Shown: in pieces, positions 1 to 64,000 of the stretch
Layout of the letters: every line of letters begins with the position of its first letter
Position numbering within the stretch: position 1 is the stretch's first letter
Assembly: GCA_010909165.1 (NCBI GenBank)
Contig: VJWM01000044.1
Coordinates: 1,674,001-1,738,000, forward strand
Direction: 5' to 3'
DNA length: 64,000 bases
Origin: Anthoceros angustus
Taxonomy: Eukaryota > Plantae > Anthocerotophyta
The notes under the pieces: generated by a model
Databases searched by the model: none
The model's input: only the letters and a program-made list of their open reading frames with translations
Told to the model about the DNA's origin: nothing
Made by a program: the position numbers and the translations under genes

Positions 1-270
1 CAATCTCCGAAGATAATATTCACGCTTGTAGAATCCCGCCGATCCCGATTTCTCTCTAATCATGGCGTACACCGTACACAACACCATGTAGCGGTCCATA
101 CAGGGCCGTCACTACTGTATTTTGGTTCGGACTTCGTGGGTACAACCCAAATATGTGCATCGGCACCACAATGAGGTTGTGATATGAACCATGCTTAATT
201 CTGAACCATCTCCAAGGAGTATTAACTGAGTGCAGGCCGTTTCAAACAAACGAAAGCCACAGACAAATAT
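1..270 (-). mobile_element. Possible degenerate SWIM zinc-finger fragment (MULE-like remnant), cut by the window edge
   Basis: The minus frame reads ILLGDGSELSMVHITTSLWCRC...RPC, with in-frame stops. The CxC...C spacing resembles SWIM fingers but is degenerate. Confidence 0.3.
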
Positions 271-654
271 GGAGTGGAAGCCAAGAGCGGGGATCTGAAG
301 GCAGCGGGGAGCGGAAGGCAGGAGCGATCTGAAGCCATCGGGGAGCAGAATCCAGGAGCGGGGATTGGCTCGGGATGGGAGCGTGGGGACGGGAGCCGGT
401 GGGCATGGGCTGCGTCGGAGGGCTGGGTAGGGACGCGTGAGCTCTGGAGGGAGTACCACGGACGGGAGCGGCACCGCCTCTGAGCCCCACGCCTTTCCCC
501 CTTCCCCGCCTTCCGCCTCCCTTCCCACCCCCATCCCGAAAGGGCGCGCACGGGGGGTGCGGTGTGGTGGGTATGAGGAGGGCACGGGGACTAGGGCGAG
601 GCCAGGGCCGGGGGCGAGGCCCAGGCCCAGGCCCAGGCCTCGCTCCTGGCCGGG

Positions 655-828
655 CCTGAAGAAAGGGACGAGAATGGGAGGTTCCTGAAGAAAGGGACGA
701 GAATGGGAGGTTCCTGAAGAAAGGGACGAGAATGGGAGGTTCCTGAAGAAAGGGACGAGAATGGGAGGTTCCTGAAGAAAGGGACGAGAATGGGAGGTTC
801 CTGAAGAAAGGGACGAGAATGGGAGGTT
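655..828 (+). repeat. 29-bp minisatellite, 6 copies (CCTGAAGAAAGGGACGAGAATGGGAGGTT)
   Basis: Exact head-to-tail copies start at 655, 684, 713, 742, 771 and 800. Confidence 0.95.
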
Positions 829-1989
829 CCTGAATCAGAGGGGAGGAGGTTCCTGAATGAGAGGGGGAGGAGAAGGAGACGTGGGGTCATTCACTTGGGA
901 GCATTTCGCTGGCCTCGCCTTGGCAAAGCTCCTCGACTTCCGAGGGGCATTCGGATGGAAAAATTTATGCACGCCGATCGTTGCAATGTCCATGTAAGGC
1001 TGTGGCAAGCCTGCTTACGCCATTCATGCATAGGGTCTATTGTTCTAACACTATGTACCCATCCATGTCTGGAAGCTGCTACTATGCCAATTCCCGATTG
1101 CCCTGTTTTGGTCCTTGTTGTTTGGAAGACTATTCATACAGTGGACAGGAAACTTATTGTGTCGCCTTTTCCTTGTAAGTCGAGATGAACTTGTTGTGTC
1201 ACCGTTTCCTTGCAAGTCGAGATGCATTCTGTCCAACTATGTAGCTAACATTTTTTTCATCCCTCCTTATACGGTTCAAGTGTAAAGCAAAACATAGGCT
1301 TCAACCCCGTTACAAAACCAAGGCTTCAGTGAGGCCACCAGCTCTTAGCCCTTGATTACAAACGTATAAGAGGTTGCACTAAGTACATACAAGCCTTGAG
1401 AGGCTTCACCAAGTACATACAACCCTTCAAACGTGATGACAAAACAAAGGCATCACAAAGTAAAAACTAAAGCATGCACCACAGGTTCCTAAGCACCTAT
1501 TTCATAACTAACTAAAGCACATAACCAAGTATTCACCTTATCTAAAGCTGTCATGATACTTTTTTCTTCTTCGGCCTTGAACGTTCGTCAATGCCCTTGA
1601 AACGCACCAATCGGTTGGTCATCCAGAACAAACTCCTCTAATACCGGTGTACTGCTTCTGGCCTCGTCCACCTAAGCTATAACCTCCCTAATACAATATT
1701 GTGCTTGTTCCATTATTGCGCAGACCTCAAACAAAACAGACTTGGCTTCCACAATGATTGGAATACCCATGCAAATTGCATCCAAGTCTCAATGTCGTTT
1801 CAGCTTCGACTCCTCCAAGCTACCTGGGTTGTTGGGAAGAGGTGTGACAGCAGCATTGGTGCAACGTTGTATCCTGAATATGAATATCGGGTGACATCTC
1901 GTTCTCCATAGCAAGATTCAGGTCAGGAAATGTACTTTTTTCTCCCTATGCCGGAACAGAAGATCCATTAGTACACCAAGCAAGGCGCA

Positions 1990-3110
1990 ATAATAGGGAA
2001 ATATGTTCAAATATATCAAACACTTTTTGCACCTTCACAACATATTTGCAAATAAATCCTTTTTGCCCCATCCCGCAAGTAAGAATGTCCATGGAGAGTG
2101 TGCAGCCTCAGTGACGTATACCTTTTCACTATCCTCCGAGGACATGCAATATGCAACAGTAGACCCAACTACAGACTGGAATATGACAGCCTCGTTTGGG
2201 ACGGTGCTCGTTGCAGACACAACATGCTCATATACCTTCTCGAGATTTGAATTCGGCTCGAACCCCCAGTCTTGGTGAAATCAAGGTACCAAAAATTTCG
2301 TGCAACCTCGTTCACAAGTTGATGCAAAAGCCAATCCATATGCCTTTCTGGCAATGCAGCCTTGGTGAAAGATATTCTTTCCTTCAAGAACTTATGATAG
2401 GTCTCCAAAGCAGACGTAATGTCTTGTCCAGCATGGAGAAACATCCTGCAGTTCTTCAACCACATATCTACCATAAAGAAATGCGAAACAACACACAGCA
2501 GACACCATATCAATATCCATTCAAACAACCCTTTCTGCACAAGGAAACTAGTGCACTTTGGGAAGAGAATAATACCTGTAGAGTCTTGCAATATTAAACA
2601 AAGGCTAGATAACTTCTGTGCCACTCCTTGTAGAAGAACTCTAACAATACCTTACCCCATGCGAGAGTATTATCTTGTGTATTGTGGCCTCTGATATACA
2701 TGATCTCTGCAAGAATTGCCCAAATCTTCTTCCTTGCAATAATACACTTTACCTTCTTTAATAGGTTTCGCTACCATGCCTTCCTTACATGCTGTAGGTG
2801 AAAGACAACATGTATCTTGCCCCCCCGCCTATACCTGTTTAAAGGCACCTATCTCTACTTAACAATTATCAACTAGGAAGCAAATAGGGACCATGTTTTG
2901 TAAGAGCTATATGTCGGATCGGCATCAACCATGACACCAAAGAAAGTATAGTTGCTTCCTGTGTTAGTGCCCAAGCAACTGGAATACCGTTAAGGTGTTG
3001 ATCAAAACCTTGCTTGGAAATCCTCCGATTCATATCAACATCAATACCTACATAATTCAAGCATAATATATCAACATTTACAATTACAAACAAGGCATAC
3101 AGTCACATTG
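1990..3110 (-). mobile_element. Degenerate MULE/Mutator-like transposase with C-terminal SWIM remnant
   Basis: Minus-strand fragments include NGIPVAWALTQEATILSLVSWL (MULE transposase domain pattern) and YHKFLKERISFTK...DWLLHQL. A SWIM-like AGWGKK...LCK segment lies near 2030-2090. There are multiple stops and frameshifts. Confidence 0.7.
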
Positions 3111-3599
3111 CTGCAAAGAACAAAAGCAAATAGATGACACAGACTTTCCACAAGGTGACACGAGACATCTATTATTGACGGGACATAGGCTTGTTCTCAT
3201 AAAATATGGTGGACCCAGAACCAATGCGAAACTGATGTACAGGTGACTTGAAATACAGTGGCACAGGCTCCCATAACATGGAACTAGAAGCAGGTGAGAA
3301 AAGCACGGGCTTCAAAAACTAGTGACAATAGAGTAACAGCTGATACGAAACTCGAGTGAAAACTACAGGCTCCTAAATTCCCAAGCAGATTATGCTAGAT
3401 TTGGCGAAACAAAGCATGTCGGGTTTAGTCTAACAGGGCATGCCAGATTTGGCTTGACGACTTGCTTGACACATAAACTTACGACAGCAAATAACAAGGT
3501 TCGGCTTCAACCTAAGGCAAACAAAACCGAACATGGACAGAGGCCAGCAAGCCAGGAAACCGATATGGTCAGGGAAACCAGCGAAGAGAACTTGGAAGT

Positions 3600-6215
3600 T
3601 GCAAAAGGTACCTGATATATGTGATTGCAGTGTTCAAAGACGATACAATTGGTGGTGGCAGTGAGTTTCAAGTCTTTGAATCCTTCTTATAGAAACTTGC
3701 AACACATTTGAAGCCTTCACCAGAGAAGAAATCTTCTACTAGCTACTCCACGGAATGTAGGCAATCTTCACATCCTTCAGAACCTGCCATCTTAGATTGC
3801 TCGGAGGAGGCTAAATGAACTGAGGGATGAGGGCGCAAGGTTCACCAGCTTTGATAGCAACAAGATACATTCTCGGACTTCGCGGCAAATTAGAATGGTC
3901 AGAGCGTGGGAAGTCCGGTGAGAGAAGGACGAAGGGAAGTCCAAACTCCGAGGGCATGTGAAGCTAGGTTACCAGACCTAGCTGGAGGTGGAACCACCGG
4001 AGTGGGAAGGCTAGCTCCGGCAATAGGAGGACGCAAGGGTGGTACTCGACCACCCTTCGTCGGAGCCGGAGGATGGAGGACCCTCTGGCAGACGGGGTGA
4101 AAATCGAGAGGTACCTGGTACGCCCACTGCGACCACCCTGCGACGTAGAGGTGGCATTTGGCAGTTCTGGTCAAGGGAGCACCGCGACACTGGCAGCTGG
4201 TGTTTGGCAGACCCTCGAGGGGCCCTACGGGTTGCCTCGTCTACTAGGAAGTCCTCTAGGCGCCGTGGACGAAGCTTGGACACGGGAGGTGGGCATCCTT
4301 GGCATGGGGGGGTTAGATTGGAAGACGTTGGCATCCTCATCGTCGTCGTTAATCCATTCCCCCAGTATATCGTCCCCGACATCGTGCATTTCATTCAGAC
4401 GGCGACGTCACTCGGGCCTCTCGTCGGTGGCCATGCCTTCCATGCGTTGTCTGAATGAGTTGCACGATTCACGGAATGCCGATCATTCCATCATGCTGGG
4501 CCCGGGATGCAAAAAAACTGATAGGCACCACACTCGGAGCCGGGGCTGACGGAGCTCAACATGCATTGCTCCTGCACCGGGCTAGACGAGGAACAATGAG
4601 AATGTTGTAAGGGCATATATAGCAAGCATTGGCCGCTATGCCACGCAATCGCATCGTCATAGAACCGGGGATGCCTGCAAGATCGTAGCAAAACCCTAGG
4701 CCCAGGATAATTGTTTAGTCCTTGGCCTTGGACAGAAAAAAGGCGATCTTGAAAAAATTGGACATTTCCCTGGCCAATAGCTTTTCCCGGAAATCTGGTG
4801 CTATTGTTAGTTGACGCTGAAGAGGATACGGTAGTAACCTCAGCTGTTAGCATAGGTCACAGGGCAAGACCTAACTTTGGTCAGGTTGGTGTCCAGACTC
4901 CTGCCGGAAAGTAGGGGTTAAGAATAATCAGGTTTGGCGCCACTTCGGTATTGGGTTGGGGCATTGCTAGGAAGGGGGGTCAGTCGTGGTCAGCACCCTA
5001 GTTGTCACAGGCGCAGGTAGATACGGAGTGAGGGTTCTGGTATCTCCTCCCGTGCGCTTAGGTAGCTCGCAATAGGTAGTGACAGGGCCAGCTAATGAGT
5101 GTAATAAAGGCGTTACCCCTAGAGTTGTATAAGAGGAAAGTTGCCGCCCTTGTAATGTGTGATTTTTTTTTTTTTGGGTCTGATTCCGTATTTACACCGA
5201 ACTCCGCTTGGCAGAGCGTGAATGCGTTGCCCGAGTCACTGAGCGGGCGGATTGCCCAGAGAGGAACATCCTGACTCTAGTGACGAACCCCAACATGCAG
5301 TGGTGAATGCAGGTGCTGAAGAGCTCCGCCCCCTGTCCCTCGCGAGTAGAACAGAGGGGTTAAGTGTGCTCGAGCGGCTGTTAGCACCTAGAGTGGTAGA
5401 GTCGGCCAAACTCTCCTTATGCCAGAAGAAGTACTTGGGGGACAGCCCAACCCGATTAACGAACCAGACCAGTTTACGGGTCACCTTCTGCAATACTAAT
5501 CACCTAAGGTTCCGGCCCTGGGCCGGCTCGATACTCCATCCTAGACTTCTTCCGCGCACGCCCCTTCCTCTCATACTCTACCATATCCTATAACAGTCTC
5601 TACCGGCTAAGGTCTGGCGCTACTAGACGTTCAAGGACTCGTCCACGTCCTTCGGCTAGCAGCTGCTAGCCCCTCTGTGCTCACTCCTCTCAACGATCGT
5701 CACCCTCCGCTCGATTCCTCTCTTCCGCGGTCTATTCAGGGCATGGCTTCATATTCCAGGTGTCACGAGGCTGTTGTCGTACCTCCGCGGTCACGTATGC
5801 GCAAGCAAGGCGAGTTCGGGCACCTCCCTTTTGCAGGTCTTGTCCACTGGCATTGAATGATGAAAGGCCAAGGCGATTGTGCGCCCACCCAAGGGGTCGT
5901 CGTGAATACCGCTCCGTTGGCTGGGGTCCGGTGAATTCTCTGGCACCGAAGGCTTGAGTGCGGAGAACGCATGGGCCGTACGACGGATCTAAGAAGTGGC
6001 TCAGGAACGGTGTTGTCTGACAGACTTCATCGTCGCCTTGGGGGCTCCTCGGAGGCTGCTTAGTTCGAAGTCCGACTGGGTAGCTTGGGTCCTTCGGCCC
6101 TAGTGTCCAGAGTAATTCCGTTACTGTCTGACGGAGTTCCGCCCAAAGTAGTTAGGAATTATAGGCTAATGGTGTAGGCACGAAACATTCCCTTGGGACC
6201 GAACCACTTACTACA
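3600..6215 (-). mobile_element. Possible LTR-retrotransposon remnant (LTR-like segment, PBS-like site, decayed ORF)
   Basis: On the minus strand, TGTAGTAAG starts at 6215, a PBS-like TGGCGCCAAACC lies at 4942-4931, and an ATG at 4853 opens broken ORFs. No second LTR or pol motifs were seen. Confidence 0.35.
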
Positions 6216-8161
6216 CGATATGGGACATAGTGTGCGCCCGGCTGGTCCGCCAGTGAAAATACGTCTACACCTACCTAGTATGCTTTGGAGACGAATGTTA
6301 CCCAGAACCTGGCAAAACTATCGCTATTCGAAAATTCAACAAGTTCTTGACAAGGTACATATTTCTTTTGGAGGACAAATATCAAAGGTTATTGGTTCAT
6401 ATGGATAAAAAGGATGCTATGATTAAGGAGTTGTAAATGTCTCTTGCCTTGGGTATTGATATTATTCAGTCCTTTCCGGTCAAGCATGATCCTTTGTTTA
6501 AGAAGGTTACTGCTTTGGAAGGTGTGGTCCTTGGACTCTAATTTTGTCCGGTCAACAATTTTGGGCAAGTCACGACGTTATGCAAAGGTTTTTGGAAGTG
6601 TGATAGGCATTCGCGTAGGCATTTAAATGATAAATTGATGGGGCATTCAAAAATGTGTGGATATGTGAATGATAAATTGCTGGCTTCGCCCCTCTGTCGA
6701 AAAACTCATAAAAAAGTTACAGAAACAAGGATTGAAAAATGATGCTTTCCCCGATTTAAGACTAAGTACCGGATTTGGAACAAGCTTTACCAACTTAGAG
6801 GAGAAACTTTTGGGTTACAAATGAATTTATGGACATTCGACTCCCCGTTTCCAAACAAGTTGTCCCCGTTTCCAAACAAGTTGTTTATGAGAATTTGGAT
6901 GGGCCCGTCGTGCTTTGAACTTACGAATTTTGGTGTTGGCTCAGATTATTGTGGACTTGGTTGATGCTGCAAAGGAGTTTGTGAGCCGGTTGCAGGTGGA
7001 TATGAACTTTCACTATCTCTATGTATACGCTTTTACACTATACCTTTTGTGTCACATCCTCGGATATGTGCCTTATCGGTCAGTGGACAAGCGATCACGC
7101 GAGGGAGTCCGGCGCGCCCATCCCTGGGACGACAAATGATGTGAATTACAATATAGATAATATATCAAAGTGTCTATGTGCGCCTGATCATAGTACTTTG
7201 ATATTGATAACGAATGGGATGCCCGAGCTTACGTCCTTGAATGTGCAGTGTAAAACATGGGAAAGCCCGCTAATTTGTAATTTGTCTCCGATGAAAGATT
7301 ATGCTTCAAATGCAAGTTAAAGACTTTGAGGAATGCCGTGTGAGATGCGTCCAGCAAAAGCCTGCAGGCCCTGTTGTGAAACGAAGGCGGACAAGCTATT
7401 GCCCTCTTTCTCATCTGAGGAGCTACACTACCTTTGTTTGTATGTTTGTATGTTCTGGCTCGAAACAGGCCGAGCACTCTGTCGGCAGTTGCAGCTTGGC
7501 TGATGCTTTTTAGTCGGACACCCGGGAAAAATCATCTTCTGGCAATTGGTACTCCAAGGAGCGCACTTGTCTTCCAGCTGCTTTCCAATTCATCACTGGC
7601 TTGTACTTCAGTTTCTTGGAGTGACTCGTGGGCTCTTACTCTTCAGCCTTTCAGCTGAGCTTCCTTCCGACTGGGGGCTCGCTCGCTCTCCGTCAATGCT
7701 CTCACTTTCCCTGGCTTTGGCGTCCCCCTTCTTCCAGCACCTTGTCCCCTATAAGCATGTGAAACGGGAAAAGACCAGTGTGGGAAGACTGGGCCGTGCT
7801 CTGCGAACTCTGCTCTCATTGGTGCAAGAGTTTCTGACTGCTGTAAGAGGAACTACTTGGAATTTCAGAAATCAGAGCGGCAGCGCTCCAGTTCTGCTGT
7901 CCGCGGCAGCGGAAAGCTGAATTGATTGCATTGCATTCCGTGCTCCTCAGGTTTCCCAATTTTCTTTTGGAATTCAGGCGTTTGAGTAGCCTGGCAATGG
8001 CAGTGAAGTCGATCCAGGGGGGCCAAGGTCGGATGGGCTATAAGATCTCGCTGAGTTCGGGGAGAGAAATTTAGACTGGAGAAGGGAGCGGCGCGGCCTG
8101 GACGAAAGCATCAGCGAGTAACCTGGAATTGTTGCACAAATTTACATCCTGCCAGTGCCCA

Positions 8162-10354
8162 ATGGCTCGCCAGAGGATTGCAGGTACAGGGCACAGGACT
8201 GTACAGGTGTCTCGTCCTCTAATGCAAAGTGCACGGAAAGCCCTTTGCAGAGACATGTTACAGCATCAGTCATTTTCTCCGATGCACAGGAATGAGATCC
8301 AAGAGCACGGCGAGAAAAGACGCGGCCTGGCTTCTGCTGGGAGGTCCTATGCTTCTTCTTAGCGCGGTCATCATCTTGAAGTACTCCTTACGTGACAATA
8401 AGGACATTCGAGGACCGGTACATTGCTTTCTACTCTCCAGATATAAGTGGACACTTGTGGTTCGCAAATGCTAGCTGAAAGGTTAACGTTCTCTCCGGCA
8501 AACTGCGACGGGCCCGTTTGCAGGATCTCGAAGGAATGCACCATGTGCTGGTAACTGGTGGGGCTGGGTATATAGGATCACACGCTGCTCTACGTTTACT
8601 GGAGGATGGTCATCGTGTCACGATTGTGGTATGTTCTTGGATCGAGGGATTCTGAAAGTCTGTTCTCTTTTGAGATACTGCTGATGATGTGGTAGCTAGG
8701 GCGCATGCTGCAGTAGATTGTTGCTGGAACTGAATCTGCCATGTTGGCGCTGCAGGATAATCTATCTCGTGGAAATCTAGGGGCAGTGCATATCCTGCAA
8801 AGTCTTTTTCCAGAGCCAGGGAGATTGCAGTTTGTAGATGCAGATCTTGGCGACAGAAGAGCTGTATCCTTGCCGTGCATACTGGAACGCTTGTACAGGA
8901 GTTTCCTGAAACTTGGGCAATTCTGTTTCATTTCTCACATGAGGTTCGAGATAGGTTCAGACCCTGTGCTTGGTTGCCTCAACACTGTTGAAACAGGTGA
9001 ATTCTGTCTTCGAGGAGAACAAGTTCGATGTGGTGTTACACTTTGCTGCAGTTGCTTATGTGGGAGAGAGTGTGGCTGACCCCCTCCGGTACGGTTTCTA
9101 ATTCTTCAGCACAAGTCCAGGTCCTCGCCTTGCAAGAGGCAGTGCAGATTGAGAACAGGGTCCAGCACAGTGATGTCTGTATTCAAATGACTCTAGCAGG
9201 TATTACCACAACATCACAGTCAACACTGTGTTGTTGCTAGAAGCAATGAACGCCACGAATGTTACCAATCTTATTTATTCCAGTACCTGCGCAACCTACG
9301 GGGAACCCAACGAAATGCCTATAACAGAGGAGACCCCTCAGGTCAGCTCTTCACATCGGGCGATGTGCTTCACTTTTTGAAGATGCTGACATCTGATGTG
9401 AGCTGCTGCTGATCACAATTTTGCAGGTCCCCATCAACCCGTATGGAAAGGCAAAGAAAATGGCAGAAGACATCATCAAAGACTATGCTCAGAACGGCAA
9501 GCTTGCAGTAACCATACTGAGGTGTGTGCAGATAGTGTGCAATCTACTGGTATACATTTCAATATTTGATACTGCAGTCTCGTACAGCTTTGAGCATGCC
9601 CTCTTCATCTGTTCCGTTCGTATGTGCAGATATTTCAATGTCATCGGCTCAGACCCAAACGGCAGGCTCGGAGAAGCACCAAGAACTGAGCTTCGTAGCC
9701 ATGGTCGTATCTCTGGGGCTTGCTTTGATGCTGCCTTGGGTCTCATTCCAGGGCTGACAGTAGGTTTCCAGATCACTTCTGATCCAGCATTGCCATCGAC
9801 TGTTATTTTATGCATCTCATTCAATACTAGGTGTACCCTGCAGTTGAAAGGAACCAATTATGAAACCGAGGACGGTACATGTGTGCGCGATTACATACAC
9901 GTGACGGATTTGGTTGATGCCCATGTGAAAGCCATGTCGAAGTTGGCCAGGAAGGAAGTTCAGGTTTACAATGTAGGCATAGGAAAAGGTATAAGTAGAA
10001 TTTATCATAATCTTACTTTCACAAATTGGCTTTTGTGCTTATGCCAGATACCGATCAGGTCTGATCACTGGAACACCCCTGTCTCTCTTTTCAATTGCAG
10101 GAAGCTCTGTGCGAGAGTTTATAGAAGCTTGTGAGGGTGTCACCGGTCAAAATATCACCGTCTTCCATGAAGAAAGACGAGCAGGGGACTACGCTAACGT
10201 GTATAGTGACCCCTCAAAAATCAGAGCTGACCTGGGTTGGACTGCAAGGTATACCGACCTGCAGGAGGGTTTGCGAACTGCATGGAACTGGAAAAGGACT
10301 CATCCCCATGGATACGAGTCAAGCCAATCCCTCAGCCAAGTTGTGTTGGTTTAG
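8162..10354 (+). CDS. MUR4: UDP-D-xylose/UDP-L-arabinose 4-epimerase (multi-exon)
   Basis: Spliced by eye with GT-AG introns: 8162-8183, 8290-8417, 8524-8628, 8756 onward, and further exons to the stop at 10354. It has an N-terminal TM segment, [37 protein letters not shown] (YxxxK), [10 protein letters not shown] and [18 protein letters not shown]. Confidence 0.95.
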
Positions 10355-11940
10355 ACACAGTGCATGAGTCCTCCAGAATGTTCCTGGCCAAGGGTGTGTC
10401 AGCTTGTACATACCTCGATGCCATCCACTAATAACAACAGTCGAAAGTGAAAAAGCGAACAGTTGCTTATCCTGTGATACTGCTACACGTGATCTGGACT
10501 GTCCTATGACACAAGGCAGAAGACATAACCATTAAGTGAAAGTGAAGTGCTATCTGATGGTCGCAAATCGCTGTTTCCTTGGCAGTTTTTTCCGTCTACA
10601 ATGACAGCCCGTCACAGCCAGAGAGTTGTACGTTTTTGCATCTGCAAGTATTCGATGAGTCTGAAGTGCTCCTCCGGCCCTGGCACCTGCTTCCCACACT
10701 GACTATATATGTACATAATCTGTTCGAGAGGCAGGCAGCATGGTTAGAGGTATGTTCGTACGGGATACAGTCTGATGAAGCATATGGACATACATATGTG
10801 TGTAGTTGAGTGACGGCTAACTGCAGCACAGGCGGGTGTGCACTCGCTCATCGATGGCCTAGCAACGTTACTCTTCCACTCGATCGTCAGTCATCAGCAG
10901 GTAGCAGCCGTGAGAGAGAACCACATCTCCGTGCATGAATGATCGTAAATACAGTAGACTAATTCTAGGTCAGGGCACGGGGTTTCTGGGTTTCTGGTAG
11001 GTGTCTGCTGTCACCACCATGGTTTGAGCTCGAGCAAGCCAGCGGCCAATGAAGCGCCAGGTCGCAAGGTGTGGCACGTGCATGCCTCCCTCATCATACG
11101 AAGCAGAGGTAGGCAGGCTGAGAGCAAGCGAATTTTTGGTTTTCTCGTTGTGAAACATCCATCTCGGGAAGCGAGGGCGCACGAATCGCCGACTGGGAAA
11201 CCGGGCGCTGCCGGTGACCAGAATCGAATGTGGAAGACGACCTAAAGCCGCTTCGCCGGGAAGCGCGCCCCTCGCAGGGAGGATTGCATGCGCAGCCACC
11301 ATGGCTGCTGCGGCCGCTGCTGCTGTCGCCTCTGCTACTGCAACCGCAAACGCAACCCCAGTCACACCAAGATGATGCTCCATGGTTGCGTGGGCTTGAC
11401 TCCAAGCTGTTTTTGTCTGCCCTGCTCTGCTTACTCCGCTCCTCCTCCTCTCTGCTGCAGCCTGAAACGGGTAGGAGTAGGAGGCAGTCTTTTTCCTTTT
11501 CCGGCGTCCTCAGCTCTCGTTTGAGCTGCCAATTCTTTCTGCCCCTGTTGTGTTTCTATATGGGGCTCATGTAAAGGTATATTAGGCTTTTCTGGCTCAT
11601 GCCCGGAGTGGCTTCAGTCGTTTCCTGCCACCTTGTCGGAGAGTGTGTTGCCTCAGCAAGTGCCGGGTGATCTCCTGCTGGCTGACCTGGTCTGGGATGA
11701 TGCATATCTATGAGGCCTTGTGTAATTCGTGTGCTCCTGAAGTCTGGTGTATGCTAAGAGTGTAATTGCGAGTGTAGGGAGCTGTGTGCGTGTTAGGGTA
11801 AGGTTATGTGGTGATTGAGTAGGTCCCTTTGGTAATTGGTTGGCGCACGAGTTTTGCTTGCAGGGGACTGTTCCTGCCTAGGCTGCCTATTTATTCCGAG
11901 TGGTGAATCTTAAAGAGGTCCGTTCCGGGGGCAGTCGGGA

Positions 11941-14900
11941 ATGATGATCCGCGGAGGGCGAGGGGCCGGTTACCGCTCACCTCTGACGAGAGGTATGCAT
12001 TTGACGAGGTGCGGATCCCCTTTTTGCAAGCCTGATTTGCCTGCTCTCACCGTTGCACAATTGGACTCTCCAGGTTCGCGAGGAGTGGATGGACCGTACG
12101 ACAGGGATGCTGGTCGAGCAAGAGAGGATCCGCCCGACTCCCAGTGGCGAAATGAAGCTCAGAGGCTCGCGGCAGCGTACTTAGCGGGAGTTGCCACTGC
12201 CGATCACCTGGGTGCTCAGGAAGTCGACTCGAGAGGCGATGGTATCGATGCTATAGGCGGAGGTGTGAGGGGATCGGACAATTTTCACGCATACAGAGGG
12301 CCTGAGCGTGACAAACCCAAGCCCTATCTGGATAGGGATGTGATTGCAGAGGACTCTCGTGGGTTTGAGGGCCTGTCCAGAAGAACGGGTGGAGATGATG
12401 GGCGGAAGGCTAGTTTCATGCGCTATGACGAGCCTGAGTATGTTTATGGCGACTTCAAGCTCAGCAGCGGCCAGCCTTTTGCAAAGGCTCCGTATGACGA
12501 GTATGGGAGAGAGCCGAGATTTAGAGATGAAGCTAAAGAGTTTGACGTTTTCACAGGTGTCAGTAGGCATGAGAGGGAACTGGACTCTTATAGCAAAGAC
12601 GGGTATGATCCTCTGAGAGCTTCTAGAAGAGCTAGGCGGAGGGAGGGCATGGATTACGAGGGTGGAAGGAGGTACCCTGAGGATGAGAAGGGTGAGGACG
12701 TCTACTCAGTCAGAGGTGACACTGTTTTGGGGAAGAGGAAAGGCAAGCCCTATGAGGGTGGCAGCGCCAAGGATTATTACTCGGACAAGAAGCCAGTCTA
12801 TCTCACAACGATGGAAGCTGAACAACTTCGACGGTCGAAAGGTGACGTTGGCTTGAACCTCGAGGAATATGATTATAAGGAGTTTGGAAGAGCGAAGAGC
12901 GACATGCTGGGAAGCCAGGAAATGGGTGGTGGGTTGGCGGAACATGTCAGCAGGGGTCTTGTAGACCCAGCATCACGGAGAGAGCGATTATTGAAGTCTG
13001 AGACCTATGAGCGCAGGGCTGCCCTTGGTGAAACCATCAGTGATCGGGACTCAGATCGAAACTTCTCCTCTTCACGTGGAAGAAGAGGGAGGAGACCACC
13101 GCCAAGAGGGTCTTTCAGTGGGGACTATCATGATGGTAGCGATTCCCGCCATGGAGGTTCACCTAGGTCTCATACCCGAGGACCATCATATGTGGAAGAG
13201 AGGTTGGGCGGTAAGGGTGATTATCGGTATACACCCGGACTATTTGTTCGTGATCCTGCCAATGGTCACCGTTACAAGTCCCATGAGTCTGCCATGGATA
13301 AGAGTTATGAGGTCGCCATGGAGCACGATAGGATACACTCTCCCGTTGGTTATGAGCTGGGGAATGGTGGCTCATGGAGGGGTCGCAGTGGTGATGGTGG
13401 TGGCAGGGGCCACGATATGATGGAAGTGGGTGGACGGGATAAACTTGCATTTCTGCACCACCCTGATAATGCCTCGTTTCTCCCTTCAAGGCACCATGGT
13501 GGTCCTCGATCTAGCTTTTCAAAGCATAGGCCTGACTATCATGAGAGAGACAGTTGGGCACCAACCTTTAGGGGAAGTAGGCGGGGCCGGAGAGGATGCC
13601 GGAACTGGGGTGTTTCTCAGGCTGACGAGCTTTTCCGCATGCATAATATGAAGGCAAGAAAGTATGCTGGTGAGGACTCTGCAGACCCTCGGTATAGGAG
13701 TTGGAGTTACAAGAGACCTCATAGGAGTCCCTCGCGTTCAGGTGACCACAAAGCAAGCAGCAAAGACTCAGATTGGGAAGCAGATGCCGCAGATGGTGCT
13801 GTGGAGAAGCCAGATGGTGATGTTACCCCACTAAGGGATGCATCACCCGGAGCAAATGGGACGGTAGAACCTTCAGGTCTTGAAGACAGATCATTGGGTG
13901 CTGCCATGGACTCGTCAGTTGTTACTGGAACTACTTCCTTTCTTCCTCAATCGATCTCAGCCCTTCATGAATCAACTTCTACTGTCCCTGGGCCAAACTC
14001 CGTCGTTTCTGATTCTAACCCCGCTGTTCCTGATATTAATTCTACTGTTCTTGAGGCAGATGGTGCTGTTCGTGAGACAATTCCTGCCGTTCCTCAATCA
14101 AATCCATCTGTGTCTGGGGTGAGTCCTGCTGTTCCTGAAACGAAATCTACTGTGTCAAATTCGACTGTTCCTGAGCCAACAGTAGTTGTTAGTGAGTCAT
14201 TTCTACCTGTTCCTCTATACACTTCCGTCCTTGAATCAAATCCTGTGGTTCCTGAGACAATGTCTGCTGTCCACAAGGTGGATGCTACTATTCCGGAAAT
14301 CAATCCCTTCTCTGAGTTAAGTCCTACTGCTCCTGAACCAACAGCAGCTGTTGATGAGTCTTTTCTAGCCTTTTCTCAAGCAGATTCTGCTATCCTTCAA
14401 TCAACCTCCTCTGTGTCTGCATCCACCTCCCCTGCACCAGAGGTAGCATCAGCTGCTCCTGATTTAGTTCCATGTGCACTTGACTCAAGATCACCTATTT
14501 CTGAACCAAGCAACTCCCCGGCTGAATCGATTGCTGCTGCTACCCAATTAAACCCAATTCTTCCCTGTTTTGTTGTCGGAACCGCTGTGGGAGTCTTCCA
14601 TGTGGACCAGCCTGACCTACAGAGTGGAGCAGTGGCGTGTGGCACCAGTCGGATGGAGGTTGTCGGGGGTGAGGGTACTGTGATGAACACTGTGGAAGAA
14701 GCTAGCAGGCTGTCAGATGTGGTAGTGGCGTCAGCGGGCAAACCAGCAGATGAACTTCCTAGTAAAGGCCTACCAGATATCCAGATGGAGAGTTTGGATG
14801 CATCAAGTGAGAACACAGAAGCATTAAAACTTCAAGAGGATGCAGCATTTCAGCTGTACACAAAGTTGTTTAAGGAAAGCACAGATTGGCGGAAGATGTA

Positions 14901-15776
14901 TGAGGATCAGCGCCACTCCGGCAGCTTCGGCTGTGATGTCTGTCTCAGCTCTGGTATCATGTAAGTGTGATCGTGGAAGTACATGTTTTTCTGCAATACT
15001 GGCTGTGTGTATACTGGCTTTAGATTTTGAAAGAATGCTCTAGATTCTCATTTCTGCGGAGACCTGCAGTGTTGTTTTCTGCCCTCTGACCCTTGCTATG
15101 TGCAGAATGAAATACTCCAACCTTGCAAGCCTCATGGAGCACACACTCAGTTTTTTGAACTCCAATAAGCTTGCTGATCATCAGGGTTATGCCCGGGCAG
15201 TTTCTCACTTCCTGGAGTTGAGTTCATCTCCCTCGGAGGCAACTGAGCCTTGCAGTGCGGAGGTGAAGCAGGAGTTCAACTTGACAGCTGATGGTTCACT
15301 GACTCACCAGGTACTGGGGGGGGCTACTTGATAGATTCATTGTAGGTGCACAGAATGAGTTTCAGCATCCTACTTGCCTCACGTGATAGTGTCCTTCAAT
15401 CTTGCAGGCTATAGAGGATGCAGAAACTGTAGCCTCAAGGGCTTCGGAGGACACCCAAGTTCAGGAGGTAACAGCCTCAGGTTCTCTCTCGCATTAAGCC
15501 CATCATCTTCCTTTGGTTGGGTTGGTCATGCTGTGTTCAGCCCTGCATTGACTACTAATTGACTCAGAGGGGTTCTTGGTTGGGGCAACGGGAGTGGTTA
15601 GCCTTGGTAAATGGTAACCTTTCGTCAGGGTAACATCTAGCTGGCAACTAGGCAAGTGGGTGCCGTTATGCTTACCCATGTTCATCTAGATGAGGATTGT
15701 TCAGGAAAGGACTTTCCAGACCACAAATCCAAGGGTTCCCTACTGTCCGATCTCCAGCCTAATCAGCCCCCACTGA
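11941..15776 (+). CDS. Large intrinsically disordered protein (RG/RS-rich N-half, S/P/V heptad repeats) with a C-terminal XS-associated-type C2H2-like zinc finger
   Basis: 1007-aa ORF containing a likely in-frame intron (11993-12073). A donor after 14960 and acceptor before 15106 join FQLYTKLFKESTDWRKMYEDQRHSGSFGCDVC to KYSNLASLMEHT...DHQGYARAVSHFL, a C-x2-C...H...H pattern like plant At1g78810/At3g22430-type proteins. The last exons and the stop position are uncertain. Confidence 0.7.
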
Positions 15777-16934
15777 CTTCTAGAAGATAGAAGGCTTTAT
15801 CTTGAACTGTCGAGCCAGAAATATCTGGCGGAGGTCCCTAGAAATACCTGGCGGAGTGAATCCCTTGAGCATGTTTCCCTAAGGATGCACTGCTAGACTG
15901 TTCAGAAAACACTGCCTCTTTAGACCTTTGTTGAACTTTTTGGCCTGTGCTCCTTTCATACCTTTGAGCTGTATGCAGCTTTCCTCCCTTCAAACTTGTA
16001 AGGTCTACCACTTCCTTACCTTCCCCCAGCTGATCCAAGGCTCCTTTGGGCCTATCGACGTTGCCATGATCACATGATTTCATTCCCTCAAATGACCGAG
16101 ACGTTGCTTTTTGGCAGTTGATGGAGACATGACGTAAAAGCATTCAGTCACCTGATGTCCCCACTGAAGGACTGGGAGCAGTGTTTACATAACGTATACA
16201 TCTCCGACCCAAAAATCAGGCTGTTGTATGTTGGTCCTGCTACGAGTGCATTGGATCACATCATGGCTCAGCCAGTTGGGCCTTGGAACGACAAATTTCA
16301 TGTCATGCTAATTATCCTGACGCTCTGGACTACCGCACCTTGAACTTGTGAAGAGCCATTCTGTACTCTCATCTCTAACGTGTACAGAAAAAAGCCTATT
16401 CGACAATACGCTCCTCTGCTCCTATTCCGCTACAGGTCGTACAGGATGCACCCTTGCTGCTGCTGATCAACAAAACCCCTGCCGTCAATCCTCCCGAGTA
16501 CCTACCACCACCAGTGACCACCACCTCTCCGTGGATCGTCTGCGAGATCTTCAAATGCGTGCACGTACCGTGGATCGCGGTTCCCGAACGTAAGCTTTAT
16601 CTGAACAGACTTTAGGGAGACGGGAATAACTTTATCTGCCACGTCATGGGAGTACCGTCCGGTTGTGAGAGAGAATCACGGACTGTCGACTTGGCAGTCA
16701 CTGGGCCTTCTTCTCGCACACGCCCACACTAGCCTCCAGCACTTCCAGCCTTGGCGAGTCTTGATCCCTCGCCACTGACCGACAAAGGCTTCTCAACTCC
16801 GCTTCCACATCCATCGAGACCAGCAGCTAGCACTTGCGGTGAGCATCTGCGTCTCTGGTCCTGGTTCTGAGTCTGTTTATCCTTCTGAGGGCGTTGCGTT
16901 CTTGCGCTGGACGATATCGCGTGGAATTAGGACC

Positions 16935-17500
16935 ATGACGGGCTCTGGATCCCCCACAGCGACTCACCGGAAGGCCAAAAAGGGTGACGGTTCTGTTCGT
17001 CTGGACAAGCACTCAGGTGCGGTTGCCTATGCAGCCTTGTAGCATTGCTTGTAGCTATTTTTTGTGGAGGGAGAGCTTAATCCGATGTTCTACTTGTTCA
17101 GGAACAGGGAGGCCGGGCGGGGCGAAGAAAGGTACAGCACTTCAACAGCACCTAAGTATTATGTTTAGGTTGGAAAAGAAATGCGGTGCCCATTTTGATG
17201 ATACGTGATATGTGCAGGCGGTGCAGGAGGGAGCTACACATGGGGTGTTCCTGGCCAAGAGTTTCTGGACGGTGACGTTTCGGCACTCGATCGGAGCGAC
17301 CCGAACTACATGGACGAAGACGAGCTTGCAGCTACTGTAGACAAAGAGTACGTTGCCTTAACCTTCAGCAAGTTGGGTGCAAGTTGGCCACTTACAGGTG
17401 ATCGAAGGAACTTGTGTCCTTACATTGTCTGTGTTTCGGCAGGTCTATTGAAAAGGTTGAAGGTTCTGCTGAGCCTGTTGTTAAAGTAGTCGAAGACTAA
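16935..17500 (+). CDS. 99-aa small protein consisting of the PDCD4-N-terminal/Stm1/Tma10-like motif (4 exons)
   Basis: Exons 16935-17016, 17102-17131, 17218-17347 and 17443-17500 splice in phase with GT-AG sites. The product contains DKHSGTGRPGGAKKGGAGGSYTWGVPGQE...LDRSDPNYMDEDE. Confidence 0.85.
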
Positions 17501-18130
17501 GGCTCCGTTGTAAAAGCTTTTGATTTGAGAGAAGAGGACCCATGGAGTTTTCTCCCTGTAAATATCTTGGCGTCCCCGTAACCCAGCCGCAGGCTATGAC
17601 GAGGATGCTGACTGGATTAGGCCCTTTCTTATGACGATGTTGGATGTCGCAATGCAAGGTAGTTGGCAAACTGGAGGGCAGCTCACTCTGTCAATTGGCA
17701 AGTTTGATTGAACACAGACAAAATCCCCCTTGTCGAAAATCCGACTCGTACAAAAGTGAATACCTGCGACAGAATTCACAAACAGCCTAAGCTGTGGCTT
17801 CAGAATGTTACAGAGGTATGTAATTTAGTGCAGAAATCTGCAGCAGCTATACTAGACAAGTCTACGTGCAAGTTCCCACCTATCCAAAAAACTGTAGCAC
17901 CTCACAAGACGGCTAGAACGTGACCGTCCAAAAATCGATGAGTCATGGGAAAGACTCTCAACCTCGAGCACTAAGGCCTCTGCAGGTATCCGCAGATATC
18001 TAGAAAGCTCGGGAAAAAACCGATTGTCAAATGACGTGCAAACGTAACACACTGAAGGGAACTGACCCTCGCACAAAACAAAGCCAAAATGCCGCAGATT
18101 CACATATCCACATCACATAAGGTGCAGAGG

Positions 18131-21100
18131 TTAGTCAGGAAACCCACGCTCTGCCAAAGCTGCTTCGAAACGCTTGAATGAAAGAGGACGCAACTCCGTG
18201 CTTGTATCATCTTGAGGGGCTGGGTAGTAATCTGACCGGAGCTGAAAGTCACGCAGGTTGGTGCACTGTTTCAGCATGAAGAGAAAGTGTTCATGCACAG
18301 TGCCGTGGACAAACAACTTTCTTAGAGTGACACACTCCGAGATCAGCCCCACTGCTGGCAGCGAAAGACCCCGGTGATTGAGATCTTTGTCAACTGGCGG
18401 ACTGTACTTCAACTCCATCAGCCCCAGCTGCCTCAGGTCTGTCAGGAGAAACCTTTCCCACTGGCTCAGGTCATGACAGCCCTGTGGAGCACTTAGGGCA
18501 TAACCCACTGCATCACTGATATCCAGCTCGAGCTTTGAGAGAGAGGGGTAACGAGCCAGAGACCCCAAACCCCAGGACATTGCCGGTGGCTTCCGCAAAC
18601 CTTTCACCTCGCCTTCTGCCCTGATATTGATCTCCTCTAATACAGGACAAGAGCTGAGACCCATGGCAGAGAGGTACTTAAGCAAGGTCCAGGGTGCCGT
18701 CCACAAAGACAGAGATCTTAAGGAGCTCCAGGAGCTGGGAGGTGGCTTCGGCCTTTGCGGAGTAAAATATTGGGTACACCTCCACCCCAAGGACAACTCA
18801 TCAGAAGCAGTGAGCGGATGTGTCGCATCAGGCTGTAGCCTGCCTCGTCCAATTCCCGCCAGAGTATTGAATGGTGTCTTGCCAACTGGAAACTGAGAAG
18901 TAGCCACACTACCCGACTGTGACTGCATCCAACTTTCTGCATGGTTCATCCCAGAAAGCTGATTATTGAACTGTGAGAACGGACCGCCATCTGATGAACT
19001 GCTGAGATAAGCAGATTGTTGGCCGCCGGTATTGAAGCAGCCACGCCCTTTCGTTCGAGATGCAGAGTAGGCAGGTTCTGAATCACAAATGTCTGGAACT
19101 CCCATGACAACAAAGGAGTCATCATCATCTAAGGATCTCCTTGCTCTTTTGCTGGGAACCTGCAACCCTCCTTCCCCTGGATCAAAACCTATGGTCACAA
19201 AGTCACTGGCGTCCCCCGCATCAAACCCCATCGTCACAAAGCCGGTGTCTTGCTCTCCAGCATCGAAACCCACCGTAACGAAATCACTGTCTACGCAACC
19301 GAGCCCATCTGTTGATTTATAACTCCCACGCCCTGGTGCATGGCTCGGTTCTGGGGCATGGAAGCGTGGCGGTGCAGGATATGGTTCTGGTGCATGATAC
19401 CCAAGAGCCACAAAATCAGTTCCTTCGCCAACAGATTCAAAGAAGCCTGCAGATTGGGACTGTTCCGAGCCCCGATTTCTTGACTTACTCTTCCTGCTCA
19501 TCAAGGCGGGGTGTCGTCCATGACCAGAGCTCTTGGTCATCGCGTCCTGAAACAGATCTTCAGCGCTCATGCTAAGTATATCTGCAACGCTCAGACCACC
19601 AGACAACCCAGACGTGCCTGCAGCTGCAGCTTCTTCCCGCGCTACAATTTCCTCATCCCAGATGCAATCTATGCTGAGAGTGCGAATCACGGGCTGTATT
19701 GGCTCCAGGGCTTGCAGGACCTGAGCACAGTTGAGTTGCCCGCAACTAGTGATCTCCACATCCCGAAGAGTCGGGGCCAGGCGCTTCACACAGTCTAGCA
19801 GCCCATCGTACGATATGCCTCCAACGCTCCTCAGATGCAGTTGCTGAAGACGTGTACAACCCTTGGCAATAGCTGACAAGGACCTGTCCACGAGGTCTGC
19901 ACAATCCTTAATAGATAGCTTGACCAGCTGCTTGCAAAGGGCAAGTCCATCTGGTTCCGGGCCCTTGCACACTCCGTGAAAGTGGCTCAGCCTAAGAACT
20001 CTCAGGTTCTTGCAGTGGCTCTGTAGGGTCTCCAGCGCAGGCCCTGCATCCCTGACATTCTGAGCCAGGAGGAAGACCAGCTCTTCGAGGTGAGGAAGAG
20101 ACTTAAACATTTCCTGCAGTCCAGTGCGAGTGATGTTGGCATCCTCCGATGCAATACCATCTGTAACTCGACCTCGAGACGGATCCCACGCATTAGTGTC
20201 CACCAGATGGAGCACCCGGAGCTTGGTGCACGTTGTGCCAATGCACACCAGGGCCTCGTCCCCAACGGGATCCACAAACCGTGGGTCAAAATCGCAAAGC
20301 ACAAAAAACTCCTCCAAATTCTTACAACACTGGGTGATAGTCCGGAGCTCCTGCGACCGAAAACCCTCCGGCGAGATCTTCAACAGGTTCAAGCTCCGAA
20401 GGTTGCTAGCACAAGACCCTTCCACAGCCAAGGCAGGGGCCACGTCCTCCGTCCAGCAGTAAAACTTGGAAAGATCCAGGCTGTTGAGTTTCGGGCAGTT
20501 GCTAAGCAAGCCCACGAGCTCGCTCCCAGCTTCCAGAGCCGACGCAGGGTCCGTCGGCCTCTGGTGCCATCTAACGAGCCGCACAGACTCCACACAAGGC
20601 CACAAGCAGGCCACCAACTGCACATCATGCACACTCTTGGCATAGATAGTCACTTCCTTCACTAGAGGAAACGCCTGTAAGATGAGCCAGGCAAACCGGT
20701 CCCCCTGCCTGGTAGCCAAGTAGATAGAGTAACCCCACGGAGAGACCCGCGACAAATCAAGGCAAGTCACTTGATTGAAGCACATGGGGAGGGAAGCGAG
20801 GTCAACTATGTTACCCCGCAGAGTCAGACTCGTCCTGGTCAGCCGGTCCAGCAGGTACCAGTCACGGCACACAAGAGACATACAATTCCTGGCGCGCACA
20901 TCAGTGACGCAGATGAAAATGCTGATGAGAATCGGCTCAGGGATATCAGAGATGTGCGTACCATGCAGCCCGCACTTGCAGCCAGGCGGATGCCTTGCAA
21001 GCCTCTGCAGCTCTGGCCCCCAAAACGGAGCCTGCGGCACAGGCAAAGGATCCGTATAGAAAGCTCCCACACTTGGCTCCGGGTAGTGCCCCCAGCCCGG

Positions 21101-21265
21101 CGCCGCAGGCATGGACTGGACAACCTCGCCCCCGAAATCCATGCTCCCAGACATCAACCCTTGGTTACACAGAGAGCCCCCGCCATCTCTCCCGCATGCC
21201 CATGCCGGTGACTGTGCCTGGGCCTGTGCCCGCCCCGGGCCCTGCCGCGCCCCATGCTTGAACAT
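18131..21265 (-). CDS. MAX2: F-box/LRR protein MAX2/D3 (karrikin/strigolactone signalling), single exon, 1044 aa
   Basis: It has an F-box (THISDIPEPIL...RARNCMSLVCRDWY...RTSLTLRGN), LRR motifs LDLSKFYCWTED and DFDPRFVDPVGDEAL, and DKDLNHRGLSLPAVGLISECVTLRKLFVHGTVHEHF. The C-terminal helix PAPQDDTSTELR...RFEAALAERGFPD ends in Asp. Confidence 0.95.
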   Translation of the reverse strand: MFKHGARQGPGRAQAQAQSPAWACGRDGGGSLCNQGLMSGSMDFGGEVVQSMPAAPGWGHYPEPSVGAFYTDPLPVPQAPFWGPELQRLARHPPGCKCGLHGTHISDIPEPILISIFICVTDVRARNCMSLVCRDWYLLDRLTRTSLTLRGNIVDLASLPMCFNQVTCLDLSRVSPWGYSIYLATRQGDRFAWLILQAFPLVKEVTIYAKSVHDVQLVACLWPCVESVRLVRWHQRPTDPASALEAGSELVGLLSNCPKLNSLDLSKFYCWTEDVAPALAVEGSCASNLRSLNLLKISPEGFRSQELRTITQCCKNLEEFFVLCDFDPRFVDPVGDEALVCIGTTCTKLRVLHLVDTNAWDPSRGRVTDGIASEDANITRTGLQEMFKSLPHLEELVFLLAQNVRDAGPALETLQSHCKNLRVLRLSHFHGVCKGPEPDGLALCKQLVKLSIKDCADLVDRSLSAIAKGCTRLQQLHLRSVGGISYDGLLDCVKRLAPTLRDVEITSCGQLNCAQVLQALEPIQPVIRTLSIDCIWDEEIVAREEAAAAGTSGLSGGLSVADILSMSAEDLFQDAMTKSSGHGRHPALMSRKSKSRNRGSEQSQSAGFFESVGEGTDFVALGYHAPEPYPAPPRFHAPEPSHAPGRGSYKSTDGLGCVDSDFVTVGFDAGEQDTGFVTMGFDAGDASDFVTIGFDPGEGGLQVPSKRARRSLDDDDSFVVMGVPDICDSEPAYSASRTKGRGCFNTGGQQSAYLSSSSDGGPFSQFNNQLSGMNHAESWMQSQSGSVATSQFPVGKTPFNTLAGIGRGRLQPDATHPLTASDELSLGWRCTQYFTPQRPKPPPSSWSSLRSLSLWTAPWTLLKYLSAMGLSSCPVLEEINIRAEGEVKGLRKPPAMSWGLGSLARYPSLSKLELDISDAVGYALSAPQGCHDLSQWERFLLTDLRQLGLMELKYSPPVDKDLNHRGLSLPAVGLISECVTLRKLFVHGTVHEHFLFMLKQCTNLRDFQLRSDYYPAPQDDTSTELRPLSFKRFEAALAERGFPD

Positions 21266-21530
21266 CCCGGCTCGCTTCCGCTACCACTCCATTCCCCAGA
21301 CCACGGCCGGTGCCCCCGGCTCTACCCCAGAGGATACTCGTCCACGAAGTACATCCTGCTGTCGGCCCTGTCGGCGGAGGCCTCCACTGGCGGGAATACC
21401 ATAACAACAACTCCACTCCGCTAGCACCTGAGCGGCTCGAGGCCGCGGAGTTCCATGCGCATCGTCCCGCCTCAGATTGGCTGCCTTCTGGCAGGGCAAG
21501 GGCAAAGGCGAAGGCGAGGACACCACAAAC

Positions 21531-21588
21531 AGAAGAGAAGAGAAGAGAAGAGAAGAGAAGAGAAGAGACGAGAAGAGAAGCGAAGCGC
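21531..21588 (+). repeat. (AAGAG)n microsatellite in the MAX2 5' leader
   Basis: About 10 AAGAG units, which read as CT-rich on the MAX2 sense strand. Confidence 0.9.
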
Positions 21589-22055
21589 AGCGAACAGAAG
21601 AAAGAACAAGCGGGGCCCTACAGCCAGCGGCAAGACAGGCACTCGGAGATGCAGCAGATGCTCCACAAGAGGCAGCAGCGGCCAGGGCGCTAAACGCACA
21701 AGAACCAAGCCGAGCCGAGCCGAGCCGAGCGAGAGGGTGGAGGAGGAAGAACACAGTCTCTCGTCACATCGTCTACAGGCGCACGAATGTGACGCACCAG
21801 CAGTTTTCGACCGAGGTTTATTTAAACAGCGCGTAGGTAAACAGAAGCAAAGGGCGGTCGCACGGGCGATATTTTTGTCGAAGGATAGAGCGGGGTCCCG
21901 GGCTGGGCCTAACTGCTGCGGCAGGCTGCCAGCACGTCTGCGTACGGTGATAATCCGCGCCATCACTTGATGCGCTTAATTTGGTGGGTTAACGGACAGG
22001 ATGCGAGACATGGCCGATATTACCAATCCGGGCTCTTACAAGTTGCGTTGCAGGA

Positions 22056-22133
22056 TTGGTGGTCTGCTGGCTAGGGCGTCGGGCTCGGAGTCGGCTGGGT
22101 CGGCCGTCCCAGGGTCGAACCTCCGCCACACCC
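22056..22133 (+). other. tRNA-derived (SINE-like) head, degenerate
   Basis: A-box-like GGTGGTCTGCTGGCTAGG and B-box-like GGGTCGAACC at tRNA-like spacing. No clean cloverleaf could be built. Confidence 0.3.
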
Positions 22134-22880
22134 CTCTCTTCCCGATGAATGCCGCTCTTTACTGCGGCTTGTTAGATATTATGTACAGTCATTGATGTAC
22201 CAGGAGTTAGCGAAGGTATACAGTACAGCAGAGCAAAATGATGAGCATCTGCGCTGCCTGTGATGAAGTTAAGCTTCAATTAAATTAAGCCTCTGGTGAG
22301 GCCGGGTTTAGCGCAACCATCCTCGTCCATATGTACGACGAGCGGTGGTGGGGCCTGAAGGAAATACGCCACTTGACGGGACGCGTGCTTGCACTCGCAT
22401 TCAGGTGTTGGTGCAGCTCCAGTTTGGCGGTGCAGACTACAGACCGACCATGTGAGAGCGGGTGCGGAGACCGTCCGATGCACACATCGCGCGGCTCCCA
22501 AGTGGCCACGACGCGTGCGGACAAGACGCTCCGTTCCAGGCGGGAGACGGGGCCCGCCTTCGGCGCTCGTATGATAGCAAATGATAAACAAGCAACCACA
22601 CATCCATCAATTCCGGTCGACTCCAGTCAGTTACTCTAACTAGACGAGCAGGCGATTGGAGAAGAGGCAACCAATCCCCGACGCACCCGCTCGTCACGCG
22701 TGCGCGGCAGCCTTGTCACGTCCGCGCCGGAGATTGGGAATCCAGATTCCCAATGGGCGCCAACCGGGTTTGCTTGGTCTTGGCTGCATGTACACTGTAC
22801 ACTGTGCAGTGAAAGCTGTCACACAAGCCTGGGCCCTACGAGGGCTCATCAATCCTACCATTCCAGTCATCTAATCTAAT

Positions 22881-23098
22881 CAGAACCCTTGCTGAAGATT
22901 TCTCCCCCGAAATTATTTTGATTTATTTTCAAAATATTAAATTAAAAAAATTAATCTAATATACTACGATGTCTTACACATCGGGGATTCAGAACCCTTG
23001 CTCAAGATTTCTCCCCTGGGTCTGTTTTGATTTATTTTTAAAATATCAAATTAAAAAAATCTAATCTAATCTGGTTATTTTGATTTATTTTCAAATAT
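22881..23098 (+). repeat. Imperfect direct repeat, period ~109 bp, AT-rich
   Basis: CAGAACCCTTGCT(G/C)AAGATTTCTCCCC...TTTTGATTTATTTT occurs at 22881 and 22990, with a partial third copy. Confidence 0.8.
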
Positions 23099-23404
23099 TA
23101 CCTTATCTGCCATAGAATACCCATGCATTTGTCGCACCGGCCAAACACAAGCCACAAGCTTCGGGGGTTTCTCCCTTTGGGTAACCAGAGCACTGCCTAT
23201 TGAATCAAATATACCGAGTAAGATATGACCTTAACCACATACCAAATATTTTATTTTCTTCAATCAATTATTTTATTACTTATATTTTATAAGATTTTTT
23301 GAATGAAAAGGATCGGTTCACCTCATCAAATAGCAGGCGTTAATAGTCACCCACAAATAGCCGCCGAAACATAGGGACCCAATTATGATCGTGCCTTAAC
23401 CATG

Positions 23405-23635
23405 GGGATCATGCACAGAGGGATCTAGTTATCATCGTAACTTACCCCTGATCATGCACACCCCTGATCATGCACAAGGCCAAGCATGACAAGCTTGTTT
23501 TATGATCATGCAAGCAGCTAAGTTTGCCCCCTATTCCGCATGATAGGTTCTTTTGTAATCATGCATGGGACCAAGTTTGTCCCCTATTCCGCATGATAGG
23601 TTCTTTTGTAATCATGCATGGGACCAAGCTTGTCA
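23405..23635 (+). repeat. CATGCA-rich repeats including a 53-bp tandem duplication
   Basis: The 53-bp unit starts at 23528 and 23581. CATGCA occurs at 23410, 23453, 23469, 23507, 23560 and 23613. Confidence 0.85.
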
Positions 23636-24003
23636 GGTGCAGTTGTTACCCTTTTGTACAATTGAGTCTTTTGAAAGAGAAATAAATGTAATATCAGTCC
23701 TCGACTATCATCAAGGGTCTATATCAATTTCATAATAATGCAAAGAGCTATGTGGACATATCTCATAGTTTGCTGAGACCATAATAAAAAAAAAACTTGC
23801 ATTTAATAATTGAGGCACAATCAACTTCTACAACACAATCAGAAACTTGCATTTTGATAAAGCACAATCCATTTTACAATAAGAAAAAGAACTCTACTAA
23901 AGGGCACACTCAGCAATCCTAGCAGCAATGGAATAGCCATTTTCTTGCTTCTATAAATTTCTTGTAAAATATCATCAAAGTGTGAAGTAGTTATCTTATG
24001 TCA

Positions 24004-26573
24004 TCAAATTGTAAAGTAGTTATCATGGCATTGTCGCTTGTTACCACCGACTTTCCTTTGCAACTCGAGAACACGATTATATCCTTTTCGAATTACACTA
24101 GAGCTTGGAAGGGACATAGTCTGAGGAGGAGCTACCCGAGAAGCAGACTTAAGACTAACAACCTGTAGTACATTCATAGAGACAAAAAATATTAAAAAAA
24201 TCTATATCTTTTAATGGTATAAAGGGACAATATCGTAAGATATTTTAAGAGCTTCTTGCTATCAAACACGTTCTTTAAGGAACACTCATAGATGAGCAAG
24301 ATACAAAAATATTAAATACAAAAAATACTAAAGCCTCTTACTCTCAGACACTCGAGTATATGATAATACGCCTTATGTGTAAGCGGAGAATGTCCAAATC
24401 TTGGATTCGAGAAATATCTTGACCTGATTCATGCATAAATCACTAATAATTAGAAGGTTACATCAAAAGTATGTAAACTATAAAAGCAGAACCTGAAATA
24501 TGGCTTACCATGAAGTTTGTGGGCCCGGATCAATAGAGAAACCATACAAGTCTATAGAAGCACATACAGCAGCAGCAAAATTGAGAGCCAAGTAGCCCGA
24601 GCTGTGTCCTAAAAGTCTGTCTGCTTGGAGTCCTCCTTTTGTACTCGATAATAGTAAAGATATTTGAATATCATTCTGAAAAGTTTTGTTCTGAAAGTAT
24701 TGAAATAAATGAGTAGATAAAATCTAATTCTTTAGCAAAACAGTAGATAAAACCTATCAAAAATAACAACCAGAATTTAATGTAAACTATCAATATCATG
24801 CAATACTTCGATAGAATACCTTGTAATGAACTATGTTTGGCACATATTTTCCCCCTAGTGCTCTCCTTAGAATGATCACTTCTAACACACATGAATGGTA
24901 TTCATAATAAATCATGGATTGTGTCAGTTTTGACAAACAATGATATATGGACGAATTTCAAATGCCGCTTACCATTTTTTATCTTATTGTTTGCAATAAA
25001 ATGCTTCAATGATTTTGTAACCCTCTCATTAACAAAGCGAATGTTGGTTTTTTTCCCGGTCCATTTTACAAATGCTTCCTGACAACAATGAGAACAAACA
25101 ATCTTTTATTAATTGTGGATAACTATAACTCATGATAAGTTGTTCAAGAATATATATACTTACTGTTGTCCGTGCATCATTGAGTCGAATTACTGTGTCA
25201 TGTTGGTCTATTTCTTCAGCAAATGAAAAGTTTGACTTGAGATTTGCTGAATTTCCAACAAGAGCACATCTTCCAGCTTGACCGGGAAGAAAACGTTGTA
25301 CTTGTGGTACTAGACGATGAACTCGTTTAAAACAATCCTCTATATGTTCACAGTCTCCTCTACATTCATGAAAAGTAAATTCATAATTGCATGAAGAAAA
25401 TTTCAACATGTCATAATATAATAGGACAATAAGGGTGAAGATGAAAAATATTACCCACTCACGACATGATACATGATTGGCTCTAGATTTTTTTCTTTTG
25501 AATAACAATGAAGAACATCTTTGGTCAACAAAGCTCCTCTTCTCCATGCCTTCAACACATGAAAGAAATAGGAAAATCAATCTATAATACAAATGCAAAT
25601 CTTGATTCTTTATAATTGAATTGATAAGAAGTATTTATAATAAAACATACACAAAAAAATGAAAATAACGTACTTCTTTCCAATATCGTAGCACTTCACA
25701 CAAATCGTAGTCCCAGGTCAAATTTTTGGATTCTGTAACTTTTGTGCCTGTGGACTCTTTTACATATTCCTGAAATGCAGAACTGAAATGACTGTCAATG
25801 ATATTAGCGTACACGAAGAGGTATTACATTGACTGTCAATGATATTAACGTACATGAAGAGGTATTACATTTTACAGACTCATAAAATAAAATAAAAATC
25901 TCACCCAAGAATTTGGTGTGCCTTCAGGATATTTAATGCGCAACTTGCAAGTACCAAGTCGAGTAACATCAAGTCCATCACCATTAGCTTTCTAGTAAGC
26001 AAAAGCTAAACATCAAGCAATAGACATATTTGGCTTTAAGTTCACAAACGTAAGGATAAGCCATAACGAGTTTGTATTGCCCAACATTGAGAAAGGAATA
26101 AATTGCATTGAATCATCACAAGTTGTTACCACACAATGCTGAACAGCTTCGTGAAGTTGAGTAATATCATCTGACAAAGATGTATGGGAATTCCACCTAA
26201 AACTTAGATCCATCAAGTAATTTTTTGACCAAGCATCTAACGATACAATATAAAGAAATTTTATTAGTCAAATCATAAACCTTCAACTTCAAGTATCCAA
26301 TCTCAATACCATTCACGATAAAGAAACTTCAAGTATCCAACAACTATAACTCTTTAAGATACTTGTGCTCAAACTCATATCAATATCTTAAAACTTACCA
26401 GATAAGAATATATTATGAAAGAATGACAACATCAAACATGTTGTCATAATAGCTAACATGATGACCTGTGCAAACCTTACATGGCGATAGGTACAAGAAA
26501 AACAACTTAGTAAACACCAAACTTCATATTTACTTGCTTGCATCCTCTCAATCTTGGTTGTAGTTTTCTTCAT
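24004..26573 (-). CDS. GT29 sialyltransferase-like protein (MGP2/SIA-like), multi-exon, divergent
   Basis: It has an N-terminal TM segment and exons that splice in phase: LHEAVQHCV, CKLRIKYPEGTPNSW, the L-sialylmotif CALVGNSANLK..FAEEIDQHDTVIRLNDA, the S-motif SSGYLALNFAAAVCASIDLYGFSIDPG, and SRYFSNPRFGHSPL..KAYYHILECL. Confidence 0.85.
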
Positions 26574-27035
26574 AAGAAGCTATTCTATAAGGGTGCCCTG
26601 ATCAAGAATCGTGGTAAGAGAAGTGAGATAAGTGTAATCAGCTTACAATTATATGTGAGCTCAATTGGGCGGTGTGATAATTAAGCACCTAGTAAAGGTA
26701 CCTAGTGAAGCCCGTCACGATAGAACTTCCCAGTAAGATGAAGCCATGTTATCGAGGACCATTTGCACAAACTCGGCTGTTTTCGACGAGGCTTGTCGGG
26801 TACCAAGTCCTATGACGGAAATCCGTCCTTAGTGGACTTCAATAAAATTCTTCTTCTTCTTCTTGTCCGAATAGCTGGAGGCGTATTCTCCAAGACATGG
26901 CGCGCTCCTTGAACAGCAAGCCAGTGTAATGGCATCAGCAAGAACTACGCGTGACCATCGTTCAAAGAAAAGCTCCAACTTCCAAGTGAAAACCGCAGTG
27001 CCTCTGTTACAAAATTGTGTTGTTCGGCAATGGGG

Positions 27036-30000
27036 TCAACTTGCAGGCCTTGGCGAAGTAGGCGACTCTCCAGCGAATTCTAGACTGACAACACTGCTCT
27101 TCCTCGACAACACCGGGCTAGAAATGGCGGGACTGCCTAACGCTGGACTGATCAAAGTGGGGCTAGTTGGAGTGGGGCTAGCGGCACTGGGGCTGGCTAT
27201 GAGGGGGCTTGCGGCTGCAGAGCTGCTCACACCCGGGCTTGCCGAAGCGGGACTGCCTGCTGCCGAGCTACTGACGCTCCCTTTAACAGAGCTTCTGCTA
27301 GAAGCAGACCCGACACTAGACCCCGACCTGCTGGATCGGGCACTGGACGTGTTGGACGGCATTTTCAGCCCAGCCTCCAGTACTCGTGTGTTTATGATGG
27401 AGGCAATGCCTGGATTTTCATTTGCCAGGGCTTTCAGTCTGTGCAAGACCTCTCGTGCGGCTTCCTTGAGTTCGACTAAGTGGATCTCCTTCTCGATCCT
27501 CTCGAACTCTCCCCTGAGATTGACGTGACATGAAGTTAGGCAAGGGTCGGGAACAAATGACGCTTGGACCTGGACGTTAGGTCAATATACTTACGAGAGC
27601 TTCTCCTTTGTCTCCTTGGCAAGCCTTTCCAGTTGTGAGACTGCTCGGTTGTGTTTCATGACCTGGTCTTCATTCTCTTTCTCGGCCGCCTCTACTCTTC
27701 TAACTAAGTCTCTCAACGAATTAGAGGCTTCCACTCTCTCCTTCTCCAGATTTTCAAACCTTGAGTGAGCGTCTTGCACCTCCTGTGCAAAGATAGAAAT
27801 GTACCTTGAATCACGGTACAAGATTGCAGACCAGAACGGACGGAACAGCGGTTGATAATGTTACCTCCAGCAAGGACTTCTCTTCCGTTTGCTTGAATCT
27901 AACTTGTTCCAACAATCTATCAAGCTGTTCCTTAAGTGATGTATGCTCCTCAAGTAACTCCAAGCTTTTCACAGTGTTGTGACTAGTTCGCAACATATTA
28001 TTTGCATCCCTCAACTCAGAAGTGGCTCCTTCTAGAACATCAACATCTTCTTGCACCTAACCAGCATTGCCCTTCCCTTCATGAGCATCAATGCTCATAT
28101 CTGCAGCTTACACAGACCCATGAATTGCTTGTTCAAGAAATCTATGATGCCCGCTGGGGAATACCTTATCCAGCTCTTGTTGCAGGTTTTTCCCTTCTCT
28201 CTGTATCGTTTCTCTCTCCTGGGCAAGCTTCAATATGTAGTAGTTCGCCGAGCGCTCACCACCCTCTTCAATTTGCACTCTTCGAATGAGTACTTCGTAT
28301 TTTGATTGAAGCTGTGAAAAGCTAAAAGGTACTAGTGAGAGATCTGCCTGCCTGAAATGCCCCTTTCTCATCTCACCCTCAGATCAGTAACTAACAGACC
28401 TTCTGAACATGTTGCGCAAGCTTTGTCCGCTTCATAATGAGGTGATGGAGGTCTTCTTGTAGACCCTTAAGTTCCGCTCTGTGTCTATCTCGGCGAGATT
28501 CAATTTCTCTTTTTTGCTCTTCGAAGTTCAGCTGCAGTCTTTTCTTGGTGTTCTCCATACCCGTCACCTCATCTACGCCCCCCCTTCGTATTAGTCCTGA
28601 CACTCGAAGGATAGAAACGTGCCCATGGGAGAAAGTGCACAACCCTGAAAGACAACACCGCAATCACCTGCTTTCATGTCCAAGATGGCCTGCAGACGGT
28701 TCGCTTCCATCTGAAGCAGATCATGGGCCAGCATTTTTTCTTCCTTTTCTTTTATTAGCTTCTGCACACACAAACGACAAGACGATTACTGAGTTCTCTC
28801 CAAAGGTTCAGATTTAAGCAAGCACTAGGGAATCAAAGTTTCCACCTTCACAGCATGTAGACCCGTCTCAGATTGAAGATTGAGTTCAGCATTTCTGTCA
28901 TTGCTTGTGGCAAGTTTCTTTTGCATCTCCTCTTTCTTGCGGTAAGCAGCTCTCAGTGCTTCATCGGATCTCTTCAACTGCAATTTGATGGCCACGAGTT
29001 ACGCAATGCCCACTTTGGCGCTTCTGACACGAGTCCACACCCGCTTGCTTGACTTCAGTTTGGTTGTGACATCGACCTCACCTGCGATAAGATTATTGCC
29101 TCCTCGGTCTTCTTTTCATCCAATTCTTTCTCAAGTTCGGATATTTTTGCACCTGTCTCTTTTTTCTCGAGGTCAGTTCTTTCACCCCCCGCCCTAGCTA
29201 CTTTTCTTTCCAGACACTGTATTTGAAATTCAGCAGCATACAGGACTTCTTCCTGCTTCATCATGCTCATCTCTAGATGCTGGATTTGACCATTCAGAGT
29301 TTTAGACTGAGATTTTGCTCCCTCAATCTCAAAGAGCATGTTCTTCTCTGTACAGCTCAAGCAAACAGTGAGTCGTACTCGAAGTCAGTTCAGTACCTCG
29401 AGGCAGAGACACATTGTAGCTGAGTTTTCAAGTCTAATTGGTGAAAACAAAAGGACGACCAGGACGTTGGACAGGGTGGATCATGACCTGCAGGGAAGAA
29501 TATAGTAAGCACTTGTGTGGCAAAATTTTAACATAGTCTGAAGGGCCTAAGCGTGATCAGCAATTACCATGTGTACGTAGTTGGTGGAGTTTTTCAGTAA
29601 GCTGGAACTGCTTCGTCCTCAAGTCATGCACGACCTCCTTTGCAGTTTTCAAGTTTTGCTCTTCAGTAGCAAGAATCTTTGAGAGGGCTTGCATTTTCTT
29701 GTCCAGTGTGTCTAAGAGAGCAAATTCCTCTTCTAGTTTCTGACGCATGTGCTCCAACTTCATGGTAACAGCCTCAAGCTTGCCTTTCTTGATCTCGAGC
29801 TCCTGTAGATGACAACAAGAGGCAGTAGGCCCGTGAGAGGGTGGACAACTGACGAGCTGCCAAGCACATAGGGAGCAGAAGCCCTGATGTGAATGCCAGG
29901 AAGGGCTAGGGTGCCAGACCTCGTCCGTGTGGGACTTGATGCTCAGCTGTTTTGAAAGGTCCCGATTTGCATGGTGCACATTTGATTTCAGGAGGACTAG

Positions 30001-31874
30001 CTCTTCCTCAAGAACTCTTATCCTGTAACCGTGACACAAGATAGTCAGAATTTCTAGTAGGAAGCATGGGGTGTGCAGCAACTTTCTAAAAAAACACGAG
30101 AACCTGACCCAGCAACTTCCTTTCTGAACCGCTCCCGCTCCCGCCCAAGTGCCTCCTCTGCCATGGAGATGCTGGTTTTCACATCAACCTGCAGCGGACA
30201 GGTAGTCAGGCGGCATTCATCAGCAAACTCTTCACTAGTGGGAAAAAATTTGCAAGGCAAGCAATTACCTACATCGTTTTCCATCTCGTTTTGCAAATCC
30301 TTTGCAAAGACATCAAGATCAACTTTCTTCCCCCGCAGACGCACTTTATTTTCGGCATACTCCTCAGCTGCTTTGTGAATCATATCATCTCTTTTATGTA
30401 TAGCTTCTACTGCATCTTCCCATAACCTAACCAGTTTCTGCCTCTCCAGATGCAGATCCCTGTACCAAACCATAACGTCCCTGAGCTAAGCGAGATCCAG
30501 CAACAAAAACCAAGGAACCCATCCAGGCCTGATAAAGGCAGACCTGAAATCTTGTGCCGTTTTGTCCAGTTGTATTTGAGCAGCCTGAGTAGCTGTCACT
30601 TCTTCAGCAAGTTGGTTTTCAACACCGGTGAAATCAATCGCAATCTTTTCTTCTTCCATGTGGAGCTCTTTCAGACGAGCATCGTCCATCTTGGTGTAAG
30701 CTTCAACAGCTTCATTGTCATCATTCTTTTGTTTTGCAGCCTCAGACCACTGTTCGAGCTCCTCCTGCTCTCCTCCTGATGTATATAATTAGGCAATGAC
30801 CTGGTTCATGAAAACCTAACTATCCGCGGACTTCGGGGTCTCGAGCAAGGGATTCTACGTCGGAAGTTCGCTCAAAGAAGAGGAAACCAACCTGATTCCA
30901 GTGCATGAGAAGACGAAATTGATCCATTTTCTCATTCGCTCTGAATATCGCAGTCCTCAGTGCTCGGAGACGGTCTACCATCTCTTCTGAATCCCTCTCT
31001 ATTTTTGTCACCTCCCTCTGATCGAAGACGTGGAAGAAGCACATGTCACCACCAACATTCACGCCTCTTACCACGATTTCGTGACTCAAGATAACCATGC
31101 AGGGCCAACCTGAACACGACCAGCCTCCATTTCTGCAATCTTCTTCAGGTGTTCTTCTGTGCTAGTCTCCCTTCGTCTTACGTCAACTCTGCATTCAGTG
31201 TAGTATATCTCTTGCTTAACTCTTTTCATATGCTCCTCCATAATAGTGGTCCGATCATCTTGGTTCTCCACAGCTTCCTAACCTTCCAGATCACAATACT
31301 TGTCAATCCTGGTGTAAACGACATTGCTGCCATCCGTTAAACACAAGGAGCAGAGCTGCCACCACACTGGCTAGCCACGCGATTAGCGTTGTCGACAGAC
31401 AAGAAATACCTGCAGTGCCAGCAACTGCTTCTCCAACTCGATCACCTCCTCATTCAGCAACTTGTTTTCCTCATTAGCAAAAGCAGGCAGAAATGAAAGA
31501 GCTATTTCCTTGTCCTTGAGCGCCATCCTGCCTGCCTCCTCATCATGCTGCTCCAGGTCCTTCTCTTCTAAGTCCGCCATTTCCTGCATCCTTCGCTCGA
31601 TGGTCTCCATCTCCCGCATTTTTTCCTCAATTTCCTCCATCTCCCTCATTTTCACCTCCATGCTTTCGACTTCCCTCATTTTCTCCTCAATCTCTTCCCT
31701 TGCTCGGAGTTGTTCCACCTTGTCGTGCCTGACCTGGGCTGCCGTTGATGATTCTCCTTCCTCCTCCCTTCCCTTGTTGGGTGGAGCCTCTCCTTCCTTG
31801 GGCTTCCCCGGCTCCTGCCCCTCCTTCTGCTTGGCTGTAGGAGGGGCAGCCGGCGGGTGGTCGTCATCCCCCAT
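27036..31874 (-). CDS. CCDC39: Coiled-coil domain-containing protein 39 (FAP59; axonemal ruler, motile sperm), multi-exon
   Basis: Motifs include FLPAFANEENKLL, IMEEHMKRVKQEI...EEHLKKIAEMEAGRV, FRLLMHWNQ, LHLERQKLVRLWEDAVEAIHKRD and LYAAEFQIQCLERKVARAGGERT. The Ser-rich tail ends at 27036. Confidence 0.92.
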
Positions 31875-32649
31875 CTTTTAGATGCTTGCCAGGGCAGACG
31901 AGATCAGGTCAGGCCCAGCGAACAGCTGCCTTGCCGTGTGTGCTGCAGCTAACATGGATGGGAAGGACCCACCACGAACGGGCTTCTGCGCAGAAGCCTG
32001 CCGTAATACAGTTGGATGCAAGGAACAAGATGCGGTCGGCAGGACGAAAACGGAACAAGATGCGGTCGGCGGGAGGAAAACGACACGCCACTTGTTTCTG
32101 GCGGGACGGAATCAATCCATGGACCTATATATGTACGCATGTGTCACAAGCTTGACGAAGTAAAAGTCGGTTGCCGGTCTCAAGACCTTTGGAAGCAGCA
32201 CCACACCTCCAGCCACGTGACATTTTTTTTGGTGTTCATTTATCATGCTTAACTACCTAGGTACATATATTTAATGTATAGCTTTAGAACACTCCGAAAA
32301 TCTATGACATATCATCACCAAGCAGACCGCTCTCCACAAAGTTCCATATCCATAGTTTTATTTATTCTTATCTAAAATATAAATTTGTCATTTTTATTCT
32401 GATGAATCATCTAAGATTATAATCAATTTTTAGAAATAGAACTTATTCGATCTAGATCTACCACAGAGAAGAATTATTATATAAGATAAAAGTATAGAGA
32501 ATGTGGTGAAATTTTCCACTCCTCAACCCTTGAAGAAGTGTGTATGACATGCTATCATATGCTCTTCGTTGATGAGGTTAAGAAGTTGGATAAGAACCTA
32601 GAGGCTCATTGGCTACATCTCTAGTGGCAGGTGTAGGATGCGCCCTTGC

Positions 32650-32748
32650 AACGGTTGTGGAAAAGCCCAAAAGTGCCTTCTAGACCTAGATTGAGAACGA
32701 ACGGTTGTCGAAAAGCCCAAAAGTGCCTTCTAGACTTAGATTGAGAAC
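32650..32748 (+). repeat. 50-bp tandem duplication
   Basis: AACGGTTGT(G/C)GAAAAGCCCAAAAGTGCCTTCTAGAC... occurs at 32650 and 32700. Confidence 0.85.
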
Positions 32749-33128
32749 ATTATAATGAAATCCAAAACCCTATGGAATGACCCCGTAGGTACCATTGTGT
32801 CATCGAAGCTCCTCTTTATACCTAGCGACCTGGGCCAATCCAACACCTTTTCTTAGATATTTATCTATATCTAAGAATTCAAGTTTATTCATGTTTAAAT
32901 CCAACATGAATAAATTTGGCTCCTTAGATATAGAACATAATTAAAACTACCAACTACTACAGGGACAACAAAGGATCTTAGATCGGTTCGATGAAAGTCC
33001 AAAAGGGAGAGGTGACCGCTTTAAGAACTGAACTTGCCACATTGTATAAACAAGACAATGCAGAATTATAACATTGTAACCTACAAACAACTAGCTTAGA
33101 TTTTTTTTGTGATTTGGCATTTCAGAAA

Positions 33129-33300
33129 AATCAAAACCGGGGGTAGAAACCTTAGGCATGGGGCCTTTGCTCTCGACCCTGCGCTCCTTGAAAGAGCGGT
33201 TCTACACACTGGGGAATCAAAACCGGGGGTAGAAACCTTTGGCAAGGGGCCTTTGCTCTCGACCCTGCACTCCTTGAAAGAGCGGTTCTACACACTGGGG
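33129..33300 (+). repeat. 86-bp tandem duplication
   Basis: AATCAAAACCGGGGGTAGAAACC...CTACACACTGGGG occurs at 33129 and 33215. Confidence 0.9.
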
Positions 33301-33599
33301 TAGGGTTTTGGTGCGTCCTCCCTATCCATTAGCTCTTGCTCTCTTTAAGCCAATGCATCTCTTGTCCCTGCTTGCTCCCAGTTATGGGGTTTTAGAAGTT
33401 GAGATTTGTATCTTTATGTAAATCGCTTTCTTTCATTGTTGAAATCTTTATCTTTATATAAATTTTGAATTTTTTACTATCCCTCACAGAAGATTCTAAT
33501 GGGAAAACAAAATGCGGCTGTGAGCACGAAACATGGTTCATGAGTTATTCTTCAAATCTTATGGGAAGCTTTGGAATACTCAAATCTTGATGGAGGGAA

Positions 33600-36500
33600 G
33601 GGCAGGCAGAGGCAGAGGCAGAGGCAGAGGCAGAGGCACAGGCGCAGGCACGGGATGTACCTTTTTTTGAGGTTTGTAATAAGGAGTACGTAAGTGCAAG
33701 AGAAGAGAAGAGCCAAGGGAAAGGGAGGGAGGGAACTGAGAGGGACGAGGGTGCACATATCTCGAAAGGCAAGGTGCACATAATTGACCGGGGACACGAA
33801 TAGTTATTAATATCCCCCTCCGGGTCCGGGAGGCTTTATCCTGCGTATGTGCAGGGCGTGTCCCGGTTTGGGTCACCGAGATGGAATGTAATGTGTGCAT
33901 CAGCTTTTGCGCAGCGGCCAGTTGGGAGGGAGAATTGAAGGCCAAGAGGAGGAAAGGGAAAAAGAAAGCGAAGCAAGAAGTGGTGGTTCAGAAGTAAGAA
34001 GTGGGGAAGCGGGAGGGAGAGGGGGATAGGGCATCTGCGGCCTCGCGTTTCTAGATGGCTCTAGAACAAAGGAAGGGCGGGGCGTGGATATCCAGAGGGG
34101 AGGAGTAATTGGGGAGAGAGGGGCGGGAGGGAGAAGGAGAGGGGCCCAGGCCCAGGCCCATGTGGGCTCTGGCAGTGGGCAGCGCTGCGGATTTGTGTTT
34201 CCGAGAGGGAGTGTGGGGTGGCCCCGTTCCGTTGGGGGAGTCAGAGGGCGAGAGGGGGAGAGGGCGAGAGGGGGAGAGGGGGCGCAGGCGCACATGCCCC
34301 CGTTGAAGCGGCCAACGGGAATGTACAGAAATGGGGGAGGCGGGTGAATGTGGGGCACGCCAGCACGTCCCACGCACTATGCACTAAGCACTATGCACTA
34401 TGCACTATGCGCCAGAGGGCAGTGCCAGATCCACGCTAAATGGGGCTTGTCTCCTGCCCGAAGCGATTGCTATTGGCCTCCTCCTCAGCAGCCAGCCCTG
34501 GCCCCTGGCCTGGCCCGGGTGCGTGATGTCAGACGCGCCCCGGCAGGCGGCAGCGCCCCAAGACGAGCCAAGCCAAGCGAATAATACGCGCTGCAGCCGG
34601 ACGAGACGTCTGGAACATGAAGGGAGGAGAGAAAGATTCACGTCTCGCACGGGGCCGCGGTCGTGCCAGACTCTCCGGGGGGACTCGGGAGGCCCTTTCC
34701 TTTCCTTTACGTTCCTTTTCATTCCTTTCCGTTCCTTTCCGTTCCTTGGGCTTTCGCCCGCCTCTCCTCCTGTGCAGTGCGCTGGGCTTGCGCTGGTGCT
34801 GCGCTGTGTACAGTACCGGATTACGGCGATGCAAACGGGGCCCGGCACCGCAGCCTGGGTGTGCCTTGTGCCTGGCTATGGCTGCGCGCTCCGGATTCTT
34901 GGACACTCCATCATCACGTTTGTCTCACCTTTTGTACTTACCCCCGGCAAGGCAAGCAGAAAGCGGGGGCCGCATAAAGGAGCCACGAACAACAACAAAC
35001 AAGAACGGAAAGGGGCAGCAGTTGCCAATGCCGCTCCCCCTCCCCCTCCCCCTCTCGCCGGGGCTCTTTACCTCGTCCTGGGTCCCTGGGTCCGGAGTCC
35101 GGACTCCGGAATCCGGGCTTGGTCCTGGTCCAGGACGAGGTGGCCACTGGCTATGTGTGTAACGAGAAACAGTACAACAGCAGGATATCTCTGCACGCTG
35201 CACGCTGCACGCTGCAGGCTGCACGCTGCACGCTGCACTCTGCACTCTGCACTCTGCTCTCTGCTCTCTGCACTGTCCAGCCCTGCCCTGCCCTGCCCTG
35301 CACGCAGCAAATGCCGCAGCCTGCCGCCTGCAGCCTGCAGCCGCTGCTCTGCTGCAGCAGCGGCAGCGGCAGCAGCAGCAGCAGGACCAAGACCAGGACC
35401 AGGACCAGGACCAGGACCGGGACCAGGACCAGCAGGCCTACCAGCAGGAGCAGCACTGGCAGGAGTCGACTGGGCCGCAGGCCGCAGCGGCTAGCCATGA
35501 CTGCCAATCCCCATGGCCATTTGCCATATATTCCATATTCGTGTCAAGCGCCTGTGCCGACGTCCTCCTATTCGCTGGCGCTCGCATTGCAGCCGCACAC
35601 TGAACATGGGCCTGCCTTTGCACGTGGCTGCCTGGGGATTAGCGTTGCCCAGCCGTTGGCGGTCCGAACCTGCCTCTCCTCTCAAGTGCTCTGCCCTGCC
35701 CTGCCCTGCTGCCCTCTCTCTCTCTGTCTCTGTGTCGCCCATCGCCATAGCCCTTCAAACCTTTGCCATCACCAACACCGCGATACGATACGCCGTATGT
35801 ACCGCGCCTTCGATTCCTCGGGCTGCACACGCATACGTATGAATGTTGTGTGTGTGTGTTTACTCCTACCCACTTCCCCTCTTCCTTGGGCGACAGGGCA
35901 GGCCATGGCCATGGGCCATGAGCCATGGCATGGATGGAGGGCGGGGTGGATGGACCGGACTCCTCTCCTTTCCTCTCCTCTCCGAGTCCTCATCGCACTT
36001 GGAGTTGTCAACTGTGAGGAATCTGGGGCGGGGACAGCGTCATGCTGCCATCCCGAGCCGCACGCCTGTCTGCGTCGCGGGGGAGTCGGGACCCGCTCCG
36101 GGCCCGCACGTGCACGTAGTCGCCTCGACGGGCGTGCTCCTTCCTGCTCCTGCTCCCCGCCCTGGCAGTGGAGTCCGACTCTCTCCCGACTCCCGTTTTC
36201 ACATTTGCCCTGCTCGTCCTCGTCTCGGGACTGTTTCAACCCCGCCACTTCCTGCAACCAAAAGCAACCACGTTGGTCTCTGTATCCTCCGCTCTGTGCT
36301 GCCGCTGCAAGCAAGCGACTGGACTGGTATGGCAAGCGCGCGTCCTCAAGCAACCAAAGCACAGCAAGCAAGCAAGCAAGCCAAGGCACTGGCAGTAGAG
36401 GGAGGAAGGGAGGCAGGCTGGCAGGGTAGAGAGAGAGAGAGGGAAGGGCGGTAATACTAGAGTACGTTTTCATGGGGTGAAGGAAAGGAACCGGTAGCGT

Positions 36501-38230
36501 AACTGTAACCGACCCTGTTGTCAAAATTTCTCCTTTTCCTTCTCCTTCTCCTTCGCCTTCTCCTTCTCCTTCTCCTTCTCCTTCTCCTTCTCCTTATCCT
36601 TCTCGTTCTCGTTCTCGTTCCTTGTTGTTGGTGTTGAAGTTGCTGCCTGGCAGTCCCTGCTGTACATCGTGGTTGTAATGTAACTTTGTTGCTGTTGTTT
36701 TTGTTGTTCCTGTGTACACACTCTCTCACATAACATAAACACAGCTCTTGGTAGACACTGTTGCAAGAGTGCGTGTGTGTTTGTGCGTGTGTGTGTGCGC
36801 GCGCGCGAGGATGAGCTTGGTGTGGTGTGCCCAGTGGGCGGAGCAGTGCTGCCTAGGCCTGCCGGCTACTTCTGCCCACCTTCCTGCACCTACTGCACAC
36901 GCCAGAGAGCAACGCTTTCCTGTGCAGACGAAGACGCCTCACCTCCGGAGGCAGGACCCGCGGCCTAAGGGAGTAATGGCGAGGCTTGCCGCACGTTGAG
37001 ATGGGCGGGTCGGGTCGGGGCGGACATAGATAGATCCAACTGTAGGACATGACATGCGTACTGGGAAGTCTGGAACTGGAGAGAGAGTGGCAGGCCCTGA
37101 CCCTGGCCCTGGCCCTGGGGACCTGGGGTGCCGTGAGGTGAGGTGAGGGTAACTGAAATGGCGGAGGGCGGACTGGAATAGAAAGGCCCGGACGTGGTTC
37201 TCCGGCAGGGACGAGCCCCGCTGGGAGGGAGTGGGGTGACAGTGGCACCAACCGCGCGCAGCCGTCTCTCTAATTTAGCAGCCCGCACCGGCAGCAGACG
37301 CCGCAGCAAGGACACATGACAGCCAATTTGAAGTCGCGCGCCACTAATCCGCCATCGCTGTACAAAAGCAACTGGTAGCCCCGAGCTTACATGGGCCTCC
37401 ACACCCGCTTCTTCTGCTGTAGACATAACAGGCGCCGGGAGAGAGACAAGGCTTCCTTGCTCCACGCAACAACAACAACAACAACAACAACCACCGCGGT
37501 GGCAGCAGCAGGAGCACCATCAGGAGCAGGACCCGGAGCAGGAGCAGGACCCGGAGCAGGAGGAGCAGGAGGAGCAGGAGCAGGAGCAGGAGCAGGACCC
37601 GGACCCGGAGCAGCAGCAGCAGCAGGACCCGGAGTAGTTGGCTGCACCTCTGCCTGCCCCCGTGCGCCGCCGCGGTTGGCTTGCCTCGCATTGCCGCATT
37701 CATTCATCACTGCTTTGTAACTCCTCTGCTCTGCTCCCTAGGCCTTGCAACAGCTGCTCGTCCCTCAATCCATCCTCGCCGATCCGGGCGGCTTCCCCGG
37801 AGCTACCACCTACCTCTCCTCCTCCTACTTCCAACTCCTCCTCCTCCTTCCCACTGCCTGTTTGTGTCTCTCGTCTCTCTATCTGTCTGTTCACCTGCGC
37901 CCTTGCAGGCTGCTGCTGCACCTGCACCTGTCCATGGATCCGGCAGGCTGCGCGACAGTATCGCCTTGCTTGATAGGACCAGGCAACAGTAGCACGGGCT
38001 GATCACTCATCGCCAGATCCGATCTTGCTTGCTCCATTGTTTTCTTGCCGCACCTGCCTTTAGCTTTAGCGGCGCGCCTTAGCCTAGCCTACAGCTGCTA
38101 GCAGCTCCCGGGGCTGAGCTGGGCTGGGCTGGGCTGGGCTGGGAGAATTCTTGTGGAAATCTATGACTTGAGCGCAGCGCTGTGACTGTCCAATTGCACA
38201 GCGCAGCACAGCACAGCACAGCGCTGGAGA
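33600..38230. repeat. Long SSR/low-complexity regulatory region upstream of the ALOG gene
   Basis: It contains (GCAGAG)n, (GCACTAT)n, (GCACGCT)n, (GCCCT)n, (CCAGGA)n, (TTCTCC)n, (GT)n and (CAGGAG)n tracts. No domain-like ORF was found. Confidence 0.8.
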
Positions 38231-38364
38231 GAGGAGATGGTTCGTTCTTGTTGTTGAGGTTTGGCCCCAGGGTTTATCCGCCGGATTGTTGGCCGCCGTG
38301 TGACGCTTCCGAGGCACCTTCCTCCGCATGATCATCGTGATCATGTGTGACTGAGCACAAATTC

Positions 38365-39879
38365 ATGAGCGGTCCGGGCAGGCTTGCAGCTTCAGCAGGC
38401 GCAGGACAAGGACAACAGCAACAGCAGCAGCTAGGCGGGGGCGTGCAGGGACAGGGGCAACAGGCTTCATCGCAGAACAGCTCGGATTCCTCGATGCTTC
38501 TGGAACTCCCCTCCCACAACGTGGTAGGCAATACCGGCTTACTCACCCGATCTTCATCGCAGGGCCGACTGCACCAGTTCCAGCAGCAGCAGCAGCAGCA
38601 GCAGCATCAACAGCAGCAGCACCAGCAGCAGCAGCAACACCAGCAGCAGCACCAGCAGCACCAGCAGCAACTGCAGCAACAACACCAGCAGCATCAACAC
38701 CAGCAGCAGCAGCAGCTGCAAGGCAGCCTGCAGTCTCTGGGAGCCGCATCCGGCTCCGGCTATGGCGGATCGCCTCTGGCGCAGCTGGCGCACGTGCAGG
38801 ACCACCGACCCATCCAGCTCTCGGCATCGGAGCAGGCGCAGCTGCTCCACCAGGCCCGATCCGGGATGCAGCAATTCCACCACCTCTCCGGCCAGATGCC
38901 GTCACCGTCCTCGTACCACGGCGGCTCCCCTCACCTCCTCTCTTCCTCCGCCCTGCTCCGCCAGGCCTCGCAGCTGCACTACCCGCAGCAGCAGGCCAAT
39001 TCGCCCCCGGCTCAACTGCTAGGCTCGGTCCAGTCTCACCGCATGCACCAGGCGCACCAGCAGCAGATTCCTCAGCCGCAGCCTCCGCAAGCTCAGGGTT
39101 CAGGGGGTGGATTGATGCAAGGGCAGGGACCGGGACCAGGACCAGGACCAGGGCCAGGGCCAGGGCAAGCGCAGGGCCAGGGCCAGGGCCAGGGCGTGCA
39201 GCAGCAGCAGCCTGCGGCCCAACTGAGCCGGTACGAGAGCCAGAAGCGGCGGGATTGGCGAACGTTCGGGCAATACCTGCGCAACAGGCGGCCGCCGATC
39301 GCGCTCGGGAGATGCACGGGGGCCATTGTGCTGGAATTCCTGCGCTACCTGGACCAATTCGGCAAGACCAAGGTTCACATTCCCAGCTGCTCCTTCTTCG
39401 GGGTTATTGCTCCTCCCCAGCCCTGCTCCTGCCCGCTCCGCCAGGCATGGGGATCTCTGGACGCTCTGGTAGGCCGACTCCGTGCCGCATTCGAGGAGCA
39501 TGGCGGATCTCCGGAGGCCAACCCGTTTGGAGCCAGAGCGGTGCGGCTTTACCTGAGAGAGGTGCGGGACATGCAGGCCAAGGCCCGGGGCATCGCCTAC
39601 GACAAGAAGAAAAGGAAGCGACCTCCGTCGGGCCCGGGCGGGACCAGCGCAGCGGGAGGAGCTGCAGCTGCAGCACCAGATGCATCGGGTCCAGGCAGCA
39701 GTGGTGCAGGGGGATCCGGGGGCCAGCAACAACAACAACAATTGCAGCAATTACACCAGCAGCAGCAGCAGCAACAGCAACAGCAGCATCAGGGAGGGCC
39801 TTCGGGCAGCAGCAGCAGCTCCTTCGCTTCTGGCCCCCCCATGAGCACGTCGCCTGGACCTTCCACTCAAGAGCTGTGA
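38365..39879 (+). CDS. ALOG (LSH/G1) family transcription factor with long polyQ/GQ extensions, single exon
   Basis: [21 protein letters not shown]...[16 protein letters not shown]...[64 protein letters not shown]. The first ATG is at 38365 (the ORF track starts at a GTG). Confidence 0.97.
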
Positions 39880-40485
39880 TTTGCTCATCGCAGCAACATC
39901 CAGGATCATTACAGGAGTTGGCTAGATTTTAGCATTTGTTAAACCCCCCACTCTGCCGGGAAGACCAGAAACCCTAAGTGTGTTTGATGGGTCAGGCCCC
40001 GCGGATTTTTTGATTCTCCCCACGCCACATGCTAACACACTTGCCTAGATGCTTAGATGCTTCACCTTCGCTCTGCTCTCATCACCTTCTCTTCTCCGCT
40101 CTGCCCTCCAAGGGAGAGCCCGAGCTACCCTTAACTATATCATTGGCCAACAAATTTCAAACTCCCCCTAGCTCTTCGTTAACCATTCTTTCTTTTATTT
40201 TCATGTAGCTACTAGATAAAGATTTCTATCTATCCATGTTTGGACAAAATATTTGTAGGTTATAGTTTCTAGGTCTCTAGTAAAATTAGGTAGTCAATCA
40301 TCCGGTCCTCCAATATGGTCATATCATTTCATTCTTTTGTCCAAAGCTGGAAATAATACGTCAAGGTTTTTTTTTCATGATCAACTCCTATAATTGTATA
40401 ACTTTATAATAATCAAATTATCATAATAATATATTATATTAGAGAAGTGAATATAACAAATTAAGGGAGAATAAACGTACTTGAT

Positions 40486-40957
40486 ACAAAACAAAGTCAA
40501 TTAACAACTTGATTTTGTGGATTGAAATGCATTGACTCAATGTGTTACTCGCTAGTTAGTTGGCTCCACAAAAAGCCTCAAACTCATAGATCAAAGAAAA
40601 CAGTGACAGTAGTGTGCTTGTGTTCTTTCATGAGGATTGTATGTGAGCATAGTCATAATTGCCGAGCACGCGCATGCATGCGCGTATCTAAGTATGGGGC
40701 TAAACCGCTAGATTGTCACCTTATATGTGTTTTTAGAGTGCAAAATGGATGTGGGTCTTTGTGCATACTTGGTGAGGCAGAATACTGATAGAAGGTCTCC
40801 CACGTCTAGGTCTCCCATCTTTAGATCTCACTCGGAGCGGGCCAAGGATACGATAGCGGGCATGTAAAATGCAAGCAAGAAGTTTAAAAAAAGAAATATG
40901 TGTACTATACAATAGTTTCAATCCACAAAATCAAGTTGTTAATGCACTTTGTCTTGT
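40486..40957. mobile_element. MITE-like element with ~40-bp terminal inverted repeats
   Basis: ACAAAGTCAATTAACAACTTGATTTTGTGGATTGAAA (~40491) matches the reverse complement of TTTCAATCCACAAAATCAAGTTGTTAATGCACTTTGT (~40916-40952). No clear TSD was seen. Confidence 0.7.
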
Positions 40958-41799
40958 GGATAGTTGGCATGTGAAAGAAAGAAAAGGCAAGCAAGAAGTT
41001 TTGGAAAAGCAAATCTACACTACATCATAATTCAGCTTATCGATGCATCCTGCGAAAATGAAGATATCACTAGACTTCCTTCTAGCTAGTGAGAGATTTT
41101 TAATAATAAGTCCATCGACATGGTGTGGCATACATACCTCTCTTTTTCTATACTTGGAATTTCATTACGGTAATAATTATAACTAAAATATTTTTTAGTA
41201 TCATAATATTTAATTTTTCCTCAATGCCAAGATTTTTTTCCTTTTTTAACACATCTAGGCAGTTCAAGCTTGAAAGCTCTTTTATGACCTTTCTTTAATA
41301 GTAGAAAAGCCAGTCCAATCGCAAAATTGGTATGTTATAAAAAACAGCATCTTTATGGTTTGAAGAACATCTTGTTAGCAATTCTTTACGTTTGTGCATT
41401 TCTAGCATTGCCTCGTCTTTAACACATGTAGACACGGGTCTTGTGTGAAAGGTGGATTATGACCATTCTTCAATAGCAAAGAGGTCAGTCTAATCAAAAG
41501 TTGTCCACTAAGGAAAACTCCATTTCTTTGTTGTGGAAGGGACCTTGATCCCATGGGTTCATAGTGGTTGTTGTAGAGCAACGTCCAGCTTGTACTTACA
41601 CAAAGCCACAACTTGCAATAAAGGCAGAGCTCCCCTAAAAATACGCTCTTGTGATACATGAGCCCACACAAAAGCTAATAGGGAAGAAACAAAAACTGTG
41701 GGGATAATTCTAGAGTAAAAGTGCCTCGCTTTAAAGGTACGGGTTGGGCATCTGAACGTGACGTGTTTTTTCCTTATACACAGTCAAATCTGCGTTGGT

Positions 41800-42385
41800 G
41801 CCTGCTGAAGCGTCAAGCTCAAGCCAACTATCGCGACTGTCGATGTAGGCTAGTCCGTAGCCAGCGGGCAATTCGCTCTTTTGCCCTGCAATTCACGCAG
41901 GAGCCATATGTGACGGGCACGTCTGTTCTTGGTATCAATTACAAGGATGGAGTTTTGATTGCGGCCGACATGGCTGGCTAGTATGGTTCGACCCTCCGCT
42001 ACAATACAAACGCAACAACTTCAATGCTCTGTGGAACACTCTGGTGCTTGGTAGAGTGAATGAGGGCGTTAAGCATTAGGGGTTGTGAGCATGACTGGGG
42101 TGAACTGCGAGGATGATCACGTTGCCATAGGGTTTGGCAACCATCTTGCACGTCCCATCTTTCGGCAGGAGTGGCGGGAGAATCTGAGCTACGAGGAAGA
42201 ATTGAAGCTGCTGGAGAAGTGTCTTCTGGTGCTGCTGTACCGTGATAGATCCTCAATCAACAAGTTTCAGATTGCCAACGTCACGGGGGACCGGCTTACG
42301 TTTCTGAGCCGTATGCAGTGAAGACAAACAGGGAACTCAAGGCCTTCCGCAATCCGACTGTCGGGGCAGAGTGTTCCGGGTGAGC
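41800..42385 (+). pseudogene. PBG1: Proteasome beta7 subunit (PBG1/PSMB4) pseudogene with internal deletion
   Basis: EPYVTGTSVLGINYKDGVLIAADMAG*YGSTLRY jumps directly to NFNALWNTLVLG, then FGNHLARPIFRQEW...LLYRDRSSINKFQIA. It contains stops and frameshifts. Confidence 0.9.
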
Positions 42386-42785
42386 TTCAGGCTTGTTGTT
42401 TTTGAACGATTTTTGTTGGAGACTGCAAACGGTCTCAACGCGTCCCACCCTGCTGGACACATTCGATCATTGACATAACCGGGCGGTGGATCGAATAGCG
42501 CACGCTAAACAAATACTTGCAAATGCGGTCGAAACCACTAGAGATCCCGTGATGCAATTCAATCGGTGCTATCTACTGTTGAGTCTGTTGACCTGGGTTG
42601 TCGGTGCTGAGAAATCGGTAGCGGAGCCAACCGATGTTGTTGGGAGTGTCACATTCAAACTGAAATGATTGACACCGTCAGCAAACAGAGATTGATCTGC
42701 AGAATTCCTCATCAAACGGGGAGAGGGCCCCTAAAAGAGTGAGGGCTTCCAGCCCTACGACCACTAGACGGTCAGGAATCTTTTT

Positions 42786-44696
<1,911 letters not shown>

Positions 44697-44998
44697 CTAT
44701 ATAAAGTAAACAGAAACAACATTTGCTGGGGGACACTTGGTCGCTGCCATTCTCCACAGCATGGAACAGACTCTCGACTTAAAAGCAGGGTATTGGCCCA
44801 AGGCAAGAAAGCCACTGATCAGACCCTGATCTGACAGTCTAGCAGATCACTCTGGTCCGAGAGTAACAGATTATGCTGTTCAAGGCTGGGACAGGAGGCC
44901 TATCAAATGCAAAGAAGTCAAATGATCAACAAATTGCTCTGCAAATAAAAGAGCCAGGGATATGTTTGAAGGTCGCCTGTGTCTGGAATCCAATGCAT

Positions 44999-46181
44999 CT
45001 ATTGGATCAAATTCCTAACCTCATCATACAAAACAAGAATCAATGCTGCCCCAGTTCCCCTGACCATGTTTGAGAAAGCACCTCTGTAGAAAGATTTGAT
45101 ACCTTCCTTGTTGTAGATATACTTCCAACAGTCCAAAGTGCTTTCAAAAGTGCGCTGCTGCAGACCTGACTGCATCATCATCCGATGCCGAACTGTATCT
45201 AAAGGATAGGAAATAAGTCCAGCTGACGTTGTCGCTCCCTGAGCCACAAGCCACCTTTTCCAGAAGGGCAACTGCTTTGAGTCTTGAGACAGATAGTCCT
45301 TCGCAGTGTCAAAACCCCCAAAATAGATGCTGCGATGCACTACCATACCTTGCAGGGAAGCTGGAAAGCCTCGGTATATACCTCTGAAGCCATCTGTCTG
45401 ATAGATGGTCCTCAGGAAGTGACTGATCCCCCTGAACTGACGTGCTTCACCCTTTCCCAGATCAGCTGCCAAGCGAGTGTGCGCTATGTCCAAAGGATAG
45501 ACAAAGACAAGACTTGTGCATCCTGCGCCGGCCCCTGCAAGAAAGTTGCTGGGAGCTCTGGACAAACTTCCCCCCTCGTGTGGCTTACCAGACGTTAATA
45601 GAGCCCGATACAGATCCTGCAAAAGACAGAGACCCACGGTTGCTTCACCTGCAATTCGTGCGTCTTACTGTGGTAACAGAAGGAGGAAGCGCTACCACCT
45701 ACATGAGACCCCGGGGCCGGAGACTTACTTTGAAGGCAAAGTTAAGGGCAAGTGAGGGATAATATCGCAGCACGCTCGTACCGTTTCCCCTCCACAACGA
45801 AAGCACTCCTTCCTCCTTGGATATTCTCATGATACAATCCAACAGCCCCTTGTACGGTTTTTTGCCGGCTTTGATGGCCATGTTGCTCTCCTGAGTCTGT
45901 AGCACCAGCTTTGCTCGCTCCACAGGCGCCACGATAGTGTGAGCCACACCACCCATGGCAGCTCCAGCAGCTAGATCCTTGGGGAAATTGCTCCATAGCT
46001 GCTGTTTGACAGGAACAAGTTCCGAATTCAAGCCAACTGCATCCTTGGCTGCCAAACCTTCTTCCTTGATACTAATTGCACCACTACTTTTGTCAAGAAC
46101 AGTCGGGGGAGGCGTGGTAGAGTGAGTTGCCGAAGAGGTGGCAGGCAAAGGGTTCATTCTACTGTGGAGATGACTTTTCAT
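44999..46181 (-). CDS. PM-ANT1: Plasma-membrane-type adenine nucleotide transporter (mitochondrial carrier family), 2 exons
   Basis: Exons 46181-45729 and 45616-44999, with a GT-AG intron at 45728-45617. KDLAAGAAMGGVAHTIVAPVERAKLVLQTQESN, SLWRGNGTSVLRYYPS, YPLDIAHTRLAAD and WKRWLVAQ..TTSAGL.SYPLDTV match the At5g56450 type. Confidence 0.9.
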
Positions 46182-46838
46182 AAACCTTCCTCATCTTCAC
46201 TGCGAGATTTGCTGACACATCATGCCTCATGCTTACGAAGACCGATCTGCCAGAAACAACCATAACAGGTGAGAAAACAGCCAGACGACCTTAAACCTCC
46301 AGCCCACGCACACAGACCCACCGGAGAGAAGAAGCTGCCCATATCTCACATTCAGACTCTCAGAGTTCTAAACAGCATTCAAGCCCCCGAGCTGAACGCA
46401 CAATCTCGGCGCATGGCAGCACAGCACAGGGCCTGGCAAGAAGATACTTAATCGACCCAAGAGGCTCGCCGCGAGTGACATCACGAGCATAATTGAAATC
46501 AAGCAAGGCAAGGTTCGACACAGCACATCCTTGATTCAGCGCATTGCCAGGACTCTCCTACCAGCTGCGGCGAACCCGAGCATACTGCTACGATGGCCTC
46601 GACTAGCTCTAACCTTGCGAATAGCCGACTAAGACTGCGAGCGATGCAGGTGGCCAGATATAAATGACAAAGTTCGTAGCGAGCTAAAAAATTCGACCAG
46701 GGTGCCCTAGGCCTCCACGTGGAAACCAACACCTAGGTGAATAAAAAATGTGATGAGCTGTGTAGTGTTCGACTGTCCGATCAGTGTATGTGCTCGAATG
46801 AGGAGCATCTGCATGTGCGTGAGTCAGATGTTGCGAGC

Positions 46839-49103
46839 ATGGCTGGGACATCTGGAGCCTCGGCCAGAGGCAGGGGAGTGCAGTACAGCGGATGCATAGC
46901 TTCTGAGGAGCTGGGCGCGGTGGGAGCGGGGATCGAGGGATGGCTGGACAATCCTGCCGTTGTGGTAGCAATGACGCAGGCTCATGTTGCCTTGGCCTGC
47001 CGGCAGGCTATGGTCATCGAGAGCGGGTGGAAGCACCCTGAAGATCCGCAGCCCTCGGTGCTGCTGCATGTGGAGTGCGTGGAGGTTGCTGAGCGTGTCA
47101 CTGCTCTGGAATGGGTCGTATTCCAGAACTGCGTGGCTGCTGCTGTGGGCACTTCACATGGTGCCCTGCTTCTCTACTCCCACAAGGGCACCTTGCTTCT
47201 GAAGCAGGTAACTTGGCAGAACCGTGATGGGTGGAGTAAGTGCTTGCCATCGGTCACGTTTGCACTGGCTCTGACGCAAAGGGAACGGATCGGTTTTGGT
47301 TCATATGGGTGACTGTGCCGTGCAGGTGTTCCCGTATGGACCTATCCTGCGCGTCAGAGCGCGTGGGAGCGGCAATATGTGTAATGATACATCGGAGGAT
47401 TTGTGTCTTCTTTTCCCCAAAACGATATTGCGGGTTGATGTGTATGACTTGCGGGTGAGTCGCTCTGTCCTATGTAGCTTCCTCTTCTCGGATGGTTTTC
47501 TCGATGGTTTTCTATCTGGTTATTGTGCCTAGAGTTGGCGATTTCTTCAAACCTTTTGACACCGTTCATAATATTTCCTGAAGTTGATGGTGCGCAGGCG
47601 TCTCTTGGAGACAGATGAAGCCAATGGGGAATGGGCAGTTGGCGAAAGATCCTCCGATGAATTCAACAAGCTCCAATATCAGATGTGGAAGGTGTCAGCG
47701 GGTTCCTCCCCCTGTGGTGATGGAGGTATCACTGGAGTTATCGCTCCTCCTTTGATGGAACTCGAGGTACACTCTTAAGACAGTGACAGTGATTCGTTAT
47801 GTGGCTTGGATGATCTAAGCTTTTTAGTTTATGAAGAATTCATTGGAGTTGGAAGCCATTTGCTTAGAGCTGGGGGCATTATGGTACTAAGGGCCGTGTG
47901 TGGGTCCTATCAACTCACGTCCAGTGATGTTTGCAAGTGGACACAGCATGGCAAGCGACACTTTTGCGTAGCAGTGGTTGGGGCCGATTATACTGTTGCA
48001 GCTTACAGGTAGACCAGCTTTCTGCATTTCCTATCCTTTTATGCTGCTATTTCCAGTTGCTGCTGGACAAGTAAACAAATGCAAGTCCAGGGTGTCTGAA
48101 GATAAGGGTGGTTCATTAGCGGGTGCACTACTTTCGAAGGGTGTGACGGCAACTGTGTCGACGATATCCACCTTGAGCAAGGTGCTTTGGCGAAGCGATC
48201 CACCAGCTGATAGCAGGCCAGTTGAAGTCAAGCCCCAAGCTTTTGCTAGAGGTGAATAAGTTCACAGGTTCACTTTGTCCTGCTCTATGTTCCATCCCAT
48301 CCACAGCTTAAGTTGCTCTATGTTGCTCTCCATCCAGGTGAACGGTATGTGGGTTTTGTTGTGCAGCTTCTGTCATGACTTCGTTCAAGGATGCACCTAG
48401 AAAGGGTGAAAGCATTGCGATCTCGCCGAGTGGCAATCTGGCTGCTGTAACTGATTCCCTGGGGCGAGTGCTACTGATCGATGTACAGGCTCTTGTTGTA
48501 ATACGCTTATGGAAGGTAACTACACATTGGAAACAGGTTCCTTTGGGTTGAACATATCGGACTAGGCTCCCTTTCCAATGATAAAAGTACTTGGGCTGTT
48601 TGCAGGGTTATCGTGATGCCAACTGCTATTTCCTAGAAGCTCCTTTCGCTGGAACTGCCGCTCTCTCCAGTTATGGGGACCTACGACCTGAACAGCTGAG
48701 CTCTGTGAGGAAGCATGATTTCTTTCTTTGCCTGGCCATACATGCTCCTAGACGTGGTGTTGTTGAGGTAATAAAAATTCTAAACTTTTGTGCGACGTGG
48801 AGTTTAGATATGCCCATTATGATTGTGCTTAGCTGCTGTGTGTCATCTCATGACTTGGTTTGTCTGCAGGTCTGGAAGCTCCGTTATGGTTCACGTATAT
48901 CAGTTGTAAGATGTGGGGAAAGCTCACGGCTGTTGCAGCCCTCCTGTAAATTTAGATCTTCCTCAGCTAATGACACAGAGCTTGGTTACTCGCCAGCACA
49001 AGTCTACATTTTGAATGGACAATCTGGACAGCTGTCTCTTCTCAATCCCTTCACGACCACATCAGACAAGTATGTTCTGCCTGGCCCGTCGTCAAATTTC
49101 TAA
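46839..49103 (+). CDS. RAB3GAP2: Rab3 GTPase-activating protein non-catalytic subunit (plant type), multi-exon
   Basis: Motifs include GCIASEELGAVGAGIEGWL, VTALEWVVF...GTSHGALLLYS, PPLMELE, LAAVTDSLGRVLLIDVQALVVIRLWK/GYRDANC, CLAIHAPRRGVVEV and VYILNGQSGQLSLLN. The exact 3' end is uncertain. Confidence 0.9.
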
Positions 49104-50374
49104 CATCCAATAGCCAGTCTCCCGAGGAGCAAAGCTGAGGTATTTTCTTGTATGGCAGATGAGTGTGGAGAACACGGGGATGCATCGAGTGTGGGTGTGG
49201 AGTGGGTTCAGACGACTGGTCTTGTCTCAGCCGTTTCTGGGCGTAATTGGGCTCCCGTCCGACTGGAGAAAACTCTCGCAATCCAAACTCTACTCTTCGA
49301 TAGCCATCTTGGACAGGACGTTGCTTAGGACCAGACTTCTGTACATGATTAGTGCTTAGGCCCGTAAATAACCGAGGAAACGGAAATACGTCCAAGCAAT
49401 TACTCCTCTCGTGTCCCAGTGGGGCTAAATAATTTGAGTGCTGGGACGAGTGTTGCAACAACGCACAGTATATTCTCGAAGGCACGTCAACCCCAGAATG
49501 ACCGACCGCCTCAAATCGAGTTTTAAGGTATGTCTTCGGGCTTCCCCGAAAATACGCGGCCCCAGTAAATCAAGCATGCTGGGAGTCTTCTTCCGCTTCC
49601 TGAATCTCATAGCGTTAAGAATCTCGATCTGAACGTGGGAGGATCTGCATCTGGAGGCAACCTCTCTCTTATACGTAGGTTTGGGCAAGGGGCGGTGTAG
49701 TGATAGGCCATGGCCTGGTACGAAACGTTTGCTTTTAACCTACCAGAACCCTTGAATTCGGTCCAGGTTGAGTTTTTCGTGCTGAATTTTGGTGAGGATG
49801 CTCCGCAGTGTGCGCTTACTAATCAGCCTGACATCTTATGGCCAGGTTACAAATGAATATTTGATTGCCCCGACTTCCAATTGTTCACGGTACTTTCTGT
49901 ACAGTTTCATTAATCTGGCTTTGGCAATTGTCTTCATCAAGGTCACAATAGACATATCTTCTCACTACATACCCTACAACTAGCATAGCTCCCAGTCCGG
50001 ATGAAATTGCAGCAAACAACTCTACAACTATCAGGCGGTACACACACGAACTCAAATTGATTACTTTATTTTAAAGAGGTTGTATCTTACAAATGTTTTC
50101 TTGAGTGTTAGATTGAATTCTATTGTCCAATTGGAATTCATCCTGTCTTTTCTCCGGATCAATGAGTATTTTGGCTTATGATTCTTTTACTCCTAATTCC
50201 AATTTATTGCTAACAACGTCAACATTAAAAACTCTTTGTTCCCATTTAAATCATGAACTCCACACATATATTCCTCTACATATGATATTTCTTCTTTATC
50301 AATATACTCTTCATTAGATTCTACAGCATTAACCATACTCACAATAGGTTCTTTTTGTATTTAAAATAAATTAA

Positions 50375-51730
50375 AGGATATGAAAGCTATAGTTTTATAA
50401 TCTCTTTCATTCCATTTGGGTCTGTAATAGAATGTTTCATTTAACAAATATATTCCATAGAATAAACATAGCTTTTATCCCCAATATCCTATCGAAATTG
50501 CTTGATCTTACCACCAGACATTCAACTTCAATTATTATCTCGTCAACAGTGCCTGGTTTTAAGTCTACACATAACTTACATCTAGTTTCTCTCATCACTA
50601 TTTCTAATTTACCATTGGCTACGTTAATTTTTCATTGAGATGGTTTAAAGTCACCTCTCCTGAGACCTAGTGCATATGCAGCATCTCTATGAAGAAGTGT
50701 AGGTTGAGCACCTGTGTAAAATAATACCTTCTCAGGTGCATATCTCTCCACTACTATATTGCAAGTGGTATTATCCAAGAATGCTGTTAATGGTTTTATA
50801 GCAGTTCTATCTGACTTTGGCCCATGTTTCAGACATAATAGTGTTATCTTCTCATTTTTATATTGATCATATGGTGTATTATTCATATATGCATCATCAA
50901 TTAATATATGCATCATCAATCCTTTCTGGAACTGGCTTTTCCTCTTGATCAACTTTTTTTGGAGGTTCAATTTTTTTCTCATGCTTATGCACTAGCTTAA
51001 AACCATGATCATCACCAACTAGCATCATTGAAGCATTTTTGTCTTCTTTAGATTCTATTAATCCTGATAGGAATGACACATCTTCTGGGATCTCAAATTC
51101 CAACGCTTCCAACGCTTCTTGCTCTTCAATCGAGAGCCGTTTTCCGTCTGAGCTACCTAGTCGAAATAATGTGTTAAACTTATTGGTAGAGATATAGCAT
51201 GTTCGAAAATGTGTTGAGCCAGTCGGCGCATCCAAGTTCCATAAAGAAAAAAAAGCTTCAACTTGGTTTTCACAATCCATTTCAAGTGCTGGCTTATTCT
51301 TCTTTTGTGCCAAAAGCCTAACATTATTAATCTCGTTCAAGTTATTGTAATAAGCATCATACTCCTCGTCCATCTCCTTTTCTAATATTCGTAATCGTTT
51401 AAGTGATTCTTGTTGCTCGCGATTCGCTTTTCCCCATTCTTGCTCAAGATGCTTTAGATCTCTTATTAAGTCATTTAGGTGGCTTTGCAGCTTACTAATA
51501 GTTTTGCTAGACAAATTATTTCTATAAGCTGCTCTTAGCGTAGTAAGGACATTATTCTTTTTACATTTTTTCAGTATAATTCTTGCACGTAATAAATCTC
51601 GTTTTCTCGTAGAATATTGTACTTCAAGCTTCTTCAAAGCAATTGCTCCTACATAACTAGTCTCGGGTGGCTCGGGATATTTGACAATAAAATAGGTATT
51701 TGCACACTTATTTTCTTGTTCGTTAGCCAT
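50375..51730 (-). pseudogene. Intronless proton-pump-interactor (PPI1)-like ORF fused to a disabled retroviral-type aspartic protease
   Basis: PPI-like motifs: YFIVKY, EYDAYYNNL..VRLLAQKKN..LE..CENQVEAFFSLW and SSDGKRL. Beyond a 19-bp duplication the frame continues VLFYTGAQPTLLHRDAAYALGL...*KINVANG...CLVVRSSNFDRILG, then (shifted) ETFYYRPKW. Confidence 0.7.
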
Positions 51731-51846
51731 TATTGCCGACTTCAATTGAATTGTTAATTGTATTGGTAGTGAAACACTAGACCTTCTCTCAAGTCTCCTC
51801 CCTTCCTTCTTATCCCCGTTTTGTTTATCTAGAGCAATTGAGGATC

Positions 51847-51854
51847 TTTATATA
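51847..51854 (-). promoter_or_regulatory. TATA box upstream of the PPI-like ORF
   Basis: The minus strand reads CCCTATATAAAG about 120 nt upstream of the ATG at 51730. Confidence 0.45.
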
Positions 51855-52233
51855 GGGTCCTCATAAGCCTAATTTAGCAATGCTCAAGTAAGATTTTTTT
51901 TTCTATATCAAAACTTTTCCTAAAATAGTATCATTTCATTATGCTCGAAACTCAATGTAGTAATTACTTACAGTAATAGAGAGGACTTTATGTAGTAAAG
52001 AGATATGGACCATCCTATCTACACTAATCACGTTGTCTAAACGGAAGGGGCTTTGTCTATAAAACCTCAAAGAAGTGGAGTGTACGTGTGACATAAAAAC
52101 ACTTCGTATAAGAAACAAGCTTCTTATAGATTATTTTATCAATTTTAAAAAATTTCAAACATCTGTAGAAAAATTATCTTTATGCACAAGCCAAAAAAAC
52201 AAAAACGTGTCATACGCCATCTAACATCTAACC

Positions 52234-52370
52234 TCTAATGGGGCTACACCCCCGTTGGTGGGACTAAATCCCCTTAGCTTGGTGCCCTCCTAAGGCTTGT
52301 TCTAATGGGGCTACACCCCCGTTGCCGGGGCTAAATTCCCTTGGCTTGGTGTCCTCCTAAGGCTTGTTCT
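52234..52370 (+). repeat. 67-bp tandem duplication
   Basis: TCTAATGGGGCTACACCCCCGTTG...CCTAAGGCTTGT occurs at 52234 and 52301. Confidence 0.85.
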
Positions 52371-53445
52371 TTTCTTGTCTCGGAATAGATGGGATTTCTC
52401 ATCTCTTTTTTAAGATTACATAAAAGTGTCCATTTAAACCTCTAACGAGAAAGTTTTCTTAGTTAGGCATACTTTTCTTTCTCATTATTTTTTTTCTTCC
52501 TTTTTAGCAAATTCAGAGACTTTATAGATATTTCAAAGTATTGATCGAAATCCCCTACTTAGTTTTTTTCATGTGGAGTAGCCCTGTAGGGCACTAACAA
52601 CAGATGACTCTGCACACTGCAAGGACAAGGGCAGGATTTTCATAACAAGTTACTTCGTTTTATTTTTACTCATGATTTTGACTATCATCCTTGTGCACTA
52701 CAACTCGACTGGCAACTTAGTATCTATCACCATTGCCATGTCTTTGAAACAATGGGCTTTATCATATTCCAATAGTGCCAGGTCACCACGATTGGGCAGA
52801 ATCGCCTAGCAAAGGAGTTAGGGGAAGTGCATGGCACTGGCGCATGTCCAAGTCATGCGCCCTGTATTTCTAACAAAACCCTACAAAGTAAGATTCCCCA
52901 CCCTCTTTCATTTTTCTCCCTCTTCATCCTACAACAATCATTACAATGAATTGTCCGAACCGTATATTAATCACCACCTCAAAGTCTTTCAAGTTCCAAA
53001 TCCATGTAAGCGACTAATTTTACACTTGTAATTATTTGCTACATATACATTGCTTTGTAGATGTCATGTTAATCCAAGTATAGATAATATGTTTATCATG
53101 ATTAGATATCATAAATTATTTTTAAATTCTTTTGATAAAATTTTTATACATAAATCTTAATTCATGAAGTTGGTTGATTGTAACCTACCCAAAACAATTA
53201 TAAGATCCAATATCATCACTCGACAAGGTATTGACAAGTCCACGTCTAATTTAATCAGAATCAACCTAACAAATTTAGAGGCTGTATGAAATGTGGCTGA
53301 TCTTCATAGAAGAGTGATTAAGATGCAGGATTAATACTAAGAATGAAAGGTGCATGTAAAAGACATATTTTTTGCAATGGGACCAGACAGTTGGCACAAG
53401 AACCTAAAATTTTGCAAGAAGAACAGTTCATCGACGAGCAGTTAT

Positions 53446-54207
53446 TTGGGAGCTTGACATTAAGGACGATTCACGTAGTTACTTGGGAGCTTGACATTAA
53501 GGACGATTCACGTAGTTACTTGGGAGCTTGACATTAAGGATGATTCACGTAGTTACAGTAGGCCCCCCCTAATTGGGAACTCTATAAATGGGATTCCTCT
53601 CTAACTGGGACCTCCCATCCTACTCCCTTTAGTTTACAATGTAACAAATGGGACTTTTCCCTAAGTGATAATTGGGACCTTTTCAAACATACATTCATGT
53701 TAGTTTCACCTCCCTAAATAGGGTTTCTAATTTTTTTTACTAAAACGAATTAAAAAAAGAAAGGAAAAAGAATCGATTATTTCAGAGCACAATAGACTTT
53801 TAGGTGTGATTAAAGACTCTTCAGCTAAGCTTTTTCCTTTATGATAGGTAGAGGTTTTTTTATGCTGCTTAGAGAGAGAGTGCTAGCTTTCAAACAACTA
53901 TATAGAGAAGTGATAAAAGTTATTTTTAGTGAAACCTATCAATCAAAATTGAAATTTTCCTTTTTTGGGTATTTTTGATTTTTTAAATTTGATCATATTT
54001 TTATTATTGTTAAATAGGGAAAATATAATCGGGACACCTCCCTTTATGAGACCTCTAAAGGCACTCCGAACCAGTCCCAATAAGGGGGGGTGGACTGTAC
54101 TTGGGAACTTGACATTAAGGACGATTCACGTAGTTACTTGGGAGCTTGACATTAAGGACGATTCACGTAGTTACGTGGGAGCTTGACATTAAGGACGATT
54201 CACGTAG
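53446..54207 (+). repeat. 37-bp tandem array (TTGGGAGCTTGACATTAAGGACGATTCACGTAGTTAC), 3+3 copies split by a MITE
   Basis: Copies start at 53446, 53483, 53520 and at 54101, 54138, 54175. There are no spacers. Confidence 0.95.
53556..54097. mobile_element. Tc1/mariner-type MITE, 542 bp, CAGT...ACTG ends, TA target-site duplication
   Basis: The TIRs are CAGTAGGCCCCCCCTAATTGGGAACT and AGTCCCAATAAGGGGGGGTGGACTG. TA flanks both ends (53554-55, 54098-99), and the array resumes exactly after the second TA. Confidence 0.85.
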
Positions 54208-54910
54208 AGCTTAAGGACTAACATGGACGTTTATAATTAGAAGCACTTGAGAACATGCTATACTGGTGCCTTGCTCAGTAGCTAGGCATTCTTTTCAGAG
54301 TTCGCGCGCGTGAAGCTTAGTGGGTGTAGATCTTGCAGTTCACAAACTTATTGGCTTTGTAGATTGAACATGAAACTATAGCGTGAACTAAGTAATTGAA
54401 ACATTTGAATTACATTGCACTCTTGTGTGTTTATGTGATGTTTGGATCAAAACAAGTCACGAGATTGTTTTTTGAACATAGCTAGATCAGCAAAAGGCAT
54501 CCTTACAATCAAAAGAATTAGCTTTGCTATGATGAGCTAACATCACTAACGGCTTGAGCAAAGCATGAGTGCAAGAGATGATGATGGATTGTGCGGAGAA
54601 ATTTATGTTATCTTTGAACCCATACTTAGTAGGAAGACTAGTGAATTTTTGAAACAAAATACAAATAGAGAAAGAAAGGGGAAATGCGAGTGGAAGCAGC
54701 GTCGAAATTGGAGGAAAGGACTGAAGGAAGGCGCAAGTCACTCAGGCGAAGCACCCTCACGTTGGAGAAAAAGGAGAGAAGAAGCGGGTGGGAAGCAAGC
54801 CAGGGCTAACCTTGAGATTGTGTGATAGAGTTGCTTTCCACCAGGGGTGTTTTCTGGGCTGAGACACTAGAAGGGCGAGACAACTCGCAATTGGGGAGTA
54901 GCTCACTTCC

Positions 54911-55980
54911 TTGGCAGCATTTTGCGTGAAAAGGCGCCATGCCTCGGCTGCTAAGGCGGGGAAGGAACCGGCCAAGGGCTCGTCCTCAAGAGGAGGAAAA
55001 AGCGGGCGGCGAGGCTGCGCCGGAGGAGAAGATTTTGAGATGCCACAATTTACGTGCTGCGGGCAGCTCAATCCCAGGGACTTGGTGGATTTTAGGCAGT
55101 GGGCGGAAGAGGAGAACATCCAATTGGGATGGGTGTATGGCCGCCAGTGGGCCTACACCAATTTGGAATTGATTGAGGAGTGCTACATCAACCTCCATCA
55201 ATCGGAAGCAGCCCTTGCCGCGTTGCTTGCGGAGAGGAATGCTCGGACTGATCCTCGCTGCTGGACAGTGAGTATTTGTTAGGTGTATGGGAGATCGGAG
55301 GAGGAGAGCTCAGGAATTGCTCTCCTCGAGAGGACAAATGAAGAAAAGAGGATTTCCCTCTCCGAAATTCCGCAGGAGGTCCTGGATGTGATGGACGGAG
55401 GAGTGAAGGCCCACGCCAAGAATGGCTGGAAGACGGACAGTATCAAGGAGCTGAAGTAGAGGCTCTTTGCCAAAATTGTGCTGGGGTTGGCGAACTATCA
55501 ACGGACCTCTTATTTCAGCACCAACTTCCTCCAATTTTTGTGGAAGATTCTAGAGGCCAAGCCGGATTGGGGCACAATAATGTATGAGGCCTATATCCAT
55601 CACAAGGAGAAGCTCCTTAGGCCAAATTTTGTGGATGAAGAGGGGCCAAGGCCATGCTACCTCAGCACCTATTTGGTGCATTTGTGGGAGACGGAGGGGC
55701 TCCTAACCAGCAAGGAGCTTGAGGATGCTTGGCATCCTTTCGAGATTATCCACCTCCAGCCAAGCTTAGAGCGACCCTTGCCTTTCGCTCTAAGGAAGAC
55801 CATGGGAGGACAAACCTCCACAAGCACCCCAGGACCGAGAGCGGAGGAGGTGGAGGCAACGAGGTTGCCGAAGTGGGAGGCCTTTCCCCCACAAGAGCCA
55901 GGAAGAGAGGAGCAAAATCCGGCCATAGAGGGCCAGGTGGTAGTCTATGAGGGGACTACCACCGAGGGGGTGATGTGACC
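54911..55980 (+). mobile_element. Degenerate transposon-associated accessory ORF
   Basis: One reading frame with scattered stops: ...YTNLELIEECY...LFAKIVLGLANYQRT...KPDWGTIMYEAY...CYLSTYLVHLWETEGLLT. It resembles retroelement extra ORFs; the family assignment is an inference. Confidence 0.4.
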
Positions 55981-58243
55981 CCAAGGGTGGGAGGAGTCCC
56001 CACCATTTCGTGGGTGCCTAGGAAGAGGCACCCGGTGAGGTGTGGAGGGAAAACCCCGGGGCTTCCGAGGCTTCCCCCTCTAGCGGCCACGCTTATCCCT
56101 TTGTCGTTTCGTTTGTTGGGTTTCGTCCCATGAGACTTGTGTGAAAGATCTGAGTCTTGTGGAAAACAATCGCTACCTATAGTGACACAACTTCTCAGCC
56201 TTTTTAACAAGCAAGGCGCCCTCTACTCTCCCTCTTACAGCAGCTACACCACTTGCACTGCTCCGAAAAATCAGCAATCCTCGACCTACAACGACGCAAC
56301 ACAATTGCAGGTCCTGCCTTAGCAGCGAGGAGCCTATCACGGGCGCTCAGGGACCCCCTGACCCACACCGCAATTTCGTCCCTACTTCTAAGACCAATCT
56401 TCTCCACTCAGGGAGCGCCCTTTTACTTGCAGATTTCGGATTCGTCCCTTAGGCTCTGCCTGTGGCCTTCCATTAACACCTACACTCTAATCCTCTACTC
56501 ATCTCCTCCTCTTCCTCCTATTCTAACCTCAGTTCGGGCTTACTAGCCTCGGCTCGTCCTTACGGCACAACTGCCTGGGGTCGGCCTCCACCAGCAAGTT
56601 CTTCCTTGGGCCGGTTGCAATGAGTTTGACACTGACAATGAGAACCTGTGGAGTCTTTCCTGTAGTCTACCCTCAAGCCGAGAGTTCCACAGGCATTGCC
56701 ACACACCCAAAGCAAAGCAATTTCACGAACTAGTTATTCACAAGGAGCAACTCGTTTAGGCACTTCGAGGAGCAAGCCTCCACCAAGCACTCGACCACCG
56801 CGACTTTCTCTCTACGGACTGCGTTAGCTCCACACGAAATTCCTTTACAAGGGCAAAGGACTCATGAGTATGGAAGCGCAAGACGTGATACTTTACTTTG
56901 TGAAATCCTCCTCCTCTTATGAGGCCTATATCCATCAAGGAGAAGCTCCTTAGGCCAAATTCGTGGATGAAGAGGCCAAGGCCATGCTACCTCGCACCTA
57001 TTTGATGCATTTGTGGGAGGCGGAGGGCTCCTAACCAGCAAGGAGCTTGAGGATGCTTGGCATCCTTTCGAGATTATCCACCTCACCAAGCTTAGAGCGA
57101 CCCTTGCCTTTCGCTCTAAGGAAGACCATGGGAGGACAAACCTCCACAAGCACCCCAGGACCGAGAGCGGAGGAGGTGGAGGCAACGAGGTTGCCGAAGT
57201 GGGAGGCCTTGCCCCCACAAGAGCTAGGAAGAGAGGAGCAAAATCCGGCCATAGAGGGCCAGGTGGTAGTCTATGAGGGGCAGACTACCACCGTAGGGGT
57301 GACAGCCCCAAGGGTGGGAGGAGTCCCCACCATTTCGTGGGTGCCTAGGGAAGAGGCACCCCGGTAGGGAGGTGTGGGAGGGAAAACCCGGGGCTTGAGG
57401 CTTCCCCCTCTAGCGGCCACGCTTATCCCTTTGTCGTTTCGTTTGTTGGGTTTCGTCCCATGAGACTTGTGTGAAAGATCGGAGTCTTGTGGAAAACAAT
57501 CGCTACCTACAGTGACACAACTTCTCAGCCTTTTTAACAAGCAAGGCGCCCTCTACTCTCCCTCTTACAGCAGCTACACCACTTGCACTCAAAAATCGCA
57601 ATCCTCGACCTACAACGACGCAACACAATTGGGTCCGCCTTAGCGAGGAGCCTATCACGGGCGCTCAGGGACCCCCTGACCCACACCGCAATTTCGTCCC
57701 TACTTCTAAGACCAATCTTCTCCACTCAGGGAGCGCCCTTTTACTTGCAGATTTGGGATTCGTCCCTTAGGCTCTGCCTGTGGCCTTCCACTAACACCTA
57801 CACTCTAATCCTCTACTCATCTCCTCCTCTTCCTCCTATTCTAACCTCAGTTCGGGCTTACTGGCCTCGGCTCGCCCTTACGGCACAACTGCCTGGGGTC
57901 GGCCTACACACCAGCAAGTTCTTCCTTGGGCTGTAATGAGTTTGACACTGACAATGAGAACCTGTGGAGTCTTTCCTGTAGTCTACCCTCAAGCCGAGAG
58001 TTCCTCGGCATTGCCACACACCCAAAGCAAAGCAATTTCACGAACTAGTTATTCACAAGGAGCAACTCGTTTAGGCACTTCCGTGAGCAAGCCTCCACCA
58101 AGCACTCGACCACCGCGACTTCCTCTCTACCAGACGCTGCGTTGGCTCACAGCCGGCACGAAATTCCTTTACAAGGGCAAAGGACTCGCGAGTATGGAAG
58201 CGCAAGACGTGATACTTTACTTTGTGAAATCCTCCTCCTCTTA
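55585..58243 (+). repeat. ~1.33-kb tandem duplication (55585-56920 / 56921-58243)
   Basis: Both copies start GAGGCCTATATCCATCA and end GTGAAATCCTCCTCCTCTTAT. They differ mostly by small indels. Confidence 0.9.
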
Positions 58244-58881
58244 TAGGAGGCCTTCCACATACAACCTCCCTCGGGTGACCCTTCTGCAGGTCACCTTTTC
58301 CAATATCCTATTATTTCCTACCACCAGCATTTAAGGCCTAGCATCTAAGTCTACTGTCTGATTCTGGGTAAATTCTATTCTAGCAACTTCACCTAAGATC
58401 ATCCTTAAAGGATGTCAGTCTATCTCACCTATCCTTCCTATTCTCTCCTAGTTCATTTATGGCCTTTGACCATACCTAGTCCTAATCCTGCTGAGGTAGG
58501 GACGCGTCTCCTGTGGATTGGCTCTCTCGCCCTCTTTTTGCTCCTAACAGCATAATATTTGAAGCGGCTGAATATACAAAGCCGCTTCTGCAGAAAAAAA
58601 ACCAACTGCTGGAAAACATGGTGGGCACTGAATTCCACGATTTCCACGTTTTAATTTTCTTGGTGATGGTTCATTCCCTCCCTTCCCTACGGCATCAGCT
58701 ACTTTTCACATCGAGTGCGCACGGTTATGGTCGTAGTGTGCCCGAAAGGCCCCCAATGGTCTTCCGCGATATTGGTGAGCTTGTCGATCGATTTCACACC
58801 TACTTGGAAAGCAATACATAGCACTAAAAGCAATAAAAGATTAAAGGAATGTTTGCGGCGGCATGCGGCCTGAAAAGGTTT

Positions 58882-61350
58882 CTAAGTCGACACGCAATGT
58901 AACGAAATTTCCAATAACCTAACTACCAAAATCTTCGCCGGCTTGAGTCTCGGGTGGGCATTGCCCGACACGCTATCGAACACAACATCAACGCTTCGAG
59001 GAGGCGTTGTCGGGGTCCTCGAAGTTGTCGTTCTCGCATGGCATTCTCCACATCCAAGAGACGAGGAGGACTGGGTGTTGTAGTCTGATGGCACACGCTC
59101 CGTAGTTCTCCGCCCGTCATCAAGGATTTGCCCGTTTTCTCTTTCATCTGTTGAACCCCAAAGGTACGACTGTGCTATGAGTGACCCTTCTGACAAGCTT
59201 AATTCCTTTGCCCAGAATTGGGCAGGTCCTCGTCGGTGTGGCTCATGATTCAATTCCTCCTCAGCGTCTGGAAGTACCTCATATCCATGTATCCTTTGGG
59301 GAATGAATTCCGCACATCGTTTGTCCAAGTCCACGGCGATGCAATTGCGGCCACATAGCAGCGCTGCTAGGGTTGTCGTCCGCTTCCTGCACACGCATCT
59401 AATATCCAATCTCCTTCTTTGGAGAAGTTGTTGATCATCTTCTGCATCAACCCTAATGGCCTCTGATAAGCACATACCACGAGCTTGTCCAATGACATAT
59501 AAAGAAGCTTCTTGACGACAGTGTTGTGCCCAATGACTGCGCGACCATTATTGAACGAGCCAAGGACGGTGTTAGGTAACATTGAAACCTTGTTCTTCTT
59601 GCTGCCTGTAGTTACCCCCCACCCTACCGTGATGTACTCGACGGTATCATATCCACCTTGATCATTATGCATGTTAGTTTTGTCCCATACGAAGGAGACC
59701 ATCCCTCCACCAGTGCACCACTGTCGCATAGCCTCCCTCACAGTGTGCAGCTCTTCCACCCCATGCATAAATATCATGCGGATTTCCTCACAGCTCGTCA
59801 TGTCATGGAAAGAGTGAAATCATGCCCATCGTGTTTGGTCCATCTTTACATCATGCTTTCCTTGTTGAATCCCACAGGCACATCCATAACCAATAAAGTG
59901 TAATTCCTCTTAGTAAAACCCTCGGATGTCCAACACATCTCTCGCAACCACTTGGTATTTCACGATACACTCCGTCGTTGGAACAGTGAACGACTGCAGG
60001 CCTTCTTCCATGTCCATGTCAGCTAGGGTCCTTTGTTCGTTCTCCAGACCCTTCCATGTGTGCACTTCGATGAAAGCACGGAAGTCCTCGTAGTTTTTCA
60101 AATCCGCACATCTTTCACTTGCGCACCACCTTCCTCATCATGCATGCTTTTCCGCTTCTCATGGCCCCGACGCCTTCCCCACCCTACCTGTTGTTACAAC
60201 CAAACGAAAGGAAATGGTGGGGAGAGGGCGCCGGCATGCCGGCGCCTGTCCCCACTCCAATGAGTCTTAAAACAAATGACACGTACCTTTCCATCGAACG
60301 CTGTTTGAAACCGTGCAATAACATCATCCGAAGAGTGCATTGGGTATTCCTGCCTAACCATCTCGAAGGAGTCACATCCTAAGTGTTTCGCCATCGCCAC
60401 TTGGATGACATGAAGTTTCTTCCGCAGTATCACCTCCTTGGACATACCATTCAGGTCTAGTAAACCTGTCAAAACCTTTTCTCACACTAATCAGCATTTT
60501 CTCCCCTCCGGTGGAATTCCTTGAAGCTGCGCCATGGTTTCCTTGCATCTCTTTGGGCTTAACAAAACGCTTTCCAGTCTTCACCTCTTCTCCAACTGCG
60601 TTTGCCCTTGCTCTTCTTGCTAGTACTGCAACATGTTTGGCCCGCGAAGTTCCATCGCCTCCCACTTGGTGAAGATCGCCCACGTTTTCCCACACCTTTC
60701 CCTCCAGTTTGCTATGCATAGTATATGTGTCCGGTTGTCCACTTTGTTTTGCTTGTATTGCTCATCTTCCCGACCTTCGTCATCCTCTATCAGCCCAAGC
60801 ACCTTGTATAAATTGAACTTCCAGTTCATGCTCATTGTCACACCATCCCGCTTTGCAATCAAGTTCATCCACAGGTATCGACCTGCTCGATAAAGTTCAT
60901 CTTTTTCCTCTTGTCCGACATTGTGTTGTGGTCGGGTTGCGAACTCGCATCTCTGTAGAGTTAGCCCGCAATAGACATGGGCCTCCATCCATTGGAACCT
61001 TGCCTTCCCGGTGATATATCCGCAAGTCGCTTCATGGCGGCGTAAGTATGATTGCCTCCCAAGACCCCATAATATACTTCTTTGCGGAACTTTTCCGGTC
61101 TAATGTTTTGATATCCTGCGATCGGATGGGTCAATCATACAAAGCAAAGGCAGACACCTTCTTCAATACGACCCTTGAGATGACGCGAGCGTAGTTCGCC
61201 CAAGCCTCATCCACTTGACGAACCCGAGCATCCGAGTTAGAAACGGCGCCTCAAATTCTCGACGAGTAATCGCTTCGCACCACCTTCTTCGCATATGCAG
61301 ACTCACGACTTTCGCAAATAATCCTCATGCATCATAGACGCTTCGGTCTT
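58882..61350 (-). pseudogene. Frameshifted gene encoding a ParB/Srx-like domain plus a beta-class N6-adenine/N4-cytosine DNA methyltransferase (N6_N4_Mtase-like)
   Basis: ParB-like motifs: RVRQVDEAW (61226-61200), YYGVLGGNHTYAAMKRL (61074-61024) and AHVYCGL...HN. MTase motifs in beta order: YTLLVMDVPVG (motif IV-like, 59884-59870), FVWDKTN...VEY, YQRPLGLMQKMINNFSKEGDWILDACAGSG(T)TTLAALLCGRNCIAVDLD. A GT-AG intron lies at ~60285-60187. Confidence 0.8.
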
Positions 61351-61459
61351 TCTCCATCTGTTGAGACATGCAATGTTGGAATCTCATTGTTGTCGGTTCC
61401 CTTGGGACGCTTGAACTTTTCCGCTGCTCCTATCGAACGCGTTCCGCACTCCGGGACTG

Positions 61460-64000
61460 CTGCCCACCACCTTCCTCATCATGCATGCTTTTCCGCTTCT
61501 CATGGCCCCGACGCCTTCCTCCAACCGCAAGCCACAGGTTTTCTGGCGCGGCATGCCCCCTCTTCCGCCTCCTCCACTCCGCAGGGCGCGGCATGCCGGC
61601 GCCCCCTCTTCCGCCTCCTCAGAGGAGGCGGCATGCCGGCGCCCCCTCTTCCTCCTCACCATAGTCGAGGGCGCGGCATGCCGCCTCCCCTCTTCCTCCT
61701 CATCATGCATGCTTTTCCGCTTCTCATGGCCCCCTCTTCCTCCTCACCATAGTCGAGGGCGCCGGCATGCCCCCGGCGCCTCTTCCATGTAGCACAGGGA
61801 CTCCTCCCATGGTGCTTGGATGGCGACGACCTTGGAAGGAATCCGTAGCCGCAGCAAACCTCCCTCCATCACCCTCAGCCTCCCCATCATCCTCTTCAAA
61901 TGCCTCCGCATCCGAATGACCCAGAACTGGAATAGGCCCATCCTCCTCATCAAGGTCCGAACTGCCTCATTGTCTTCTACTTCCAAAGGCGAGTTTGGAA
62001 GTCCTGTCTTGTCCTCCTCGGTGACATCTCTCGATGACGGATAATGGAGCTCGTAATCACCTCACACAAGCACCAGAAATGTTCTCTCACTCATCATCAA
62101 AGAAGCACCGGGTCAACAATGCAATCAACGGTGGCGAATGCCTGGAATTAAGAAGTGTACTCACATTCTCAGCTCAACGCTGCTCGAAAAGTGCTGGACA
62201 ACTCCTTTGGCTCACATTTCTTCCTGTGCAAACATGCCACTTTCAACAGATACAGTGTAATCATCATCGACGATGCGGCAATGCGTCCACTTCATAAGGC
62301 CTTGAAGTGCAAAGAATCCAGCCTGGGTCTCGCCGCCCTCTTCCTCCTCACCATAGTCGAGGGCGCGGCATGCCCCTCTTCCTCCTCACCATAGTCGAGG
62401 GCGCCGGCATGCCGGCGCCCCCTCCCCTCTTCCATGTAGCACAGGGACTCCTCCCATGGTGCTTGGATGGCGACGACCTTGGAAGGAATCCGTAGCCGCT
62501 GCAGCAAACCTCCCTCCATCACCCTCAGCCTCCCCATCATCCTCTTCAAATGCCTCCGCATCTGAATGACCCAGCAACTCTGGAATAGGCCCATCCTCCT
62601 CATCAGAAGGTCCGAACTCTGCCTCATTGTCTTCTACTTCCAGTGCGAAGTTTGGAAGTCCCTGTCTTGTCCTCCTCAGTGACATCTCTCGGCGATGACG
62701 GATAATGGAGCTCGTAATCACCTCACACAAGCACCTGTAAAATGTTCTCTCACTCATCTCCACACCGTTATTCAATGCAATCAACGCTGGTGGCGAATGC
62801 TCTGGAATTAAGAAGTGTACTCACATTCTCAGCTCAACGCTGCTCGAAAAGTGCTGGACAACTCCTTTGGCTCACATTTCTTCCTGTGCAAACATGCCAC
62901 TTTCAACAGATACACAGTGTAATCATCTGACGATGCCGGCAATGCGTCCACTTCATAAGGCCTTGAAGTGCACAGAATCCGCAGTTCTGGGTCTCGCTGC
63001 CCTCCATCCAAAGTTGCCCAGGACCCATCCCGCCTTGCTCTCTGGTTTGCGGTGCACCGTTGAACCCAAAACCCAAAGCTTGATCGGGCGTCCATAGCAG
63101 TTTCTTCATCCGGCTCCTCCGTTTATGTCAACAACCATTCCTGCTGCAGAAGCATAGTGTCCTCAAGCTGGTTCATGTGCCTCCGCAGCATGCCTCCTCA
63201 TACGAGTATGGGAGGGAATTGATCTGGATTTCCCACCCTCAATCCTTTGGACAAGCTGGACTTCTCTCCACCACCAACTGTCTTTGTGGTGCTTGCCTTG
63301 AATTGAGTGACCGGACTTTGTCCGCCTCTTCCTGCTCCACCTCCACCTTGCTCAATTGGTTGGAAAGCATGTCCAGCCCCGAGGCGTAGATCGATCCGCG
63401 GAGGATCCGTGGTTCTCGATTTCGCCTCCTTCTTGCTTTTAGATTTCTTCGCCTCCGCGGCTTCTCAACAAGTCTCCGTGGTTAGGCCTCGCATCGGGAG
63501 GTCCTTCATCACGGCCCGCCATCATCCGTAGCCGCAGCAAACCTCCCTCCATCACCCTCGCCTCCCCATCATCCTCTTCAAATGCCTCCGATCCGAATGA
63601 CCCAGAACTCGGAATAGGCCCATCCTCCTCATCAAGGTCCGAACTCGCCTCATTGTCTTCTACTTCCGGTCGAAGTTTGAAGTCCTGTCTTGTCCTCCTC
63701 GGTGACATCTCTCGATGACGGATAATGGAGCTCGTAATCACCTCACACAAGCACCAGAAATGTTCTCTCACTGTCCATCACAGCAGCATAAGCATCAATG
63801 CAATCAACGGTGGCGAATGCCTGGAATTAAGAAGTGTACTCACATTCTCAGCTCAACGCTGCTCGAAAAGTGCTGGACAACTCCTTTGGCTCACATTTCT
63901 TCTGTGCAAACATGCCACTTTCAACAGATACAGTGTAATCATCCGACGATGCGCAATGCGTCCACTTCATAAGGCCTTGAAGTGCAAAGAATCCAGCCTG
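61460..64000 (-). repeat. Nested imperfect tandem repeats (~650-bp and ~1030-bp periods plus ~45-bp subrepeats) encoding acidic peptides, upstream of the ParB-MTase ORF
   Basis: CAAACCTCCCTCCATCACCCTC occurs at ~61855, ~62505 and ~63538, and GATAATGGAGCTCGTAATCACCTCACACAAGCACC occurs three times. The region runs off the window edge. Confidence 0.85.

What the first reader, a model, noticed from the sequence alone, without database searches (positions are those of the whole stretch)
18735..19620. MAX2 carries a ~290-aa insertion with five tandem ATG8-interaction (AIM/LIR)-like motifs
Seen: between LRRs the ORF contains TDFVAL, DSDFVTV, DTGFVTM, ASDFVTI and DDDDSFVVM (19100-19425), the middle three followed by GFD, plus a KRARR basic patch. 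Known: AIM/LIR is acidic-[WFY]xx[LIV], as in ULK1 DFVMV; two of the five here end in Met. Angiosperm MAX2 (~690 aa) has only a short acidic/basic loop at this position. Inference: this MAX2 could couple KAI2/SMXL signalling or its own turnover to selective autophagy.
Basis: partly seen in the sequence, partly recalled or inferred. Interest (0 to 1): 0.7.

Follow-up and report, generated by a model that had tools for sequence, protein, structure and literature searches.

The report
Hornwort-type MAX2 with conserved loop motifs
This is an expressed, intron-free plant MAX2 hormone-signalling gene, probably from a hornwort, whose floppy internal loop carries five copies of a short motif kept by selection; the motif only partly looks like an autophagy (ATG8) docking site, and what it binds is unknown.

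Summary
Window 18131-21265 (-) is one uninterrupted 1044-aa MAX2/D3 F-box-LRR gene. Its inter-LRR loop (aa 538-845, window 18731-19654) is 308 aa, against 67-72 aa in two angiosperms.

- **Exonic:** an RNA-type contig covers the whole ORF without a joint, yet splices three introns of the neighbouring gene.
- **Disordered:** AlphaFold2 gives the loop pLDDT 24-42.
- **Not chance:** F-[VI]-x-x-G occurs 5 times; 0 of 100,000 shuffles reach that.
- **Conserved:** the only close relative found (P0001, 72% identical in the core) has the same five units. Unit positions are 67% identical, the rest of the loop 23%, and synonymous sites are saturated. That indicates purifying selection.
- **Rare:** no other MAX2, and nothing else among 1.84 billion representative proteins, carries the array.

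The ATG8 reading is only partly backed. The conserved unit is [ST]-D-F-V-x-x-G-[FY]-D. The AIM hydrophobic position (F+3) is the least conserved one: L/V, V/A, M/M, I/P, M/R. Only unit 1 is a canonical AIM in both species. A complex prediction with an ATG8 proxy gave no answer.

Best reading: a lineage-specific, multivalent docking array with an unidentified partner. This scan had not met it on other DNA.

The parts
18131..21265 (-). MAX2/D3-type F-box LRR gene: one exon, 1044 codons plus stop
   Evidence: ORF list; Pfam; homologues; solved MAX2 structures; RNA-type contig with no joint over 17443-21487
20831..20944 (-). F-box (aa 108-145)
   Evidence: Pfam PF18511 F-box_5, E 7.4e-9, 35.5 bits against a cutoff of 25.5
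19655..20830 (-). N-terminal LRR block (aa 146-537)
   Evidence: AF2 strand/helix repeats with pLDDT mostly 80-96; 72% identity to P0001
18731..19654 (-). Expanded inter-LRR loop (aa 538-845), intrinsically disordered
   Evidence: AF2 pLDDT 24-42 and no secondary structure over aa 565-842; no counterpart in solved MAX2; rich in G, S, P and A
19550..19654 (-). Conserved loop head, EIVARE...LSVADIL.MSAEDLF (aa 538-572)
   Evidence: 71% identity to P0001; AF2 helices at 538-552 and 560-564
19394..19420 (-). Unit 1, TDFVALGYH (aa 616-624); canonical AIM core in both species
   Evidence: P0001 has SDFVKVGFD here; liverwort loops carry DFW[DG][VF]G at a similar place
19262..19288 (-). Unit 2, SDFVTVGFD (aa 660-668)
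   Evidence: the P0001 orthologous unit is SDFVTAGFD
19220..19246 (-). Unit 3, TGFVTMGFD (aa 674-682)
   Evidence: the P0001 orthologous unit is SDFVTMGFD
19181..19207 (-). Unit 4, SDFVTIGFD (aa 687-695)
   Evidence: the P0001 orthologous unit is SDFVTPGFD
19136..19150 (-). Basic patch KRARR (aa 706-710), NLS-like
   Evidence: KRAK in P0001; KRRR/KRRK at the matching place in moss loops
19091..19129 (-). Unit 5, DDDDSFVVMGVPD (aa 713-725), a variant ending in G-V-P
   Evidence: P0001 has EDSFVERGVPS
18134..18730 (-). C-terminal LRR block and C-terminal helix (aa 846-1044)
   Evidence: Aligns to 9kkx_C residues 565-763; 73% identity to P0001; invariant terminal Asp

Best explanation
The gene is the MAX2 orthologue of a seedless plant, most likely a hornwort. 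MAX2 is the F-box subunit of the SCF ligase that works with KAI2-type receptors to degrade SMXL repressors.

In this lineage the hypervariable loop between two C-terminal LRRs has grown to about 300 disordered residues. An older loop motif has been multiplied into an array:
- one unit, [ST]-D-F-V-x-x-G-[FY]-[DH];
- three tandem units every 13-14 residues;
- a basic, NLS-like patch;
- a fifth variant, D-S-F-V-x-x-G-V-P.

I read this as a multivalent short-linear-motif platform. Each unit would offer the same small hydrophobic/acidic epitope (F, V, G-F, D) to a folded partner domain. The flexible loop would hold that partner next to the receptor- and substrate-binding end of the LRR solenoid, or would control where MAX2 sits and how long it lives.

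Shown: gene identity, exonic status, predicted disorder, non-random repetition, and purifying selection on the units.

Inferred: that the units are binding sites, and the multivalency. The partner is not identified. ATG8 is one candidate and fits only some of the units.
For: - **Identity:**
- **Lineage:** the window and P0001 form their own clade with 100/100 support, apart from mosses, liverworts and a lycophyte.
- **Exonic:** the contig of RNA-type run X1 lies on 17443-21487 with 0 differences and no joint. The same contig skips three GT..AG introns of the neighbouring gene and stops outside the transcript. DNA run X2 covers introns and intergenic DNA. Organism B (about 94% identical) is also continuous over 17721-21246.
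- **Disorder:**
- **Repetition beyond chance:**
- **Selection:** unit positions are 67% identical to P0001, against 23% for the rest of the loop and 72-73% for the folded LRRs. Four-fold sites are saturated (0.09 the same within units). Third-codon-position identity between units is 0.17-0.58 while amino-acid identity is 0.6-0.83. Tandem Repeats Finder finds no DNA repeat.
- **Lineage restriction:** only P0001 is found by the word search of the loop. A profile search of 1.84 billion representatives finds P0001 plus one chance hit, a bacterial repeat protein. Metagenome contigs give nothing.
- **Possible single-copy ancestors of the unit** in liverwort and moss loops.
Against: - Only two sequences carry the array, so per-position conservation rests on one species pair plus paralogous units.
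- AF2 shows no local confidence rise at the units.
- No partner was identified.
- No experiment exists for this protein.
- Structural studies of MAX2/D3 found here do not discuss this loop. Some D3 chains in PDB are shorter than the full protein. The core ligase function therefore probably does not need the loop.
Confidence: 0.5

Rival explanations
1. One reading: the units are ATG8-interacting motifs (AIM/LIR). The array would tether SCF-MAX2, or MAX2 itself as cargo, to ATG8 on autophagic membranes or in the nucleus.
For: - All units lie in a disordered stretch and have D/S/T just upstream of an aromatic residue.
- Window units 1, 2 and 4 and P0001 unit 1 fit [WFY]xx[LIV]. Three of these fit the stricter xLIR pattern.
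- F-V-T-V and F-V-K-V match the GABARAP-type core (W/F)-(V/I)-x-V (PMC7615515). Solved plant ATG8s score among the best matches to the ATG8 proxy.
- Multivalent weak LIRs are known in autophagy receptors.
Against: - The +3 pocket residue is the least conserved position. It is M, A, P or R in 6 of the 10 units, and Met, Ala and Pro are described as too small for HP2.
- Only unit 1 is canonical in both species.
- An AIM does not explain the invariant G at +4 and F at +5.
- Moss loops have F-L-T-P at the likely homologous site.
- No MAX2-ATG8 link was found in papers. The Arabidopsis MAX2 interactome paper does not mention ATG8 or autophagy.
Confidence: 0.2
2. Sticker-and-spacer reading: the aromatic/acidic units separated by G/S/D-rich spacers are not sites for one partner. 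They would drive MAX2 into nuclear condensates, for example with SMXL proteins.
For: Regular spacing of Phe pairs in a G/S/P/A-rich disordered loop next to a basic patch.
Against: Stickers usually conserve composition, not a 9-residue word. Here V, G, F and D are fixed in register in both species, while other aromatic residues in the loop are not conserved. No localisation data exist.
Confidence: 0.1
3. Unit 5 is a COP1-type Val-Pro motif. Hornwort MAX2 would then bind the COP1 WD40 domain as a competitor or substrate, linking KAI2 signalling to light signalling. This need not exclude the other readings for units 1-4.
For: - G-V-P-[DS] is conserved in both species after an acidic run (DDDD, or ED in P0001).
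- The published signature is E-S-D-E-x-x-x-V-P-[E/D]-hydrophobic-G, and VP motifs are sequence-divergent (PMC6745501).
- The window has V-P-D-I.
Against: - V-P is a two-residue core and is frequent by chance; a second VPS occurs in the same loop.
- Spacing to the acidic run differs from the signature.
- P0001 has V-P-S-S without the hydrophobic residue.
- There is no binding evidence.
Confidence: 0.07
4. Neutral expansion: the loop is junk-like low-complexity sequence. The repeats would be a recent duplication or gene-conversion product with no function.
For: The loop varies from 62 to 308 aa across plants, and most of it is unalignable.
Against: - The units are as conserved as the folded domain across a deep split (path length 0.42 substitutions per site).
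- Synonymous sites are saturated.
- There is no DNA-level repeat.
Confidence: 0.05

Closest known systems
MAX2 / DWARF3 F-box LRR proteins (solved: rice D3 5hzg, 6brp; Striga MAX2 9kkx)
   Same: F-box, LRR solenoid and C-terminal helix align end to end, and the many invariant residues include the terminal Asp. The gene forms its own lineage on the MAX2 tree.
   Different: The loop between aa 537 and 846 is 308 aa, against about 55 in Striga MAX2 and 67-72 in Petunia and tomato. It carries a motif array seen in no other MAX2 except P0001.
Canonical AIM/LIR motifs, especially the GABARAP-type core (W/F)-(V/I)-x-V (ULK1, ATG13 and PCM1 chimeras in PDB 6hyo, 6hyn, 6hyl)
   Same: Acidic or Ser residues, then F-V-x-[V/I/L], in a disordered region. 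P0001 unit 1 reads D-F-V-K-V and window unit 2 reads D-F-V-T-V.
   Different: The +3 residue is not conserved and is often Met, Ala, Pro or Arg. The conserved word extends to G-F-D, which AIMs do not need. Binding is untested.
CUL3-KBTBD6/KBTBD7, an E3 substrate adaptor that uses a LIR to dock on GABARAP (recalled from memory; not in the review read here)
   Same: It would be the precedent if the ATG8 reading were true: a cullin-RING substrate receptor positioned by ATG8-family binding rather than degraded by autophagy.
   Different: It has a single W-V-x-V motif in a Kelch protein of animals. There is no homology and no evidence here.
COP1 VP-peptide motifs (HY5, UVR8, CRY1/2, CO, COL3)
   Same: Unit 5 ends in G-V-P-[DS] after an acidic run, and this is conserved in both species.
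   Different: The spacing and following residues differ from the published signature, and the match is short.
Loop motifs of other bryophyte MAX2 proteins
   Same: Liverworts have RGF..DFW[DG][VF]GRK and mosses have TDSFLTPHRL[VI]xAKRRR at comparable places. These resemble unit 1, and unit 4 plus the basic patch.
   Different: They are single copies, not arrays. Homology is suggested by position and a few residues only.

Membership tests
MAX2/D3 F-box protein | N-terminal F-box of the COI1/TIR1/MAX2 type | tested here: met
   PF18511 F-box_5, aa 108-145, 35.5 bits against a cutoff of 25.5
MAX2/D3 F-box protein | LRR solenoid alignable over both halves to solved MAX2/D3 | tested here: met
   9kkx_C at E 5.4e-180, covering aa 73-537 and 844-1042; D3 chains at E about 1e-137; confident AF2 solenoid
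MAX2/D3 F-box protein | Conserved C-terminal helix ending in Asp | tested here: met
   R1032, F1033, E1034 and D1044 are invariant in 28 sequences
MAX2/D3 F-box protein | Falls inside the MAX2 tree as its own lineage | tested here: met
   Clade with P0001 at 100/100, within the bryophyte/lycophyte part of the tree
MAX2/D3 F-box protein | KAI2-dependent degradation of SMXL | not testable with these tools
   Needs genetics or biochemistry
AIM/LIR (ATG8-interacting motif) | Core of an aromatic residue at 0 and L/I/V at +3 | tested here: inconclusive
   Met by window units 1, 2 and 4 and by P0001 unit 1. The other six units have M, A, P or R at +3 (definition from PMC7615515)
AIM/LIR (ATG8-interacting motif) | Acidic, Ser or Thr residues just upstream | tested here: met
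   [ST]-D, T-G or D-S precede F in all 10 units
AIM/LIR (ATG8-interacting motif) | Accessible, disordered context | tested here: met
   AF2 pLDDT below 45 across the units
AIM/LIR (ATG8-interacting motif) | Both pocket residues conserved between orthologues | tested here: not met
   F is kept 10 of 10 times. The +3 pairs are L/V, V/A, M/M, I/P and M/R
AIM/LIR (ATG8-interacting motif) | Binding to the LDS pocket of ATG8 | not testable with these tools
   The complex prediction with an ATG8 proxy returned no answer, which counts neither way
COP1 VP motif | Val-Pro pair with upstream acidic or anchor residues and [E/D]-hydrophobic after it | tested here: inconclusive
   The window has DDDD-SFVVMG-VP-D-I and P0001 has ED-SFVERG-VP-S-S, against the signature in PMC6745501
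SUMO-interacting motif array (STUbL-like) | Core of [VIL]-rich four residues flanked by acidic residues (ELM-type patterns recalled from memory) | tested here: not met
   No unit matches either orientation of the pattern

The most novel reading that the evidence does not exclude
Hornwort MAX2 would be an ATG8-docking cullin-RING substrate receptor. The F-V-x-[V/I/L] units, at least unit 1 (which may be shared with liverworts as D-F-W-x-[VF]-G), would bind ATG8 multivalently. KAI2-SMXL signalling or MAX2 turnover would then be wired to autophagy in an early land-plant lineage.
Probability: 0.15. Interest if true: 0.7.

Novelty: new variant of a known kind. Interest (0 to 1): 0.4.

Why it matters
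MAX2 is the single, deeply conserved hub of karrikin/KAI2-ligand and strigolactone signalling. Its folded part hardly changes across land plants. The papers read here do not discuss this loop.

A lineage in which that loop carries a selected, five-fold motif array points to an extra, lineage-specific input or output of the ligase, such as a partner, a localisation signal or turnover control. It offers a concrete handle: five Phe residues to mutate and one loop to delete, in a plant group where KAI2 signalling is thought to be ancestral in form.

If the partner were ATG8 or COP1, it would tie this hormone pathway directly to autophagy or to light signalling. As it stands, it is a well-supported sequence feature without a known function.

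Tried and rejected
- **Complex prediction.** The loop segment aa 655-735 was tested against an ATG8. The verdict was no answer (score 0.00, controls not run), which is no evidence either way.
  - I fetched intronless ATG8 genes from giant-virus MAG contigs with a short degenerate DNA pattern.
  - I used L003:1540-1899 as a proxy. It hits Pfam ATG8 at E 1e-47 and is close to solved yeast and plant ATG8.
- **Tandem Repeats Finder on the loop DNA:** nothing.
- **Profile of the repeat block against PDB sequences:** nothing at E up to 10.
- **Metagenome contigs:** 252 pattern matches, none a relative.
- **Word search restricted to the loop:** only P0001.
- **SUMO-interaction-motif reading:** rejected by pattern.
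- **Folded beta-repeat domain reading:** rejected, because AF2 gives no structure there.
- **Organism B's orthologue (about 94% identical):** seen only through read laying, whose tables list a fraction of the differences. Its motif sequences could not be read.
- **Papers:** no description of this loop or of a MAX2-ATG8 link was found.
Full report
**What is there**

The minus strand of window 18131-21265 holds one open reading frame of 1044 codons.
- It has a COI1/MAX2-type F-box at aa 108-145.
- About 90 named or unnamed MAX2 proteins from mosses, liverworts, lycophytes, ferns, gymnosperms and angiosperms match it at E values from 0 down to about 1e-125.
- It aligns to the solved Striga MAX2 (9kkx_C, E 5e-180) and rice D3 chains in two blocks, aa 73-537 and aa 844-1042.
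- Nothing in those structures corresponds to aa 538-843.
- In a 28-sequence alignment the flanks of that gap are invariant (..D-C-[IV]-W-D and W-x-x-L..L-W). The extra residues are therefore a loop between two LRRs, not a misjoined exon.

**Whose gene**

- The window's own protein is not in the large protein collection. The best hit, P0001, is a 961-aa protein from a 5.5-kb Logan contig.
- On a maximum-likelihood tree of the folded parts, the window and P0001 form a clade with 100/100 support. It stands apart from liverworts, mosses and the lycophyte. The two are 72% identical, with a path length of 0.42 substitutions per site.
- That placement, together with notes by other agents of this scan on the same genome, makes a hornwort the likely source. 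I did not prove the species.

**Is the loop exonic?**

Yes, on the evidence.
- **Run X1 (organism A) behaves as RNA.** One 4365-nt contig lies on 17443-21487 with no difference and no joint. The same contig skips three GT..AG introns (17012-17098, 17129-17216, 17347-17443) of a convergent plus-strand neighbour. It has no cover beyond about 16756 and 21728.
- **Run X2 from the same sample behaves as DNA.** It covers introns and intergenic DNA.
- **Two runs of a second organism (B)** show the same splicing of the neighbour. They have a continuous, roughly 94%-identical copy over 17721-21246.

The gene is therefore intronless and the loop stays in the mRNA in two species. Contigs cannot rule out a rare spliced isoform.

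**How unusual is the loop?**

Using identical boundaries, loop lengths are:

| Group | Loop length (aa) |
|---|---|
| This window | 308 |
| P0001 | 277 |
| Gymnosperm-type sequences | 238-268 |
| Ferns | 133-241 |
| A lycophyte | 224 |
| Mosses and liverworts | 114-167 |
| Petunia and tomato | 67-72 |

However, this is the extreme of a hypervariable loop rather than a one-off insertion. AlphaFold2, with the 28-sequence alignment, models the solenoid confidently. It leaves aa 554-842 at pLDDT 24-42 without secondary structure, apart from short helices at 538-552 and 560-564. The loop is rich in G, S, P and A.

**The motifs**

Written in register they are:
- T-D-F-V-A-L-G-Y-H
- S-D-F-V-T-V-G-F-D
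- T-G-F-V-T-M-G-F-D
- S-D-F-V-T-I-G-F-D
- then KRARR
- D-S-F-V-V-M-G-V-P

F-[VI]-x-x-G occurs five times, and no shuffle in 100,000 exceeded three.

P0001 has the same five units in the same order, with KRAK before the last one:
- S-D-F-V-K-V-G-F-D
- S-D-F-V-T-A-G-F-D
- S-D-F-V-T-M-G-F-D
- S-D-F-V-T-P-G-F-D
- D-S-F-V-E-R-G-V-P

**Selection**

Between the two species:
- The folded parts are 72-73% identical.
- The unit positions are 67% identical.
- A conserved loop head (E-I-V-A-R-E ... L-S-V-A-D-I-L-x-M-S-A-E-D-L-F) is 71% identical.
- The remaining 176 aligned loop positions are only 23% identical.
- Four-fold degenerate sites are saturated everywhere (0.23-0.46 the same; 0.09 within the units).

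Among the ten units, third-codon-position identity is 0.17-0.58 while amino-acid identity is 0.6-0.83. Tandem Repeats Finder sees no DNA repeat. The similarity is therefore maintained at the protein level and is not a young duplication or gene conversion.

**Restriction to this lineage**

- A word search limited to the loop returns only P0001.
- A profile of the repeat block searched against 1.84 billion representatives returns P0001 and one bacterial repeat protein that matches by chance.
- Metagenome contigs give nothing.
- PDB sequences give nothing.
- The library represents clusters at 50% identity and seems poor in hornwort proteins. Absence elsewhere in hornwort proteomes is therefore not shown.

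**Does it look like an AIM?**

Partly. The review PMC7615515 defines the core as an aromatic residue at 0 and L/I/V at +3. It states that Ala, Pro and Met do not fill the HP2 pocket. It gives (W/F)-(V/I)-x-V as the GABARAP-type core.
- **Points in favour:** acidic or Ser/Thr residues upstream, disorder, F at 0 in all ten units, and V at +1.
- **Canonical units:** window units 1, 2 and 4 and P0001 unit 1. F-V-T-V and F-V-K-V match the GABARAP-type core.
- **The problem:** +3 is the most variable position. The orthologous pairs are L/V, V/A, M/M, I/P and M/R.
- **Unexplained conservation:** G at +4, an aromatic residue or V at +5, and D at +6 are (nearly) fixed, which an AIM does not explain.
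- **Only unit 1** is canonical in both species.

The selected word is thus [ST]-D-F-V-x-x-G-[FY]-D, longer than and different from an AIM. No paper found connects MAX2 with ATG8, and the Arabidopsis MAX2 interactome paper mentions neither ATG8 nor autophagy.

**Attempt at a direct test**

- A short degenerate DNA pattern for the conserved K-Y-L-V-P-x-D-L-T-V-G-Q-F stretch found 30 giant-virus MAG contigs with intronless ATG8 genes.
- One of them, L003:1540-1899, hits Pfam ATG8 at E 1e-47. It is close to solved yeast and plant ATG8, so I used it as a proxy.
- The complex prediction with loop aa 655-735 returned no answer.

**Other readings**

- **SUMO-interaction patterns** do not match any unit.
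- **COP1 Val-Pro motif:** unit 5 ends in G-V-P-[DS] after an acidic run in both species. This resembles the COP1 signature quoted in PMC6745501, but the match is short and imperfect.
- **Sticker-spacer role in condensates:** possible, but it does not explain the fixed nine-residue word.
- **Neutral repeat:** contradicted by the selection data.

**Possible origin**

Liverwort loops carry R-G-F-..-D-F-W-[DG]-[VF]-G-R-K. Moss loops carry T-D-S-F-L-T-P-H-R-L-[VI]-x-A-K-R-R-R. These resemble unit 1, and unit 4 plus the basic patch. The array may therefore be an amplification of an older single bryophyte loop motif. This rests on position and a few residues only.

**Where the loop sits**

In Striga MAX2 the matching gap is between residues 510 and 565. 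That is two repeats before the LRR17 and LRR18 loops (residues 604-616 and 642-650) that clamp the SMAX1 RGKT motif next to the receptor. A 300-residue flexible loop rooted there could reach the receptor-substrate site. This is inference.

**Verdict**

The proposed function is one candidate that fits a minority of the units. I file the finding as a new variant of a known protein: MAX2 with a lineage-specific, selected motif array whose partner is unknown. Interest is moderate.

Noticed in passing
window 16756-17700 (+): A convergent, spliced plus-strand gene with GT..AG introns at 17012-17098, 17129-17216 and 17347-17443. RNA-type contigs run from it straight into the MAX2 3' end, so the two transcripts probably overlap at their 3' UTRs. 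Organism B uses a different boundary for the third intron (17349-17456, with 11 other letters).
   Followed up: partly
alignment A1, loop columns (fern, gymnosperm-type and angiosperm rows; P0009-P0011, P0017-P0026, P0033, P0036, P0052): Most MAX2 loops of ferns, gymnosperm-type sequences and angiosperms share one [LF]-D-L-N motif (EAR-like in form). The mosses, liverworts, the lycophyte, the window and P0001 lack it. I found no discussion of it in the papers read.
   Followed up: partly
P0005, P0012, P0013, P0015, P0016 (mosses); P0008, P0022 (liverworts): Conserved single loop motifs: moss T-D-S-F-L-T-P-H-R-L-[VI]-x-A-K-R-R-R and liverwort R-G-F-..-D-F-W-x-x-G-R-K. These are possible single-copy relatives of the hornwort units.
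   Followed up: partly
P0003 and P0004 (Sphagnum, NCBI, 705 aa) against P0002 (JGI, 878 aa): The NCBI Sphagnum models lack about 105 loop residues and the N-terminal extension that the otherwise nearly identical JGI protein has. This is probably a gene-model artefact that treats part of the loop as an intron.
   Followed up: no
window 19550-19594 and 19502-19519 (-): Two further islands in the loop are conserved with P0001: L-S-V-A-D-I-L-x-M-S-A-E-D-L-F (a short predicted helix) and G-R-H-P-A-L. They are specific to this lineage and their role is unknown.
   Followed up: partly
window 21488-21603 and about 21728: A CT/TCC-rich simple repeat lies just upstream of the ORF, inside the transcribed 5' region. 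Contigs break there.
   Followed up: no
L002-L031 (IMG/VR giant-virus MAG contigs): Thirty contigs binned as giant viruses encode intronless ATG8 homologues of 115-135 aa. L003 and L011 encode a 214-aa form with a 94-aa Cys-rich tail after the processing Gly. Whether these are viral genes or host contamination was not checked.
   Followed up: no
window 17577, 18338, 18372, 19638, 19975: The contigs of DNA-type run X2 differ from the window mainly by C>T changes (9 of 13), although X2 is from the same sample as X1, which matches perfectly. This could be allelic or a library effect.
   Followed up: no

Follow-up and report, generated by a model that had tools for sequence, protein, structure and literature searches.

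What kind of gene lies on the minus strand at 58882-61350 of this piece of the Anthoceros angustus genome, and is it still able to function? Throughout, the window denotes the whole stretch of DNA that was analysed, 64,000 nucleotides in length. The minus-strand fragments reported in a first-pass annotation are present in the order given there, and these collinear pieces, spread over three frames, belong to a small eukaryotic family in which a long linker connects a conserved N-terminal domain (N-domain) to a beta-class N6_N4 DNA methyltransferase (MTase). In a frameshift-aware alignment, the order N-domain, linker, MTase agrees with that of the full-length relatives P0007, P0027 and, from Ginkgo, P0012 and P0023; the relatives found comprise 5 Ginkgo models, 4 Chara models and, from a single further run, 4 divergent contigs. 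We consider it highly probable that the locus is a decayed, non-functional copy of an accessory gene from a streptophyte family of cut-and-paste DNA transposons. When intact, the ancestral gene would have encoded roughly 700-800 residues, beginning with an N-terminal domain that carried the signature GGxH...R...CxVYxGLT...HN and was probably ParB-like and DNA-binding, and continuing through a long helical linker into a circularly permuted (beta-class) amino-DNA-methyltransferase. The contig around the gene also has ZTL-like, MAX2-like and ALOG genes.

The methyltransferase domain

When a family HMM that had been built with the window left out was searched against the whole window, cut into 2806 stop-to-stop pieces, collinear matches appeared at 59959-59849 (E 1.3e-4), 59819-59370 (E 7.7e-38) and 59547-58885 (E 9.5e-14). 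Searches of the window by tblastn with 18+ family members reached E values as low as 7e-25, and the best match to the MTase core in an exhaustive phmmer search had an E value of 1.5e-13. Against PF01555, the local 144-aa fragment scored 25.0 bits (E 2e-5) where the cut-off is 26.7, as expected for a fragment covering one third of the domain. The intact relatives exceed the cut-off, with 30-66 bits. The earlier assignment of this region to the MTases is thus well founded.

All MTase pieces are on the minus strand. The first, YTLLVMDVPVGFN (59849..59959, frame 0), contains motif IV, was placed by the family HMM and family alignment, and is followed by a stop at 59848. The core, VWDKTN ... YQRP ... 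ILDACAGSG (59370..59819, frame 2), was recovered by the HMM, phmmer and PF01555 alike. It gives way to the MTase end and C-terminal tail, TTLAALLCGRNCIAVDLDKRC ... LPDAEEE (58882..59378, frame 1), for which tblastn yields frame -2 HSPs with all references and which a stop at 58882 closes. Within motif I, CAGSG is present and the frame breaks directly after it, between GSG and T at 59379, where all reference alignments change frame; the AdoMet motif I is therefore not intact, and the one-base difference previously noted in this motif now has a precise position.

Motif IV lies N-terminal to motif I, which is the permuted order. The canonical (D/N/S)PP(Y/F/W) is absent from the local copy, where motif IV reads DVPVG (codons at 59884-59870, minus strand). 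In the family alignment, the nearest relatives have DLPRG, and distant members have DIPYG, DFPYG or DIPHG. The replacement of Tyr by Val had been taken as a lesion private to this copy, a view contradicted both by the DLPRG of the nearest relatives and by identical DVPVG codons in another copy, found on one contig of X1, a DNA run of 98 Mb from the same organism. The aromatic residue is lost in four divergent relatives and in at least two copies of this genome. Judging from these sequences, its absence from motif IV is lineage-wide, and with the aromatic replaced (DLPRG, DVPVG), even intact members of the window's lineage may not methylate canonically. Given the Asp-type motif IV, and given that the nearest solved relatives are adenine MTases, 6mA can reasonably be guessed as the product of intact members. 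Their MTase would mark the element's own DNA, at adenine N6 more likely than at cytosine N4.

The N-terminal domain

The first N-domain piece, ARVRQVDEAWANY (61134..61250, minus strand, frame 2), comes from a three-frame translation and was matched by eye only. It is located directly upstream of the pieces, likewise on the minus strand, that are matched by the family N-domain HMM. One of these, LPLLCMIDPSD (61103..61162, frame 0; HMM positions 48-59, E 3), aligns to LPFVGVIDPRQ of P0007, and the domain core with the GGxH motif, YYGVLGGNHTYAAMKRL (60964..61134, frame 1; HMM positions 73-95), aligns to YTVWIVGGGHSREARERL of the family. The family-invariant E and R that follow GGxH are replaced by A and M in the local copy. 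The end of the domain, HVYCGLT, runs on into the first half of the linker, IFTKWEAMELRG (60623..61099, frame 0; E 0.021 and 0.17, the best N-domain HMM matches in the whole window), and an overlapping piece in frame 1 carries DHN (60868-60960). Compared with the family HMM, the N-domain pieces are in the correct place and order, with weak scores (E 0.021, 0.17, 3 and 3.2).

The first-pass annotation had recognised a ParB-like core here. The pieces and their order do match the family N-domain, albeit weakly, while the ParB identity falls short of statistical support: hhalign of the N-domain with nine phage ParB-N domains produced the expected register (GGGHSRE against GGHQR) at an E value of 0.24, and with one phage ParB-N sequence the result was not significant. 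Pfam ParB_N did not match the family N-domain, nor did PHROGs or NCBIfam; its profile had no match among PDB sequences, and a comparison with phage sequences returned nothing meaningful. DUF6551 stayed below threshold (E 0.003-0.012), and its matches were confined to three Ginkgo paralogues that are nearly identical. By embedding, the nearest clusters to the N-domain are DUF3723, ParB_N and DUF6551, at 0.90-0.95, and the AF2 model from a 9-row alignment (pLDDT 53) was unusable for fold comparison. At the level of motifs and embeddings, and short of statistical significance, this evidence suggests that the N-domain is probably ParB-like.

Linker, intron and palindromic repeats

The second half of the linker is broken into KPWR, QLQGIPPEG, EKMLISVRKG and LDLNGMSKEV...FQTAFDGK (60287..60620, minus strand, frames 1, 0, 2 and 0), placed by alignment with P0007. 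An upstream ORF of L003 matches 60880-60647 (tblastn), and 60421-60278 is 44-53% identical to L003 and L004 (tblastx). The intron (60118..60286, minus strand) begins with the donor GTACGT at 60286, the exact position of the canonical introns in L003 (GTGAGT...CAG, 748-946) and L004 (GTAAGT...). It had been proposed earlier with an end at 60188. The intron itself is real, given the shared donor position, but its acceptor probably lies at about 60118, since homology with exon 2 of L003 restarts only at about 60119 and 60120-60252 is a repeat unit. An end at 60188 would bring in 23 repeat-derived codons and would still need a frameshift. No in-frame canonical acceptor survives in the local copy. 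Exon 2 starts with DLKNYEDFRAFIEVHTWKG (59913..60104, minus strand, frame 2), which matches exon 2 of L003, and residues 34 onward of P0006 align from 60068 (tblastn). The conserved intron position and the plant genes on the contig bear out the earlier view of an intron-bearing eukaryotic gene as opposed to contamination.

The repeat unit inside the intron (60120..60252) aligns with units upstream of the gene. It contains a perfect 20-nt palindrome (60227-60246) and a 59-nt block (60120-60178) that is 98% identical to a block at 61461-61519. Adjoining the gene on its 5' side is an array in which the palindrome GGCGCCGGCATGCCGGCGCC recurs in degenerate form (61555..61790; TRF period 40, 3.6 copies), and an additional perfect copy is present at 62400-62419. 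The palindrome pattern has five matches in the window, all within 60227-62419, where 0 are expected. Palindrome arrays adjoin the gene both in the window and in L002, where the repeats are of the GACCGAT type, and in intact members the N-domain may bind these arrays of its own element.

Relatives and transposon context

L002 is a complete 8.9-kb element with a 28-nt pair of terminal inverted repeats (TIRs), 96% complementary and 8796 nt apart, enclosing four ORFs: a DUF7869 protein (E 3e-50), two others and a 789-aa ParB-like-MTase protein. Chara L006 has homologues of the same three L002 genes, and its N-domain and MTase end are separated by a frameshift. Based on predicted structure neighbours, DUF7869 clusters resemble ISAzo13/IS630 DDE transposases. 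A Sola1 assignment would follow from the design of the published Ectocarpus element, and the ISAzo13-like fold could equally point to Zator (PMC10045372). Intact relatives have the gene inside TIRs, on the strand opposite to the DDE (DUF7869) transposase and beside short inverted-repeat arrays. The window, whose edge is 2.6 kb from the gene on the upstream side, yielded no transposase homologues, TIRs or target-site duplication. We infer from the relatives that the local copy belonged to such an element; the earlier proposal of a transposon-borne module is thus upheld by L002 and L006 and not by features of the local copy itself.

Decay of the local copy

With a strict penalty, frameshift-aware alignment calls for at least 5 frameshifts and 2 stops outside the intron; a permissive penalty raises the count to about a dozen. 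The suspicion that this copy is inactive was therefore correct, and no open reading frame runs across its exons. The host ORFs in the window (1044, 1007, 621 and 510 aa) are intact. In X1, 64 short contigs match the gene at 90-99% identity and have indels of their own; six of them are one base shorter at 60465, where the window frame changes, and one contig has its own frame-breaking indels over 59642-59911, where the window stays open. The frameshifts had been attributed to long-read noise, an explanation that fails because they are too numerous, the host genes of the window are intact and other copies have different indels. No transcripts of the locus were found in X2, the sole and small RNA run of the sample, which is weak evidence.

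Alternative explanations

Could the locus instead be a live host gene, such as a domesticated sperm-type DNA methylase, with breaks introduced during assembly of a repeat that resists polishing? The intron is conserved, the break in motif I amounts to a single base, and the base missing at 60465 in six X1 contigs means that at least one break is private to the window copy or an error. We nevertheless consider a live gene very unlikely: even the strict penalty leaves an excess of breaks, the family-invariant N-domain residues are substituted, and the X1 contig that is broken where the window is open makes decay a property of the family. In addition, the gene is multicopy, its neighbours are intact and the sample's only RNA run yielded nothing. 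The stable, non-canonical D-L/V-P-R/V-G of motif IV in this land-plant lineage invites a different reading, in which intact members would be repurposed MTase-fold proteins, either AdoMet-dependent binders or enzymes with another substrate, that the ParB-like domain would direct to GC-rich palindrome arrays of the element itself. This self-marking system might still be active in some copies. The reading seems to us improbable, yet worth stating.

An integrated virus-like remnant (a Polinton-like or giant-virus insertion) in place of a TIR transposon would fit the window's lack of a transposase; N6_N4 MTases are frequent viral cargo, and a Polinton-like virus preprint belongs to the N6_N4_Mtase literature. 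We give this little credence, as L002 is TIR-bounded at 8.9 kb, its four ORFs include a DDE-type protein and neither capsid nor packaging genes, and the transposase linkage recurs in Chara L006. Phages come into question as well, since 569 phage records contain MTases with full-length alignments to the family MTase domain (24-28% identity), and fusions of ParB_N and N6_N4_Mtase that adjoin terminase exist (e.g., Javan69_0014). However, it is extremely improbable that the gene comes from contaminating bacterial or phage DNA, or that a phage ParB-MTase gene was transferred horizontally very recently: the spliceosomal intron position is common to three loci, the gene sits among plant genes, and its nearest relatives are from eukaryotes, Ginkgo and Chara. 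The window fragment reaches phages only at E 8e-3 and through motif I alone (tblastn), and a tree separates the eukaryotic family from three phage MTases with support of 87/91. For the family as a whole, an ancient prokaryotic or phage origin is likely.

Comparison with known systems

Our preferred reading remains a dead accessory gene of a streptophyte DNA transposon. The window copy is a further host record, the transposon design of ParB-like domain plus MTase having already been published for algae (PMC12477816). A transposon with its own DNA-modifying enzyme could mark or shield itself from host silencing, an idea raised so far for algae. Copies in Chara, Ginkgo and A. angustus show that this design has an old and broad distribution in the plant lineage and that its land-plant versions gained an intron and an unusual catalytic motif. 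The copy in the window is useful as one data point toward a family-level census. The published case is Sola1-1_Ec32 of Ectocarpus, whose ParB-like plus DNA-methyltransferase accessory gene was described in 2025 in Genome Biol (PMC12477816). As in L002, this gene lies opposite the transposase strand inside a TIR DNA transposon. Sola1-1_Ec32 is a brown-algal element of 21.5 kb with a 1104-aa protein (PMC12477816), whereas the relatives described here are streptophyte elements of about 9 kb encoding 670-860 aa. The local copy is dead and without a transposase, and is likened to Sola1-1_Ec32 by its design.

The phage ParB-MTase fusions of ParB-terminase loci (Iyer et al. 2016, PMC4738411) share both the domain order and the beta-class MTase fold of the family. 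In Streptococcus phage Javan69_0014, which adjoins terminase genes, PF01555 scores 100 bits and ParB_N 24.9 bits, just under the 26.3 cut-off; phage MTases of this kind can be aligned with the family MTase from end to end. The phage fusions differ in lacking the roughly 300-residue linker and introns and in having a canonical motif IV, and the similarity of phage ParB-N to the family N-domain is not significant. The nearest solved sequences, DpnA / M1.HpyAVI (PDB 5hek) and CcrM (6pbd), match P0007 at E 5e-5 and 1.4e-3. Both are N6-adenine beta-class enzymes, but they are stand-alone bacterial proteins with a canonical DPPY, and their similarity to the family is remote.

Bacterial-type PF01555 amino-MTases with introns are also found in eukaryotic nuclear genomes as Marchantia MpDN4MT1a/b and bdelloid N4CMT. 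MpDN4MT1 and N4CMT are host-recruited and were shown to make 4mC, and MpDN4MT1a/b have TSPPY and are highly expressed; the putative MTase of the present family, by contrast, has D-x-P-x-G and is multicopy and transposon-linked. Plavaka PAG2/PAG3 of the red alga Bostrychia offer a further parallel, as transposon-borne N6-adenine-methylase-like and ParB-like proteins (10.1101/2025.02.11.637652). There, inverted-repeat tandem arrays adjoin the ParB gene, much as palindrome arrays do in the window and in L002. The KDZ/Plavaka elements of Bostrychia encode the two separately, as a methylase-SET fusion and a fusion of ParB with a 2OG oxygenase (10.1101/2025.02.11.637652), while the family described here unites the ParB-like domain and the MTase in a single protein of a DUF7869-transposase element.

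A decayed eukaryotic methyltransferase gene

Three-frame translation of minus strand 58800-61420 recovered all the fragments quoted in the first-pass annotation, in the order stated there. The N-domain is represented by RVRQVDEAW (61250-61134, frame 2), LPLLCMIDPSD (61162-61103, frame 0), YYGVLGGNHTYAAMKRL (61134-60964, frame 1) and an HVYCGLT fragment with, in another frame, a DHN fragment (61099-60623 and 60960-60868). A long linker separates these from the methyltransferase (MTase) fragments, which comprise YTLLVMDVPVGFN (59959-59849), VWDKTN...YQRP...ILDACAGSG (59819-59370) and the MTase end TTLAALLCGRNCIAVDLDKRC..., running from a frame change at 59379 to the stop at 58882.

For the MTase half, sequence comparisons indicate homology clearly beyond chance. 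A single 144-aa window fragment matches PF01555 at E 2e-5 and 25 bits, just below the Pfam cut-off of 26.7, a threshold that intact relatives exceed (30-66 bits). In an exhaustive phmmer search of 1.84 billion representatives with a 150-aa window piece, no more than 18 proteins reached E <= 1e-3 (top match E 1.5e-13, 47% identity), and tblastn of these relatives back onto the window reached E 7e-25. Every tblastn alignment that continues beyond 59379 switches frame at that point, confirming the frame break proposed in motif I. When an MTase family HMM built without the window was searched against the 2806 stop-to-stop pieces of the window, it matched three collinear pieces (E 7.7e-38, 9.5e-14 and 1.3e-4).

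The relatives are eukaryotic. They include Ginkgo biloba Gb_37443 (P0012) and four more Ginkgo models, as well as four Chara braunii proteins matched at 41-56% identity by the N-domain of P0007, a 789-aa metagenomic protein; the four closest proteins (P0001, P0002, P0003 and P0006) are on divergent contigs, all from a single sequencing run. Full-length members are built alike. In the N-domain, D, Y, G, E, R, L, CxVYxGLT, E and HN are invariant; the linker that follows spans approximately 250-300 residues and contains two conserved blocks, IFxMW...VKG and PW...LSLxEM; and the MTase is permuted, opening with motif IV and closing with YQKP...DWxLDxxxGSGT. The window keeps this order throughout. 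In a maximum-likelihood tree, the eukaryotic family stands apart from three phage MTases (support 87/91), with no resolved place for the window inside it.

A lineage-specific intron and motif IV

The intron reported in the first-pass annotation is supported at its donor but not at its 3' end. The GT at 60286, directly after FQTAFDGK, is matched in two relative loci: in L003, the homologous FQLSFANV precedes the intron GTGAGT...TTGTTTTGTGCCAG (748-946), beyond which the reading frame of P0006 resumes, and L004 has FQLAFKGI, then GTAAGT and an approximately 600-nt intron. Because the position is matched in these loci while P0007 and P0027, both single-ORF calls, run through it, the intron is real and lineage-specific, and such an intron rules out contamination, as the annotation had held in calling the gene eukaryotic. 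The acceptor is best placed near 60118, judging from the alignments, rather than at 60188. The 60120-60178 segment and 61461-61519 share 98% identity, 60227-60246 exactly reproduces a palindrome otherwise found solely 5' of the gene, and 60120-60252 can be aligned in its entirety as a single unit of the repeat upstream of the gene; L003 exon 2 homology picks up again at about 60119. No in-frame AG survives near 60118.

Motif IV reads DVPVG (59884-59870). The Val noted in place of the conserved Tyr is thus present, but it is not private to this copy, since X1, a 98-Mb DNA run from this organism, has a contig identical over these bases. With P0002, P0003, P0006 and L004, the nearest relatives, all reading DLPRG, loss of the aromatic residue is a lineage feature; more distant members read DIPYG, DFPYG or DIPHG. 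In amino-MTases, such a loss would argue against canonical catalysis.

Decay rather than sequencing noise

The gene is broken by multiple frameshifts and stops, bearing out the suggestion that this copy may be inactive. Frameshift-aware alignment to P0007 or P0027 under strict penalties gave 7 frameshifts and 3 stops, including 2 frameshifts and 1 stop inside the intron; a permissive alignment, following short conserved blocks, gave 18 and 4. In the N-domain, two family-invariant residues are replaced (family GGGHSREAR versus window GGNHTYAAM). At least one frameshift, a single base lost in motif I, had been likened to long-read error, but noise does not hold up as the main cause of the breaks. 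Elsewhere in the window, ORFs of 1044, 1007, 621 and 510 aa are intact; they belong to MAX2-like (F-box), ZTL-like (PAS/F-box/Kelch) and ALOG proteins, so the assembly is not generally noisy. Moreover, 64 short X1 contigs, several of them mutually overlapping, match the stretch at 90-99% identity, and they carry indels differing from those of the window: one contig, covering 59642-59911, shows one-base deletions of its own at places where the window stays open. Six contigs lack one base at 60465, the exact site of a window frame shift. Different copies are therefore broken at different places, which is the pattern of a decaying repeat family. As a weak negative, no RNA run was listed as matching the stretch, and the sample's one RNA run (X2) gave no match.

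The N-domain

The signal in the N-terminal half is weaker than in the MTase half, yet correctly placed. The family N-domain HMM ranked 61099-60623 first (E 0.021) and 60960-60868 second (E 0.17) in the window, with 61162-61103 and 61134-60964 also among the top seven matches and profile order kept. The family N-domain has no Pfam match to ParB_N, and PHROGs, NCBIfam and PDB sequence searches gave no match; a sub-threshold Pfam match to DUF6551 is limited to three near-identical Ginkgo paralogues. An AF2 model (pLDDT 53) was too poor for structure search. Language-model neighbours of the N-domain are DUF3723, ParB_N and DUF6551 clusters (0.90-0.95), and hhalign against nine phage ParB-N domains, taken from ParB-MTase and ParB genes, gave the expected register at E 0.24 (GGGHSRE on GGHQR, CxVY on CxVV, HN on LN). 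A ParB identity is plausible, and it is in line with how the algal proteins have been described in print. The language-model neighbours nearest to P0007 residues 105-330 are DUF3723 clusters from fungi (0.93-0.95). One of these clusters has a predicted structure that resembles ParB N-terminal domains (TM 0.4-0.6), hinting that DUF3723 may itself be ParB-like.

Transposon context

That the gene is transposon-borne, as first proposed, holds for its relatives. The window stops 2.6 kb upstream of the gene and contains no transposase homologue (tblastn) and no inverted repeats bracketing the gene. L002, a JGI metagenome contig of 8915 bp, carries a 28-nt inverted repeat pair (20-47 and 8844-8871, 96% complementary) enclosing a 580-aa DUF7869 protein (E 3e-50), ORFs of 385 and 243 aa and, on the opposite strand, P0007, whose gene is intronless with motif IV DFPYG. 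L002 is apparently a complete TIR element of 8.85 kb, its transposase being the DUF7869 protein, and probably of charophyte source given the Chara matches to the P0007 N-domain. In Chara locus L006, a P0007 homologue, itself frameshifted, lies 8 kb from homologues of the 385-aa and DUF7869 proteins. DUF7869 Atlas neighbours are eukaryotic clusters with predicted structures resembling ISAzo13 and IS630 DDE transposases; for such an ISAzo13-like fold, Zator (PMC10045372) is a possible reading besides Sola1. Also in L006 (BFEA01000138.1, 14238-17474), GACCGATTACGTAATCGGTC palindrome arrays make 114-nt inverted repeats flanking a 2.7-kb segment with a 583-aa ORF. Located 2 kb downstream of the ParB-like-MTase gene, this segment may belong to the same element or to a different one.

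The perfect 20-nt palindrome GGCGCCGGCATGCCGGCGCC and its degenerate copies number five in the window versus 0 expected by chance, all within 2.2 kb around the gene's 5' half (61555-61790, 62336-62419 and, inside the intron, 60227-60246). The array at 61555-61790 is comparable to those of L002, where short inverted repeat arrays are found next to the transposase unit as well as within the 350 bp preceding the MTase gene, with GACCGATAGCGATATACG-type inverted repeats in both intergenic regions. The GGCGCCGGCATGCCGGCGCC palindromes are possible binding sites of the N-domain.

Other repeats were also seen in the window. Units of approximately 650 bp (at least 3 copies, 88-100% identical in blocks) occupy 61771-64000, upstream of the gene and up to the window end, and a tandem duplication of approximately 1.32 kb (55697-58250, two copies, 97-100% identical in blocks) lies directly downstream of the gene. 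Two 37-nt tandem repeat arrays (53406-53589 and 54061-54244, approximately 3 copies each, 97% matches) sit 655 bp apart in an AT-rich stretch, and long CAG/CAA/GAC-rich coding repeats of poly-Gln type (35327-38745) lie in and before the ALOG-domain ORF (38347-39879).

Comparison with known systems

The original observation was essentially right, and its reading was right in that the gene is eukaryotic, transposon-borne in relatives and inactive in this copy. Its degree of novelty was overstated: the kind is already known as a transposon accessory gene (PMC12477816), and only the host lineage is new. Phage ParB-MTase fusions adjoining terminase genes exist (Javan69_0014 combines a ParB_N match slightly under the Pfam cut-off with PF01555 at 100 bits). 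Over its full length, the family MTase can be aligned with MTases from 569 phage records (24-28% identity), a likeness that fits an origin from ParB-terminase loci as discussed by Iyer et al. (PMC4738411), whose listing has no land-plant clade of this kind. Unlike the window family, MpDN4MT1 of Marchantia has TSPPY and is highly expressed, and both it and bdelloid N4CMT are host-recruited and shown to make 4mC. The Ectocarpus Sola1 accessory gene, which joins a ParB-like part to a DNA methyltransferase, is transcribed opposite to the transposase (PMC12477816), and in the Bostrychia genome, ParB-like and N6-adenine-methylase-like accessory genes adjoin inverted-repeat arrays on Plavaka elements (bioRxiv 10.1101/2025.02.11.637652); the GGCGCCGGCATGCCGGCGCC palindromes resemble these red-algal arrays, which are reported to lie next to ParB-like genes. 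The stretch represents a fossil member of this established type of transposon accessory gene, from a host lineage in which it is new.
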